45,540 bases of DNA. It comes from an uncultured Bacilli bacterium (GTDB lineage Bacteria; Bacillota_I; Bacilli_A; RF39; UBA660). The stretch lies in assembly GCA_947632495.1 (NCBI GenBank), contig CANRPL010000003.1, positions 1 to 45,540 of the forward strand, given 5' to 3'. The notes beneath the pieces were generated by a model. The model had not been told where the DNA came from and did not search any database. It worked only from the letters and a program-made list of their open reading frames with translations. The stretch's first letter is position 1, and every line of letters starts with the position of its first letter. Shown in pieces: positions 1-45,540 of the stretch. A program made the translations under genes and the position numbers.

Positions 1-452
1 CATAAATCCTCCTTAATACTAAAGAATACTAAACCAATAACTGCTAAAACAATACAGGTATCAGCAAAATTGAAAATAGGATATTCGTAATTGAAAATAA
101 TAAAGCCTAAATAATCAATAACATAGTGATATATTAGGCGGTCACAAAGATTACCTAAAATACCACCTATAAGCATACTAATTAATAATATCTCAATTCT
201 ACTTAACTCTTTACCTTTGATAAAGAAATAATAGATAGCTCCTAACGCTAAAAAAGTTATCAGTATTAAAAAAAGATAATTACCACTAAAAGAGCTAAAG
301 GCGGCACCATCATTATGAACATTGGTAAGATAAAAAAAAGATGGTATAACTTCAATACTAACATTTAATTTAATTAAATTACTTACAACAATTTTAATAA
401 TTTGATCAATGACAAAAAACAACGTACTTAATAAAAATAAACTCTTTTTCAT
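1..452 (-). CDS. lspA: Lipoprotein signal peptidase II (3' end runs off the window)
   Basis: Not in the ORF track; manual translation MKKSLFLLSTLFFVIDQIIK...VHNDGAAFS...GNLCDRL...VIDY...YPIFNFAD shows the LspA motifs DQxxK, NxGAAF, GNxxDR, FNxAD. The frame is open to position 1, where it overlaps the AGGAGG-N4-ATG start of the next gene. Confidence 0.95.
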   Translation of the reverse strand, partial: MKKSLFLLSTLFFVIDQIIKIVVSNLIKLNVSIEVIPSFFYLTNVHNDGAAFSSFSGNYLFLILITFLALGAIYYFFIKGKELSRIEILLISMLIGGILGNLCDRLIYHYVIDYLGFIIFNYEYPIFNFADTCIVLAVIGLVFFSIKEDL

Positions 453-496
453 CACATCACCACTATCATTATATCACATTTGATTTAAGGTAACAA

Positions 497-522
497 AAAT
501 AGAAAGCAATAGCTTTCTATTT
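497..522 (-). terminator. Intrinsic terminator after the small ORF
   Basis: Inverted repeat aaatagaaagc-aata-gctttctattt overlapping the TAG at 517-519, with T-run on the minus strand. Confidence 0.8.
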
Positions 523-669
523 CATTTTTTCTAGTTTTTCCGTAGCTGTGTCAATAGCTGTATCCATTAAGCAGTTAACTTTTTCTTTTAATGGCTGCTT
601 ATATTTTTGATAGGCTAATACACCAAGCGCACCTACCGCTATCATAGCCATATCACGTCCCATTTGCAC
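517..669 (-). CDS. Small 48-50 aa protein, YrzQ/DUF3918-like putative forespore protein
   Basis: Manual translation (V/M)QMGRDMAMIAVGALGVLAYQKYKQPLKEKVNCLMDTAIDTATEKLEKMK*; RBS GAGGTG 5 nt before GTG at 669 (alternative ATG at 663); own terminator and sigma-G-like promoter. Family call is from remembered similarity. Confidence 0.8.
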   Translation of the reverse strand: MQMGRDMAMIAVGALGVLAYQKYKQPLKEKVNCLMDTAIDTATEKLEKMK

Positions 670-687
670 AATATCACCTCACACTAG

Positions 688-715
688 AAAATGTATATAT
701 TTCTATATACATTTT
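688..715 (-). terminator. 12-bp perfect hairpin, probable terminator of 749..1315
   Basis: aaaatgtatata-tttc-tatatacatttt; AT-rich so weak, and it overlaps the predicted transcription start of the small ORF. Confidence 0.5.
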
Positions 716-744
716 TAGTATGAACAACATTTCCCGCAATATAC
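716..744 (-). promoter_or_regulatory. Sigma-G-like promoter
   Basis: Minus strand GTATA (744-740) - 17 nt - CATACTA (722-716), matching the Bacillus sigma-G consensus GNATR-N17/18-CATNNTA. Confidence 0.6.
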
Positions 745-748
745 AATT

Positions 749-1315
749 TTAGTCTTCCTTATGGCAAGCGAAAGATTCATTATCTTCAACATCATGTAAA
801 GTCATTGACTCTTGATCATCACCATAAATAGTTATTTCATATGCATTTTTCTCTCCGCCACCATAAGATTTACCATCAACTTTTTTATCCTCTATTGAGA
901 AATTAGTATCATACTTGTATTCAGCATCACCATTAGTAACACTAGTATGATATCCATTAATTTTATATGTACCATTAATAACGATTGTCTGTGATGAATT
1001 GTACATTACAAACCTTTTTTCATCAGTATTAAATTCGACAATATCATTATCGCATATCCATTTACCATCTAGTAGTTCTCCAGTCTCAATAAGTTTAGTT
1101 CCGACAATAAATGCAATAACGAAAATAACAGCAAAGAAACCGATAACACCTAATAAAACCCATAGCCAAACTTTACTAGATTTCTTTTGATTATAAGGGT
1201 TAGGATAATTATACATGGGCTGATTAACAGGATATCCCGGATATTGTTGATTAACGGGATATGGCTGTTGATTATAAGGATTAACTCCTTGATTATTGTT
1301 CATATTTTGATTCAT
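749..1315 (-). CDS. Hypothetical single-pass membrane protein with N/Q/P/Y-rich N-terminus and beta-rich extracellular domain
   Basis: ORF track; GGAGGAG RBS; low-complexity N-terminus (NPYNQ x2, YPVNQ x2), KK then a hydrophobic helix, then LDGKW (lipocalin-like GxW start). Confidence 0.8.
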   Translation of the reverse strand: MNQNMNNNQGVNPYNQQPYPVNQQYPGYPVNQPMYNYPNPYNQKKSSKVWLWVLLGVIGFFAVIFVIAFIVGTKLIETGELLDGKWICDNDIVEFNTDEKRFVMYNSSQTIVINGTYKINGYHTSVTNGDAEYKYDTNFSIEDKKVDGKSYGGGEKNAYEITIYGDDQESMTLHDVEDNESFACHKED

Positions 1316-1426
1316 TTTACTCCTCCATTTTTCCTACTTTCCTACGCTAAAAATATAACATAAAAATTAAGATATGGCAATAACCAAAGAAAAAATGTTT
1401 AGATAAAAATGTTAAGCAATTAAATA

Positions 1427-3658
1427 TTAAAGAAAGTCATCATTCTTATTGTTACTTACTTCACATAAGCGCTCAACCATATCACTTTTACGAACTTGTT
1501 CATTATTACTATGAACACCACCTTCAAAAGCCATTGGTTCACCAATAATTATCAATTTCTTTTTAGCTCTAGTTACACCAGTATAAATAAGTTTACGATA
1601 TAACATACGGTGATAACTATGACAGATAGGCATAATGACAACATCAAATTCACTTCCCTGTGCTTTATGGATACTTATGATAAATCCATGCCTAATATTA
1701 GGTAGATCTTTAGGTGTATAAGTAACAATATTACCATCAAAATCAATACATATTTCTGTCTTACCACTTTTAGTTTGAACACCAGTTTTAATCGCTACAA
1801 TAGTTCCAATGTCACCATTATAAACATTATTATCAGGATCATTTACTAATTGTAAGACCTTATCATTTTCCCGATAAATTATATCCCCATATTTAAACTC
1901 TTTAGATGTTTTTTGAGGAGGATTAAATATTTTTTGTAGAATTTTATTTAAATTATCAATACCATTAACACCGGCATACATTGGAGCCATAATTTGATAA
2001 TTCTTATAATCATAATTTTTACTTACTAACTGTTTACATACCTTTGATAAATTTTCAATAATATTACTTTCATCGCAAGGTATAAAACTATAATCTCCTT
2101 TAATAGTTGTAAAATCAGTTAAAGTATCATCTTTAATTTCTTCAGCCAAAAGAGGAATATAACTATCTTCTTTTTGACGATATAGTGTATCAAGTTCAAC
2201 TGTGTCAATCACTTTACTATCAATTAAATCCTTTAATAAACTACCAGGTCCAACACTTGGTAATTGATTATAATCACCTACTAAAACTAATTGAATATTT
2301 AAAGTTAATCCTCTAAACAAACTATCCATAAGCGCTACATCGATCATACTTACTTCATCGACAATTACTAACTGACTAAAATCAGGATTATACTCATTAA
2401 TACCAAAAGTATTAGTCTCTTTATTCCACTTTAAAAAGCGGTGAATAGTACTAGCCGGTAAATTCGTTGCTTCACTTAATCTTTTACTAGCGCGACCAGT
2501 AGGCGCTAAAAGAGCTAGACTACTGATAAGCTCACTATTATTATATTTCTTTAACTGTTGATATAAATTAACAATAGCTTTAATAATCATCGTCTTCCCT
2601 GTTCCTGGTCCACCAGTAATAATTAAAATATTATTTTGCATAGCTTTCGTAATCGCTAAACGTTGCTTATCATTATATGTTATTTGACTACTCTCTTCTA
2701 ATTCCGTAATTAAACTATCTAAATTATGGTAAGCATTATTCTTTTTCTTACAAAGATGAAGCAAGCGATACACGATATTATCTACTCCCCTATCTAATTC
2801 GGCTAAATAATATCGATCACCTTTAATAACAATCTTTGTTTCATAGTTTAATTCCTCTAATAATTCAGCAATATATCCCTCATCTAAACCTAAATCTAGA
2901 TAATGGATAGTTGCGTAATATATTTCATCAAAATTTAAATAAAGGTCACCATTTTTAAATGTTAAAGTCTTCATAATATAGAAAAGACAAGCTTTAATTC
3001 GCTCAATCGAATCAGGTTCTAAATCCATATTATGCGCAATCGCATCAATTTTAGTAAAACTAATCTCGGGAATATCATCAACGATACTATATATATTTTG
3101 TTCAATAACCGAAATAGTATGACTTTTATAAGTATTATATATCGCTAAAGCATCACGCATAATAAAACCGAGTTCAGTCAAATAGACGATGGTTTTATGA
3201 CTTTCTTCATACCTAATTAAAGTCTCATATATCAATTTAGCTTTTTTACTTGATAATTTAGGAACTAGCATTAAAACACTCTCATCAGCTAATATTTCAT
3301 CAAGAGCCTTATCACCTAGTGTATTAACAATCTTTTCAGCCATTTTCTCTCCTATCCCAGGAAATAAATCACTAGCTAAAAAAGCGACAACTCCATCGCG
3401 ATCTTCCGGTTTAACACGTTCATAAGAACTGACATTAAATTGAAAACCATATTTTGGATGAACTGTTTCTTCACCTTTAAAATAATAATTTTCATTTTCA
3501 TTTAACTCATGAAAATAACCAGTTATAGTAATAACTTTGTTAACATAATCTTTCATCGCATCAAGATCGGTATCTTTGATTTTAACTAAACCAATAACAT
3601 AACCATTATCGGAGCTAAAAATTTTTTGGCGAAAAGTTCCCATTATATAGTTTTCCAT
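1427..3658 (-). CDS. recD2: ATP-dependent RecD2 (RecD-like SF1B) DNA helicase
   Basis: Walker A GGPGTGKT, LAPTGRASK, STIHR, DEVSM, GDYNQLPSVGPG, IHKAQGSEF, YTGVTRAK; N-terminal HPKYGxQF and HhH region. Start moved to ATG 3658 (GGTGG RBS, TGATATAAT upstream). Confidence 0.95.
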   Translation of the reverse strand: MENYIMGTFRQKIFSSDNGYVIGLVKIKDTDLDAMKDYVNKVITITGYFHELNENENYYFKGEETVHPKYGFQFNVSSYERVKPEDRDGVVAFLASDLFPGIGEKMAEKIVNTLGDKALDEILADESVLMLVPKLSSKKAKLIYETLIRYEESHKTIVYLTELGFIMRDALAIYNTYKSHTISVIEQNIYSIVDDIPEISFTKIDAIAHNMDLEPDSIERIKACLFYIMKTLTFKNGDLYLNFDEIYYATIHYLDLGLDEGYIAELLEELNYETKIVIKGDRYYLAELDRGVDNIVYRLLHLCKKKNNAYHNLDSLITELEESSQITYNDKQRLAITKAMQNNILIITGGPGTGKTMIIKAIVNLYQQLKKYNNSELISSLALLAPTGRASKRLSEATNLPASTIHRFLKWNKETNTFGINEYNPDFSQLVIVDEVSMIDVALMDSLFRGLTLNIQLVLVGDYNQLPSVGPGSLLKDLIDSKVIDTVELDTLYRQKEDSYIPLLAEEIKDDTLTDFTTIKGDYSFIPCDESNIIENLSKVCKQLVSKNYDYKNYQIMAPMYAGVNGIDNLNKILQKIFNPPQKTSKEFKYGDIIYRENDKVLQLVNDPDNNVYNGDIGTIVAIKTGVQTKSGKTEICIDFDGNIVTYTPKDLPNIRHGFIISIHKAQGSEFDVVIMPICHSYHRMLYRKLIYTGVTRAKKKLIIIGEPMAFEGGVHSNNEQVRKSDMVERLCEVSNNKNDDFL

Positions 3659-3703
3659 GTTAACCACCATTTTCATTATATCATGCAAACAAATGTTTTT
3701 ACA

Positions 3704-3730
3704 ATAATCAATTATGGGATGACATATAAT
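3704..3730 (+). promoter_or_regulatory. Sigma-E(/K)-like promoter of sigK
   Basis: ATA (3704-3706) - 16 nt - CATATAAT (3723-3730), fitting the sigma-E consensus ATa-N16-18-CATAcaaT; sigK is sigma-E/K transcribed in Bacillus. Confidence 0.55.
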
Positions 3731-3746
3731 ATATGGGAAGTGATTT

Positions 3747-4439
3747 ATGTTTAATTTTTTAAAATGGCTCTTTCAAGATTTTCACCTTTTTTGTGCTGCC
3801 TATTCAAATAATATTTTTCCTGATCCACTCACAAAAGAAGAAGAGACAATCTTACTAGAAAAGATGAAAAGCGGTGATAAAGAAGCCCGTAATGCTTTGA
3901 TTGAACACAATTTACGATTGGTCGCCCATATTGTTAAAAAATATGATAATAAAAGTGAAGATATCGATGATTTAATAAGTATCGGTACCATTGGCTTGAT
4001 TAAAGGAATTGATTCTTTTAATAGTAAACATAACGCTAAACTGACAACTTATATCGCTAAATGTATTGAAAATGAAATTCTTATGTATTACCGCGCTAAT
4101 AAACGCAATAATCGAAATATAAGTTTAAATGAAGCAATCGGTTTTGATAAAGAAGGTGATGAAATAACGTTATTAGATATTCTTAAAACACCTACACCTG
4201 ACTTTGCTTTAGATATTCATAATCAAAATAATATTAAATTAATTGATAAATATTTTCATGTTCTAACGGAACGAGAGAAAGAAATAATTACCAAAAGATA
4301 TGGTTTAAATGATGAAGACAAAATGACCCAAAAAGAAATCGCTAAAAAATTTAATATCTCACGTAGTTATGTATCCCGTATTGAAAAAAGAGCTTTAACT
4401 AAAATGTTAAAAGAATATATCAAAAATAAAGATAATTAA
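3747..4439 (+). CDS. sigK: Sporulation sigma factor pro-SigK, uninterrupted
   Basis: Hydrophobic pro-sequence then NNIFPDPL; LIEHNLRLVAHIVKK (SigK-type rather than SigE ERNLRLVVYIA), DLISIGTIGLIK, CIENEILM, TQKEIA...ISRSYVSRIEKRAL. Confidence 0.93.
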   Translation: MFNFLKWLFQDFHLFCAAYSNNIFPDPLTKEEETILLEKMKSGDKEARNALIEHNLRLVAHIVKKYDNKSEDIDDLISIGTIGLIKGIDSFNSKHNAKLTTYIAKCIENEILMYYRANKRNNRNISLNEAIGFDKEGDEITLLDILKTPTPDFALDIHNQNNIKLIDKYFHVLTEREKEIITKRYGLNDEDKMTQKEIAKKFNISRSYVSRIEKRALTKMLKEYIKNKDN

Positions 4440-4465
4440 AAAATAGGAGGTTAACTCCTATTTTT
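4439..4465. terminator. Bidirectional terminator between convergent sigK and nifJ
   Basis: aaaaataggag-gttaa-ctcctattttt. Confidence 0.85.
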
Positions 4466-7400
4466 CAAGACTTTGATAATATTCGAATGACTTCATCGCA
4501 TAATCACGATTAGCCTCTAATAAAGAACTAGCTTTATCAGGGTTAATTACTTTAAGCATATTATAACGCGTTTGGTTATTTAAAAATTCATCATATAACG
4601 TAAAATCAACTTTCTTACTATCCAAAGTAAAACCATCGTCCGGATGTCTTCTAAACGTTAAGAAATATCCACATTCAGTAGCTAATTTTTCCATCGCTAC
4701 ACTATTTTCCATACCACCCTTAATACCATGAGAGATACATGGTGTGTAGGCAATAATAATAGCTGGTCCATCATACTCATTAGCTTCTTTAAAAGCTTTA
4801 ATAGCCTGAACAGGATTAGCCCCTAATGAGATTTGCGCAACATAAACATCTGGATAAGACATCGCTATACGTGCCAAATCCTTTTTATTAGTCTTTTTAC
4901 CTGTGGATGCAAACGAAGCAATCGCACCTTTAGGACTGGCTTTAGATGATTGACCACCCGTATTTGAATATACTTGGCTATCTAAAACTAAAATTTTAAT
5001 ATTATCATGACTTGCTAAAACATGGTCAATACCACTGAATCCAATATCATAAGCCCAACCATCACCACCAATACACCAAATATTACGCATCGTAATATAA
5101 TCCTTTAAGTCTTTTAATTCTTTAGGTATATTATCAGTTAAATGATCATAGACATCTTTAGTTACTTCATAACTATTAGGATTTTCTAACCACTTACTAA
5201 ATAGTGGAGCATTTTCATTATCCATATTTTGACTCATAATACGCGCTATTTTATGACGCGTAATATTGTTAGCGACTAACATACCATAGCCATATTCAGC
5301 ATTATCCTCAAATAGACTGCTAGCCCATGGAACCGTATATGGTATATTAGGGGCACTACCACCATAGATTGATGAACAACCTGTCGCATTACTAATAATT
5401 AGATGTTCACCAAATAATTGAGTAAGTAATTTAATATAAGCTGTTTCACCACATCCAGCACAGGCTCCAGAAAAGGCAAAGCGGGGTTTATTAAATTGGC
5501 TATTCTTAAGAGTATAGGTATTACCTATCTCTTTTTTAGAAATATTTTGATCTAAATAATCAAATACCTCTTGTTCAGATTGATCAATCTGATCCATCAT
5601 TAACGCCTTATTGCCACGCATACCTGGGCAAATATTAACACAGACACCACAACCCGTACAATCAGCGACAGAGGCACTTACAATATAATAGTAGTCCATA
5701 CCTATAGCCTTAATAGCGCGGTCTTTAATAATATCCGGTGCAGCTTGATATTCTTGTTCATCTAATAAGAAAGGTCTTATAACACCATGTGGACAATATA
5801 GTGAACATTGATTGCAATTAGAGCAATTTTTATTAATCCAACGGGGAACAACGGAGCTGATATATCGCTTTTCAAGACTACTTGTTCCACTTTCAAATAT
5901 ACCGTCAGCACGATCAACAAAAGCCGATACCTTTAAACTATCCCCTTTACGTTTCATAATTGTTTCTAGGAAAGATAAATTTTCTAATTTTGGTTCTTCA
6001 CCTGTCATTTCAAGTGAAAATTCTTGTATTTTTTTAGTAACTAAATTAATAGAATCAAGATTAGCTTTGACGACTTGATCGCCCTTTTTAGCAAATTTAG
6101 TTTTGATACTATCAGCAATCTTATCAAGAGCCTCATCATATGGGATAATATTACTTAAATACATAATGGCGCTTTCCATAATCATACTGATTTTACCCTT
6201 TAAACCAACTTGATCAGCTAATTCATAAGCATTGATGTAATAAAGATGGGCATGACGTTTAATTAATACTTCTTTTAAATGCTTATTCATCATTTTATTT
6301 ATTTCTTCTTTAGAATGAATAGAATTGATAATAACCGTACAGTTATCCATAACATCATCTAATAGTTCAAATTCTTCTAAATACTTATCTTTAGCAACAA
6401 CTACTAAAGAAGGTTTTAACACATAATAAGAAGAACGAATACATTTTGGACTAAAGCGTAAGTGACTACAAGTTACACCACCACTTTTTTTAGAATCGTA
6501 TTGAAAATATCCTTGAACATAATTATCAGTATTATCACCAATTAATTTAATAATTGATTTAGAAGCACTAACCATACCATCACTACCATAGCCATAGATA
6601 AGCCATTCATGAGCTTGGTCAATATCGATAGGTACGGGTGTTAAACTTAAATGGGTTACATCATCATCAATACCGATTGTAAAATTATTAACTGGATGAT
6701 TTAACATATCATATACGGCATTAATATCCGCTGGTGTCGTATTTTTACTAGATAAACCATAACGTCCACCAACAATATTGATATCTTTATCTTTAAGAGC
6801 ATTAACAACATCTAAATATAGTGGTTCACCATTACTACCAGCCTCTTTAGTACGATCTAAAACCGCTATGGCTTTTACAGATTTAGGAAGGACATTACAT
6901 AAGTATTTGGCACTAAAAGGTCGATATAGATGAACTTCAATTAAACCGACATCATCTTTAGTATCCACAACTTCTTTAATAGTTTCACAAACTGATCCCA
7001 TGGCTACTATAACTTTAGATGCATTCTTACTTCCATAGTAATTAAATGGTTTATAGTCCGTATCAGCTTTCACATTTATTTTTTCCATATATTCATTGAC
7101 AATATCTGGTAAGGCGTCATAATATTTGTTACGAGCTTCCGTTGTTTGAAAATAAATATCTTCATTTTGTGCGGTACCATAAGTACATGGATGATGAGGA
7201 TTTAAAGCGCGCATACGAAATTTAGTTAAAGCATTTTGATCAATCATATCGGCATAATCCGTAGCTTCTAAAACATCTATTTTTTGAATTTCATGACTTG
7301 TTCTAAAGCCATCAAAGAAATGCATAAAAGGTAAACTAGATTTAATACTAGCTAAATGCGCTACCGCACTTAAATAAGCGGTATCTTGAACTGAAGAAGA

Positions 7401-7820
7401 TGCTAACATTGCAAAGCCAGTCATACGGCAGGCATAAATATCTTGATGATCGCCAAAGATACTAAGCGCATGAGTCGATAAAGAACGAGCCGCTACATGA
7501 ATGACACCAGGTAACATCTCACCAGCAATTTTATACATATTAGGAATCATTAAAAGAAGTCCTTGACTAGCAGTAAAGGTCGTCGTTAAACATCCAGCTT
7601 TTAATGAGCCATGAATGAAACCCGCTGCTCCACCTTCACTTTGCATCTCAACAACTTTAACTTTATCATTAAATAAATTTAGACGTTTACTACTCATCTC
7701 ATCTATATGTTCAGCCATTGGACTAGATGGTGTGATAGGATAGATACCAGCTACCTCTGTAAACATATAAGCTGTATAACTGCAAGCTTCATTACCATCA
7801 ACGGTTATTTTCTTCTTCAT
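4458..7820 (-). CDS. nifJ: Pyruvate:ferredoxin (flavodoxin) oxidoreductase, single-chain type
   Basis: YPITPSS, EMQSEGGAAG, FFDGFRTSHE, YDSKKSGG, two CxxCxxCxxxCP motifs, GACAGCGET, TPP motif GGDGWAYDIG, YSNTGGQ. Confidence 0.97.
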   Translation of the reverse strand: MKKKITVDGNEACSYTAYMFTEVAGIYPITPSSPMAEHIDEMSSKRLNLFNDKVKVVEMQSEGGAAGFIHGSLKAGCLTTTFTASQGLLLMIPNMYKIAGEMLPGVIHVAARSLSTHALSIFGDHQDIYACRMTGFAMLASSSVQDTAYLSAVAHLASIKSSLPFMHFFDGFRTSHEIQKIDVLEATDYADMIDQNALTKFRMRALNPHHPCTYGTAQNEDIYFQTTEARNKYYDALPDIVNEYMEKINVKADTDYKPFNYYGSKNASKVIVAMGSVCETIKEVVDTKDDVGLIEVHLYRPFSAKYLCNVLPKSVKAIAVLDRTKEAGSNGEPLYLDVVNALKDKDINIVGGRYGLSSKNTTPADINAVYDMLNHPVNNFTIGIDDDVTHLSLTPVPIDIDQAHEWLIYGYGSDGMVSASKSIIKLIGDNTDNYVQGYFQYDSKKSGGVTCSHLRFSPKCIRSSYYVLKPSLVVVAKDKYLEEFELLDDVMDNCTVIINSIHSKEEINKMMNKHLKEVLIKRHAHLYYINAYELADQVGLKGKISMIMESAIMYLSNIIPYDEALDKIADSIKTKFAKKGDQVVKANLDSINLVTKKIQEFSLEMTGEEPKLENLSFLETIMKRKGDSLKVSAFVDRADGIFESGTSSLEKRYISSVVPRWINKNCSNCNQCSLYCPHGVIRPFLLDEQEYQAAPDIIKDRAIKAIGMDYYYIVSASVADCTGCGVCVNICPGMRGNKALMMDQIDQSEQEVFDYLDQNISKKEIGNTYTLKNSQFNKPRFAFSGACAGCGETAYIKLLTQLFGEHLIISNATGCSSIYGGSAPNIPYTVPWASSLFEDNAEYGYGMLVANNITRHKIARIMSQNMDNENAPLFSKWLENPNSYEVTKDVYDHLTDNIPKELKDLKDYITMRNIWCIGGDGWAYDIGFSGIDHVLASHDNIKILVLDSQVYSNTGGQSSKASPKGAIASFASTGKKTNKKDLARIAMSYPDVYVAQISLGANPVQAIKAFKEANEYDGPAIIIAYTPCISHGIKGGMENSVAMEKLATECGYFLTFRRHPDDGFTLDSKKVDFTLYDEFLNNQTRYNMLKVINPDKASSLLEANRDYAMKSFEYYQSLEK

Positions 7821-7845
7821 ATAATCACCATATCAATTATAACAT

Positions 7846-7873
7846 AAAAGGAAAGATATTGACTATCTTTCCT
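7846..7873 (-). terminator. Intrinsic terminator closing the PFL-like operon
   Basis: aggaaagata-ttgac-tatctttcct with T-run on the minus strand, directly at the stop of 7872..8981. Confidence 0.8.
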
Positions 7874-8981
7874 AACTTAAACATTTTGATTTGATGGCAT
7901 TTTCAATCTTATTATATCCTGATGTACGATAGTGAACTGCATCACCAAAATCAGAATTTGTAAGGCCTAAACCAGTACTGATATCGCAGTATTTTAGGTT
8001 CTTAACACGAGCATTACGAAGAGATTGTTCCATTTGAGTATTAAAGGTATCAATACTAGCTTTAGAAACAGGCCATCTACCACCACTGTTTACGCCTCTA
8101 ATAGGTGTAACTGAAGCAAAGACAACATAATGATTTTTCCATTCTGATTGAGCTTGACTAACAACTAAACTAGCATATTTTTGGGCTGAAGATCGCCCAA
8201 AATTAACATCGGAGCCAACATCATTAGCACCCATTAAAATAACAATATTATAACGTGTATTAGGATCTCTATTAAGTAGACCATTAACAGATGAAATCGC
8301 TGTTGATTTGAACCAAGCATACCCCATGGCGCCTCTTGCTACAGCTAATTCACCACGACAAGAACCAACATATAAAGAAACTGTTGCTTGACCACAGAAA
8401 CCAACCGTTCTTGAGTCACCGACATAAATTGTCTTTGTTCCTTTTTTACCTGTACGATTACTTGTTGTCGGTTCTCCTATATTACTATAAGCATTAGAAT
8501 GCGTCTCATCGGTAACATTATTACCAGAACTTGATGCATGACAATTGTCCCCCTCATCCGTTCCATTATAGTATAAGAAACATGATATGCATTCGGAAAC
8601 AGATTTAGTATCATTATCATTACTTGTTACTCTAGTAATTACAAATTGGACTATAGCAGCAATAAGAAAAATAAAGGCTGCCATAATAAATTTTTTAAAT
8701 AATTTTTCCTTTGCCTTAAGCACCTTATCGGCATCACCTTTTCTAATAGCACTAATTAAGGTTATAATTGAAAAAATCATTAAGACTAATGGAGCGCCTA
8801 CCGTAAGAAGAGTATACGCAATTGTTGTAAGTTGAGGAATAGGTTTCGGTATTCCTTCTGCACTACCACAGCCAACATACTCTAAAGCACCAGCATATTT
8901 AGCTAGACTATCACTAGTAAAAAGGATTATACCCATAAAAATGAGATATAAAGATCCTAAAATCTTACACTTTTTACTCAT
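7872..8981 (-). CDS. Membrane protein: TrbC/VirB2-pilin-like two-helix domain fused to an SGNH/GDSL hydrolase domain
   Basis: Signal-like N-terminus, two hydrophobic helices joined by GDADKVLKAKEKL, Cys-containing S/T/N linker, then SGNH blocks YVGDSRT, GAND and DAVHY. The SGNH call is strong; the pilin-like call is pattern recognition. Confidence 0.7.
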   Translation of the reverse strand: MSKKCKILGSLYLIFMGIILFTSDSLAKYAGALEYVGCGSAEGIPKPIPQLTTIAYTLLTVGAPLVLMIFSIITLISAIRKGDADKVLKAKEKLFKKFIMAAFIFLIAAIVQFVITRVTSNDNDTKSVSECISCFLYYNGTDEGDNCHASSSGNNVTDETHSNAYSNIGEPTTSNRTGKKGTKTIYVGDSRTVGFCGQATVSLYVGSCRGELAVARGAMGYAWFKSTAISSVNGLLNRDPNTRYNIVILMGANDVGSDVNFGRSSAQKYASLVVSQAQSEWKNHYVVFASVTPIRGVNSGGRWPVSKASIDTFNTQMEQSLRNARVKNLKYCDISTGLGLTNSDFGDAVHYRTSGYNKIENAIKSKCLS

Positions 8982-8982
8982 A

Positions 8983-9579
8983 CTATGCCTCCTTTAGTAA
9001 TTCTTTTAATTCATTTAACTCACCATCAGATAACTCTTCACTTGTAAGTTCAATATTTTTAATACTTTCATACATACCTAAATACTTTTTTAAGGCATGA
9101 ATGTACTCATGGCTATCATTTAAGCCCTTTTTGATAACTTGTTTAGCACTAATAGTAATTTTAGCTTCCTCTAACATATTAACAAATTTATTAACATTTA
9201 ACAAATCGTCAGTGCTTAAATTATTATAATTATATAAAGGGATACTATCTATTTCTAAAATAACGAAATCGATATGTTTAAATAAATCGCTATCTAAAGG
9301 AACACCAATACCATTAGTTATAATGCAAGTTGTAAAACCTGCCTTATGCGATATTTTAGTCGTCTCCTTTAGATAATCACTTTGCTTAAACAAAGAGGTT
9401 CCCATAAATGTTACACCACCATCATCAGGTCCAATATAAGGTCGAAACTTACGAATACGGTCGACCGTCTCGTTAGGTGTTAACGTCACGACAGCATCAT
9501 CATCCAATTTAATAACCGTCCTAATACCTGGTCCAGCATCAAAAGACATAGGATCAATAGATGTTATATTACCTTTCAT
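8983..9579 (-). CDS. Pyruvate formate-lyase activating enzyme homolog lacking the radical-SAM motif (predicted inactive)
   Basis: PflA landmarks GPGIR, GGVT, TCxxTNG, GLND, IKNIEL are present; there is no CX3CX2C (only one Cys in the protein) and GGE is replaced by GTS. 4-bp overlap with the PFL-like gene. Confidence 0.85.
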   Translation of the reverse strand: MKGNITSIDPMSFDAGPGIRTVIKLDDDAVVTLTPNETVDRIRKFRPYIGPDDGGVTFMGTSLFKQSDYLKETTKISHKAGFTTCIITNGIGVPLDSDLFKHIDFVILEIDSIPLYNYNNLSTDDLLNVNKFVNMLEEAKITISAKQVIKKGLNDSHEYIHALKKYLGMYESIKNIELTSEELSDGELNELKELLKEA

Positions 9580-11789
9580 TGTAGCACCTCATGATAAGTT
9601 TGATCAATTAAGCTCTCTTGTTGTTGAGTACTTAATTCTTTATATCTTATCGCACAACCGCCACTACGAAGAACGATATCTGAACCTTTTTTATCATTAT
9701 CTTTAGCATCCAATAGAACTTTCTTGTCAATTAAATTAAACTCGATATGCGTTCCCTTTTGGCCAAAGAAACTATCTAAAAGAACCATCATATTATTGGC
9801 GCGTTCATTTCTTTTAGTACCTAATGTATTAGCTGTTGTATTGACCGTTGTAACAATACCATTTTGACATAGATTACTAGGCAGACGCATAACTGACTTA
9901 AGGCTATTAATTAAACTCTTATTATCGATATTGCTGATAGGATTAGCATTGAAAGCAAAAGGTGCGCCTTTAAAACGTCCGTCAGGAGTTGCTCCCGTGT
10001 TAGTGCCACAAACAACATTCAAAAATGATGATGCAATTCCCATTTTAATAGTCGCATTACGATACATATGATGACTTTGTAACTCTTTACTAATCATCTT
10101 AATAGTATCTGATGCTAATTTATCGACCGTTACATCACCCAAACCAAAACGTGGAAAACTATCTTTAATAACAAAGTCCGTACTTAATCCATTTTCATCA
10201 CGATTAACTTGAACATCAGCAAATCTAATTGCTGATAGAGAATCAATAACATTAGCAAAACCAATAAGATTAAAAGTCATTGAACGTTCAACAACAGTAT
10301 CATTAAAAGCCATTAAAGAACTTTCATATCCATACTTATCATGCATATAATGGATAACATTTAAGGCATCATCTTGAATAGAAATGACCTTTTTTAGAAC
10401 TTTAACAAAATTTTTTACGACTTCAGAATAATTTAATTTCTTACCAGTAAGAGGCTCAATACCACCGATAACCATTTCGCCAGTTAATTCATCACGGCCG
10501 CCATTGATGGCGTATAGTAAAACTTTAGGTAAATTACAACTGCCACCATAGTAGTCAATTTGTTTGCCAATTTTTGATAATCCCGCCATACCTGTACTAG
10601 CATATTCAAAGCTATTTAATGTATCAGCATTTAAAAATTGTAGACAATTAAATTTAAGCATCATTTTAATACAATAACGTTTAAAATTAACTGGTAATCT
10701 ACTAGACCATAAAATTGTATAATTAGGCACTTCATAAGCACCAATATTTTCAAGTGAATTTAAAATACGATAAGATGTTTTAGTAATCATCGAATGATCA
10801 CCACTCATCCCACCAATCGTCTCTGTTATAATTGGTGCCATACCTGGAAAGCAACTCAAGTATTCAGGGGTACGTAAATATCTAAGTAGACGCAATTTAA
10901 TTAAGAATTGATCAACTAATTCTTGAGCCTCTTCCTCTGTTAATACTTGAAGGGCGATATCTCGTTCAATATAAATATCTAAAAAAGGACTATTATTTCC
11001 TGTTGGTAGTGAGACACCATATGTTTCTTTAGCGCCAGCTAGATAAGCTAAATATAACCATTCAAAAGCTTCTTTAGCGTTAGAAGCTGGTTTAGATACG
11101 TCAATATCATAAGTACTAGCCATTTGTTTTAATGCTTTTAAGGCCGCAATCTGTTTAATTACTTCCTCACGAGTTCGTACAACAGAATAATTAATATCCT
11201 TACGAAGACGTTCTAAATCGCGTTCTTTTTGTTTGATTAAATAATCGGCACCATATAAAGGTAAGCGACGATAATCACTGACAATAAAGCCACGTCCAAA
11301 AGTATCAGGCAACCCATCAATAAGATGGACTTCTTTAAACTTTTTTATTTCCTTTGTATAAACTTCATTTACCGCATCTTCATAACTTACTTGAAATTCT
11401 CTAAAGGATTCTTCAACATCATGATTAAAACGATAACCGTTACTCTTAAGAACACCTAATGAAGTATTAAGCGATATATATGGATTGATGAAATGTTTTA
11501 AAGGTTCATCCGTCTGTAAACCAACAATAATTTCATTTTTCTTATCAACATAACCAGGATCAAAATGATTAATACCCGCTAACGAAAGACTATCGACATC
11601 TAAAAGATGAGCTGCTTCTTCTTTATCTAATAATTTTTGAACTCGGCTTAAAAGACGTGTCGTTTTACGACTTATACCTTTTAGAAAATCAGAATTACCA
11701 ACATATTCTGTGTAATTATTGAGGATAAAATCTTCAACATCAGGGGTGCGTTGCCATTTAGTCCCTTTAAATCCATTCCATGCTTCCAT
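9576..11789 (-). CDS. Pyruvate formate-lyase (PflB) homolog lacking catalytic Cys-Cys (predicted inactive)
   Basis: Colinear with PflB over 737 aa (AWxGF, DFIxxNYTxY, EIIVGLQTDEPLK, GLPD, DYRRLPLYG, EEEAQELVD, LRTPEY, LYAINGG, IHYMHDKY, TGATPDGR); IACCVS is replaced by STGMAG and RVSGY by RSGGC. Confidence 0.9.
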   Translation of the reverse strand: MEAWNGFKGTKWQRTPDVEDFILNNYTEYVGNSDFLKGISRKTTRLLSRVQKLLDKEEAAHLLDVDSLSLAGINHFDPGYVDKKNEIIVGLQTDEPLKHFINPYISLNTSLGVLKSNGYRFNHDVEESFREFQVSYEDAVNEVYTKEIKKFKEVHLIDGLPDTFGRGFIVSDYRRLPLYGADYLIKQKERDLERLRKDINYSVVRTREEVIKQIAALKALKQMASTYDIDVSKPASNAKEAFEWLYLAYLAGAKETYGVSLPTGNNSPFLDIYIERDIALQVLTEEEAQELVDQFLIKLRLLRYLRTPEYLSCFPGMAPIITETIGGMSGDHSMITKTSYRILNSLENIGAYEVPNYTILWSSRLPVNFKRYCIKMMLKFNCLQFLNADTLNSFEYASTGMAGLSKIGKQIDYYGGSCNLPKVLLYAINGGRDELTGEMVIGGIEPLTGKKLNYSEVVKNFVKVLKKVISIQDDALNVIHYMHDKYGYESSLMAFNDTVVERSMTFNLIGFANVIDSLSAIRFADVQVNRDENGLSTDFVIKDSFPRFGLGDVTVDKLASDTIKMISKELQSHHMYRNATIKMGIASSFLNVVCGTNTGATPDGRFKGAPFAFNANPISNIDNKSLINSLKSVMRLPSNLCQNGIVTTVNTTANTLGTKRNERANNMMVLLDSFFGQKGTHIEFNLIDKKVLLDAKDNDKKGSDIVLRSGGCAIRYKELSTQQQESLIDQTYHEVLQ

Positions 11790-11817
11790 ATTATCACTTC
11801 CAAATACTATTATTTTA

Positions 11818-13833
<2,016 letters not shown>

Positions 13834-13871
13834 CTAGCAAAAAAAGAAATTCACTTAAATTTATCTATAAT

Positions 13872-13899
13872 AAAAAACTATATCTTTAAGATATAGCTT
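13872..13899 (-). terminator. Terminator after dfx
   Basis: Minus strand gctatatct-taa-agatatagt followed by a T-run. Confidence 0.75.
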
Positions 13900-14263
13900 A
13901 TTCTTCTACTTCTTTTTCCCATAGACCATGTTTATTACAATATGCATATAATTTAGCATGTGGATAATAATCAAATGTAACTGTAGCTTCATGATGAGGA
14001 GCTAATTTTTTGGTAACTATTTCTTTTGGAGACTCCATACTGATCCACTCAATATAGTGATCATCATCCATAACATGATTAACCGTTACTTCCATTTTAT
14101 TTTCTTTAATCGTATAAGTTGGAACGTGTTTCTCAAAAGCTGCATCGACAGAATTAGGAACGACATCCTCCATCTTTTCATCGCAGCACATAAAACCACA
14201 TTTACAATGACAATCATCAATTACATAAATGAAAGCTCCACAATTATTACATTTTTTATACAT
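13898..14263 (-). CDS. dfx: Desulfoferrodoxin / superoxide reductase
   Basis: CxxC...CC desulforedoxin centre, EKHVP, HxMxxxHYIEWI, YCNKHGLW. Start set at ATG 14263 after AAGGTG. Confidence 0.93.
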   Translation of the reverse strand: MYKKCNNCGAFIYVIDDCHCKCGFMCCDEKMEDVVPNSVDAAFEKHVPTYTIKENKMEVTVNHVMDDDHYIEWISMESPKEIVTKKLAPHHEATVTFDYYPHAKLYAYCNKHGLWEKEVEE

Positions 14264-14274
14264 ATAAATCACCT

Positions 14275-16803
14275 TTACCCTTTCAAAAGCGCTAAACGCT
14301 CTTTTTCTTCACTTAATTTTTTACGATCAGCTTCAACAATATTAGCTGGTGCTTTAGAAACATAATTTTCATTACTTAATAATTTTTCACGGCGCGCTAC
14401 TGATTCCTCTAACTTTTTAATCTCTTCCTCTTTTTTAGATTCATCTTCTTTCGTACCCTCATAGTAATAGGTAATATCGATATATTTAGACTTATAATTA
14501 CTTGTCAAGTAATGATCATCTTCTACTTGTAAAAGATTTTCATCTTTGATTTTCAATTGAGAACGATAGATAAGTTCGATAGCATCATCAACAACATATT
14601 TTACTTTAGCTTGTTTAGTAATATTATTAGTTGCTTTAAGATTTCTAATAGCGATGATATCCTCTAAAATTTTATTTAATTTATCTTCTTCTTTTTCATA
14701 ATTTATATCTTCAACATGAGGATAAGGACTTATCATAATAGACGCACTATCTTTAATTGGTAACATCAAATATATCTCTTCTGTTACATATGGCATAAAA
14801 GGATGAAGCATTTTTAAAATATCGGTTAATACTTTTAATAAAACACTCTTATTAGTATTACTCATATCACTTTTAGATAATTCAATATACCAATCACAGA
14901 AATTATCCCAAATAAAATTATATAAAGTATTACCAACGTTATGGAAATCATAAGTATCCATATTTTTTCTTACTTCTTTAATCGTCTTATTTAACTTATT
15001 TAACATCCATTTATCAGCTAAAGAAAGATTATCTAAAGTATAATCCTTATCACTGAAACCTTCTAGATTCATAAGAACAAAACGAGAGGCATTCCATAAT
15101 TTATTAATAAAATTCCAAGCTGACTTAACTTTTTCTTCATCATATCTTAAATCAGCACCAGGAGCTGAATTAGTCGTTAAGAAAAATCTTAAAGCATCAC
15201 AGCCATATTCTTCAATGACATCCATCGGATCTACACCATTACCTAAACTTTTGCTCATCTTACGACCTTCTTTATCACGGATTAAGCCATGTATTAAGCA
15301 ATCTTTAAATGGACGTTTATCCGTAAACTTTAAACCCTGGAAAGTCATACGATTAACCCAGAATGGAATAATATCATACCCCGTAACTAGAACATCATTA
15401 GGATAATAGCGTTTAAAATCTTCACTATCTGATGGCCAACCTAAAGTGGCAAAAGGCCATAAAGCACTACTAAACCAAGTATCTAAAACATCATTATCTT
15501 GAACCCAGCCATCACCTTCTGGTGGATTAACTCCTACATATACTTCGTCACCCTTGTACCAAGCTGGAATACGATGACCCCACCATAATTGACGAGAAAT
15601 ACACCAATCATAAGTTATTTCCATCCAATGGTTCATCGTCTTTTCATAATGTGGGGGAACAAAATTAACTTTCTTACTCTTTTTCTTTTGATTTTCTAAA
15701 ACACGATCGGCTAAAGGACGCATCTTAACAAACCACTGTTTTGATAAATAAGGTTCAACGACAGCATCAGTTCTCTCACTATGACCAACACTATGAACCA
15801 TTTCCTCAATACTGATTAAAATGCCACTTTCTTTTAAATCAACAAGAAGAGCTTCGCGACACTCTTCACGCGTCATACCAGCATACTTGCCTGCATTTTC
15901 ATTCATTGTAGCATCCTCATTCATAACAACTACACGTTCTAGATTATGGCGATTACCAACTTCAAAGTCGTTAGGATCATGAGCTGGTGTTATCTTAACG
16001 ACACCAGTTCCAAAGGTAGGATCAGCATGTTCATCTCCGACGATAGGGATTAATTTATTTACAACCGGTAAAATAACATTTTTACCAATAAGATGCTTAT
16101 AGCGATCATCATCAGGATTAACGGCGACAGCTGTATCACCAAATAATGTTTCAGGTCTAGTTGTAGCGACATCTAAATATTCATCAGTTCCTTCAATATA
16201 GTACTTTAAATGATAGAAAGCACCTTTATCATCTTTATAGATTACTTCTTCATTAGATAAGGCTGTTTTCGCTACAGGATCCCAGTTAATAATACGTTCT
16301 CCGCGATAGATTAAACCCTCATTATATAAATCAACAAATACTTTTTTAACCGCACGAGTTAAATTTTCATCTAAAGTAAAAGCCTCTTTACGATAATCTA
16401 AACTAAGCCCTAATTTAGCCCACTGTGAACGGATATTATCTGAATATTCATGTGTCCAATCCCAACAAGCTTTAAGAAAATCGTCACGGCCTAGTTCGTA
16501 TTTATCAATACCATTTTGGCGTAATTTTTGAACAACTTTAGCCTCTGTAGCGATAGCGGCATGATCCATTCCTGGTAGCCATAATGTATCATATCCATCC
16601 ATTCGTTTATAACGAATAATCAAGTCTTGAAGGGTTGTATCCCAAGCATGACCTAAATGTAATTTACCTGTAACGTTAGGTGGTGGAATAACAATACAAT
16701 ATGGTTTCTTACTTAAATCACCACTCTCAAAATAACCAGCTTCTTTCCACTGATAGTATTTTCCTTCTTCAACCTTTAAATGATTATACTTTGTATCTAG
16801 CAT
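14275..16803 (-). CDS. valS: Valine--tRNA ligase
   Basis: [44 protein letters not shown]-terminal coiled arm; Val T-box upstream. Confidence 0.98.
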
Positions 16804-17528
16804 GATATCACTCCTTTAATATAATTACTTAAAAAGGTATATAATTCCGATAAATCTTGATGAGTATTAACTTCTAATAAATTTATCTTATTTTCAATTA
16901 TTTTTTCCTTTAAAACAAATTCAAATGTGTACTTAAAATTAATATCAAAAATAAAACCTAGCATTAGAAGAATCATATCACAAGAGTTATGAGCATCTTT
17001 TTTATCACAAGTTTCTTTATGCATTAAATTATCAAATAGTACTTGAGAAATTATAGGATGATCTTCTTTAATAACTAATCCCTGTTCTTTTAAAATATCC
17101 ATCTTATCAGCATCACGAACAATTCTAGCCACTAAAAGTTCTTCTTCACTACCATTTGGTACCTCTTTAGCGCCATGATATCTTACAGCAAATAAAATAA
17201 TATTTTGTTCATCTTCTTGATCAGTAAGTTTATTAATCATACCCTCTTTTAAAATATCGTAGCCTAATTTAGCATGATCAAGAGACTTTAAATCATCAAA
17301 CGTATGATAATCCTGCATCTGTTTAAAGCGACCTAAATCATGAAATAAGGCACATAAGTAAACAAGATGGCACATTCTTTCATCAAGTTCTAAAGAACGC
17401 GCTATCGCTTTAGCATAAGCAACCACTCGGTATGAATGATGAAACTTGCCCATAATAGGTTTTTGTTTAAGATCAAATTGTTTAACATAATCATTAAATA
17501 AATTACGTGCTTCTTCCAATGAAATCAT
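16797..17528 (-). CDS. HD-domain phosphohydrolase
   Basis: HSYRV...LFHDLGR...DH...H...RDADKMD metal-binding pattern; GGAGG RBS; overlaps the valS start. Confidence 0.88.
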
Positions 17529-17539
17529 ATATCCTCCAT

Positions 17540-17765
17540 AAAAAAACGGTCCATCCTAAAAAGGACGAAGACCGTGGTACCACCTTTATTCGTAAACATT
17601 GTTTACCTCTAAACGATAACGTCGTTAACGATATATTTTACTATTAGTTCTAATATATAGCTCCCAAGCTACCTTCAATTAATCTTCATTAAGAAAGGCT
17701 TTCACCCAATGACCTTTCATCGCTAATAACTACTAATTAATTTACTCCTCTTGTTCTTCGCCTTT
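17540..17765 (-). promoter_or_regulatory. T-box riboswitch, valine specifier
   Basis: T-box AAAGGTGGTACCACG (about 17573-17587), AGTA elements, GGTGAAA apical motif, specifier GAAG-GTA-GC (GUA = Val, 17670-17672), terminator acggtc...gaccgt + T-run; TGTTATAAT upstream near 17785. Confidence 0.93.
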
Positions 17766-17875
17766 GTAATACTTACATCAATAATTATAACATATGTTCT
17801 TTTGTTTGAAAAGATAAAACATCTTTTTTTTTAAATTAAAAGAAGGTATAATTAAAATAGAAAGATGGCGTAAAA

Positions 17876-19132
17876 ATGGAAATAGAAGGTATGCATAAAA
17901 AACATAAATTAGCTTGTGATCAATATGAAGAAATAAAAAAGCCCAAAGAGATTTACCTACCTCTTATTATCGGTAATGATACTGATCTAGTAGTCCTAGT
18001 TAAAGTTGGTGATCACGTCTATAAAGAGACGATGGTAGCCTATAACAAAGGTAAATTTAAATCTTATCTACATTCAAGTATTAGTGGAACGATTAAAGCT
18101 ATAGAAGATAAAACATACTCTAATGGTCAAAAAGTTAAATGTTTAATAATTGAAAATGACTATAAAGAACAAGTCCAAAAAAGAACTGGCGTTAAAGAGG
18201 AAATCAATAACTATAGTAAAGAAGAATTTATTGAAATAATCAAAAATGCTGGCATTGTTGGATTAAGTGGTAATGGATTTCCTACATATGTTAAATATGA
18301 TACGGATAAAAAGATTAAAACCTTAATTGTCAATGCGATAGAATGTGAGCCTTACTTAACAGCTGATTATACCATTTTAAAAAATAAATATCGCGAAATA
18401 TTAGAAGCTATCGACGCGATATTAGATATTAATAAAATTGATGAATGTCTGATCTGTATATCTAAAAGGAATCGAAAACTTATCAAACTATTAAATCAAT
18501 ATACAGGAACTTATTTAAGAATCAAAATTGTTAGCATTAAAAATGCTTATCCGATGGGATGGGAAAAAGGATTAATCAAAGAGGCAACTGGGCTAACTTA
18601 TGATGGCCTTCCTAGTGAATGCGGTATTATAGTCAACAATGTATCAACAATATACGCGATCTATAAAGCCTTAAAAAGTGGTACACCACTATTGGAACGT
18701 ATTATTACAATATCGGGAGAATTAGCCCCTAAACACACTAATGTTTTAGCGAAAATTGGTACCCCTATCAAAGACATAATTGGGGAAGTAGACTCAAATA
18801 ATGTTTTAATTATCGCTGGTGGTCCAATGATGGGTCATGCATTAGTTGATTTTGATACTATGGTAACCAAACAGGCTAATGGATTACTACTTATAAAAAA
18901 AGAAGATAGGCAAGAAACAGCTTGTATTCACTGTGGTAAATGTCTTAAATATTGTCCATGTCATCTAGCACCCATTCTCGTAAAAGGAAAAAATAAAGAC
19001 GAATTAAAAAAATTAAATGTTGATAAATGTATGGATTGTGGTCTATGCTCCTATGTCTGTCCTGCACGTATTCCTTTAAAAGACTACATGGATGAAGCTA
19101 AAAAAAGCATCAAGGAGGTATCACATGAATAA
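17876..19132 (+). CDS. rnfC: RnfC/RsxC-like flavin/Fe-S electron transport subunit
   Basis: HSSISG, AGIVGLSGNGFPT, NAIECEPYLTAD, YPMGWEK, GGPMMG, CIHCGKCLKYCP and CMDCGLCSYVCP. Confidence 0.9.
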   Translation: MEIEGMHKKHKLACDQYEEIKKPKEIYLPLIIGNDTDLVVLVKVGDHVYKETMVAYNKGKFKSYLHSSISGTIKAIEDKTYSNGQKVKCLIIENDYKEQVQKRTGVKEEINNYSKEEFIEIIKNAGIVGLSGNGFPTYVKYDTDKKIKTLIVNAIECEPYLTADYTILKNKYREILEAIDAILDINKIDECLICISKRNRKLIKLLNQYTGTYLRIKIVSIKNAYPMGWEKGLIKEATGLTYDGLPSECGIIVNNVSTIYAIYKALKSGTPLLERIITISGELAPKHTNVLAKIGTPIKDIIGEVDSNNVLIIAGGPMMGHALVDFDTMVTKQANGLLLIKKEDRQETACIHCGKCLKYCPCHLAPILVKGKNKDELKKLNVDKCMDCGLCSYVCPARIPLKDYMDEAKKSIKEVSHE

Positions 19133-19979
19133 CAATGGTCCTTATATTTTTAGTAAACTATCTACTAAAAGAATAAACTTAAATATTCTTTTAGCGCTTC
19201 TACCAATTACTTTTTACTTTATTATTAAAGATATTAACACCCTAATACCATTAGGAACAATCGTAATAACAACCTATCTATCAGGTATATTATTACACTA
19301 TCTATTTCATCATCAGCTAGTAATAGATGACTTAAGTACCATTAATATTGGGTTAATATTAACATTACTTCTACCTACTGATATTCCTTTTTACTTCTTG
19401 ATAATTGGAAGTATAAGCGCTACAGCAGGTAAATTCATCAGTAAAGATTTACTTAATCCACCTTTAATAGGTTTTATTGTTATCATTTTATTAAGCCTAT
19501 TATTTCGTTATAGTATCAACTTTCCAGGATATGATCTTATCAGCATCATTTTAGTTATTGGCGGATTAATATATCTTATTCTAACAAAATCTATTAAATA
19601 TGAAATTGTCATTAGTTATCTTTTGATGATCGTCACTATCTTTATCATTATGACATGGAAAAATAGTTTACCTATTGATAATCTTTTAGAAGAACGTCTT
19701 CTTCTAACTGGTATATTTCTATTAATGCATCATCAAAGTACACCTATAACTCAACATAGTATGATTATCTATGGCCTATTTATCGGTATCGTTACAGCTT
19801 TTATCTATTATCATACTCTACTACCTAGTGGCATTATCATCAGCATTTTAACCGCTAATCTTTTTACCCATATTTTAGATTATTTAATTTTAACTAAAAG
19901 AAGAATATTTATTATCATACCATATAGTATATTATTAATATTATTTGGTATAACTTTACTGACAAACATAAGTATTTAA
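19125..19979 (+). CDS. Degenerate RnfD-like integral membrane protein
   Basis: GPYI N-terminus, ILLALLP, DLST...GLILTLLLP, LNP, GGLIYL, STPIT...YGLFIG resemble RnfD; the FMN-threonine loop is absent. Start ATG 19125 with GGAGGT, overlapping the rnfC stop. Confidence 0.75.
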   Translation: MNNNGPYIFSKLSTKRINLNILLALLPITFYFIIKDINTLIPLGTIVITTYLSGILLHYLFHHQLVIDDLSTINIGLILTLLLPTDIPFYFLIIGSISATAGKFISKDLLNPPLIGFIVIILLSLLFRYSINFPGYDLISIILVIGGLIYLILTKSIKYEIVISYLLMIVTIFIIMTWKNSLPIDNLLEERLLLTGIFLLMHHQSTPITQHSMIIYGLFIGIVTAFIYYHTLLPSGIIISILTANLFTHILDYLILTKRRIFIIIPYSILLILFGITLLTNISI

Positions 19980-20000
19980 AGAAGATATTCTTCTTTTTTT
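19979..20000 (+). terminator. Terminator after the rnfD-like gene
   Basis: aagaaga-tat-tcttctt followed by a T-run. Confidence 0.65.
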
Positions 20001-20036
20001 GATGTGATTATGTTAAAATGATACTAGGTGAATAGT

Positions 20037-20888
20037 ATGGAAGAAAAACGAAGTTTTTGGTGGCTTAAACTTATAATATTTATACTAATTCTTATCATAG
20101 GCGTTGTCGCTTATGCCTTTTACGTTGGACCTACTGGCATTTTTGTCAAAGAAATAAATGTCATTGATAATCGCCTTCCTAGTACATTTTATGGCTATAA
20201 AATAGTTCAATTAAGTGACATTCACTATAAGAGTACAACGGAAAAAAGTGACTTAAAAAAGATCAGTCAGAAAGTAAATCAGAGTAAACCGAATATTATT
20301 ATCATTTCTGGTGACTTATTAGATAAAAAAACAGTTTATAATGATCAAGATAGTCAAGATTTAGCTAACTTCTTAAACGATATTAAAGCACAATATAAAT
20401 ACATTATTTCTGGTGATCATGATCAAAATGAATTATTTACTCAAATTATCAATAAAAGCGATTTTAAATTATTAGACAACACCTATGAAATAATATATCA
20501 TGAAGGATACGATCCTATATTAATTGCTGGTCTTTCATCACGTAGTGATAAAACCGATACTAAAGAAAAGCTAGTAAGTATCAAAGAAGCTATCAGTAGT
20601 AACGCTATCAACTATAATATTCTCGTTCTTCATGAACCAAGTCTAATTGAAGATTTTGATTATCAAAATTATCAACTGATATTAGCTGGTCATACCCATA
20701 ATGGACAAATAAATATACCAGGTATTAAGCAATTATTTATATCTAAAAAAGATGCGGAATACTATGAAACATACTACGATTTAGAAAATACCAAGATGTA
20801 TATATCATCAGGTATTGGTACAACTAATGTTAAAGCTCGTCTATTTAATCGTCCAAGCATCAATTTATATCGACTTTTAAATAAGTAA
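20037..20888 (+). CDS. Membrane-anchored calcineurin-like metallophosphoesterase (YkuE/YkoQ type)
   Basis: N-terminal TM; SDIH, GDLLD, GDHD, HEP, GHTHNGQ, SSGIG...R..N. Start ATG 20037 after AGGTGA. Confidence 0.9.
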   Translation: MEEKRSFWWLKLIIFILILIIGVVAYAFYVGPTGIFVKEINVIDNRLPSTFYGYKIVQLSDIHYKSTTEKSDLKKISQKVNQSKPNIIIISGDLLDKKTVYNDQDSQDLANFLNDIKAQYKYIISGDHDQNELFTQIINKSDFKLLDNTYEIIYHEGYDPILIAGLSSRSDKTDTKEKLVSIKEAISSNAINYNILVLHEPSLIEDFDYQNYQLILAGHTHNGQINIPGIKQLFISKKDAEYYETYYDLENTKMYISSGIGTTNVKARLFNRPSINLYRLLNK

Positions 20889-20896
20889 GGTGAACT

Positions 20897-21811
20897 ATGG
20901 ATTTTAATAATATTTTTAGTGATACAATTAAAGAATATCTAGGAATTATCAGAGAACAAAAAAAATTATCAACATATAACTATCTAAATTTAGTAGCGCT
21001 TTTACTTACCAAAGCTATCATAACAAGAAAAGATATTATTGAGACAGACGTTAACTATTTTTTAAATCTAATTATCAATAGTCCGCAAAATAAGATTGTT
21101 AATGATAACACCCCTATTTTTAAAGAGGCTGTTAGCTATTCAGTTAAAGCATACTTTGACCAAGAAGGTATCAATGAAAAGAGTTACGAAGTGATAATGA
21201 ACAATTGGTTTAATGGCTATATGTATCATACTTTAAATGCTTGTTATGCTAATTGGATTAATGAGCATGGATTAAAAATAGCTAGTAAGCCTTGGGATAT
21301 GGAAGAAATAAGAGGCATTATGCGCCTATTTGACCATAGTGTCTTTGGCCTATTCAATGGTGAAAATGAAGGTATCTTCTTTGCTCCTAATTTAAGTGTC
21401 TCACCATATTATGGTTTAACATCTCCCACTTTCTTCCGCAAATTTGTAGAAAATGATCGTAAATATTTAAATGTTTTTCTCGATCGCAACTTACCATTAG
21501 CTTACGAAAGCATTGAAGCCCTATGTAAGAAAAATAATTTAAGAAAAGAAGAGTGTGAAACAGTATTGGCTTTTTTTAAGAAAAACTGGCTCGTATTTGC
21601 AAGCGATGAACTACCTAGTATTGTTATTAAGCAAAGACCACATACTACTATTCCAGCATATCCTAATGATAATGTGTTAGAATTTGTTATTAATGAATTC
21701 ATGAGCGATATTCGTAATACCTATTATAAGCAAGATATTCCCCGTGATGAAATAACTATTTTTAGCTATGATAAACTAGGCCTTGTTCAAAGTTATCAAA
21801 AAACCAATTAA
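20897..21811 (+). CDS. Hypothetical protein, possible ADP-ribosyltransferase-like fold
   Basis: 304-aa ORF with AAGGTGA RBS 8 nt after the phosphoesterase; YH...I...GL, GIFFA...Y and DIPxxxI segments. CDS confident, fold tentative. Confidence 0.7.
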   Translation: MDFNNIFSDTIKEYLGIIREQKKLSTYNYLNLVALLLTKAIITRKDIIETDVNYFLNLIINSPQNKIVNDNTPIFKEAVSYSVKAYFDQEGINEKSYEVIMNNWFNGYMYHTLNACYANWINEHGLKIASKPWDMEEIRGIMRLFDHSVFGLFNGENEGIFFAPNLSVSPYYGLTSPTFFRKFVENDRKYLNVFLDRNLPLAYESIEALCKKNNLRKEECETVLAFFKKNWLVFASDELPSIVIKQRPHTTIPAYPNDNVLEFVINEFMSDIRNTYYKQDIPRDEITIFSYDKLGLVQSYQKTN

Positions 21812-21830
21812 TATTACTTAATTGGTTTTT
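21798..21830. terminator. Bidirectional terminator
   Basis: aaaaaccaattaa-tattac-ttaattggttttt between convergent stops at 21811 and 21829. Confidence 0.85.
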
Positions 21831-22590
21831 ATATACGATGATAATCTAATCTTAATTTGTCAGCTATTGTAACAATAAATTCACTATTAGTCGGTTTAGC
21901 TTTATCGACATCAACACTATGTCCAAAGATTTCTTCCATTAAATCCCAGCTACCACGATTCCAACTAACTTCAATCGCATGTCTAATAGCTCTTTCTACA
22001 CGTGATACTGTCGTATCGAACTTACTAGCTAATTCAGGATACAACTCTTTTGTAATACCTCCGACAGTTTCAGGTCGGTCATATAAAATATTGATACCTT
22101 CACGAATATATTGATATCCCTTAATATGGGAAGGAATACCTAATTCATGTAATATCTTTGAAATTGAACATTGAATATTATTGTATTCCATATCAATAAT
22201 CTTATTATCATACTCTTTATTAGCAATATCTAAAATTCTCTTTTCTAAATCACTTAATTCAAATGGTTTTAACACATAATAATTAACGCCATATTCAGAA
22301 ACTTCTCTTATTACATCCATCGAATTATAACTAGTCGCTACAATAACTTTCTTATTAATATTCTCTTCTTTCATACACTCTAAAACATATAATCCATCTT
22401 TACCTGGCATAATTAAATCTAAAATAATAACATCAAAATCATCAGCATTATTTCTTATTAACTCCATGCCAGCATTACCATCATTAGCTGTCAAGGTAAT
22501 ATCAATTTCTTTATTTCTTTTAAAATATTCTTTAACCGCTTCAATTAAATTTTCATTGTCATCAATCATTAGGACACGAACGTTTTTCAT
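21829..22590 (-). CDS. spo0A: Sporulation master regulator Spo0A
   Basis: Receiver domain (IDDN, LDLIMP, LKPF) plus Spo0A C-domain LHELGIPSHIKGYQY, ITKELYP, SRVERAIRHAIEVSW, KPTNSEFI. Confidence 0.97.
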   Translation of the reverse strand: MKNVRVLMIDDNENLIEAVKEYFKRNKEIDITLTANDGNAGMELIRNNADDFDVIILDLIMPGKDGLYVLECMKEENINKKVIVATSYNSMDVIREVSEYGVNYYVLKPFELSDLEKRILDIANKEYDNKIIDMEYNNIQCSISKILHELGIPSHIKGYQYIREGINILYDRPETVGGITKELYPELASKFDTTVSRVERAIRHAIEVSWNRGSWDLMEEIFGHSVDVDKAKPTNSEFIVTIADKLRLDYHRI

Positions 22591-22640
22591 TAATTTTCCT
22601 CCAATTTTCTATAAACATATTATATATTACTCGTCACATA

Positions 22641-22667
22641 TATCGATTGTTATCGAAAAATGTCGAA
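22641..22667. promoter_or_regulatory. Spo0A boxes upstream of spo0A
   Basis: Perfect TGTCGAA at 22661-22667, TATCGAA at 22651 and TATCGAT at 22641 (10-bp phasing). Confidence 0.7.
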
Positions 22668-22683
22668 TAATTAAAAAAGGAGC

Positions 22684-23397
22684 TTATTTTGTAGCTCTTA
22701 TTATTTTAATAAACTTTTCTGGTACAAGACAAGCTCCACCAACTAAAAAGCCATCAACACTAGAAATAGTACTTAATTGTTCAATATTCTTATCATTTGT
22801 ACTTCCACCATATAAAACCATTGGTTCAACTTGGTAATTATCTTTCACTATATCTTTGATATATGTAACAACATCATCTATCTCTTCATTAGTAGGAACC
22901 TTACCTGTACCTATTGCCCAAATAGGTTCATAGGCAATAATAAGATTTTCATTGGTAAAAGTAACACCATCTAAATCTTCTAATAATTGATGTTTTATTT
23001 TATCCTTGGTCTTAGAAGTTTCACGTTCTTCTAATGTCTCACCAACACATAAAATAACTTTTAATTGATTACTTAAAGCTAGATTAATTTTGGCTCTAAC
23101 GATTGAATCATCTTCATTTAAATACTCACGGCGCTCACTATGACCGATAATCGTATAAGTGACGCCCAATGATTTAGCTTGATGAGCTGATATTTCACCA
23201 GTATAAGCACCATCTTCATATTTAGCAATACTTTGCGTACCAACTGTATAACCAGCTTCAATAAAATATGGTAAGTAAAGATAACTAGGACAAATGACAC
23301 AATCCTTATCATCTACCATATCTTCAATATAAGATTTAACCTCATCTAAAGTTAAATTCATTTTCATATTGCCAACTATTAATTTTTTATTTGCCAT
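22684..23397 (-). CDS. tpiA: Triosephosphate isomerase
   Basis: GNMKMN, GAYTGE, IGHSERR, AYEPIWAIGTG, LYGGS, DGFLVGGA. Confidence 0.97.
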   Translation of the reverse strand: MANKKLIVGNMKMNLTLDEVKSYIEDMVDDKDCVICPSYLYLPYFIEAGYTVGTQSIAKYEDGAYTGEISAHQAKSLGVTYTIIGHSERREYLNEDDSIVRAKINLALSNQLKVILCVGETLEERETSKTKDKIKHQLLEDLDGVTFTNENLIIAYEPIWAIGTGKVPTNEEIDDVVTYIKDIVKDNYQVEPMVLYGGSTNDKNIEQLSTISSVDGFLVGGACLVPEKFIKIIRATK

Positions 23398-24634
23398 ACA
23401 ATCCCTTCTTTATAACATTTTTCATACGACTAGAAAAAGTCTTTTTAGGTCTTCCTTCATCAGGCATTCCACCTAAAGCTTTATAATAAACATCTAATAC
23501 TTTTTCAGCGTAATACTTTGATGAATGAGCTTCCGCATTAATACGAGCTTGACGAGACATCTTATCATATAATTTATGATCAGTCATCAACTTAATAATA
23601 GCATCTTCATATTCTTTAGGAGTATGAAAAGAAATGCCATTTAAACCATCTAAAACAACATCACGAAAAGCTTCATCATCTAAAGCCACCACCGGTATTG
23701 ATGCAGCCATTGCTTCTAATGGTGTTAAACCTTGTGTCTCGGTATGAGAAGCTGTAGCGAAAACATCACCTAATTGATAATACTTACCGATTATCTCATG
23801 AGGTACTTTACCGGTAAAGATGACATTTTTATCAACCCCACATTTTTGCGCTAAAGCCTTAAAGGTATCCATATCAGGTCCATCACCAATTATCAAAAGC
23901 TTACACTTTTTATTTTTCTTAATAATATTAACTTGACTCTTAATCAAGAAATCAAAACTCTTTTCACTAGCTACTCGTCCAACAGATAAAATTACAAAAT
24001 CATCTTTATTAAGACCATATTTACGTCTCAAACGAGCTGTCTCTTTAGCGTCATTATTTTCAATATAAAAAGGTTCAACTTCAATACCCGTTGGAACGAT
24101 ATGAATATTGCGGTCATACTCATACTTTTCCTTAAACAAATCATAGGTCTTTTTCGTTGGAACAATAAGTTCTGAAACCGTCTTGTCACAGTAGAATTTA
24201 GTTAGATATTCTACTGTTTTTTTACTAGCAGCATCAAAATGACCTTTAGTTATATAATGAACATAATCTTCGTACATTGTATGATATGTATGCACAATAG
24301 GAATATCTAATTGTTTAGCCATGATACGGGCAAAAGTACCAACACCAAATTCCGTATGTGAATGAATAATATCTAAATCCCATTCTTTAATCTTATTGAT
24401 AGCTTTAATGGGATAAATACTAGTCAAACGATAATCATAAATGCCAACAGGAATACCCGGTAGGCGGATAATACCATTTTCTGAATCAAAATCATAATGT
24501 AATGATTCCGGATTTACCGTCACCACAAAAACCTCATGGCCCATTTTAATTAAAGCGTTACGTAAGACTTCAATACTAGTTGAAACACCATTGATATATG
24601 GTGGATAAGTATCTGAAAAAATACCAATGCGCAT
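23387..24634 (-). CDS. GT4 glycosyltransferase, diacylglycerol alpha-glucosyltransferase-like
   Basis: MRIGIFSDTYPPYINGVSTS, HSHTEF, HTYHTMYEDY, GRVASEK, ETQGLTPLEAMA. Start set at ATG 24634 (GAGGGTG RBS). Confidence 0.9.
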   Translation of the reverse strand: MRIGIFSDTYPPYINGVSTSIEVLRNALIKMGHEVFVVTVNPESLHYDFDSENGIIRLPGIPVGIYDYRLTSIYPIKAINKIKEWDLDIIHSHTEFGVGTFARIMAKQLDIPIVHTYHTMYEDYVHYITKGHFDAASKKTVEYLTKFYCDKTVSELIVPTKKTYDLFKEKYEYDRNIHIVPTGIEVEPFYIENNDAKETARLRRKYGLNKDDFVILSVGRVASEKSFDFLIKSQVNIIKKNKKCKLLIIGDGPDMDTFKALAQKCGVDKNVIFTGKVPHEIIGKYYQLGDVFATASHTETQGLTPLEAMAASIPVVALDDEAFRDVVLDGLNGISFHTPKEYEDAIIKLMTDHKLYDKMSRQARINAEAHSSKYYAEKVLDVYYKALGGMPDEGRPKKTFSSRMKNVIKKGLYGK

Positions 24635-25650
24635 TATCTCACCCTCTTCATATTTAACGCTAAAGCACCTACCAACATTCCAAAATAATAAGTAACAAAG
24701 CGCCACAATAGCATAATTGCGGTTAAGCTTGCTCCTCCTATAAAATTACCATAAAATGACATAAAGCCATATTCTAGACCACCACTAGCTCCTGGAATCG
24801 GTACAAAAGAACCGATAAGCATAACATAGGCACTAGTAACAACGGCTGTGAATAGTCCATAACTATGAAAGTCACCCATAGCGTACAATAAAACTAGAGG
24901 AATAGCATATAAACAAGTTAACGCTACAATATTATATAAAATATTCTTAAAGAAATCCCACTTTCTTTCTAATAACACTTGGACATTTTTATGGAAACGA
25001 TTGATATAATCATCCCATTCTTGTAACTTCTTTTCACGATCTTTAACAATGTGAAAAAAAGTTAATATTCTAATTCCCAAACTAACTAACTTTTTATTTA
25101 ATTTTTTACTAAAAGATACAATAAACATAACAACGATAATAGCCGTATTAGTAAGAAAGCCAATACTTACAAGATGTTGAAGTAAGGTTACTCGCTCAAA
25201 AAGATTAAATATATGATTCGAAGTAACAGCCACCAAACCCAGTAATACTAATGCAATTTGATAAACAATAAAGTTTTGAATAATAACACTTGTTGCGGCC
25301 GTAGTACCCATATCATGGGTTAAATAATAAATTTGATATGGTTGCCCACCTGTCGCAAAAGGCGTTACAGCATTAAAAAACTGGGTGCGAAGCATAAGCT
25401 GTAAGGAACTGGCATACTTACTCTTGTTATTAATTTTTTTAGTAAAATTATGAAGCGCCAAACTTCTTAAAAGCCAATATATGATAACAAGTAAAAAAGC
25501 TAATAGTAAGTACCATATATTAACACTCATAACTCTTTTAATAATGGTTGAAAAATCATCCTTTAATGAGAAGTATAAAACTAAAATAGTTATCAATAAA
25601 AGGATAACTATATTAAGTTTCCCTTTATTTTTTTTAATAAAATTTTTCAT
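24634..25650 (-). CDS. Lysylphosphatidylglycerol synthase TM / flippase-like membrane protein (UPF0104)
   Basis: Multi-TM; NAVTPFATGGQP, PIPGASGGLE, LWRFVTYY. Start likely ATG 25650, immediately after the pgk stop. Confidence 0.88.
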   Translation of the reverse strand: MKNFIKKNKGKLNIVILLLITILVLYFSLKDDFSTIIKRVMSVNIWYLLLAFLLVIIYWLLRSLALHNFTKKINNKSKYASSLQLMLRTQFFNAVTPFATGGQPYQIYYLTHDMGTTAATSVIIQNFIVYQIALVLLGLVAVTSNHIFNLFERVTLLQHLVSIGFLTNTAIIVVMFIVSFSKKLNKKLVSLGIRILTFFHIVKDREKKLQEWDDYINRFHKNVQVLLERKWDFFKNILYNIVALTCLYAIPLVLLYAMGDFHSYGLFTAVVTSAYVMLIGSFVPIPGASGGLEYGFMSFYGNFIGGASLTAIMLLWRFVTYYFGMLVGALALNMKRVR

Positions 25651-25651
25651 A

Positions 25652-26836
25652 CTATTTTTCAGCAATAATAGCTATTCCTGGTAGCTCTTTTCCTTCTAAT
25701 AATTCTAGTGAAGCACCACCACCAGTAGAAATATGAGTATAGGCATCCTTATATCCAAAGTTAATTGCTGCTGAAGCAGTATCGCCACCACCAATTATGA
25801 CATTAGCATCTAAAGTCGCTAAAAGATCACAAAGGCGACGAGTACCAGTAGCGAAATTAGGATACTCAAAAGCTCCAACAGGACCATTCCATACAATAGT
25901 CTTACTTTCTTTTAAATAGCTACTAAATAAATCAATTGTACGTTCAGAAATATCAAGACCCATTTCATCAGCATGGATATCACTAATAATCGTAGCGCGT
26001 GGTGCAGCCTCATTAGTTAATTCATTAGCGCATACACAATCAACTGGTAAAATTATTTTATTAGGATAGTCCGTCAACATTTCTTTACAGAAGTTAACAC
26101 TTTCAGAATCTAATAATGATTTTCCAATTTCATAACCTTCAGCCTTTAGAAAAGTAAACATCATACCCCCGCCAATTAAAATGTGGTCTGCTTTAGTTAC
26201 AAGATTTTTAATAACCCCAATCTTATCACTTACTTTAGCTCCACCTAAAATAACCGTAAAAGGACGAACAGGATCATTTACCGCTTTATCTAAATTTTCT
26301 AACTCTTTTTCAATTAAAAAGCCAATTCCATTATCTAGATGACTTGCAATACCAACATTAGACGCATGAGCACGATGAGCTGTACCGAAAGCATCATTAA
26401 TATATATATCACCCAATGAAGCCCAGTAAGCACCTAATTCTTCATCATTGCCACTTTCCTTTTTACCATCTAAATCTTCATAACGAGTATTTTCTACTAA
26501 CAAGACATCGCCACGCTTTAAATTATTAATAGCCGTCTCTAATTCTTCACCTCTTGTAACAGGTATGAAAGTAACATCTTTACCTAGAAGTTCACTTAAA
26601 CGAGTCGCTACAGGTCTTAAAGTGTTTTTAGCTAAATCTTCTTCAGTCTTAACACGTCCTAAATGAGACAATAAAATAACTTTAGCACCGTTACTAGTAG
26701 CGTAATTAATCGTTTTTAAACTTTCTTTAATACGATTATCATCAGTAATCACACCATCTTTAATTGGTACATTAAAATCAACACGAATAATAACTTTTTT
26801 ATCTTCTAAATTAAAATCTCTAATTGTCTTCTTCAT
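25652..26836 (-). CDS. pgk: Phosphoglycerate kinase
   Basis: RVDFNVP, SHLGR, NDAFGTAHR, GGAKVSDK, WNGPVG, GGGDT, HISTGGGASLE. Confidence 0.98.
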   Translation of the reverse strand: MKKTIRDFNLEDKKVIIRVDFNVPIKDGVITDDNRIKESLKTINYATSNGAKVILLSHLGRVKTEEDLAKNTLRPVATRLSELLGKDVTFIPVTRGEELETAINNLKRGDVLLVENTRYEDLDGKKESGNDEELGAYWASLGDIYINDAFGTAHRAHASNVGIASHLDNGIGFLIEKELENLDKAVNDPVRPFTVILGGAKVSDKIGVIKNLVTKADHILIGGGMMFTFLKAEGYEIGKSLLDSESVNFCKEMLTDYPNKIILPVDCVCANELTNEAAPRATIISDIHADEMGLDISERTIDLFSSYLKESKTIVWNGPVGAFEYPNFATGTRRLCDLLATLDANVIIGGGDTASAAINFGYKDAYTHISTGGGASLELLEGKELPGIAIIAEK

Positions 26837-26916
26837 AAATCCTCCATTATATACTTATATTTTACTATATTTTTTTTAGTTATACAATCATATAACTATT
26901 TTTTATGATTGACAAT

Positions 26917-26938
26917 AAAAAAAGAGGTCCCCCTCTTT
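26917..26938 (-). terminator. Terminator after efp
   Basis: Minus strand aaagagg-ggga-cctcttt followed by a T-run. Confidence 0.8.
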
Positions 26939-27494
26939 AAGCACGTGATGCATAAGAACCATCTTTAGTATTGACAAGAATTGTTTCGCCTTCTTCAATA
27001 AAAAGTGGTACTCTTACTAATAAACCAGTTTCAACTGTCGCATCTTTTTGCGCATTATTAGTTGTATTACCTTTAACAGCAGGTTCGGTAGCTGTAATTT
27101 TTAATTCAACTTTTTCAGGTAGAATAACTCCTAATACTTCTCCTTGATAAATAGATACCATCACTTCAAGACCATCCTTTAAGTAATATTTATCATTACC
27201 TAAATGATCTTCTGATAACTCTAATTGTTCATAAGTTTGATTATCCATAAAAGTATATACGCCACCTGATTCATATAGATATTGCATATTCTTCTTTTCA
27301 ATCATGGCACGGTCAAGTTTAACACCACTATTAAAACGTTTTTCAATAATAGCGCCAGATCTTAAATTCTTTAATTTAACTTGAACAAAAGCTGCACCCT
27401 TTCCTGGTTTAACATGTTGGAAATCTAAAACTGTATAGATATTATCTTCAAATAAAATAGTCATTCCGTTTTTAATATCATTAACATTTATCAT
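26937..27494 (-). CDS. efp: Elongation factor P
   Basis: FQHVKPGKGAAF, MQYLY, EPAVKGNT, ETGLLVRVPLFI, YASRA. Start ATG 27494. Confidence 0.97.
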   Translation of the reverse strand: MINVNDIKNGMTILFEDNIYTVLDFQHVKPGKGAAFVQVKLKNLRSGAIIEKRFNSGVKLDRAMIEKKNMQYLYESGGVYTFMDNQTYEQLELSEDHLGNDKYYLKDGLEVMVSIYQGEVLGVILPEKVELKITATEPAVKGNTTNNAQKDATVETGLLVRVPLFIEEGETILVNTKDGSYASRA

Positions 27495-27513
27495 CCAAAT
27501 CACTCCTCTCTAC

Positions 27514-27537
27514 AAAAAATAAGGTTTAATCCTTATT
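27514..27537 (-). terminator. Terminator between the rpmG region and efp
   Basis: Minus strand aataagg-attaaa-ccttatt followed by tttt. Confidence 0.7.
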
Positions 27538-27699
27538 ATGTAATTTATTTCTTACACGTACCCTTACTTTATGATGATCAAGCACTTGGCTTTCCCCTAA
27601 TTTATATTCTTTACTTATAACTGAACTGAATGTTGTTTGCTGGGCTTGCCAGGCAATTAGTTTTCCAATGTTGATGGATCTATGTAAGTGTCTAAACAT
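27526..27699 (-). other. Unassigned element: 57-aa ORF and/or rod-like structured RNA
   Basis: Open frame MFRHLHRSINIGKLIAWQAQQTTFSSVISKEYKLGESQVLDHHKVRVRVRNKLHNKD* with GAGGAG 10 nt upstream; the same interval has four or five nested complementary segments. Confidence 0.4.
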
Positions 27700-27703
27700 T
27701 TTA

Positions 27704-27871
27704 CTACTTCTCCTCTTTATGAACTGTTACTTTTCTACATTTTGGACAAAATTTATTTAATTCTAAACGTTCTGTCGTATTTCTCTTATTTTTTTCAGTA
27801 CGAACATTTTCTGATTTACATACTGTACATTGAAGTGTTACTCTTTGACGTGCTTCACCTTTTTTAGCCAT
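27704..27871 (-). CDS. rpmG: 50S ribosomal protein L33, zinc-binding type
   Basis: Not in the ORF track; [55 protein letters not shown]; AAGGAGG RBS. Confidence 0.97.
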
Positions 27872-27911
27872 AGTCTTGCCCTCCTTTTTTACGCATTACT
27901 ATTATAGCAAA

Positions 27912-29987
27912 TTATTTATAAATTTCAAAGTATTTTTTAGAAATTTTTTGGGCAATACGCTTATTAACAGTAGATAACTGGCGATAAGTGATATTACCAG
28001 TACCAGCATCTGGTGTTATAACGGTAAAAGTAACTTTAGGATCATCATATGGCGCATAAGCTACAACCGTACTGGAAATCGTCTCGGTATCGACAATGCC
28101 ATCACCATCACTATCGACAAAACTTTGGCTTGTACCAGTTTTACCAGCTGGCTTATATTTATTGCTGATAAAACCATAACCAGTACCATTAGCAAAAACC
28201 ATACGTAAACCTTTTTTAATACGAGTAAAGTATTTTTTATCTCCCTCTACCTGATTTAAAATAACCGGTGTATTAGTATAAATTAAATCGGTTAAACCAT
28301 CTTTAGTAGGAGCATAAACACGTTTTAAAAGAGTTGGTTTTATTCTTGTACCATCATTAGCAACAGTATTAATATATTGTGCCATCTGGATAGTTGTATA
28401 ATTATCATACTGACCAATTGCAAAATCTAAAAGAAAACCTGAATCGGTAGATGTACCTTTATAACCAGCAAACTCATTTGGTAAATCAATACCAGTCTTT
28501 ACCCCTAACCCAAATTGAGCAAAAATATTACGATAAGTATCAAAAGCTTTAGGGTCCAATTTTAATGGTTTGTTATAACGATATTTGCCTTTTCCCACCT
28601 TAATGGCAGTTTGAAATTGATAGGTATTAGAAGAATAAGACAAAGCTTGAACATCATTAATATTACCATATCTAGTATAAGAGCACTTAAGAGGTGTAGC
28701 CGCAATCTTAATGCAGGCATCATTACGTACTTCACCAATTTTAAGATTACCCGTAACATACCCGACCATATGTGATGCGGCCTTAACAGCTGAACCAGGT
28801 GTTATTGTAGCGTTAATAACACCAACTGAATCATCATATATTTTGTACTCTCCATTTTCTTTTTTAATTTGCTTACCAACCATCGCTAAAATTCCCCCTG
28901 TTTTAGGATCACTGATAACGACAAAAGCACGATCAAAATATTTGGTATAACGATCTTTCGTTTTTGTTTTTAATAATTCACTTTCAACAATTTTTTCAAT
29001 TTCTTTTTGAAGTTCAATGTCAATACTTAAGACAATATCATTACCCCTCTTACCTTCTTCTAAAACGACATAATTACCATTATCATCTAAAGTATATTTT
29101 GTCTTTGTACCTCTTAAAATACTTTCATATTGATATTCAAGATAACTTGTACCAACCCGATCAGACAAATTATAGCCAATCGCTAAATAAGAATCTTTTA
29201 ATTCGGCAGGTAAACCACTCGAACTTGATGACACACTACCTAATAAGGTGCGAAAGACGTTTCCATATGGATAGTCTCTTTCCCAATCTAACTTTGTACC
29301 AAAGCCAGATAATAATTCGTCGTTAGCGCCTATAGCCGCATATTCTTCATCAGTTACATCTTTATTTTTAATTGTTTTTTCAGCATAGTAATAGCCTTTA
29401 TTCATTAAGTAATAGATATAGGCAGCTTCCCGATCAATATCATTATATTCTTTTAACTCATCATCCGTAACTCGTTCAATCTTATATTTTTCAATATCAT
29501 CTTTATCAATACGTCGTTCCGCTAAAGCTTGCCACTCTTCATCAGTAATCTTTTTTTCCGCTGATAAAGGATTATTAGTAACCCAAAAACTTTTTAGAGC
29601 ATAATCTGTTAAAGGAGTAGCATCAATATCTAATATTTCCGCTACTTTATAGGCTTTAACGACTTCTTCTTGAACAGTAACATTAGCCTTCTTTTTATAA
29701 TAAATGGTTTTGACTGCTTTATTATCGACGATAATCTTTCCATTACGATCATAAATGCGGCCCCTTGGGGCACTATCACCTTCGATAATTACTTGGCTTA
29801 ACTCTTTTAATTGTTCTTGATAATAACTACTTTTAACAATCTGAACATAAAAAAGAGAAGAAGCTAACACAACAAAAAGAATAGTTACAGCTACTATTAA
29901 AATTTTATATCGCTTATTAACAACAATCATATCTTCTTCTAATGAATACTTATGTTGTTTTCTAAAGTAATTAATCTTTTTTTTCAT
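27912..29987 (-). CDS. Class B penicillin-binding protein (PBP2a/PbpA-like)
   Basis: N-terminal TM, PRGRIYDRNG, LEYQYESIL, SxxK (SAVK), SSN, TGIDLP, IGQY, KTGT. Confidence 0.92.
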   Translation of the reverse strand: MKKKINYFRKQHKYSLEEDMIVVNKRYKILIVAVTILFVVLASSLFYVQIVKSSYYQEQLKELSQVIIEGDSAPRGRIYDRNGKIIVDNKAVKTIYYKKKANVTVQEEVVKAYKVAEILDIDATPLTDYALKSFWVTNNPLSAEKKITDEEWQALAERRIDKDDIEKYKIERVTDDELKEYNDIDREAAYIYYLMNKGYYYAEKTIKNKDVTDEEYAAIGANDELLSGFGTKLDWERDYPYGNVFRTLLGSVSSSSSGLPAELKDSYLAIGYNLSDRVGTSYLEYQYESILRGTKTKYTLDDNGNYVVLEEGKRGNDIVLSIDIELQKEIEKIVESELLKTKTKDRYTKYFDRAFVVISDPKTGGILAMVGKQIKKENGEYKIYDDSVGVINATITPGSAVKAASHMVGYVTGNLKIGEVRNDACIKIAATPLKCSYTRYGNINDVQALSYSSNTYQFQTAIKVGKGKYRYNKPLKLDPKAFDTYRNIFAQFGLGVKTGIDLPNEFAGYKGTSTDSGFLLDFAIGQYDNYTTIQMAQYINTVANDGTRIKPTLLKRVYAPTKDGLTDLIYTNTPVILNQVEGDKKYFTRIKKGLRMVFANGTGYGFISNKYKPAGKTGTSQSFVDSDGDGIVDTETISSTVVAYAPYDDPKVTFTVITPDAGTGNITYRQLSTVNKRIAQKISKKYFEIYK

Positions 29988-30018
29988 GTTGCCTCCTGTA
30001 AACTTTTTATATTACCAC

Positions 30019-30026
30019 CATATAAT
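30019..30026 (+). promoter_or_regulatory. Sigma-E-like -10 element, likely leaderless transcript
   Basis: CATATAAT, identical to the element before sigK, ends 8 nt before ATG 30035; no Shine-Dalgarno sequence. Confidence 0.5.
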
Positions 30027-30034
30027 ATTATTAT

Positions 30035-30304
30035 ATGAAAGAAAAAATAATCAAAATGTATATTAAAAAGTTAACTAAAACCGATATTATAAACTTCGCT
30101 AAAAAGCAGAATATTGTCCTCATGCCTAATGAAACTAATTTTATCTATGAAACTATAAAAAATAAATATGACGTAATAATAGATAATCCTCTCGCTATAT
30201 TGCAATATAGTAAAGATAAAGTCCGTCCTATCGTCTATGATAAAATATATGAATTATACACTATTTATTATCCGCAACTACGTCAGTTTCTAAATGATCA
30301 TTAA
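30035..30304 (+). CDS. DUF2624 / YqfT-like sporulation-associated protein
   Basis: KKLTKTDIINFAKKQNIVL...E...I pattern; convergent with nfo, as remembered for Bacillus yqfS(nfo)/yqfT. Confidence 0.7.
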   Translation: MKEKIIKMYIKKLTKTDIINFAKKQNIVLMPNETNFIYETIKNKYDVIIDNPLAILQYSKDKVRPIVYDKIYELYTIYYPQLRQFLNDH

Positions 30305-31154
30305 ACTTCTTGGCTCTAATCATTTCAATTTCAAACTTATATGGAGCAAAAGAGCCTTCTTCCGTATTAATATATGGTGTCTCTAAAATTTTAGGGACTT
30401 TTTGAATACGATCATTATAAAGAACATTTAGCAAATTATTAAATCCTATTGTACCATAACCGATATTCTCATGTCGATCCTTTTTTGCACCACGAATATT
30501 TTTACTATCATTAACATGAATTACATATAACTTATCTAGGCCAATAATATTGTCGAATTCATCTAATATGGCATTAAAATCATCTAAATCATAACCAGCA
30601 TCATTAATATGACAGGTATCAAGACAAACAGCTACCTTATCTTGATAGGTTACACCATCAATAATCGCTTTTAATTCCTCAAAACGTGAACCAATTTCGG
30701 TACCTTTACCCGCCATTGTTTCTAGACAAATCGTAACTTTAGTGTCAGGTGTTAAAACCGCATTTAAAGAGTCAATGATATTTTCAATACCCTTTTCTAT
30801 ACCCAGTCCAACATGGCTACCAGGATGAAGAACTAACTTACTAACTCCAAGTTCCTCAACACGCTTAACTTCTCTCGTTAAAAAATCGATATTAAAATCT
30901 TTATTCTTATCATTAGCTAAATTAACAATATATGGCGCATGAACAATAACATCATCAATATTAATATTTTCATTTAACATCAAATTATGAGCAAGTTGAG
31001 TTAAATGCTCATCAATTGGTAGACGATTCGTATTTTGCGGTGCGCCCGTATAAAACATAAACGTATTAGCTTTATAACTTAAAGCTTCAATAACGCTTCC
31101 TAACATCTGTTTATCTTTTGAAAAAGATACATGTGATCCAATAATAAGTTGCAT
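30261..31154 (-). CDS. nfo: Endonuclease IV
   Basis: IGSHVS, YTGAPQNT, HAPYIVNLA, LHPGSH, ETMAGKG, CLDTCH, HVNDSK, DRHEN, LETP. Confidence 0.97.
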   Translation of the reverse strand: MQLIIGSHVSFSKDKQMLGSVIEALSYKANTFMFYTGAPQNTNRLPIDEHLTQLAHNLMLNENINIDDVIVHAPYIVNLANDKNKDFNIDFLTREVKRVEELGVSKLVLHPGSHVGLGIEKGIENIIDSLNAVLTPDTKVTICLETMAGKGTEIGSRFEELKAIIDGVTYQDKVAVCLDTCHINDAGYDLDDFNAILDEFDNIIGLDKLYVIHVNDSKNIRGAKKDRHENIGYGTIGFNNLLNVLYNDRIQKVPKILETPYINTEEGSFAPYKFEIEMIRAKKFNDHLETDVVADNK

Positions 31155-31181
31155 TATATCACCATCCTTTTTTATTATAAC

Positions 31182-31208
31182 AAAAAGGCTAGCTTCAAGC
31201 TAGTCTTT
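31182..31208 (-). terminator. Terminator after pcrA and the small ORF
   Basis: Minus strand aaagactagct-tga-agctagccttt followed by tt. Confidence 0.8.
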
Positions 31209-31358
31209 ATTTAAAACAGTAAATAAGGTCTTAAAAATAACAACACCACCAATAACTATACCTACCCATAAAAGAGGGTTGCTATAGTTTTCAAAAATCC
31301 AAGCCTTTATTGCTTCTGACCATTCTTCTAACTTTGACATAATTGATAAATAATACAT
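31200..31358 (-). CDS. Small 52-aa single-pass membrane protein
   Basis: Not in the ORF track; MYYLSIMSKLEEWSEAIKAWIFENYSNPLLWVGIVIGGVVIFKTLFTVLNKD*; AGGTG RBS at the pcrA stop; the stop lies in the terminator stem. Confidence 0.8.
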   Translation of the reverse strand: MYYLSIMSKLEEWSEAIKAWIFENYSNPLLWVGIVIGGVVIFKTLFTVLNKD

Positions 31359-31366
31359 AACAACAC

Positions 31367-33454
31367 CTATACCTTTCTTACACTTTTATGTCCTTTGATA
31401 ATTGTTTTTATACCAGTCGGATGAGGGAAAGCGATGTTTAAAACCGTTTTAGAAATACTGACAATAATTCCTTCACCAAAAGTCGAATGAATAACCTTTT
31501 CTCCTACCTTATAATCAACATCATCATTAACATTATCATCAATTGCTCTTTTTTTATTGGTAAAGAAATCTTCAACATCATCTTTTTCGATGTACTCATC
31601 GCTTATCTCTTTAACAAAGCGACTCACAGGATTCATACTATCGATACCAAATAGGACACGCCTTTTTGTGCCCACTAACCAAAGCTTTTCTTTAGCTCTA
31701 GTAATCGCTACATAACAAAGACGCCTCTCTTCTTCTAACTCATCATTAGATAAAAGTGAACGATTATGAGGAAAGACTCCTTCTTCCATACCAATAACAA
31801 AAACATCTTTGAATTCTAGTCCTTTAGCTGAATGAATTGTCATCAATGTTACAACATCTTGACTATCTTTATGTTCCTCAATATCCGCTACTAAACTTAA
31901 TTCCTCTAAAAACTCACCTAAAGAAATAACACCATTACGCTCTTCATAATTTTTAGTAATTGATTTAAATTCCTCTAAATTTTCTAACCTAGCTTCCGCT
32001 TCAAGACTATGTTCACTTTCTAATTCTTCCTTAAGTCCTGATTTCGTTAAAACTAAATCAACTAATTCAGTTAAAGATACATTATCACTTACCTCTTTGA
32101 AGGATGCAATCATTTCTTTAAACTTAAGTTCTTTACCATTATCAATCGCATCATAAATACTAGTATGATTAAGATTAGCTTTACTGACTAATTCTTCCAT
32201 CGTTTTAGGCCCAATACCTCTTTTAGGAGAATTGATTGTTCTAATCAAACTAATATCATCATCACTATTATATATTAAACGAAGGTAAGCAATCAAATCC
32301 TTAATCTCCTTACGATTATAGAAATAAAAACTACCAATAACCTTATAAGGAATATTTTCTCTTAAAAAAGCTTCTTCAATATTACGTGATTGAGCATTGG
32401 TTCGATACAAAACAACAATATCATTTAAACTAGTACCATTACCTATTAATTTATTAATTTCACGAGTGACATATAAAGCTTCATCTGTCTCATCAATCGC
32501 TTTATGGTAGATAATTTTATCACCAACGCTATTATTAGTCCATAAATTTTTATCTTTACGTTGCTTATTATTTCTAATAACATCATTAGCGGCATTCAAA
32601 ATAGTTTTGGTACTACGATAATTTTGTTCCAATAAAATAATTTTGGCATTTGGATAATCCTTTTCAAAATTTAAAATATTACGATAATTAGATCCCCTAA
32701 AAGCATATATTGATTGTGACTCATCACCGACAACGCAAATATTTTTATACTTTTTACTTAACATTTTAGTCAGTATATACTGAACCTCATTCGTATCTTG
32801 ATACTCATCAATCAAAATATATTGAAAACGTTCTTGATACTGTTCTAAAAGATCAGGATGGTTCTTAAAAAGTTCAATTGGTTTTAACAACAAATCATCA
32901 AAGTCTAATGAATTATTATCGATAAGCTTTTCTTGATAACGTCGATATACTTCAACCACTTTTTCATCAAAATCACAAGCACTAAAGCGATCTAACTCAT
33001 CAGGACCCATCATCTCGTTTTTAGCGCTACTGATACGATTGCGAATCGTTTTAGGATTATATAATTTAATATCCAAATCCATATCTTTTAAAATACGTTT
33101 AACGGTCGTTAAAGAATCATCACTATCAAGAATGGTAAAAGATTTTTTATATCCTAAAAGATTATAATTATCTTTAATAATACTTAAGCCAAAAGAATGA
33201 AAAGTCGATATTTGAATGTCATAGGCAATATTACCAAGTAAGCCAATAACTCTTTCTTTCATCTCTTTAGCAGCTTTATTCGTAAACGTAATAGCTAAAA
33301 TGCTTGATGGTGATATACCTATCGTTTCTATTAAATAGGCAATTCTCGTAGTTAAAACTCTCGTCTTACCACTACCTGCCCCTGCTATAACAAGAAGAGG
33401 CCCATCAGCTAGCATGACAGCTTCTCTTTGTTGCTCATTTAATCCCTCTAACAT
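31367..33454 (-). CDS. pcrA: ATP-dependent DNA helicase PcrA/UvrD
   Basis: AGAGSGKT, TFTNKAA, DEYQDTN, GDESQSIY, LEQNYRST, YRTNAQSR, TIHSAKGLEF, EEERRLCYV, C-terminal Tudor-like domain. Confidence 0.97.
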   Translation of the reverse strand: MLEGLNEQQREAVMLADGPLLVIAGAGSGKTRVLTTRIAYLIETIGISPSSILAITFTNKAAKEMKERVIGLLGNIAYDIQISTFHSFGLSIIKDNYNLLGYKKSFTILDSDDSLTTVKRILKDMDLDIKLYNPKTIRNRISSAKNEMMGPDELDRFSACDFDEKVVEVYRRYQEKLIDNNSLDFDDLLLKPIELFKNHPDLLEQYQERFQYILIDEYQDTNEVQYILTKMLSKKYKNICVVGDESQSIYAFRGSNYRNILNFEKDYPNAKIILLEQNYRSTKTILNAANDVIRNNKQRKDKNLWTNNSVGDKIIYHKAIDETDEALYVTREINKLIGNGTSLNDIVVLYRTNAQSRNIEEAFLRENIPYKVIGSFYFYNRKEIKDLIAYLRLIYNSDDDISLIRTINSPKRGIGPKTMEELVSKANLNHTSIYDAIDNGKELKFKEMIASFKEVSDNVSLTELVDLVLTKSGLKEELESEHSLEAEARLENLEEFKSITKNYEERNGVISLGEFLEELSLVADIEEHKDSQDVVTLMTIHSAKGLEFKDVFVIGMEEGVFPHNRSLLSNDELEEERRLCYVAITRAKEKLWLVGTKRRVLFGIDSMNPVSRFVKEISDEYIEKDDVEDFFTNKKRAIDDNVNDDVDYKVGEKVIHSTFGEGIIVSISKTVLNIAFPHPTGIKTIIKGHKSVRKV

Positions 33455-33533
33455 AAGACCTCCTAATTATTTTATTCCTAACTTATTATAGCACGTATAA
33501 GTTTAATTAGTAAATGAATTTTAAAATTATTAA

Positions 33534-33554
33534 AGCTATATCAATGATATAGCT
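33534..33554 (-). terminator. Hairpin after the ABC permease
   Basis: agctatatca-a-tgatatagct, 6 nt past the stop; short T-run. Confidence 0.65.
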
Positions 33555-33560
33555 CTAATT

Positions 33561-34979
33561 CTAAATATTATTAATATCTTTATGTTTGAAGACAACAAAA
33601 GCTGTTACTAACATTGCACCCAACCATAAAAGACAAATCAATACGGAAAAATTAAAAGTTAGTCCTTTTAAGGTTGGATTGAGATTAAAGATATACGGTG
33701 TCCAATCCCAGTTAAAAGAGACAATATACTTTAACCATGCTTTACCAGATTCAATAAAGACTGAAAAAATATTACCAATAAAATATGCGACAAAGCCTAC
33801 AGTAATTGCTAAAGATTTACTATTAAAAATAGTTCCAAACATAAAAGATAGAGTAGCTAAAATAAGAATAGCTGGTAAAATACCCATTGTCGATAAACCT
33901 AAATAGCTTACTAAACTATATGTATTTAATGTATCGGTTATTGGGCTATAAACAGTAACAGGCATACTTAAAGATTTAATATCGAGAATGATACTTCCAA
34001 CAATTAATTGAATAAGCATTGTAATACCAATAGTAAATAGTATTGATAAAATTAAAGTTAAATATTTGCTCAATAAAATCTTCATACGCGTATAAGGTCT
34101 AACTAGTAATAATTTAATCGTACCCGTACTATATTCATTACTCATCATAGAACCCGCTATAATAAAGATCATGATGACAATCATCAAGGAATATTCACTA
34201 AAAAATTGGGTGAAGACAGTATAATTACTACCCATCTTATCAAAATCTAAATTATGTTCTAAAGCATACTTATTAGTTAAATATTGTTCACGGTGATTAT
34301 GATAATCTGTCTCATTAACCTCATCCATCTTATCAATAGTTTCTTTATCAAGTTTATAGTCGTCATCTAAATCAGCCTTATAATAAAGACTAATATTCCA
34401 TAAGGAAGTTTGGCTATCGATTAATCTTTCTAAATTTGCATTTTGGTAGTCATCACCATAAATAATGTCTTTATCAAGACGTATTTTAGCTCCCTCTAAA
34501 TCTATTTTAAAAGAAGGATCAGATTTAACTTGTGTTTCGTAGTGCTTAATTTCAGTCTTAACAACATGGCGCCAATCATCATCTTCTAGCCCTTTTAAAA
34601 TTTCCTCATAGATAACTTTATTACTTTCATATGCATCTTCATCTTCATCATATCCTAAATCATGACTTATAATAGTGCGAAGATATTCATCAAGATAATT
34701 ATCAATGTAATAGGACTGCCATGCCTCTTCATCATACTTTTTTTCTAATTGCTTTTTTTCTTTAGTGACGGCATTTTCTATTTTAAGATAAATGTCATCC
34801 TCCGCATCTTCATCTTCGCTTTCAGTAAAACTTGTCTCTTCGATCATCTCACCTAAATCATCGAAAGAGCGATAAATAAAGTTCGTTAAAAAAGCCCAAC
34901 CAGTAATAATACAAAGCATAATAATAAAGCTTTTCTTTTTAACAATCTTTACTATTTCATTTATCATTAAATTAATCAA
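33561..34979 (-). CDS. ABC-2 type exporter permease with large acidic extracellular domain (YhcI-like)
   Basis: NEIVK N-terminus, EYSTGTIKLLLVRPYTRMKILLSK, five C-terminal TMs, FKHKDI. Confidence 0.9.
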   Translation of the reverse strand: MINLMINEIVKIVKKKSFIIMLCIITGWAFLTNFIYRSFDDLGEMIEETSFTESEDEDAEDDIYLKIENAVTKEKKQLEKKYDEEAWQSYYIDNYLDEYLRTIISHDLGYDEDEDAYESNKVIYEEILKGLEDDDWRHVVKTEIKHYETQVKSDPSFKIDLEGAKIRLDKDIIYGDDYQNANLERLIDSQTSLWNISLYYKADLDDDYKLDKETIDKMDEVNETDYHNHREQYLTNKYALEHNLDFDKMGSNYTVFTQFFSEYSLMIVIMIFIIAGSMMSNEYSTGTIKLLLVRPYTRMKILLSKYLTLILSILFTIGITMLIQLIVGSIILDIKSLSMPVTVYSPITDTLNTYSLVSYLGLSTMGILPAILILATLSFMFGTIFNSKSLAITVGFVAYFIGNIFSVFIESGKAWLKYIVSFNWDWTPYIFNLNPTLKGLTFNFSVLICLLWLGAMLVTAFVVFKHKDINNI

Positions 34980-35883
34980 TCGTATTACCTCCAGTCTTTT
35001 CTAAAAAGGCCTCTTCTAGACTAATCTGGAATTGCGCTACCTGATATATTTGATAATCATTTTGGACAAGCTTCTCAATTAGTTTAGGTACACGGTCACG
35101 ATTAATCTTTATACGGAACATATTCTTGTTTATAACTTCAAATTTATCATCAATAATCTTATATAAATCACTAACACGATCCATTTCAATAACATAAACA
35201 GAATCAGACATACGTTTTTTTAACTCGCTAATAGCGCTAGACTCTAAAATAACACCATTTTGAATAATGCACACTTTATTGCAAAAGCTTTCTAGCTCTA
35301 ACAGATTATGACTAGATATTAAGATTCCCATATGTTCTTCTTTAGCTAGTTTAGTCAGTAAATCTCGTAATGTTTTAATACCTTCAGGATCTAGACCATT
35401 AGTAGGTTCATCAAGAATTAAAAGATTAGGTTTAGGTAAAAGGGCTGCCGCAATACCTAGACGTTGACGCATACCTAAAGAATATTTACTGACTTTATCA
35501 TCAATGCGATTTCCCAGTCCAGATAATTTGATAACTTCATCAATACGCTCTTTATCAATATTATGATATAGACGCGCTATCATTTTAAGATTTTCACGTC
35601 CGGATAAATACATATACATATCGGGATTTTCTACAATGGCACCAACTTTTTGAATAGCTTTAACAAAATCCTTTTTAACATCATAACCATTTATAATAAC
35701 ATTACCACTATTAATTTTTTGTAATCCTAAAATTAGTTTAATAGTTGTCGTCTTACCAGCGCCATTTGGACCAATAAAGCCTAAAATGTCTCCAGCTTCA
35801 ACATCAAATGATACATCTTTTAAAACTTCTTTTTTACCAAAACGCTTTCGTAAGTGTTGACACTCTAATATTTTTTTAGTCAT
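34972..35883 (-). CDS. ABC exporter ATP-binding protein (YhcH/BcrA-like)
   Basis: GPNGAGKTT, YSLGMRQR, ILDEPTNGLDP, SSH. Confidence 0.95.
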   Translation of the reverse strand: MTKKILECQHLRKRFGKKEVLKDVSFDVEAGDILGFIGPNGAGKTTTIKLILGLQKINSGNVIINGYDVKKDFVKAIQKVGAIVENPDMYMYLSGRENLKMIARLYHNIDKERIDEVIKLSGLGNRIDDKVSKYSLGMRQRLGIAAALLPKPNLLILDEPTNGLDPEGIKTLRDLLTKLAKEEHMGILISSHNLLELESFCNKVCIIQNGVILESSAISELKKRMSDSVYVIEMDRVSDLYKIIDDKFEVINKNMFRIKINRDRVPKLIEKLVQNDYQIYQVAQFQISLEEAFLEKTGGNTID

Positions 35884-36090
35884 TTGTTCCTCCTTTTAAG
35901 ATATTACTCATTATAAGTATATTGTTATATCATGTCTATTTACAATTTTTTAAATTTGACATTAATCTTAATTATTTTATTAAAATATTACCTTTATTAT
36001 CTTTTATTAATGCAAAAAATAATATAGCCTTTTTTCTATTTGGCATATCTTGTCAATTATTTTGTCAAAATCTATGTTTTCTATATTGTA

Positions 36091-36118
36091 ACACAAAAAA
36101 ATAATAATGAATATACTA
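36091..36118 (+). promoter_or_regulatory. Possible sigma-K-like promoter
   Basis: ACA (36091-36093) - 16 nt - AATATACTA, one mismatch to CATAnnnTA; AT-rich context makes this weak. Confidence 0.3.
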
Positions 36119-36138
36119 ATTAAAGAAAGGGGATTAAA

Positions 36139-37119
36139 ATGAAAAAACTTATAATTATATTAATTTGTATAGCCTTTTTAGGAACATTTTATTTAGTTCT
36201 AAAAAATAATAATGATAAAAAAGAAAGCGAACTAACTAAAGTAAAAGTTGCTGAAGTAACCCATAGTTTATTTTATACACCAATGTATATAGCAGACGCT
36301 AAAGGATATTTTAAAGATTATGGTTTAGATGTTGAAATCATTTTGACGAGTGGTGCAGATAAAGTTGCTGCCGCTGTTATGTCAAAAGATGTGCAAATTG
36401 GATTTTGTGGTAGTGAACAAACTTTATACATATATAATAGAGGTGCTAAAGATTATTTGATCAACTTTGCTGGCCTAACAAAGAAAGATGGTATCTTTTT
36501 AGTGGCCCGTGAAAAAGTTGATAATTTTGATTTAAGCTATTTAGAGAATAAAACCATTTTAGGTGGAAGAAATGGCGGAATGCCTGCTATGACATTAAAC
36601 TATACTCTAAAACAAAATAAAGTTAAAGCTAACGTTGATACTAGTGTTGACTTCGCTAGTTTATCGGGTGCTTTTATTGGCGGTAATGGTGATTTAGTAG
36701 CGCTTTTTGAGCCAAATGCTTTAACTTTAGAAAAGGAAGATTTAGGTTATGTCATTAAATCAGTTGGTGAATTAGGTGGTGAAGTTCCTTATACAACTTT
36801 TAATGCTTTAAAAAGTTATATTGAAGAAAATCCTAAAATAATTGAAAACTTTACCAAAGCTATCCAAAAAGGTATTGATTATACCAAAAGCCATACTGAC
36901 CAAGAATTAGCTCAATTATTGGTTGATTATTTTCCGGATACTAGTTTAAACGATATTGCGACAGTTATTAAGCGCTATCGTGAAATTGATTCATGGTATG
37001 ATACAACGCAAATAAGTGAAACGGGATTCAATCATATGCAAGATATTGTAGAATTCAATGGTTTTCTTGATCGAAGAGTAGATTATAAAATACTCGTAGC
37101 GAATCAAATAAATGAATAG
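36139..37119 (+). CDS. ABC importer substrate-binding protein, NMT1/SsuA family (YtlA-like)
   Basis: N-terminal anchor; EVTHSLFYTPMY, GGRNGGMPAM, LFEP, GEVPYT. Confidence 0.88.
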   Translation: MKKLIIILICIAFLGTFYLVLKNNNDKKESELTKVKVAEVTHSLFYTPMYIADAKGYFKDYGLDVEIILTSGADKVAAAVMSKDVQIGFCGSEQTLYIYNRGAKDYLINFAGLTKKDGIFLVAREKVDNFDLSYLENKTILGGRNGGMPAMTLNYTLKQNKVKANVDTSVDFASLSGAFIGGNGDLVALFEPNALTLEKEDLGYVIKSVGELGGEVPYTTFNALKSYIEENPKIIENFTKAIQKGIDYTKSHTDQELAQLLVDYFPDTSLNDIATVIKRYREIDSWYDTTQISETGFNHMQDIVEFNGFLDRRVDYKILVANQINE

Positions 37120-37852
37120 TGTTTTATCAGTAAACAATATTCATAAAGTATACCACACAACTAAAGCTGAAATAGAAGCAATTAAAGATATTACTTTTAA
37201 CGTTAATCAAGGTGATTTTATCGCCATTGTCGGTCCTAGTGGGTGTGGTAAGTCTACTCTTTTATCCATTTTAAATGGGCAAGAGAATGTTACAAGTGGT
37301 AAAATAGATTATCATCATAAAACAATCGGTTATATGTTGCAGGACGATGCTCTATTTGATTGGTTAACGGTGCTTGATAACTGCCTAATAGGCCTAAAAA
37401 TTAAAAAGCAACTAACTAAAGAAAATAAAGAATATGTTTTAAATCTTTTAGATAAATATGGTTTAAAAGATTTTATTAATAGTTATCCAAGAAACTTATC
37501 TGGTGGAATGCGTAAACGTGTCGCCTTAATTAGAACTTTAGCTACTAAACCCGATATTCTTTTAATGGATGAACCTTTTAGCGCTCTTGATTTTCAATCA
37601 CGTTTAAAAATATCTAATGATGTATATCAAATTTTAAAAGAAGAAAATAAGACGTTAATTCTTGTAACCCACGATATTTCGGAGGCTGTAACTTTATGCG
37701 AAAAAGTACTTGTCCTTTCTAAAAGGCCAAGTACCATTAAAAATATTTATTCTATTTTCTATAGTCAGAAAACACTACCCAGTAGTAAAAGAACAGCTCT
37801 AGAGTTTAACGATTATTATCAACAAATATGGAGGGATATCGACCATGAGTAA
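37112..37852 (+). CDS. ABC importer ATP-binding protein (YtlC/SsuB-like)
   Basis: GPSGCGKST, LSGGMRKR, LMDEPFSALD, VTHD. Confidence 0.93.
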   Translation: MNSVLSVNNIHKVYHTTKAEIEAIKDITFNVNQGDFIAIVGPSGCGKSTLLSILNGQENVTSGKIDYHHKTIGYMLQDDALFDWLTVLDNCLIGLKIKKQLTKENKEYVLNLLDKYGLKDFINSYPRNLSGGMRKRVALIRTLATKPDILLMDEPFSALDFQSRLKISNDVYQILKEENKTLILVTHDISEAVTLCEKVLVLSKRPSTIKNIYSIFYSQKTLPSSKRTALEFNDYYQQIWRDIDHE

Positions 37853-38636
37853 AGAACATAAAGAATATTTAAAAGCCCTGAAAAAACATAAAATTAAAAT
37901 ATACTTTTGGCAGATTATCATTTTTATTATAGTAATTATTAGTTGGCAAGTTTTGACTGATTTAAAAGTTTTGGATTCATTTATTATTTCATCACCTAAA
38001 AATATTATAAACACCATCGCTAGCCTATATAATAGCAATAACCTCTTTATTCATATAGGAACAACCCTCTACGAAACACTAATAAGCTTTATTATTAGTA
38101 TGTTGATAGGTATTGTGGTTGCTACTATTCTTTGGTATTCTCCCTTTTTAGCAAAAGTTGTTGAACCTTATTTGACCATCCTTAATAGTCTACCTAAAGT
38201 GGCGTTAGGCCCAATTATTCTAATATGGTTTGGAGCTTCTACAACATCGATTATTATCATGGCCATTTTAATTAGTTCAATTGTGTTAATCATTAATATT
38301 TATAATGGGTTTATTAATATCGATAATAATAAAATTAAGTTAGTAAAGACATTTTCTAATAGTAAGATAACATTGTATCGCTTTCTTATTTTACCAAGCA
38401 ATATTCCAAATATTATAAGTAATTTGAAGATATGTATTAGTATGTCTTTAATTGGAATTATTATGGGTGAATTTTTAGTATCAAAAAAAGGCATTGGCTA
38501 TCTCATTATGTATGGATCACAAGTATTTAATCTTGATTTAGTGATGAGCGGTGTTGTTTTATTATGTATTGTTGCAACAGCGTTATATTATCTTGTTTAC
38601 TATATAGAAAAAAGATATGAAAAAACTACGCATTAG
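37845..38636 (+). CDS. ABC importer permease (YtlD/SsuC-like)
   Basis: LNSLPKVALGP, GIIMGEFLVSKKGIGYLI; multiple TMs. Confidence 0.9.
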   Translation: MSKEHKEYLKALKKHKIKIYFWQIIIFIIVIISWQVLTDLKVLDSFIISSPKNIINTIASLYNSNNLFIHIGTTLYETLISFIISMLIGIVVATILWYSPFLAKVVEPYLTILNSLPKVALGPIILIWFGASTTSIIIMAILISSIVLIINIYNGFINIDNNKIKLVKTFSNSKITLYRFLILPSNIPNIISNLKICISMSLIGIIMGEFLVSKKGIGYLIMYGSQVFNLDLVMSGVVLLCIVATALYYLVYYIEKRYEKTTH

Positions 38637-38650
38637 CGTAGTTTATTTTT
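38620..38650. terminator. Bidirectional terminator
   Basis: aaactacgc-atta-gcgtagttt flanked by A- and T-runs between convergent stops. Confidence 0.85.
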
Positions 38651-40007
38651 TCTTTTGTTTATCCATAGCTTTTATTTTATCAGCTAAAGCAAAAATTTCT
38701 TCTGGTTTTACTAAATCAATATGATATACTTGACCTGGCTTAAATTCCTCTCCCCTAATTTCAGCAATCATAGCTGTATATCTAGGTAAGAAGTAACCAT
38801 CATCTAGTAATCCCAAAGTTTCACATAACTCTTTAGCACGAGCTTCCTCATCAGCAGCTGGTGTGGAAGGTGCTGAAGTAGTTTCAGCTTCTTCTGTTGG
38901 TGTTCCAACAACTCCTGCTTCAGCTGCAGCAGCAACATCCTCAACATGTACTGGAGTTCCAGCTCCTTGAATAATAACATTTTTTTCAGAAGTTTGAGCC
39001 ATAAACATGGCTTTTAATGTTTCTAATTTTTGAGCCGGAGGTAAACTTGCAAGTGCAGGATCCGCATTAATTGCCTCTAACATTTTAGCAACAACAAGGC
39101 CTTGCTTTTCAGCTTCAGCTGCATTAACTAAACGTTTAGCATCAGCATCACCTTTAGCTTGTTTTACACGAGCCTCAGCCTCTTTAGCTGCAGCTCTATT
39201 TTTAATTTCAGCATCAACCATTTCTTGAGGTAATTTAATATCTTTGATAAAGAAACGAGTAATTTCAACACCATAACGATTACCTAATTCAAATAATTGA
39301 TTGGAGAATGAATCAATTAGATCAACTGACGATTTATTAGCAAATTTATCCATTCCTTGATTACGAACATAATCAATTACTAGTTGATCTAGTTCACGGC
39401 CAATACGGCGACTGATTTCGGCTTCAGCGCGTCCACCGATGGATTCAGCTAATGAGTTAAACAAAGTAGCATATACCTCTGGATCAATAATTTTAAAACG
39501 ATAATCCGTATCAAATGTTAAACGAACACGTTCAGAGGTATCTATTTGAATAGATGGAGTTGATATTTCTTGTTCCTTCACACTTAAAATAAGAGCAGAT
39601 TCCCATGGCCATCTAATTTTAATACCAGTTTTGGCTTGAATTTTTCTTCTTATTAATTCTCTTTGGGCGCCTTTAACTTTAATAGTCGCATTTTCTAATT
39701 CTTCAGAAACAGTACCATTACCGTCACGGAAAGCCAATTCTTGATCAATAATGGCTGCTGTTCTACCACTAACACGGCTGCGAGCACGTTCCAACAAAGC
39801 ACGAGACACATTGGGATCATGAATCCTAATTTCGCGAATATCAGTTACTGCTTTTCGTTCTTCATCATAAGTACCTAAAGACCAAATTCGTCCTGTAAAA
39901 ATACTCTTTTTTACTAAAACTGTACCACTGGCAACAGAAAATAAGACACCTTTCCTAATAAATCTTCGAGCTTTAACTGCATTTGTACTTGTATTTGCAT
40001 CAGCCAT
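38643..40007 (-). CDS. Atypical SPFH/Band-7 domain protein
   Basis: GIKIRWPW, TSERVRLTFD...FKIIDP, YGVEITRFFIKDIKLP, then AEA-rich coiled coil; acidic A/P/T linker and short C-terminal domain; GGAG RBS. Confidence 0.8.
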   Translation of the reverse strand: MADANTSTNAVKARRFIRKGVLFSVASGTVLVKKSIFTGRIWSLGTYDEERKAVTDIREIRIHDPNVSRALLERARSRVSGRTAAIIDQELAFRDGNGTVSEELENATIKVKGAQRELIRRKIQAKTGIKIRWPWESALILSVKEQEISTPSIQIDTSERVRLTFDTDYRFKIIDPEVYATLFNSLAESIGGRAEAEISRRIGRELDQLVIDYVRNQGMDKFANKSSVDLIDSFSNQLFELGNRYGVEITRFFIKDIKLPQEMVDAEIKNRAAAKEAEARVKQAKGDADAKRLVNAAEAEKQGLVVAKMLEAINADPALASLPPAQKLETLKAMFMAQTSEKNVIIQGAGTPVHVEDVAAAAEAGVVGTPTEEAETTSAPSTPAADEEARAKELCETLGLLDDGYFLPRYTAMIAEIRGEEFKPGQVYHIDLVKPEEIFALADKIKAMDKQKKK

Positions 40008-40077
40008 AAACTACATCTCCATTCTAAAACAATTTTACTATATCTCCCTTTTAAAGTCAAATAAATAAAGGCAATAT

Positions 40078-40752
40078 CTATTTTAAGCTATAATATTCAC
40101 CATCAATTGGATAGGCATAAACATCCGTATTAGGATATAAATATTCCAAAAAATATCCGGGTGCGGTAGTTTTATTCCCTTCAGATAAGTAATAGTCAAA
40201 CATTCTAATTACTTCACGAGGATAAAAATACAAAGCTAACGCCATATGGCTACCAATTGGTTCATTGACTTTTTCATGCATTTCAATAACTTTATTGTCC
40301 CCATCAAAACGAATAATACCATATTTTCGCATTTCAGTCATGTTTTGTAATGCTTTAACAGCAACAACAGGTGCCTGTTTTTTATTATAATATTCATACA
40401 TACTAATAAAGTCAAAGTCGTATAAAGCGTCACCTGCTACAATTAACAAATCATCATCGATGTTTTCACAGTTTAGAGTAAACTTAATATCTCCAATGGC
40501 TCCTAACTTTGCTTCAGGTGAAGTCGTATTATCATTAATAATTTTTATCTTACTGCTTTTATTAATACTCCAATTTAGAAAATTATCATAATACTTTCCA
40601 TTAGTAACAACGTATATTTTGTCGATACTATTAATATCTTCAACCTGATCAATTAAAACATCGAGAGCACATAAATTTTCGTCAATGGCTAATAAAGCCT
40701 TGGGTTCATCAACATCATCATTATGTTCAGCACATAAAATAATACATTTCAT
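40078..40752 (-). CDS. Sugar-phosphate nucleotidyltransferase homolog with degenerate signature
   Basis: MKCIIL, PKALL, VVTN, LGAIGD, VAGD, YG...EK are present, but AGxxTR is replaced by AEHNDD and there is no C-terminal DxG. Confidence 0.8.
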   Translation of the reverse strand: MKCIILCAEHNDDVDEPKALLAIDENLCALDVLIDQVEDINSIDKIYVVTNGKYYDNFLNWSINKSSKIKIINDNTTSPEAKLGAIGDIKFTLNCENIDDDLLIVAGDALYDFDFISMYEYYNKKQAPVVAVKALQNMTEMRKYGIIRFDGDNKVIEMHEKVNEPIGSHMALALYFYPREVIRMFDYYLSEGNKTTAPGYFLEYLYPNTDVYAYPIDGEYYSLK

Positions 40753-40761
40753 TTTTAACCC

Positions 40762-41772
40762 CTATTCTAATACTGTATTGGCTTTAGCTTTTAAATCTAA
40801 ACCTGACGTACGTCCTTTTAAATAAGCAAAGTACCCAGCCGCTGCTATCATCGTCGCGTTATCGGTGCAGTAACGAAATTCAGGAATTGTTAAGTTATAA
40901 TTTTTTTCTTCACATAGTTCCTTTAATCTCGTTCTAATACCGCTATTTGCTGCAACACCACCAGCAATAATTAAATTTTTAACATCATAATTTTCTAAAG
41001 CCATCATTGTTTTTTTAGCTAATATATCAACAACACGTTGTTGAAAAGAACATGCCAAATCAGCCTTATTAATTTCATGCCCACGTTGTTCTTCATTATG
41101 AACTAAATTAATAACTGCACTTTTTAAACCACTAAAAGAAAAGTTATAAGAGCCATCAGCTAATGGTGTAGGTAAAGAATAATTATCTTGTCCATCGTAG
41201 GACATTTTATCAACTAAAGGTCCACCTGGATATGGAACTTTAATAATACGTGCTACTTTATCATATGCCTCACCAACAGCATCATCTAAAGTGCCGCCTA
41301 TTTTTTCAAAGCAATAATTATCTTTCATATAAACTAGTTCTGTATGACCACCGCTAACAACTAAAGCAATCAAAGGAAATTCCATTTTCTTTGTTAAGTT
41401 ATTCGCATATATATGTCCAGCAATATGATGAACTGGAACAAGTGGTTTATTATAAACATATGCTAATGTTTCAGCTGCCACTACACCAACTAATAAGGAA
41501 CCAATTAAACCTGGACCATATGTAACAGCAATAGCAGTAATATCATCCATTGTCATATTAGCCTTTGTAAGACATTCTTCAATAACCATCGTAATATTTT
41601 CTACATGCATACGACTAGCTATTTCAGGTACTACACCGCCATAATTAGCATGTGTATCCATTTGTGATAGAACAACTGTTGCAATATCTTCTGACCCGTT
41701 TTTTACAATGGCAACACTTGTTTCATCACAACTAGATTCTATTCCTAAAATATATACATCTTTACTCATCAT
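40762..41772 (-). CDS. tsaD: tRNA N6-adenosine threonylcarbamoyltransferase
   Basis: IESSCDET, GGVVPEIASR, HHIAGH, VSGGHT, DDAVGEAYDK, FSFSGLK, GGVAAN, CTDNA. Confidence 0.98.
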   Translation of the reverse strand: MMSKDVYILGIESSCDETSVAIVKNGSEDIATVVLSQMDTHANYGGVVPEIASRMHVENITMVIEECLTKANMTMDDITAIAVTYGPGLIGSLLVGVVAAETLAYVYNKPLVPVHHIAGHIYANNLTKKMEFPLIALVVSGGHTELVYMKDNYCFEKIGGTLDDAVGEAYDKVARIIKVPYPGGPLVDKMSYDGQDNYSLPTPLADGSYNFSFSGLKSAVINLVHNEEQRGHEINKADLACSFQQRVVDILAKKTMMALENYDVKNLIIAGGVAANSGIRTRLKELCEEKNYNLTIPEFRYCTDNATMIAAAGYFAYLKGRTSGLDLKAKANTVLE

Positions 41773-42181
41773 TCATCAACTCTCTTACCATTAAAATACC
41801 ATCACCAGTTGGATAATAGTCCTTTCGAATAGCTACTTCCTTAAACTGAAATTTCTGGTATAACAAAATAGCCATGGTATTGCTTTTAGCAACTTCTAAA
41901 GAAATATTTAAATATTTTTTTTGAACTGCTTCCTTAATTAAATATTCAAGTAATTTACTAGCAATACCTTGATGGCGATAATTATCTATAGTTAAGATAT
42001 AATTAATCTCTATACGATCATAAATATCACTATAATAAATAAATGCTTTTACCTTTCCATGATCTTCAAAAACCATGATTTTACCAAAAGGATTGATTAC
42101 TTTTAAGTTTTCAGGCGAAGGCGCTACCATATAATATTTATTTAGTAATTCATAATCATCAACGATAGCTTCTCTAATCAT
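41762..42181 (-). CDS. rimI: RimI-like GNAT N-acetyltransferase
   Basis: RHQGIA, LEVAKSN, LYQKF, RKDYY; canonical position between tsaB and tsaD. Confidence 0.88.
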   Translation of the reverse strand: MIREAIVDDYELLNKYYMVAPSPENLKVINPFGKIMVFEDHGKVKAFIYYSDIYDRIEINYILTIDNYRHQGIASKLLEYLIKEAVQKKYLNISLEVAKSNTMAILLYQKFQFKEVAIRKDYYPTGDGILMVRELMNDE

Positions 42182-42791
42182 TTTTTCCCTTTAAATTTTC
42201 TTCCGCTTCTGTTTTCTTTAAATAATTAGGATTAACTTTATGACAAGGTATTGCCTCATCATTAAGATGCATAGCGACAATCTTTTCAATATCAGTTTGA
42301 GGTTTTTCAGCATCTAAATTGTCATCATGACTAACTTTAATGCCATCGGTAAAATATTCTTTTAAGTCATCATATTTTATATATTGGTCAGGCAATATAT
42401 TCTTCAAATCAGTGTCATAAACCCCTGCATAAACATAGCCTCTACGTGCATCAATCATAGGAATGATATATTTCTCTTTATGTGGCGTAGTTGCCATAAA
42501 TTCAAGACTGGATATTGTAACAATATCTTTTTTTAATGACCACGCTAAAACTTTAGCGATAGTCACACCAATGCGGACACCCGTAAAAGAACCTGGACCA
42601 TTGACAACCATTATTTTATCAATGTCATTAATTGTAAATGATACTTGATTAAAGCCTTCTTGAATGACAGGCAACATCCTTGATGCCATATCATCCTTTA
42701 TTTCTTCTTGAAATAAGTATTTAATCTTTCCATCTTCAATAATTGCCACTGTAGCAAAAAAAGAAGACGTATCTAAAAATAATATTTTCAC
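42174..42791 (-). CDS. tsaB: t6A biosynthesis protein TsaB
   Basis: LDTSS, GPGSFTGVRIG, IDARR, PNYLKKTEAE. Confidence 0.96.
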   Translation of the reverse strand: MKILFLDTSSFFATVAIIEDGKIKYLFQEEIKDDMASRMLPVIQEGFNQVSFTINDIDKIMVVNGPGSFTGVRIGVTIAKVLAWSLKKDIVTISSLEFMATTPHKEKYIIPMIDARRGYVYAGVYDTDLKNILPDQYIKYDDLKEYFTDGIKVSHDDNLDAEKPQTDIEKIVAMHLNDEAIPCHKVNPNYLKKTEAEENLKGKND

Positions 42792-43237
42792 AATACCGCC
42801 TCACATAATTCTTCATATTTTGTTCCATAAGGAGTGATGATAAGAACACGTTTATCTTCATCAACAACCTTAAATTTTATTTCTAATCTTTCTTCTGGTA
42901 AGACGTCTTTAATTGTATCGGCCCATTCAATAGCAACGACGCCACCTTTAGTAAAATATTCTTCCATACCAATACCATCTGTTTTACCATCTAAACGATA
43001 AACATCAAAATGGTATAAAGGTAGCTCGCCATCATACTCTTTAACAATTGTAAATGTTGGTGAGGTAATACTTTCTTCAATGCCTAAAGCTTGGGCAATA
43101 CCTTTAACAAACATCGTTTTGCCACTTCCTAATTCACCATTTAGGCAAATTACCATATTAGGGAACTTCTCTGATTCAAAATTTTGGGCTAACTCAAGTG
43201 TCTCTGTTACACTATGAGATGTATATTTATATTCCAT
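42788..43237 (-). CDS. tsaE: t6A biosynthesis ATPase TsaE
   Basis: GELGSGKT, SPTFTI, HFDVYRL, IEWA. Confidence 0.97.
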   Translation of the reverse strand: MEYKYTSHSVTETLELAQNFESEKFPNMVICLNGELGSGKTMFVKGIAQALGIEESITSPTFTIVKEYDGELPLYHFDVYRLDGKTDGIGMEEYFTKGGVVAIEWADTIKDVLPEERLEIKFKVVDEDKRVLIITPYGTKYEELCEAVL

Positions 43238-43299
43238 AAAATCACCACTATCATTATAGCAAACTTTTTATATGTTAGACAACATTTTTTAAATATCTG

Positions 43300-44061
43300 T
43301 TAATTATGTTTACGATAGACTTTCATCCGGGCATGTTCTTCTGGCTTGATTTTACTTTCATCACGTTTTAGTCTATCTGCGATAATATTACCATAACGCA
43401 TTCTTAAATAATACGTGTTTCCTTCTTTAACAATTTTAAAACGACGGTTATCCAAGCCGACAGCGTTAATAAGACGTAAAGAAGTTTTAGTTTTATCCAT
43501 TGAATCAGCTAATGTAAAATAAACATTATACATATGGTATTTTCTTTTTTGTTTGCCAAGGCCTAAAGCCATCCGGTAAACATGGAGATTTTGATATTTG
43601 TGGGTATCAACAATATCTATTTTATCAATATAATTTTGTCTTTTAGCCCATCTAATAAGTCTTACCGTATAAGCTTGAGAATAAAAATTATAAACTTGCT
43701 TTTTATTATCCGTATTATAAACGGGTAACTGATTGATAAAATTGACCGCGTTCATCTTATAATAAGCTCTTGGATCTTTTAAAAGACGGGCTTCTAAAAA
43801 ATTTCTAATGGACGTCGAGCGTTGAATAATGTCAAAACCAAGGAAAAGGCTAAAGCAAGAATGGCGAAAACTTTTCATTGAAAGTCTTTCAACGGAAGAA
43901 CCTAACCACACCCCTAAAGTAACAGCCATGAAAAGGCCTAAAATAGCGGGGATATTAGGTATCGTGGCCATTAAACCCCAAATACTGACAGGGATGATTA
44001 GAGCCAGGCGATGTTTAATATTATAACGTTTTAAAGCTTCTCTTTTACTTCTAGATTTCAT
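43300..44061 (-). CDS. Hypothetical basic membrane protein (paralog B)
   Basis: Two N-terminal hydrophobic helices plus an R/K/Y-rich soluble domain; colinear similarity to 44071..44832; GAGG RBS at the upstream stop. Confidence 0.85.
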   Translation of the reverse strand: MKSRSKREALKRYNIKHRLALIIPVSIWGLMATIPNIPAILGLFMAVTLGVWLGSSVERLSMKSFRHSCFSLFLGFDIIQRSTSIRNFLEARLLKDPRAYYKMNAVNFINQLPVYNTDNKKQVYNFYSQAYTVRLIRWAKRQNYIDKIDIVDTHKYQNLHVYRMALGLGKQKRKYHMYNVYFTLADSMDKTKTSLRLINAVGLDNRRFKIVKEGNTYYLRMRYGNIIADRLKRDESKIKPEEHARMKVYRKHN

Positions 44062-44070
44062 AGTTTATCC

Positions 44071-44832
44071 TCACTTCACTAATGTTTTAATCTTTGACGG
44101 CTCACTTAAGGCATCACTTTTAAAGATACGACTTTTAATAATATGCCTATAACGAATCTTCAAATAATAAGTTGAGGTATCCTTAACAATTTGAAACCGT
44201 TCTTGATTAAGACCTACTTCATTAATTAAATCTAAAGCTACATGTGGCTTATCCACTTCGTCAGTTAAAGTAAAACTAACTTGGTATAACTTATAACGTC
44301 TAGAGTGTGGTTTATAGCCTAAAGCTTTAGCGTAACTACTTAAGGCGTCATTACTTTTATCCCTATTTATAACCACATCTTGAACATAACGCTTACGTTC
44401 TAAAATGCGGAAAAGGTACATCGTATATGCGTGTGAGACAAAAGAATAATGCATTCTTTTACCTTCAGTATCATGGATAGGTAATTGATTAATTAAATTA
44501 ACCGCACTCATTTTATAATAAGCAGTCCTGTCTTTTAAAATTTTACTATCGACATAATCTTTCATACTAGTAAGCCTTTGGGTTACTTCATAATAATCAT
44601 CATTATGAAAAAAACAAAAGCAAGTATTCTTAAAGCTTTTAACGACAGCGCTTTCCACAAAATCAGTTCCCAAGATAGCCATAAGAGGTAAGAGGGTGAA
44701 AAAGATAATGATGGCTGTAATTTCCGATACCAAAGCCATTAAAAGGCCCACACTAATTATTGGCATAATTAAGCCTAAGCGATGCCGAAAATTATACTTT
44801 TTCATCCGTTCCCATCGGTTATTTTTCATCAT
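44071..44832 (-). CDS. Hypothetical basic membrane protein (paralog A)
   Basis: Same architecture; start moved to ATG 44832 or 44829 after GGGGTGA. Confidence 0.85.
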   Translation of the reverse strand: MMKNNRWERMKKYNFRHRLGLIMPIISVGLLMALVSEITAIIIFFTLLPLMAILGTDFVESAVVKSFKNTCFCFFHNDDYYEVTQRLTSMKDYVDSKILKDRTAYYKMSAVNLINQLPIHDTEGKRMHYSFVSHAYTMYLFRILERKRYVQDVVINRDKSNDALSSYAKALGYKPHSRRYKLYQVSFTLTDEVDKPHVALDLINEVGLNQERFQIVKDTSTYYLKIRYRHIIKSRIFKSDALSEPSKIKTLVK

Positions 44833-44886
44833 CTCACCCCCATAAATACGTATTATGTATTCTATCACAAACAATAATATAAGACA

Positions 44887-44914
44887 ATAAAAAAATGACT
44901 TTTGTCATTTTTAT
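44887..44914 (-). terminator. rRNA operon terminator
   Basis: Minus strand aaaaatgac-aaaa-gtcattttt followed by further T, just past the 5S gene. Confidence 0.7.
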
Positions 44915-44926
44915 AGCAAAAAAAAA

Positions 44927-45030
44927 ATTTGCAACACCCTATTTTCGCATACACTATCGTCGGCACTAAGAGTCTTAACTTCTGTGTTCGGGATGGGAAC
45001 AGGTGTATCACTCTTGCTATCGTCACAAAT
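44927..45030 (-). rRNA. rrf: 5S rRNA, short (about 104 nt)
   Basis: Minus strand ...CACCTGTTCCCATCCCGAACACAGAAGTTAAG...; terminal helix ATTTGTGAC/GTTGCAAAT. Confidence 0.96.
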
Positions 45031-45095
45031 TTAAATATGGGAAAATAATTCCCTGAAAACATGATAATGTGTAATCTCATCAATAAGAATAAATA

Positions 45096-45540
<445 letters not shown>

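Follow-up and report, generated by a model that had tools for sequence, protein, structure and literature searches.

A putative co-degenerated pyruvate formate-lyase and activase pair at the pflBA position of uncultured Bacilli

Glycyl radical enzymes (GREs) and their activases are regarded as systems that can work only by radical chemistry. On the reverse strand of the 45,540-nucleotide stretch of DNA analyzed here (the window), two adjoining genes encode a protein derived from pyruvate formate-lyase (PFL*, 9576..11789, 737 aa) and a protein derived from its activase (PflA*, 8983..9579, 198 aa), and both lack residues on which their chemistry depends. The locus therefore raises the question of whether the pair is still a radical system, a relic on its way to loss, or something kept for another use. 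A conserved pair with both chemistries lost would show that the scaffold can be kept for non-radical use, and a sister clade of the PFL* sequences would supply stepwise intermediates. The question also bears on annotation. One source names P0153, a member of the PflA* family, "pyruvate formate lyase activating enzyme", and with PFL and PFL-activase domain labels on these genes, formate production from pyruvate would wrongly be predicted when the metabolism of these uncultured Bacilli is reconstructed.

Residue losses in the PFL-derived protein

PFL* matched the Pfam families PFL-like (PF02901, 415.3 bits) and Gly_radical (PF01228, 60.7 bits), and scored 730.7 bits against TIGR01255, below the curated equivalog cut-off of 994.2. 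By inference, all 36 members of the PFL* family would fall below this cut-off (best E-value across the 36 members 2.2e-244, compared with 2.2e-219 for the 730.7 bits of the window protein). PFL* was aligned to E. coli PflB (PDB 1h16_A/2pfl) with phmmer (E 1.8e-172, query residues 3-733 to chain residues 10-756). The alignment was gap-free around every named site, residues were counted along the alignment rows, and site equivalences are given in E. coli PflB numbering.

The catalytic C418-C419 pair is replaced by G400-M401 (10587..10592, reverse strand, as for all features below), the pyruvate-binding R176 by F168 (11286..11288), W333 by I320 (10830..10832), and R435-A436 by S417-C418 (10536..10541). 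The Gly loop R731-V-S-G734-Y735 (RVSGY) aligned with R708-S-G-G711-C712 (9654..9668). A sequence-only reading of this DNA had already proposed the loss of the Cys pair and of both arginines, an altered W333 segment, a change from RVSGY to RSGGC and the survival of the Gly734 equivalent; the phmmer alignment bore out each of these, and the coordinates it had given for the altered sites were correct to within one codon. No Cys is present in the Cys-loop segment 396-404 of the window protein, and hence none at the finger-loop tip.

None of the 36 full-length PFL* sequences (730-746 aa, 52-62% identity) has retained the Cys pair, R176, R435 or W333. Position 400, at the C418 place, is G in 33/36 and Cys in 1/36, and position 401, at the C419 place, is L/I/V/T/M/G and Cys in 0/36. 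Arg is found at neither the R176 nor the R435 place (0/36); the former holds F 30, Y 5, H 1, and the latter, position 417, varies (S10 T10 N8 V5 I2 F1). The W333 place holds I 30, L 4, F 2. Any Cys within segment 396-404 occurs in only 4/36 members, at differing places, and two clade members left out of the alignment for length (P0017 and P0039) have a Cys at the C419 place. For comparison, 69 canonical PFLs were taken from among the best 120 database matches; these have C, C, R, R, W and Y at the six positions, each in 69/69, so the substitutions in the window are not due to chance.

G711 is present in 36/36 family members and N at position 709 in 32/36, within a flanking motif altered from RVSGY to R-N/S-x-G-x. 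The invariant G711 and the newly fixed N709 show the Gly loop to be still under some constraint, and a mere scaffold would not account for it.

Two cysteines flanking the old active site, C712 and C418, had been put forward in the sequence-only reading as new residues that might serve an alternative thiol, redox or metal-binding chemistry. This idea did not survive the family comparison, as neither cysteine is conserved among orthologs. Position 712 is C in 12/36 members (otherwise Y 17, I 4, F 1, V 1, M 1) and C418 (in GGSCN) is found in 28/36; both are present in 9/36 and neither in 5/36, and the 83-row tree requires 8 changes for each state. The Cys beside the R435-to-Ser change is indeed there, but it cannot be called new, for it recurs (as GARCNL) in 7/69 canonical PFLs, which sit in the canonical group beside the PFL* clade. 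The conserved cysteines of PFL*, C641 and C373, are likewise found in canonical PFLs (69/69 and 14/69, respectively).

The adjoining activase homologue and its locus

The PflA* start codon and the PFL* stop codon share an ATGA overlap (9576..9579), with an RBS-like GAGGTG upstream. PflA* scored 70.8 bits against TIGR02493 (cut-off 231.75), and no Pfam family, Radical_SAM included, matched it at E <= 0.01. The PflA* family profile matched E. coli PflA (3c8f) with E 2e-32, leaving PflA residues 28-42 without a counterpart. This 15-residue loop includes C29, C33, C36, H37 and N38, and its absence falls at the L25/D26 junction of PflA* (9502..9507), as placed by the alignment and the family profile. 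Compared with the canonical activases P0156 and P0157, the family has a 16-column deletion that takes out the cluster motif, and a second, C-terminal deletion of ~21 residues. The search recovered 34 other relatives of PflA* (46-62% identity), of which 30 were aligned (~195-199 aa); the cluster-loop deletion is found in the window protein and in all 30. CX3CX2C is present in P0156 and P0157 and at loci L002, L003 and L026, whereas PflA* is without it and has a single Cys, C85. A misplaced start or a frameshift hiding the cluster motif was considered and rejected, since alignment of the N-terminus begins at residue 1 and all 30 aligned relatives share one clean deletion.

The G-P-G-I-R motif of the N-terminal loop (9520..9534) is retained, with G16, P17, G18 and R20 in 33/33 rows of the PflA* alignment. 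GGE is a SAM-binding feature of radical SAM enzymes; its place reads G-T-S in the window protein versus G-G-E in E. coli PflA, and is variable across the PflA* family. In PFL-AE, Asp16 and Asn38 anchor the Gly734 loop, according to excerpts of PMC9326890. The Asp16 place holds A15 in the window protein and mostly S in the family, and Asn38 falls within the deleted loop. Because neither equivalent is kept, retention of Gly-loop recognition by PflA* appears doubtful, and the loss of the Fe-S loop would make glycyl radical formation by the cognate partner impossible. PADLOC returned only weak viperin-like radical-SAM matches for PflA* (E 1.6e-4) and no match for PFL*, and a defence-system role for the pair was rejected on this outcome.

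Directly upstream of PFL* lies ligA (11818..13818), the synteny anchor of the locus comparison. The order ligA-PFL*-PflA* is found in the window and in locus L001, with tight translational coupling of PFL* and PflA* in both, and the order ligA-pflB-pflA, with CX3CX2C, in L002, L003 and L026. Beyond the window and L001, 9 pairs of PFL* and PflA* sequences agree in the length of their longest contig, so that the two genes may lie together there as well. Judged by gene order, PFL* is the positional ortholog of pflB, and PflA* that of pflA; as this order is common to relatives with canonical operons, the pair would have degenerated in place. The locus scan used peptide patterns common to canonical PFLs, and its loci sorted by motif into 1 PFL* family member (L001), 78 canonical GRGR loci, and L050 without a readable match.

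A third tightly packed gene (7872..8981) starts 1 nt after the PflA* stop and encodes a membrane protein whose C-terminal part is weakly GDSL/SGNH-like; over its N-terminal 147 aa the protein shows 51.7% identity to the same-place ORF in L001. A terminator-like hairpin, from a consensus scan only (7849..7873), would close the unit before the gene for pyruvate:ferredoxin oxidoreductase (PFOR, 4458..7820; Pfam and locus comparison), two genes downstream of the pair. PFOR is adjacent in 2/2 degenerate loci versus 0/3 canonical syntenic loci (within 6 kb). No second PFL, activase, GrcA or FocA gene was found within the 45.5-kb window.

Phylogeny, rate and conservation of the family

The PFL* clade was monophyletic (SH-aLRT 100) and made up one 50% cluster in the representative search (P0026, 1296 bits; next match 798 bits), and a protein-atlas look-up of P0005 gave generic formate acetyltransferase clusters only. 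Mean distance from the common node was 1.06 for the PFL* clade versus 0.28 for the nearest canonical PFLs, a 3.8-fold faster rate. Between the window and L001, dN/dS was 0.28 for PFL*, 0.24 for PflA* and 0.24 for ValRS (one DNA pair, with dS of 1.1-1.9, near saturation). Identity between the same two loci was 75% for LigA, 56% for PFL* and 49% for PflA*; canonical genome pairs gave 61-66% for LigA, 65-73% for PFL and 54-59% for PflA. Reading frames were intact in the aligned PFL* and PflA* sequences.

The PFL* family alignment contains 130 invariant columns. The mean column entropy of the protein was 1.12, a value exceeded by both the Cys loop (1.55) and the Gly loop (1.35), and segment 712-722 was among the least conserved. 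The segment after the Cys loop (KIGKQIDYYGG...NLPKVLLYAIN) was among the most conserved (entropy 0.26-0.42), and the N-terminal segments were well conserved. The clade keeps 163/378 of the columns that are near-invariant (at least 97%) in canonical PFLs, and has fixed new residues of its own: P262, N265 and Y413 in 36/36 members, G416, K582, E683 and N381 in 35/36, and G584 in 34/36. The segments carrying these residues are presumably barrel strands. The many fixed changes, presumably interior, would fit a new ligand or catalytic site equally well.

Twelve sequences (P0043, P0044, P0048, P0054, P0061, P0062, P0068, P0070, P0093, P0105, P0112 and P0114) form a sister clade, placed next to the PFL* clade with SH-aLRT 96 in the quick tree. 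Like the PFL* clade, they have T-G at the 417-418 place, have lost R176 and R435, and carry C at the A436 place; unlike it, they keep W333 and have K or E, not F, at the R176 place. The equivalents of C712 and C418, so unevenly distributed in the PFL* family, are both present in 12/12 sister sequences, the former as a Cys at the Y735 place in every one. A Cys stands at the C419 place in 5/12, and E replaces Gly734 in 3/12. Divergence from the common node was 0.64 for the sister clade versus 1.06 for the PFL* clade.

Competing explanations and known systems

From the losses of the catalytic Cys, the Arg residues and the cluster loop, taken with established enzymology, the locus is predicted to be unable to make a glycyl radical or to cleave pyruvate. 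The excerpts of a 2026 review (PMC13450708) drawn on here treat the conserved glycine and the Cys-loop cysteine of GREs, and in PFL both C418 and C419, as indispensable for catalysis, have pyruvate hydrogen-bonded by R435 and R176, and give CX3CX2C (C29/C33/C36 in PFL-AE) as the cluster-binding motif of all GRE activases; these excerpts make no mention of natural cysteine-less GREs or cluster-less activases. The literature searched likewise contained no report of a natural GRE without a Cys-loop cysteine or of a cluster-less GRE activase, and no report of a co-degenerated PFL/activase pair was found in print. On the sequence comparisons, it is very probable that this locus has lost PFL activity and radical chemistry altogether and is conserved nonetheless.

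The fuller account that we prefer, and hold to be slightly more probable than not as a whole, is that PFL* and PflA* degenerated together into pseudoenzymes and persist as a pair with a non-radical role, possibly as a binding, scaffold or regulatory complex. On this account both proteins lost radical chemistry at the ancestral pflBA position, but purifying selection preserved the two, translationally coupled, in a clade of uncultured low-GC Bacilli. Once the PFOR whose gene lies two genes downstream had taken over pyruvate oxidation, the pair would have been retained for a secondary role. The comparisons establish the losses, the conservation throughout the family, the synteny and the rate pattern; we infer that the two proteins bind each other, that their role is a non-catalytic one and that PFOR is linked to it, and the non-catalytic complex role by itself is advanced tentatively.

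The pair could instead be neofunctionalised, the remodelled PFL* barrel forming a new radical-independent catalytic or small-molecule-binding site with PflA* as an accessory subunit. The clade-fixed residues, which include the charged or polar K582, E683, N265, N381 and the Gly-loop N709, would suit such a site, as would the high conservation after the Cys loop, the invariant G711 and the presumed position of the fixed residues on barrel strands. Excerpts of PMC13450708 describe GRE active sites as built from barrel strands and two loops. PFL* nevertheless offers no conserved candidate nucleophile or metal site (C641 and C373 being canonical as well), conservation at both finger-loop tips is below the average of the protein, and the literature searched holds no solved or described non-radical enzyme with a GRE fold, which together make this reading unlikely. 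We give still less credence to a slowly decaying relic, an operon useless after the PFOR takeover and drifting to loss with no present function. Such decay would fit the 3.8-fold faster evolution, the limited retention of near-invariant canonical columns, the relaxed catalytic loops, and a sister clade that loses the C419 equivalent piecemeal and in part exchanges G734 for E; it fits poorly with frames and lengths that stay intact despite ~1 substitution per site in an AT-rich background where stops arise easily, with dN/dS of ~0.25 and the 130 invariant columns, or with new residues fixed clade-wide and the tight translational coupling in both the window and L001.

Pseudoenzymes commonly regulate active relatives, and PFL* might accordingly act as a dead paralog-style regulator that heterodimerises with, or titrates the partners of, a canonical PFL or other GRE elsewhere in the genome. 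Its conserved N-terminal segments would agree with this, since the conserved GRE dimer interface is formed by N-terminal helices (excerpts of PMC13450708). The ancestral ligA-pflBA position, however, argues for replacement of the only copy over an extra paralog, and the window encodes no second PFL, activase, GrcA or FocA, so a regulator of this sort is considered quite improbable. Least probable is a PFL* that is still a GRE, as the sequence-only reading had entertained, with a radical placed on G711 in trans by an activase elsewhere and C712/C418 or another residue taking the thiyl or redox role. The invariance of G711, the ability of E. coli PflB lacking both Cys-loop cysteines to receive a radical (excerpts of PMC12338860) and the sister clade, with its two constant cysteines and its occasional Cys at the C419 place, speak for it. 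The erratic distribution of C712 and C418 within the PFL* family, the lack of any Cys at the C419 place in its 36 aligned members, a cognate activase without a cluster site and a Gly-loop flank among the least conserved parts of PFL* all speak against it, as does the essential part of a conserved Cys-loop cysteine in GRE catalysis (excerpts of PMC13450708).

The pseudoenzyme-pair account can be extended to a bolder statement, which we regard as speculative and rather less likely than its parent: a GRE barrel and a radical-SAM activase would together have turned, in place, into a module of two proteins that works without radicals and serves a new function. This function would be either ligand sensing or regulation, or else catalysis without radicals inside a rebuilt barrel (with the fixed K582, E683, N265, Y413 and N709). 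The GRE/activase system would thereby gain its first natural lineage of pseudoenzymes or neo-enzymes, and intermediate stages would survive in the sister clade.

Among known systems, PflB (TIGR01255; 1h16/2pfl) is matched by PFL* in full-length homology, in both Pfam domains and in the Gly734 equivalent, and pflB shares its place after ligA and before a pflA-type gene; canonical Bacillota PFLs are 48-49% identical to PFL*. Unlike PflB, PFL* has C418, C419, R176, R435, W333 and Y735 all replaced, and unlike canonical PFL it evolves ~4x faster, with catalytic loops less conserved than the remainder of the protein. PflA* is homologous to PflA (TIGR02493; 3c8f/8fo0) over most of its length, keeps the G-P-G-x-R loop and, like PflA, is encoded in the operon right behind the PFL gene, but is without the C29/C33/C36 loop, the conserved GGE and ~21 C-terminal residues. 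With the GRE superfamily, PFL* has in common the conserved Gly on the Gly loop (G711); it differs in having no Cys-loop cysteine and an adjoining activase homologue without the cluster motif. The closest laboratory counterpart in its Cys loop is E. coli PflB C418A/C419A, which also has no Cys-loop cysteines and, according to excerpts of PMC12338860, is inactive in vivo yet still receives the radical. That variant keeps R176, R435 and a working activase, whereas the state of PFL* is natural and conserved.

Catalytic residues of PFL* and its relatives

The PFL-derived protein (PFL*; ORF 9576..11789, minus strand, 737 residues) matched the Pfam families PFL-like (415 bits) and Gly_radical (60.7 bits), and the NCBIfam equivalog for formate C-acetyltransferase (TIGR01255) spanned all of it at 730.7 bits, below the cut-off of 994.2. 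Residues 3-733 were aligned with E. coli PflB (1h16/2pfl) using phmmer against the PDB (E 1.8e-172), the surroundings of the catalytic sites were gap-free, and residue correspondences were counted along this alignment. F168 of PFL* stands at PflB R176, I320 at W333, G400-M401 at C418-C419, S417 at R435, C418 at A436, and R708-S-G-G711-C712 at R731-V-S-G734-Y735. All substitutions listed in a sequence-only reading proved real at the coordinates it had assigned. C, C, R, R, W and Y occupy these positions in 69/69 canonical PFLs, taken as those among the best 120 database hits. Sections of a 2026 review (PMC13450708) describe C418 and C419 as both catalytically essential and pyruvate as hydrogen-bonded by R435 and R176; the abstract of PMC12338860 reports E. 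coli PflB C418A/C419A as inactive in vivo.

The search with PFL* gave 36 full-length relatives (52-62% identity, 730-746 aa). The Cys pair, R435 and W333 were absent in 36/36, the R176 place was F (30), Y (5) or H (1), and the Gly734 equivalent, which had been described as surviving in the window, was kept in all 36. Three clade-like proteins were left out of the alignment for length, P0017 (841 aa), P0039 (634 aa) and P0057 (566 aa), and the C419 place is Cys in P0017 and P0039. At 50% clustering the whole clade fell into one cluster (representative 1296 bits, next protein 798 bits).

An alternative thiol, redox or metal chemistry by the new cysteines had also been considered possible, and in the window's clade these were not conserved: C712, beside the Gly, was present in 12/36 members and C418 (the GGSCN Cys) in 28/36, with both in 9/36 and neither in 5/36. 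The states of each changed 8 times on the 83-row tree. C418 was inherited, because it also occurs in 7/69 canonical PFLs, those nearest the window's clade. Of the remaining cysteines, C641 and C373 are well conserved, but both also occur in canonical PFLs. Under the criterion that accompanied the proposal, these counts remove the alternative chemistry for the window's clade.

The tree (LG+G4, 83 rows) placed PFL* and its relatives in a monophyletic clade (37 rows, SH-aLRT 100) with a second degenerate clade (12 rows) as sister (support 96), and both together adjoined canonical PFLs including that of an Erysipelotrichaceae MAG; the deeper joins are provisional because the search was quick and without a mixture model. 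Measured from the common node, the mean distance was 1.06 in the window's clade, 0.64 in its sister and 0.28 in the nearest canonical PFLs. In the sister clade (P0043, P0044, P0048, P0054, P0061, P0062, P0068, P0070, P0093, P0105, P0112 and P0114) the Cys-Cys place reads T-G-[C/S/A] (C 5, S 5, A 2), so that the C419 place is still Cys in 5/12; R176 is replaced by K or E and R435 by S, W333 is retained, Y735 is Cys in 12/12, both new cysteines are present in 12/12, and Gly734 is Glu in 3/12. The sister clade appears to stand at an earlier stage, or at a different one, and may hold intermediates; alternatively, it may be a single-cysteine glycyl radical enzyme (GRE) with new chemistry. The Cys-Cys pair was also absent, in differing ways, in 6/13 longer 50%-cluster representatives examined (P0158, P0161, P0173, P0175, P0177, P0185), so other lineages may repeatedly have lost the catalytic residues of PFL.

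PflA* and the cluster loop

The PFL* stop codon and the start codon of the PflA-derived protein (PflA*; ORF 8983..9579, minus strand, 198 aa) overlap in the sequence ATGA, and GAGGTG lies upstream of it. No Pfam family was matched at E <= 0.01; the PflA equivalog TIGR02493 scored 70.8 bits (cut-off 231.75), and E. coli PflA structures were also matched. The search gave 34 relatives beside the window's own (46-62% identity). Thirty of these were aligned with two canonical activases, and a second alignment matched a profile of the family to 3c8f (E 2e-32). In both alignments the N-terminus including G-P-G-I-R was kept, a clean gap of 15-16 residues removed C29, C33 and C36 plus H37 and N38, the GGE place was variable, and ~21 C-terminal residues were missing; both deletions were common to 30/30 aligned relatives. 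The window's PflA* has one cysteine.

Sections of two papers state that all GRE activases ligate the [4Fe-4S] cluster via CX3CX2C (PMC13450708) and that Asp16 and Asn38 of the activase anchor Gly734 (PMC9326890). The Asp16 place is A15 in the window's PflA* and mostly S across the family, and Asn38 is deleted. Because the cluster motif is absent and these anchors are not kept, the cognate activase cannot make a radical. One cluster-less member, P0153, is named 'pyruvate formate lyase activating enzyme' in one source; the family is mislabelled by automatic annotation.

Locus order and neighbouring genes

The window and L001 (Bacillales bacterium UBA5578), in which PFL*-PflA* adjacency was directly observed, share the order ValRS, a variable gene, ligA, PFL*, PflA*, small membrane protein and pyruvate:ferredoxin oxidoreductase (PFOR); nine more co-located pairs are suggested by a match in the length of their longest contigs. 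In L002 (Erysipelotrichaceae MAG), L003 (Mycoplasmatota MAG) and L026 (uncultured Bacilli MAG), ligA is directly followed by canonical pflB and pflA (232-237 aa, CX3CX2C present). Given this shared position, the PFL*/PflA* genes count as positional orthologs of pflBA and not as additional paralogs. Identities among the three canonical genomes were 61-66% for LigA, 65-73% for PFL and 54-59% for PflA; the degenerate pair gave 75%, 56% and 49%, which reverses the usual order by placing LigA above PFL.

PFOR (window 4458-7820, minus strand; L001 9355-12738; 78.5% identical) lies two genes downstream of the PFL*/PflA* unit in 2/2 degenerate loci, beyond a terminator-like hairpin in the window, and was found in 0/3 canonical loci within the flanking DNA compared. 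Its placement is consistent with replacement of PFL by PFOR. The membrane protein packed directly after PflA* (window 7872-8981, minus strand; L001 8860-9309) is 51.7% identical over its N-terminal ~150 aa, and only the window's copy has a C-terminal GDSL/SGNH-like part (weak PF13472, E 1.2e-4, below cut-off).

Between the ValRS gene (14275-16803) and ligA lies a small desulfoferrodoxin-domain protein (superoxide reductase-like, Cys-rich N-terminus; 13898-14272, minus strand), whose place in L001 is occupied by an unrelated 292-aa ORF. An HD-domain gene (16797-17528) and the ValRS gene are preceded by a T-box leader (119 bits; 17558-17767, minus strand). RnfC-like and RnfD-like ORFs (17876-19979, plus strand) are followed by a metallophosphoesterase gene, not more rnf, and the cluster is possibly incomplete. 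Genes for Spo0A (21829-22590, minus strand) and a penicillin-binding protein (27912-29987) suggest that this Bacillota has a cell wall and an ancestry that included sporulation regulators. The window ends with 5S rRNA and the 23S rRNA 3' end (44926-45540, minus strand).

Constraint and proposed role

Of 378 near-invariant canonical columns (>=97% in 69 sequences), 163 were kept in the window's clade. Entropy was 1.55 in the Cys loop and 1.35 in the Gly loop (protein mean 1.12), so the catalytic finger loops are conserved below the protein average although they are hallmark motifs of canonical PFLs, and segment 712-722 ranks near the bottom in conservation. Many new residues are fixed throughout the clade: P262, N265 and Y413 (36/36 each), G416, K582, E683 and N381 (35/36 each), G584 (34/36) and N709 (32/36), which we take to lie on barrel strands lining the active site. 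Window-L001 dN/dS was 0.28 for PFL*, 0.24 for PflA*, 0.24 for ValRS, 0.12 for LigA and 0.15 for PFOR, values that are rough because dS was 1.1-1.9, near saturation. Frames were intact in all aligned members despite ~1 substitution per site and a genomic G+C content of ~32%, which also argues for constraint, in the same direction as dN/dS.

Constraint acts on both PFL* and PflA*: the genes are conserved and coupled and have a consensus of their own, and they stand for a pair of conserved families rather than a single broken gene. Plain decay, with which the variable finger loops might be read, is less likely given the intact frames. That PFL* is still a radical enzyme, as the retained glycine might suggest, is also less likely; judged from sequence, the locus can neither install a glycyl radical by means of its own activase nor perform PFL chemistry. 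We think that PFL* and PflA* make up a pseudoenzyme module whose role involves no radical and most likely lies in binding, scaffolding or regulation; the module would have been retained once PFOR had taken over the conversion of pyruvate to acetyl-CoA. The strongest competing reading is that the rebuilt barrel holds a new ligand or catalytic site that works without a radical, and the fixed polar residues and invariant glycine suit this reading as well as they do the pseudoenzyme one.

Neither family has a dedicated model in Pfam or NCBIfam. Full-text searches, largely of papers outside subscription journals, found neither a natural GRE that lacks the Cys-loop cysteine nor a GRE activase without the cluster site. 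Unlike canonical PflA, PflA* is without the C29/C33/C36 loop and a conserved GGE, and its C-terminus is ~21 residues shorter.

Follow-up and report, generated by a model that had tools for sequence, protein, structure and literature searches.

Positions 8983 to 11789 of the window (the whole stretch of 45,540 nt analysed, contig CANRPL010000003.1 of an uncultured Bacilli bacterium) encode homologues of pyruvate formate-lyase (PFL) and of its activase, here called PflB* and PflA*, which from their sequences appear to be pseudoenzymes, i.e. members of enzyme families lacking the catalytic residues and kept under purifying selection. The explanation that we prefer, and hold to be slightly more probable than even, is that PflB* is a selected non-radical protein of PFL fold with PflA* as its accessory partner in the lineage of the window, both being in-place descendants of a displaced pflBA pair. 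To our knowledge, glycyl-radical enzymes (GREs) and their activases are viewed as strictly catalytic pairs.

The genes of the locus described here all lie on the minus strand. The product of pflB* (9576-11789) is a PFL-fold protein of 737 aa that lacks the Cys pair, the pyruvate-binding Arg residues and the GRE fingerprint; that of pflA* (8983-9579) is an activase-derived protein of 198 aa in which both the GGE motif and the CX3CX2C loop are missing. The two genes overlap at 9576-9579, where the ATG of pflA* and the TGA of pflB* share the sequence ATGA, with GAGGTG 5 nt upstream. The earlier note had described both frames as intact and joined by this overlap, and the analysis bore this out: pflB* contained no in-frame stop, compared with 37-123 stops in the other five frames and, over 200 shuffles, 58.5 on average (minimum 41), and pflA* contained none either, compared with 4-39 in its remaining frames and 17.5 on average (minimum 7) after shuffling. 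Both frames are far beyond chance length.

Between the stop of ligA and the start of pflB* lie 28 nt (11790-11817), which include the Shine-Dalgarno-like sequence GGAAGTGA and no terminator-like site; ligA itself (11818-13818), conserved as the gene upstream, identifies the ancestral pflBA locus. On the other side, the gene of a 369-aa membrane protein (7872-8981), whose C-terminal part is weakly GDSL/SGNH-like, starts 1 nt past the pflA* stop and follows pflA* in seven of the eight PflA*-bearing loci, the eighth locus ending before it. The conserved downstream neighbour, two genes away from the pair as had been reported, is a nifJ-type pyruvate:ferredoxin oxidoreductase (PFOR) gene (4458-7820) whose product matched all the domain models expected (POR_N, PFOR_II, POR, EKR, 4Fe-4S dicluster and TPP_enzyme_C models). 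Since a terminator-like hairpin (7849-7873, a consensus match only) and a promoter-like site intervene between the membrane-protein gene and nifJ, co-transcription of pflBA* with the PFOR gene is disfavoured and the adjacency is more likely to be inherited than functional.

PflB* matched both PF02901 (E = 7e-124) and PF01228 (E = 2e-16), so a PFL-like barrel and a glycine-radical domain are present. It scored 579.7 bits against 1cm5_A and 730.7 bits on TIGR01255, the latter under the equivalog cut-off of 994.2. Its alignment with E. coli PFL revealed the replacements R176F, W333I, C418G, C419M and R435S, and Asn145, which belongs to the CoA adenine pocket, was also substituted. Arg176 and Arg435 are given as the pyruvate-binding residues of PFL in the available text of PMC13450708; both were missing from all 19 PflB* orthologues examined, and Gly418 was present in every one of them. 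Sensing of pyruvate or CoA in the canonical manner, one of the roles suggested earlier, is hard to reconcile with the replacement of both Arg residues and Asn145. The GRE fingerprint tested, RVxG[FWY]x6-8[FL]x4Qx2[IV]x2R (from the accessible part of PMC13450708), was found in 54 of 69 canonical PFLs, in none of the 38 proteins of the PflA* lineage and in none of 12 from the other lineage. The radical glycine Gly734 was retained in PflB* as G711 (RSGGC aligned to RVSGY). The earlier statement that catalytic motifs had been lost from both proteins stands for the Cys pair, the Arg pair and the fingerprint of PflB* as well as for CX3CX2C and GGE of PflA*, but it had passed over the retention of Gly734.

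The losses in PflB* seem to cluster at the sites of chemistry and the N-terminal half is best preserved, in agreement with the targeted loss that had been proposed. Segments 1-100 and 151-300 retained 68-77 % of the columns conserved among canonical PFLs, segment 301-400 retained 33-38 %, and segments 101-150 and 651-737 only 20-24 %. The N-terminal half is the region of GRE dimerisation, as far as the text of PMC13450708 at hand describes it. Judged from its sequence matches, PflB* probably retains the PFL barrel fold. In the PflA* lineage, conservation was lowest in its glycyl-radical domain, with 5 of 25 canonical-conserved columns retained and, within residues 701-737, only 3 columns conserved at 90 % or above.

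A 16-residue in-frame deletion in PflA* takes out the CX3CX2C motif (C29, C33 and C36), which supplies the [4Fe-4S] cluster ligands of the PFL activase and was missing in all 35 members of the PflA* family. The GGE motif (Gly77-Gly78-Glu79) is replaced by G-T-S, its second and third positions being variable across the family, and a further deletion, close to the C-terminus, has removed about 21 residues. PflA* would thus be unable to hold an Fe-S cluster. The N-terminal GPGxR loop is preserved, and the family alignment (A2) contains invariant motifs of its own. PflA* scored 70.8 bits on TIGR02493 (cut-off 231.75), covering profile positions 44-194 only, and the Pfam search returned no family match and so no Radical_SAM hit. 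The structure predicted for it is a radical-SAM half-barrel, or partial TIM-barrel (pLDDT 90.9, pTM 0.86), with 3cb8_A as the best structural match (E = 1e-13, TM 0.87 on the length of the model).

A PflB*-like gene was present in 20/20 genomes of the genus, no full-length match contained an internal stop, and 51 further database cluster representatives were of the same kind. Among the 19 frames examined (about 740 codons), 18 were complete and uninterrupted and one was intact to the contig end; the host genomes are AT-rich, 1.1-1.8 Mb in size, and synonymous sites are saturated. The order ligA, pflB* and, further on, nifJ was found in 17 of 19 loci; of the two loci outside this count, L011 ends first and L016 holds a 477-aa frame at this place. 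The dN/dS values (NG86) of PflB*, approximate because dS is about 1 or more, were 0.044-0.218 in 29 pairs of more than 70 % identity, and those of canonical PflB in the same genome pairs were 0.045-0.104. For the closest pair of the PflA* lineage (G005-G019), the values were 0.139 for PflB* and 0.137 for PflA*. Neither frameshifted or absent PflB* orthologues nor a dN/dS near 1, outcomes that the earlier note had named as contrary to its proposal, were found, and its argument for selection instead of random decay is upheld by 19 orthologues that are never broken and by dN/dS of about 0.04-0.2. A look for RNA sequencing runs covering 8983-11789 returned none.

PflA* is dispensable: it was present in 8 of the 19 orthologous loci and missing from 11, and three genomes carry it in a shorter form of 172-184 aa. 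PflB* of the PflA* lineage is fast-evolving, with a path length of 0.75 between G000 and G019 compared with 0.12 for canonical PflB, and therefore a part of its divergence may reflect relaxed constraint.

The second pair that the earlier note had suggested looking for was found: canonical pflBA is encoded in G000, on another contig than pflB*, and also, away from the pflB* locus, in 14 of the remaining 19 genomes of the genus. This canonical pair adjoins a sigma-factor gene. It is a nearer cause for the loss of catalysis at the resident locus than the PFOR, which, it had been suggested, could make PFL catalysis dispensable. Canonical PFL or PflA was not found in G001, G005, G008, G012 and G017, all of them incomplete MAGs (88-95 % complete).

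Position and phylogeny indicate that PflB* and PflA* descend in place from a canonical ligA-pflB-pflA(-nifJ) locus. Five further genera of the family (G021, G063, G188, G098 and G070) have a canonical ligA-pflB-pflA arrangement, followed by nifJ in G063. The motif DRIRKFRPYF of PflA* recurs in the canonical activases from L062 and L063, and the tree united the PflB*/PflA* clade with L062 and L063 (SH-aLRT 100). Alternative placements were rejected in AU tests (p = 4e-67 and 1e-9), in which the groups had been named after the first tree was seen. The L062 and L063 genomes contain one PFL each, and among 154 family genomes that gave a match G000 alone had two. Duplication of the sigma-linked PFL within the genus was also considered as the origin, and the AU tests reject it.

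According to the preferred explanation, the second canonical pflBA pair would have taken over PFL catalysis in the genus, and the resident pair would have lost all parts of the radical chemistry, yet been retained and not deleted, with selection holding a non-catalytic system. PflB* would work by binding and not by turnover, keeping the PFL barrel and the N-terminal dimerising half. In the window lineage PflA* would have become a cluster-less accessory partner of PflB* that retains the half-barrel and the GPGxR loop. The presence of PflA* coincides exactly with an unvarying glycine at the tip of the PflB* Gly loop: Gly734 was found in 8/8 genomes and 38/38 database proteins of the PflA* lineage, within a new R-N-x-G motif, and position 734 was Glu in 9 of the 11 genomes without PflA*, an association that amounts to one evolutionary transition. 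We put forward, tentatively and with confidence well below even, that the cluster-less activase may be a permanent non-catalytic subunit gripping the Gly loop of a dead GRE, in a binding, regulatory or structural complex without active PFL. The glycyl-radical domain as the proposed contact of PflA* is also the least conserved part of PflB*, which counts against the accessory-partner model, and the absence of PflA* from 11 loci and its shortening in three genomes count against the preferred explanation itself. Prediction of the PflB*-PflA* complex from alignments A1 and A2, run without controls, gave 0.01 in both runs, the mark being 0.32, and speaks neither for nor against the complex.

It had been proposed earlier that the pair acts on a real PFL or its activase, and in such a role of regulator, decoy or prozyme-like partner PflB* would heterodimerise with canonical PflB, or PflA* would compete for the Gly loop. 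Both systems do occur together in G000 and 14 of the 19 other genomes, the best-preserved part of PflB* is the half in which GREs dimerise (in the portion of PMC13450708 available), and the GPGxR loop is retained by PflA*. However, the canonical genes were not found in five of the 19 other genomes, of which G005 and G008 have PflA* without a canonical target, and G001, G012 and G017 form one clade with the lowest dN/dS of PflB* seen (0.044-0.116). Because PflB* is most strongly constrained in these three genomes, where the canonical pair was not found, it appears independent of a working PFL, which argues against the decoy and the heterodimer readings alike and leaves such a role rather improbable. 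In connection with the idea of FocA gating, no PF01226 match was found in G000 (80 % complete).

We hold it equally improbable that PflB* became a new non-radical enzyme or a small-molecule binder using the remodelled centre of the barrel. Residues that replaced the old active site were conserved afterwards, such as Gly418 in 19/19 orthologues; Y432, P275, N278 and a Glu at canonical N689 are fixed at 97-100 % in the PflA* lineage, while the other lineage has K176, E734 and C735 mostly fixed and preserves 285 of the 378 canonical-conserved columns. The pocket of the window lineage, in contrast, is variable and mostly hydrophobic (L/I/V/T/M at 419, S/T/N/V at 435 and F/Y/H at 176), which resembles the filling of a cavity and not a defined polar site.

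It is very unlikely that PflB* is still a glycyl-radical protein whose retained Gly is radicalised by canonical PflA, for an altered chemistry or as a radical store. Invariance of Gly734 in the 38 lineage proteins would suit such a protein, and E. coli PflB C418A/C419A is still radicalised in vivo according to the accessible text of PMC12338860, but the Cys loop of the window protein is G-M without any Cys, the fingerprint is broken in 38/38 proteins and the Gly-loop sequence governs activase specificity, as stated in the part of PMC13450708 at hand. Moreover, the cluster could not be held by PflA*, and the canonical activase was not found in G005 and G008. Least credible are functionless relics awaiting destruction, since the fast evolution of the PflA* lineage and the loss or shortening of PflA* are outweighed by the unbroken PflB* frames, kept despite saturated synonymous sites in AT-rich genomes, by the low dN/dS and by the 51 database representatives alike.

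PflB* and PflA* resemble PflB and PflA of E. coli (PDB 1h16/2pfl and 3cb8) in gene order, coupling and folds, and differ from them in the absence of Cys418/Cys419, Arg176/Arg435 and the fingerprint from PflB* and of CX3CX2C and GGE from PflA*, each protein being under its NCBIfam equivalog cut-off. GrcA/YfiD likewise derives from PFL without catalysing the PFL reaction itself, but it consists of a stand-alone radical domain of some 80-130 aa whose fingerprint is intact, and it bears a radical and serves to repair PFL, whereas PflB* is a full-length 737-aa protein with a degenerate radical domain, and its C-terminus gave only weak scores on GrcA models (23-48 bits, cut-offs 145-170). Accessory subunits of active GREs offer an analogy, as PflA* would, in the proposed model, dock onto the radical domain of a protein with GRE fold; unlike PflA*, whose partnership with PflB* is putative, they are not activase-derived and serve an active enzyme. 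Prozymes are dead paralogues that partner an active enzyme, e.g. the AdoMetDC prozyme of trypanosomatids. PflB* is comparable as an apparently dead paralogue under selection beside an active copy, but it persists where the active paralogue was not found, and an obligate prozyme role is therefore unlikely.

In the literature searched, no natural catalytically dead PFL and no cluster-less GRE activase were found, though supplements of similarity-network surveys could hold such clusters; the available part of a 2026 review of the GRE family says nothing relevant about dead members occurring in nature. If the reading of PflA* as a permanent subunit is true, the GRE and activase families would have in the PflB*/PflA* complex their first pseudoenzyme pair from nature. 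The case combines a seemingly dead enzyme retained genus-wide, a dead activase in 8/19 loci and a traceable origin in the displacement of a resident pair by a second working copy. The locus would offer a clean system for studying what GRE and activase folds do without radicals. Since the two genes are easily labelled as PFL and activase, metabolic reconstructions of uncultured gut Bacilli could over-count PFL, and formate production could be wrongly inferred for the five genomes without a detected canonical pair.

A defence-system reading was also considered and rejected: PADLOC gave only weak matches of PflA* to the radical-SAM fold of pVip (E = 1.6e-4 and 7.9e-4), with no match for PflB* or the adjacent gene. 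Among seven family proteins a single one, the PflA* relative P0153, bears a name in its source (JGI), where it is labelled 'pyruvate formate lyase activating enzyme'.

The pflB* gene (9576-11789, minus strand) encodes a 737-aa PFL homologue and pflA* (8983-9579, minus strand) a 198-aa homologue of its activase, the star denoting lost catalytic motifs. The pflB* TGA and the pflA* ATG overlap as ATGA at 9576-9579, with GAGGTG 5 nt upstream, and 28 nt separate the ligA stop from the pflB* start, ahead of which lies GGAAGTGA. No stops interrupt the PflB* frame, whereas its five alternative frames hold 37-123 each, and 200 shuffled versions averaged 58.5 and never had fewer than 41; PflA* likewise has none, with 4-39 in its alternative frames and a shuffle average of 17.5 (lowest 7). 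Chance therefore does not account for the open frames, and the intact, ATGA-coupled pair claimed in the earlier note is real in both its ORFs.

A 369-aa protein (7872-8981, minus strand) starts 1 nt past the pflA* stop. Its N-terminal part is hydrophobic, with a conserved ...YVGCGSAxGIPKPIPQL..., and its C-terminal part is weakly GDSL/SGNH-like (23.1 bits, under the 32.9 cut-off). Of the 8 loci with PflA*, 7 have a homologue after pflA* (the copy in locus L010 is cut to 153 aa; stretch L011 ends earlier), two copies follow pflB* in locus L015, and the canonical locus L062 is without one. Between valS and ligA, in the same co-directional string as ligA, pflB* and pflA*, lies an oxygen-defence gene for a 124-aa desulfoferrodoxin-family protein (13898-14272, minus strand; PF01880, E 1.5e-12). 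At 17876-19979 (plus strand) a metallophosphoesterase, not rnfG/E/A/B, comes after the genes for RnfC-like (418 aa) and RnfD-like (295 aa) proteins, and this Rnf cluster is possibly reduced or split.

PflB* was matched by PF02901 (E 7e-124) and PF01228 (E 2e-16) and scored 730.7 bits against the PFL equivalog TIGR01255 (cut-off 994.2). In the alignment to the E. coli enzyme (1cm5_A, 579.7 bits) PflB* shows R176F, W333I, C418G, C419M and R435S, together with Asn145 to Glu and Gln146 to Asp. In the part of a 2026 review drawn on here (PMC13450708) pyruvate is held in PFL by Arg176 and Arg435 and the CoA adenine by Asn145 and Gln146, and the GRE fingerprint is given as RVxG[FWY]x6-8[FL]x4Qx2[IV]x2R. 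PflB* does not match this fingerprint, and the glycine on which PFL carries its radical is retained in RSGGC where E. coli PFL has RVSGY. Columns conserved in canonical PFLs were kept at 68-77 % in residues 1-100 and 151-300, at just 33-38 % in residues 301-400 (which hold W333 and lead up to the Cys loop) and at just 20-24 % in residues 101-150 (CoA-adenine region) and 651-737 (radical domain).

No Pfam match was obtained for PflA*, and TIGR02493 gave 70.8 bits versus a cut-off of 231.75, the match being limited to profile positions 44-194. In the alignment with canonical activases a clean 16-residue deletion removes CX3CX2C (cluster ligands C29, C33 and C36 in the same part of PMC13450708), G-T-S stands in place of GGE, and another ~21 residues are deleted close to the C-terminus; the N-terminal GPGxR loop is retained. 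The AlphaFold2 model (pLDDT 90.9, pTM 0.86) had PFL-AE, 3cb8_A, as its top structural match (E 1e-13, TM 0.87 on the model's length, rmsd 2.7 Å), and judging from this model PflA* still folds. The PflA* family has invariant motifs of its own, and the cluster motif was missing in all 35 cluster representatives (query included), two further matches being canonical activases. Just 2 matches at E <= 1e-30 came from a library of 1.84 billion representatives, and PflA* was found in none of the 300 other genomes of the family sample (214 genera).

In fold and descent PflB* is the same as PFL, but without the Cys pair, arginines and fingerprint and below the TIGR01255 cut-off; PflA* is the same as PFL-AE, but without the cluster motif and GGE and below the TIGR02493 cut-off. 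By these defining features they are not members of PFL and PFL-AE. The literature searched, including the terms checked in the 2026 review (PMC13450708), yielded no natural dead PFL and no cluster-less GRE activase, and the two are rated a candidate pseudoenzyme pair in families where none has been described so far.

A PflB*-like gene occurs in 20/20 genomes of the genus; residues were compared in 19, without the fragmented G011. Each of these 19 carries Gly at 418, and R176 and R435 are missing from every one. The gene is preceded by ligA in 19/19 loci and has nifJ downstream in 17/19, the exceptions being L011, whose stretch ends first, and L016, with a 477-aa frame instead. In genome G024 the ligA match (L048, G024:C14) carries one in-frame TAA; the assembly may be wrong here, or ligA may be broken. 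The 19 proteins form two clades. In the window's clade (8 genomes) PflA* is kept in frames of 172-202 aa, Gly734 in 8/8 and 193/378 canonical-conserved columns; in the other clade (11 genomes) there is no PflA* at the locus, W333 is kept, position 176 is K, Gly734 is replaced by Glu in 9/11, and 285/378 columns are kept. Among the best 120 PflB* matches in the protein database 51 were star-type, split 39 + 12 between the clades, and the remaining 69 canonical. The new R-N-x-G motif round the tip glycine had R in 34/38, N in 34/38 and G in 38/38 window's-clade database proteins. Some members of the other clade (G016 and five database proteins) retain both Cys419 and Gly734, and these, not the window's protein, may from their residues be an active GRE of altered specificity.

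By NG86, with dS ~1 or more and values hence approximate, dN/dS was 0.044-0.218 for PflB* (29 pairs >70 % identical), 0.045-0.104 for canonical PflB in the same genome pairs, and 0.139 for PflB* and 0.137 for PflA* in G005-G019, which lie closest to each other in the window's clade. The orthologues are thus neither absent from relatives nor at a dN/dS near 1, two of the outcomes against which the earlier note had set its claim of repurposing. Between the window's genome and G019 the path measured 0.75 changes per site for PflB* versus 0.12 for the canonical protein, marking the window's clade as fast-evolving.

A second, canonical pair, which the note had proposed to look for in related genomes, lies on another contig (C2) of the window's own genome (1.24 Mb, 82 contigs, 80 % complete): pflB (742 aa; ACCVS, RVSGYAV) and, immediately after it, pflA (233 aa; CPLRCLFC, GGE). 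The context of this pair in the genus (sigma factor, pflB, pflA, fourth gene) is conserved in 8/9 genomes examined. Canonical PFL and PflA were both absent above cut-off in G001, G005, G008, G012 and G017 (88-95 % complete). Since G001, G012 and G017 form a single clade, what they share seems to be a single genuine loss, not three gaps in the assemblies. These three also hold PflB* at its lowest dN/dS (0.044, 0.083 and 0.116). Such findings speak against PflB* being obligately tied to a working PFL or activase, whether as partner, as decoy or as regulator, and the decoy, regulator or heterodimer suggested earlier loses support.

PflB* would instead be a selected non-radical protein keeping the PFL barrel, best of all in the N-terminal half, where GREs dimerise according to the part of PMC13450708 drawn on. 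Binding is its most likely mode of action. PflA* would, in the window's clade, probably serve PflB* as an accessory partner, because the genes are translationally coupled, the GPGxR loop is kept, PflA* has its own invariant motifs, and the PflB* tip glycine sits in a conserved R-N-x-G and is invariant only where PflA* exists. The GPGxR loop closes over the substrate peptide; in the published account used here, what closes when peptide binds is named only as 'loop A'. Against such a partnership, no part of PflB* apart from this motif is less conserved than the radical domain, the other clade lost PflA*, and the association of Gly with PflA* rests on a single evolutionary transition. That PflB* is still a glycyl-radical protein has low odds, and is kept alive by the engineered PflB C418A/C419A, which still receives the radical in the part of Kammel et al. 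2025 (PMC12338860) drawn on.

The PflA* alignment search returned two genomes labelled uncultured Bacilli (loci L062 and L063; L077 and L076 duplicate them and were counted once) in which ligA is followed by fully canonical pflB and pflA, with nifJ next in L062. Their activases contain DRIRKFRPYF, otherwise typical of PflA*, and each genome has one PFL. A tree with three Clostridia PFLs as its root places the 19 PflB* together with L062 and L063 in one clade (SH-aLRT 100), separate from the genus's own canonical PFLs. Grouping PflB* with the latter was rejected by the AU test (delta lnL 505, p 4e-67), as was grouping it with all 16 PFLs of that second lineage (delta lnL 97, p 1e-9), the groups having been chosen after inspection of the first tree. 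Canonical ligA-pflB-pflA was also found in G021, G098 and G070. A PFL match at E <= 1e-200 was present in 154 of 301 family genomes sampled, and two PFLs in the window's genome only. Synteny, the tree, the AU tests and the canonical pair's own context indicate that a second pair displaced the resident ligA-linked pair, which then lost its chemistry with its genes retained.

The canonical PflB of G021 (L038; ligA-linked and from another genus) falls in with its sigma-linked counterparts from G018 and G006 (L036, L037; support 100), a hint that pflBA may have been transferred among genera within this family. Elsewhere in the class, three further families (L042, L043 and L044, from G034, G026 and G032) have a PFL frame of ~683-716 aa that matches full-length PFL only as far as residue ~675; after it comes a second, small frame of 83-86 aa that matches the glycyl-radical part at the C-terminus, so that core and radical domain would be naturally split.
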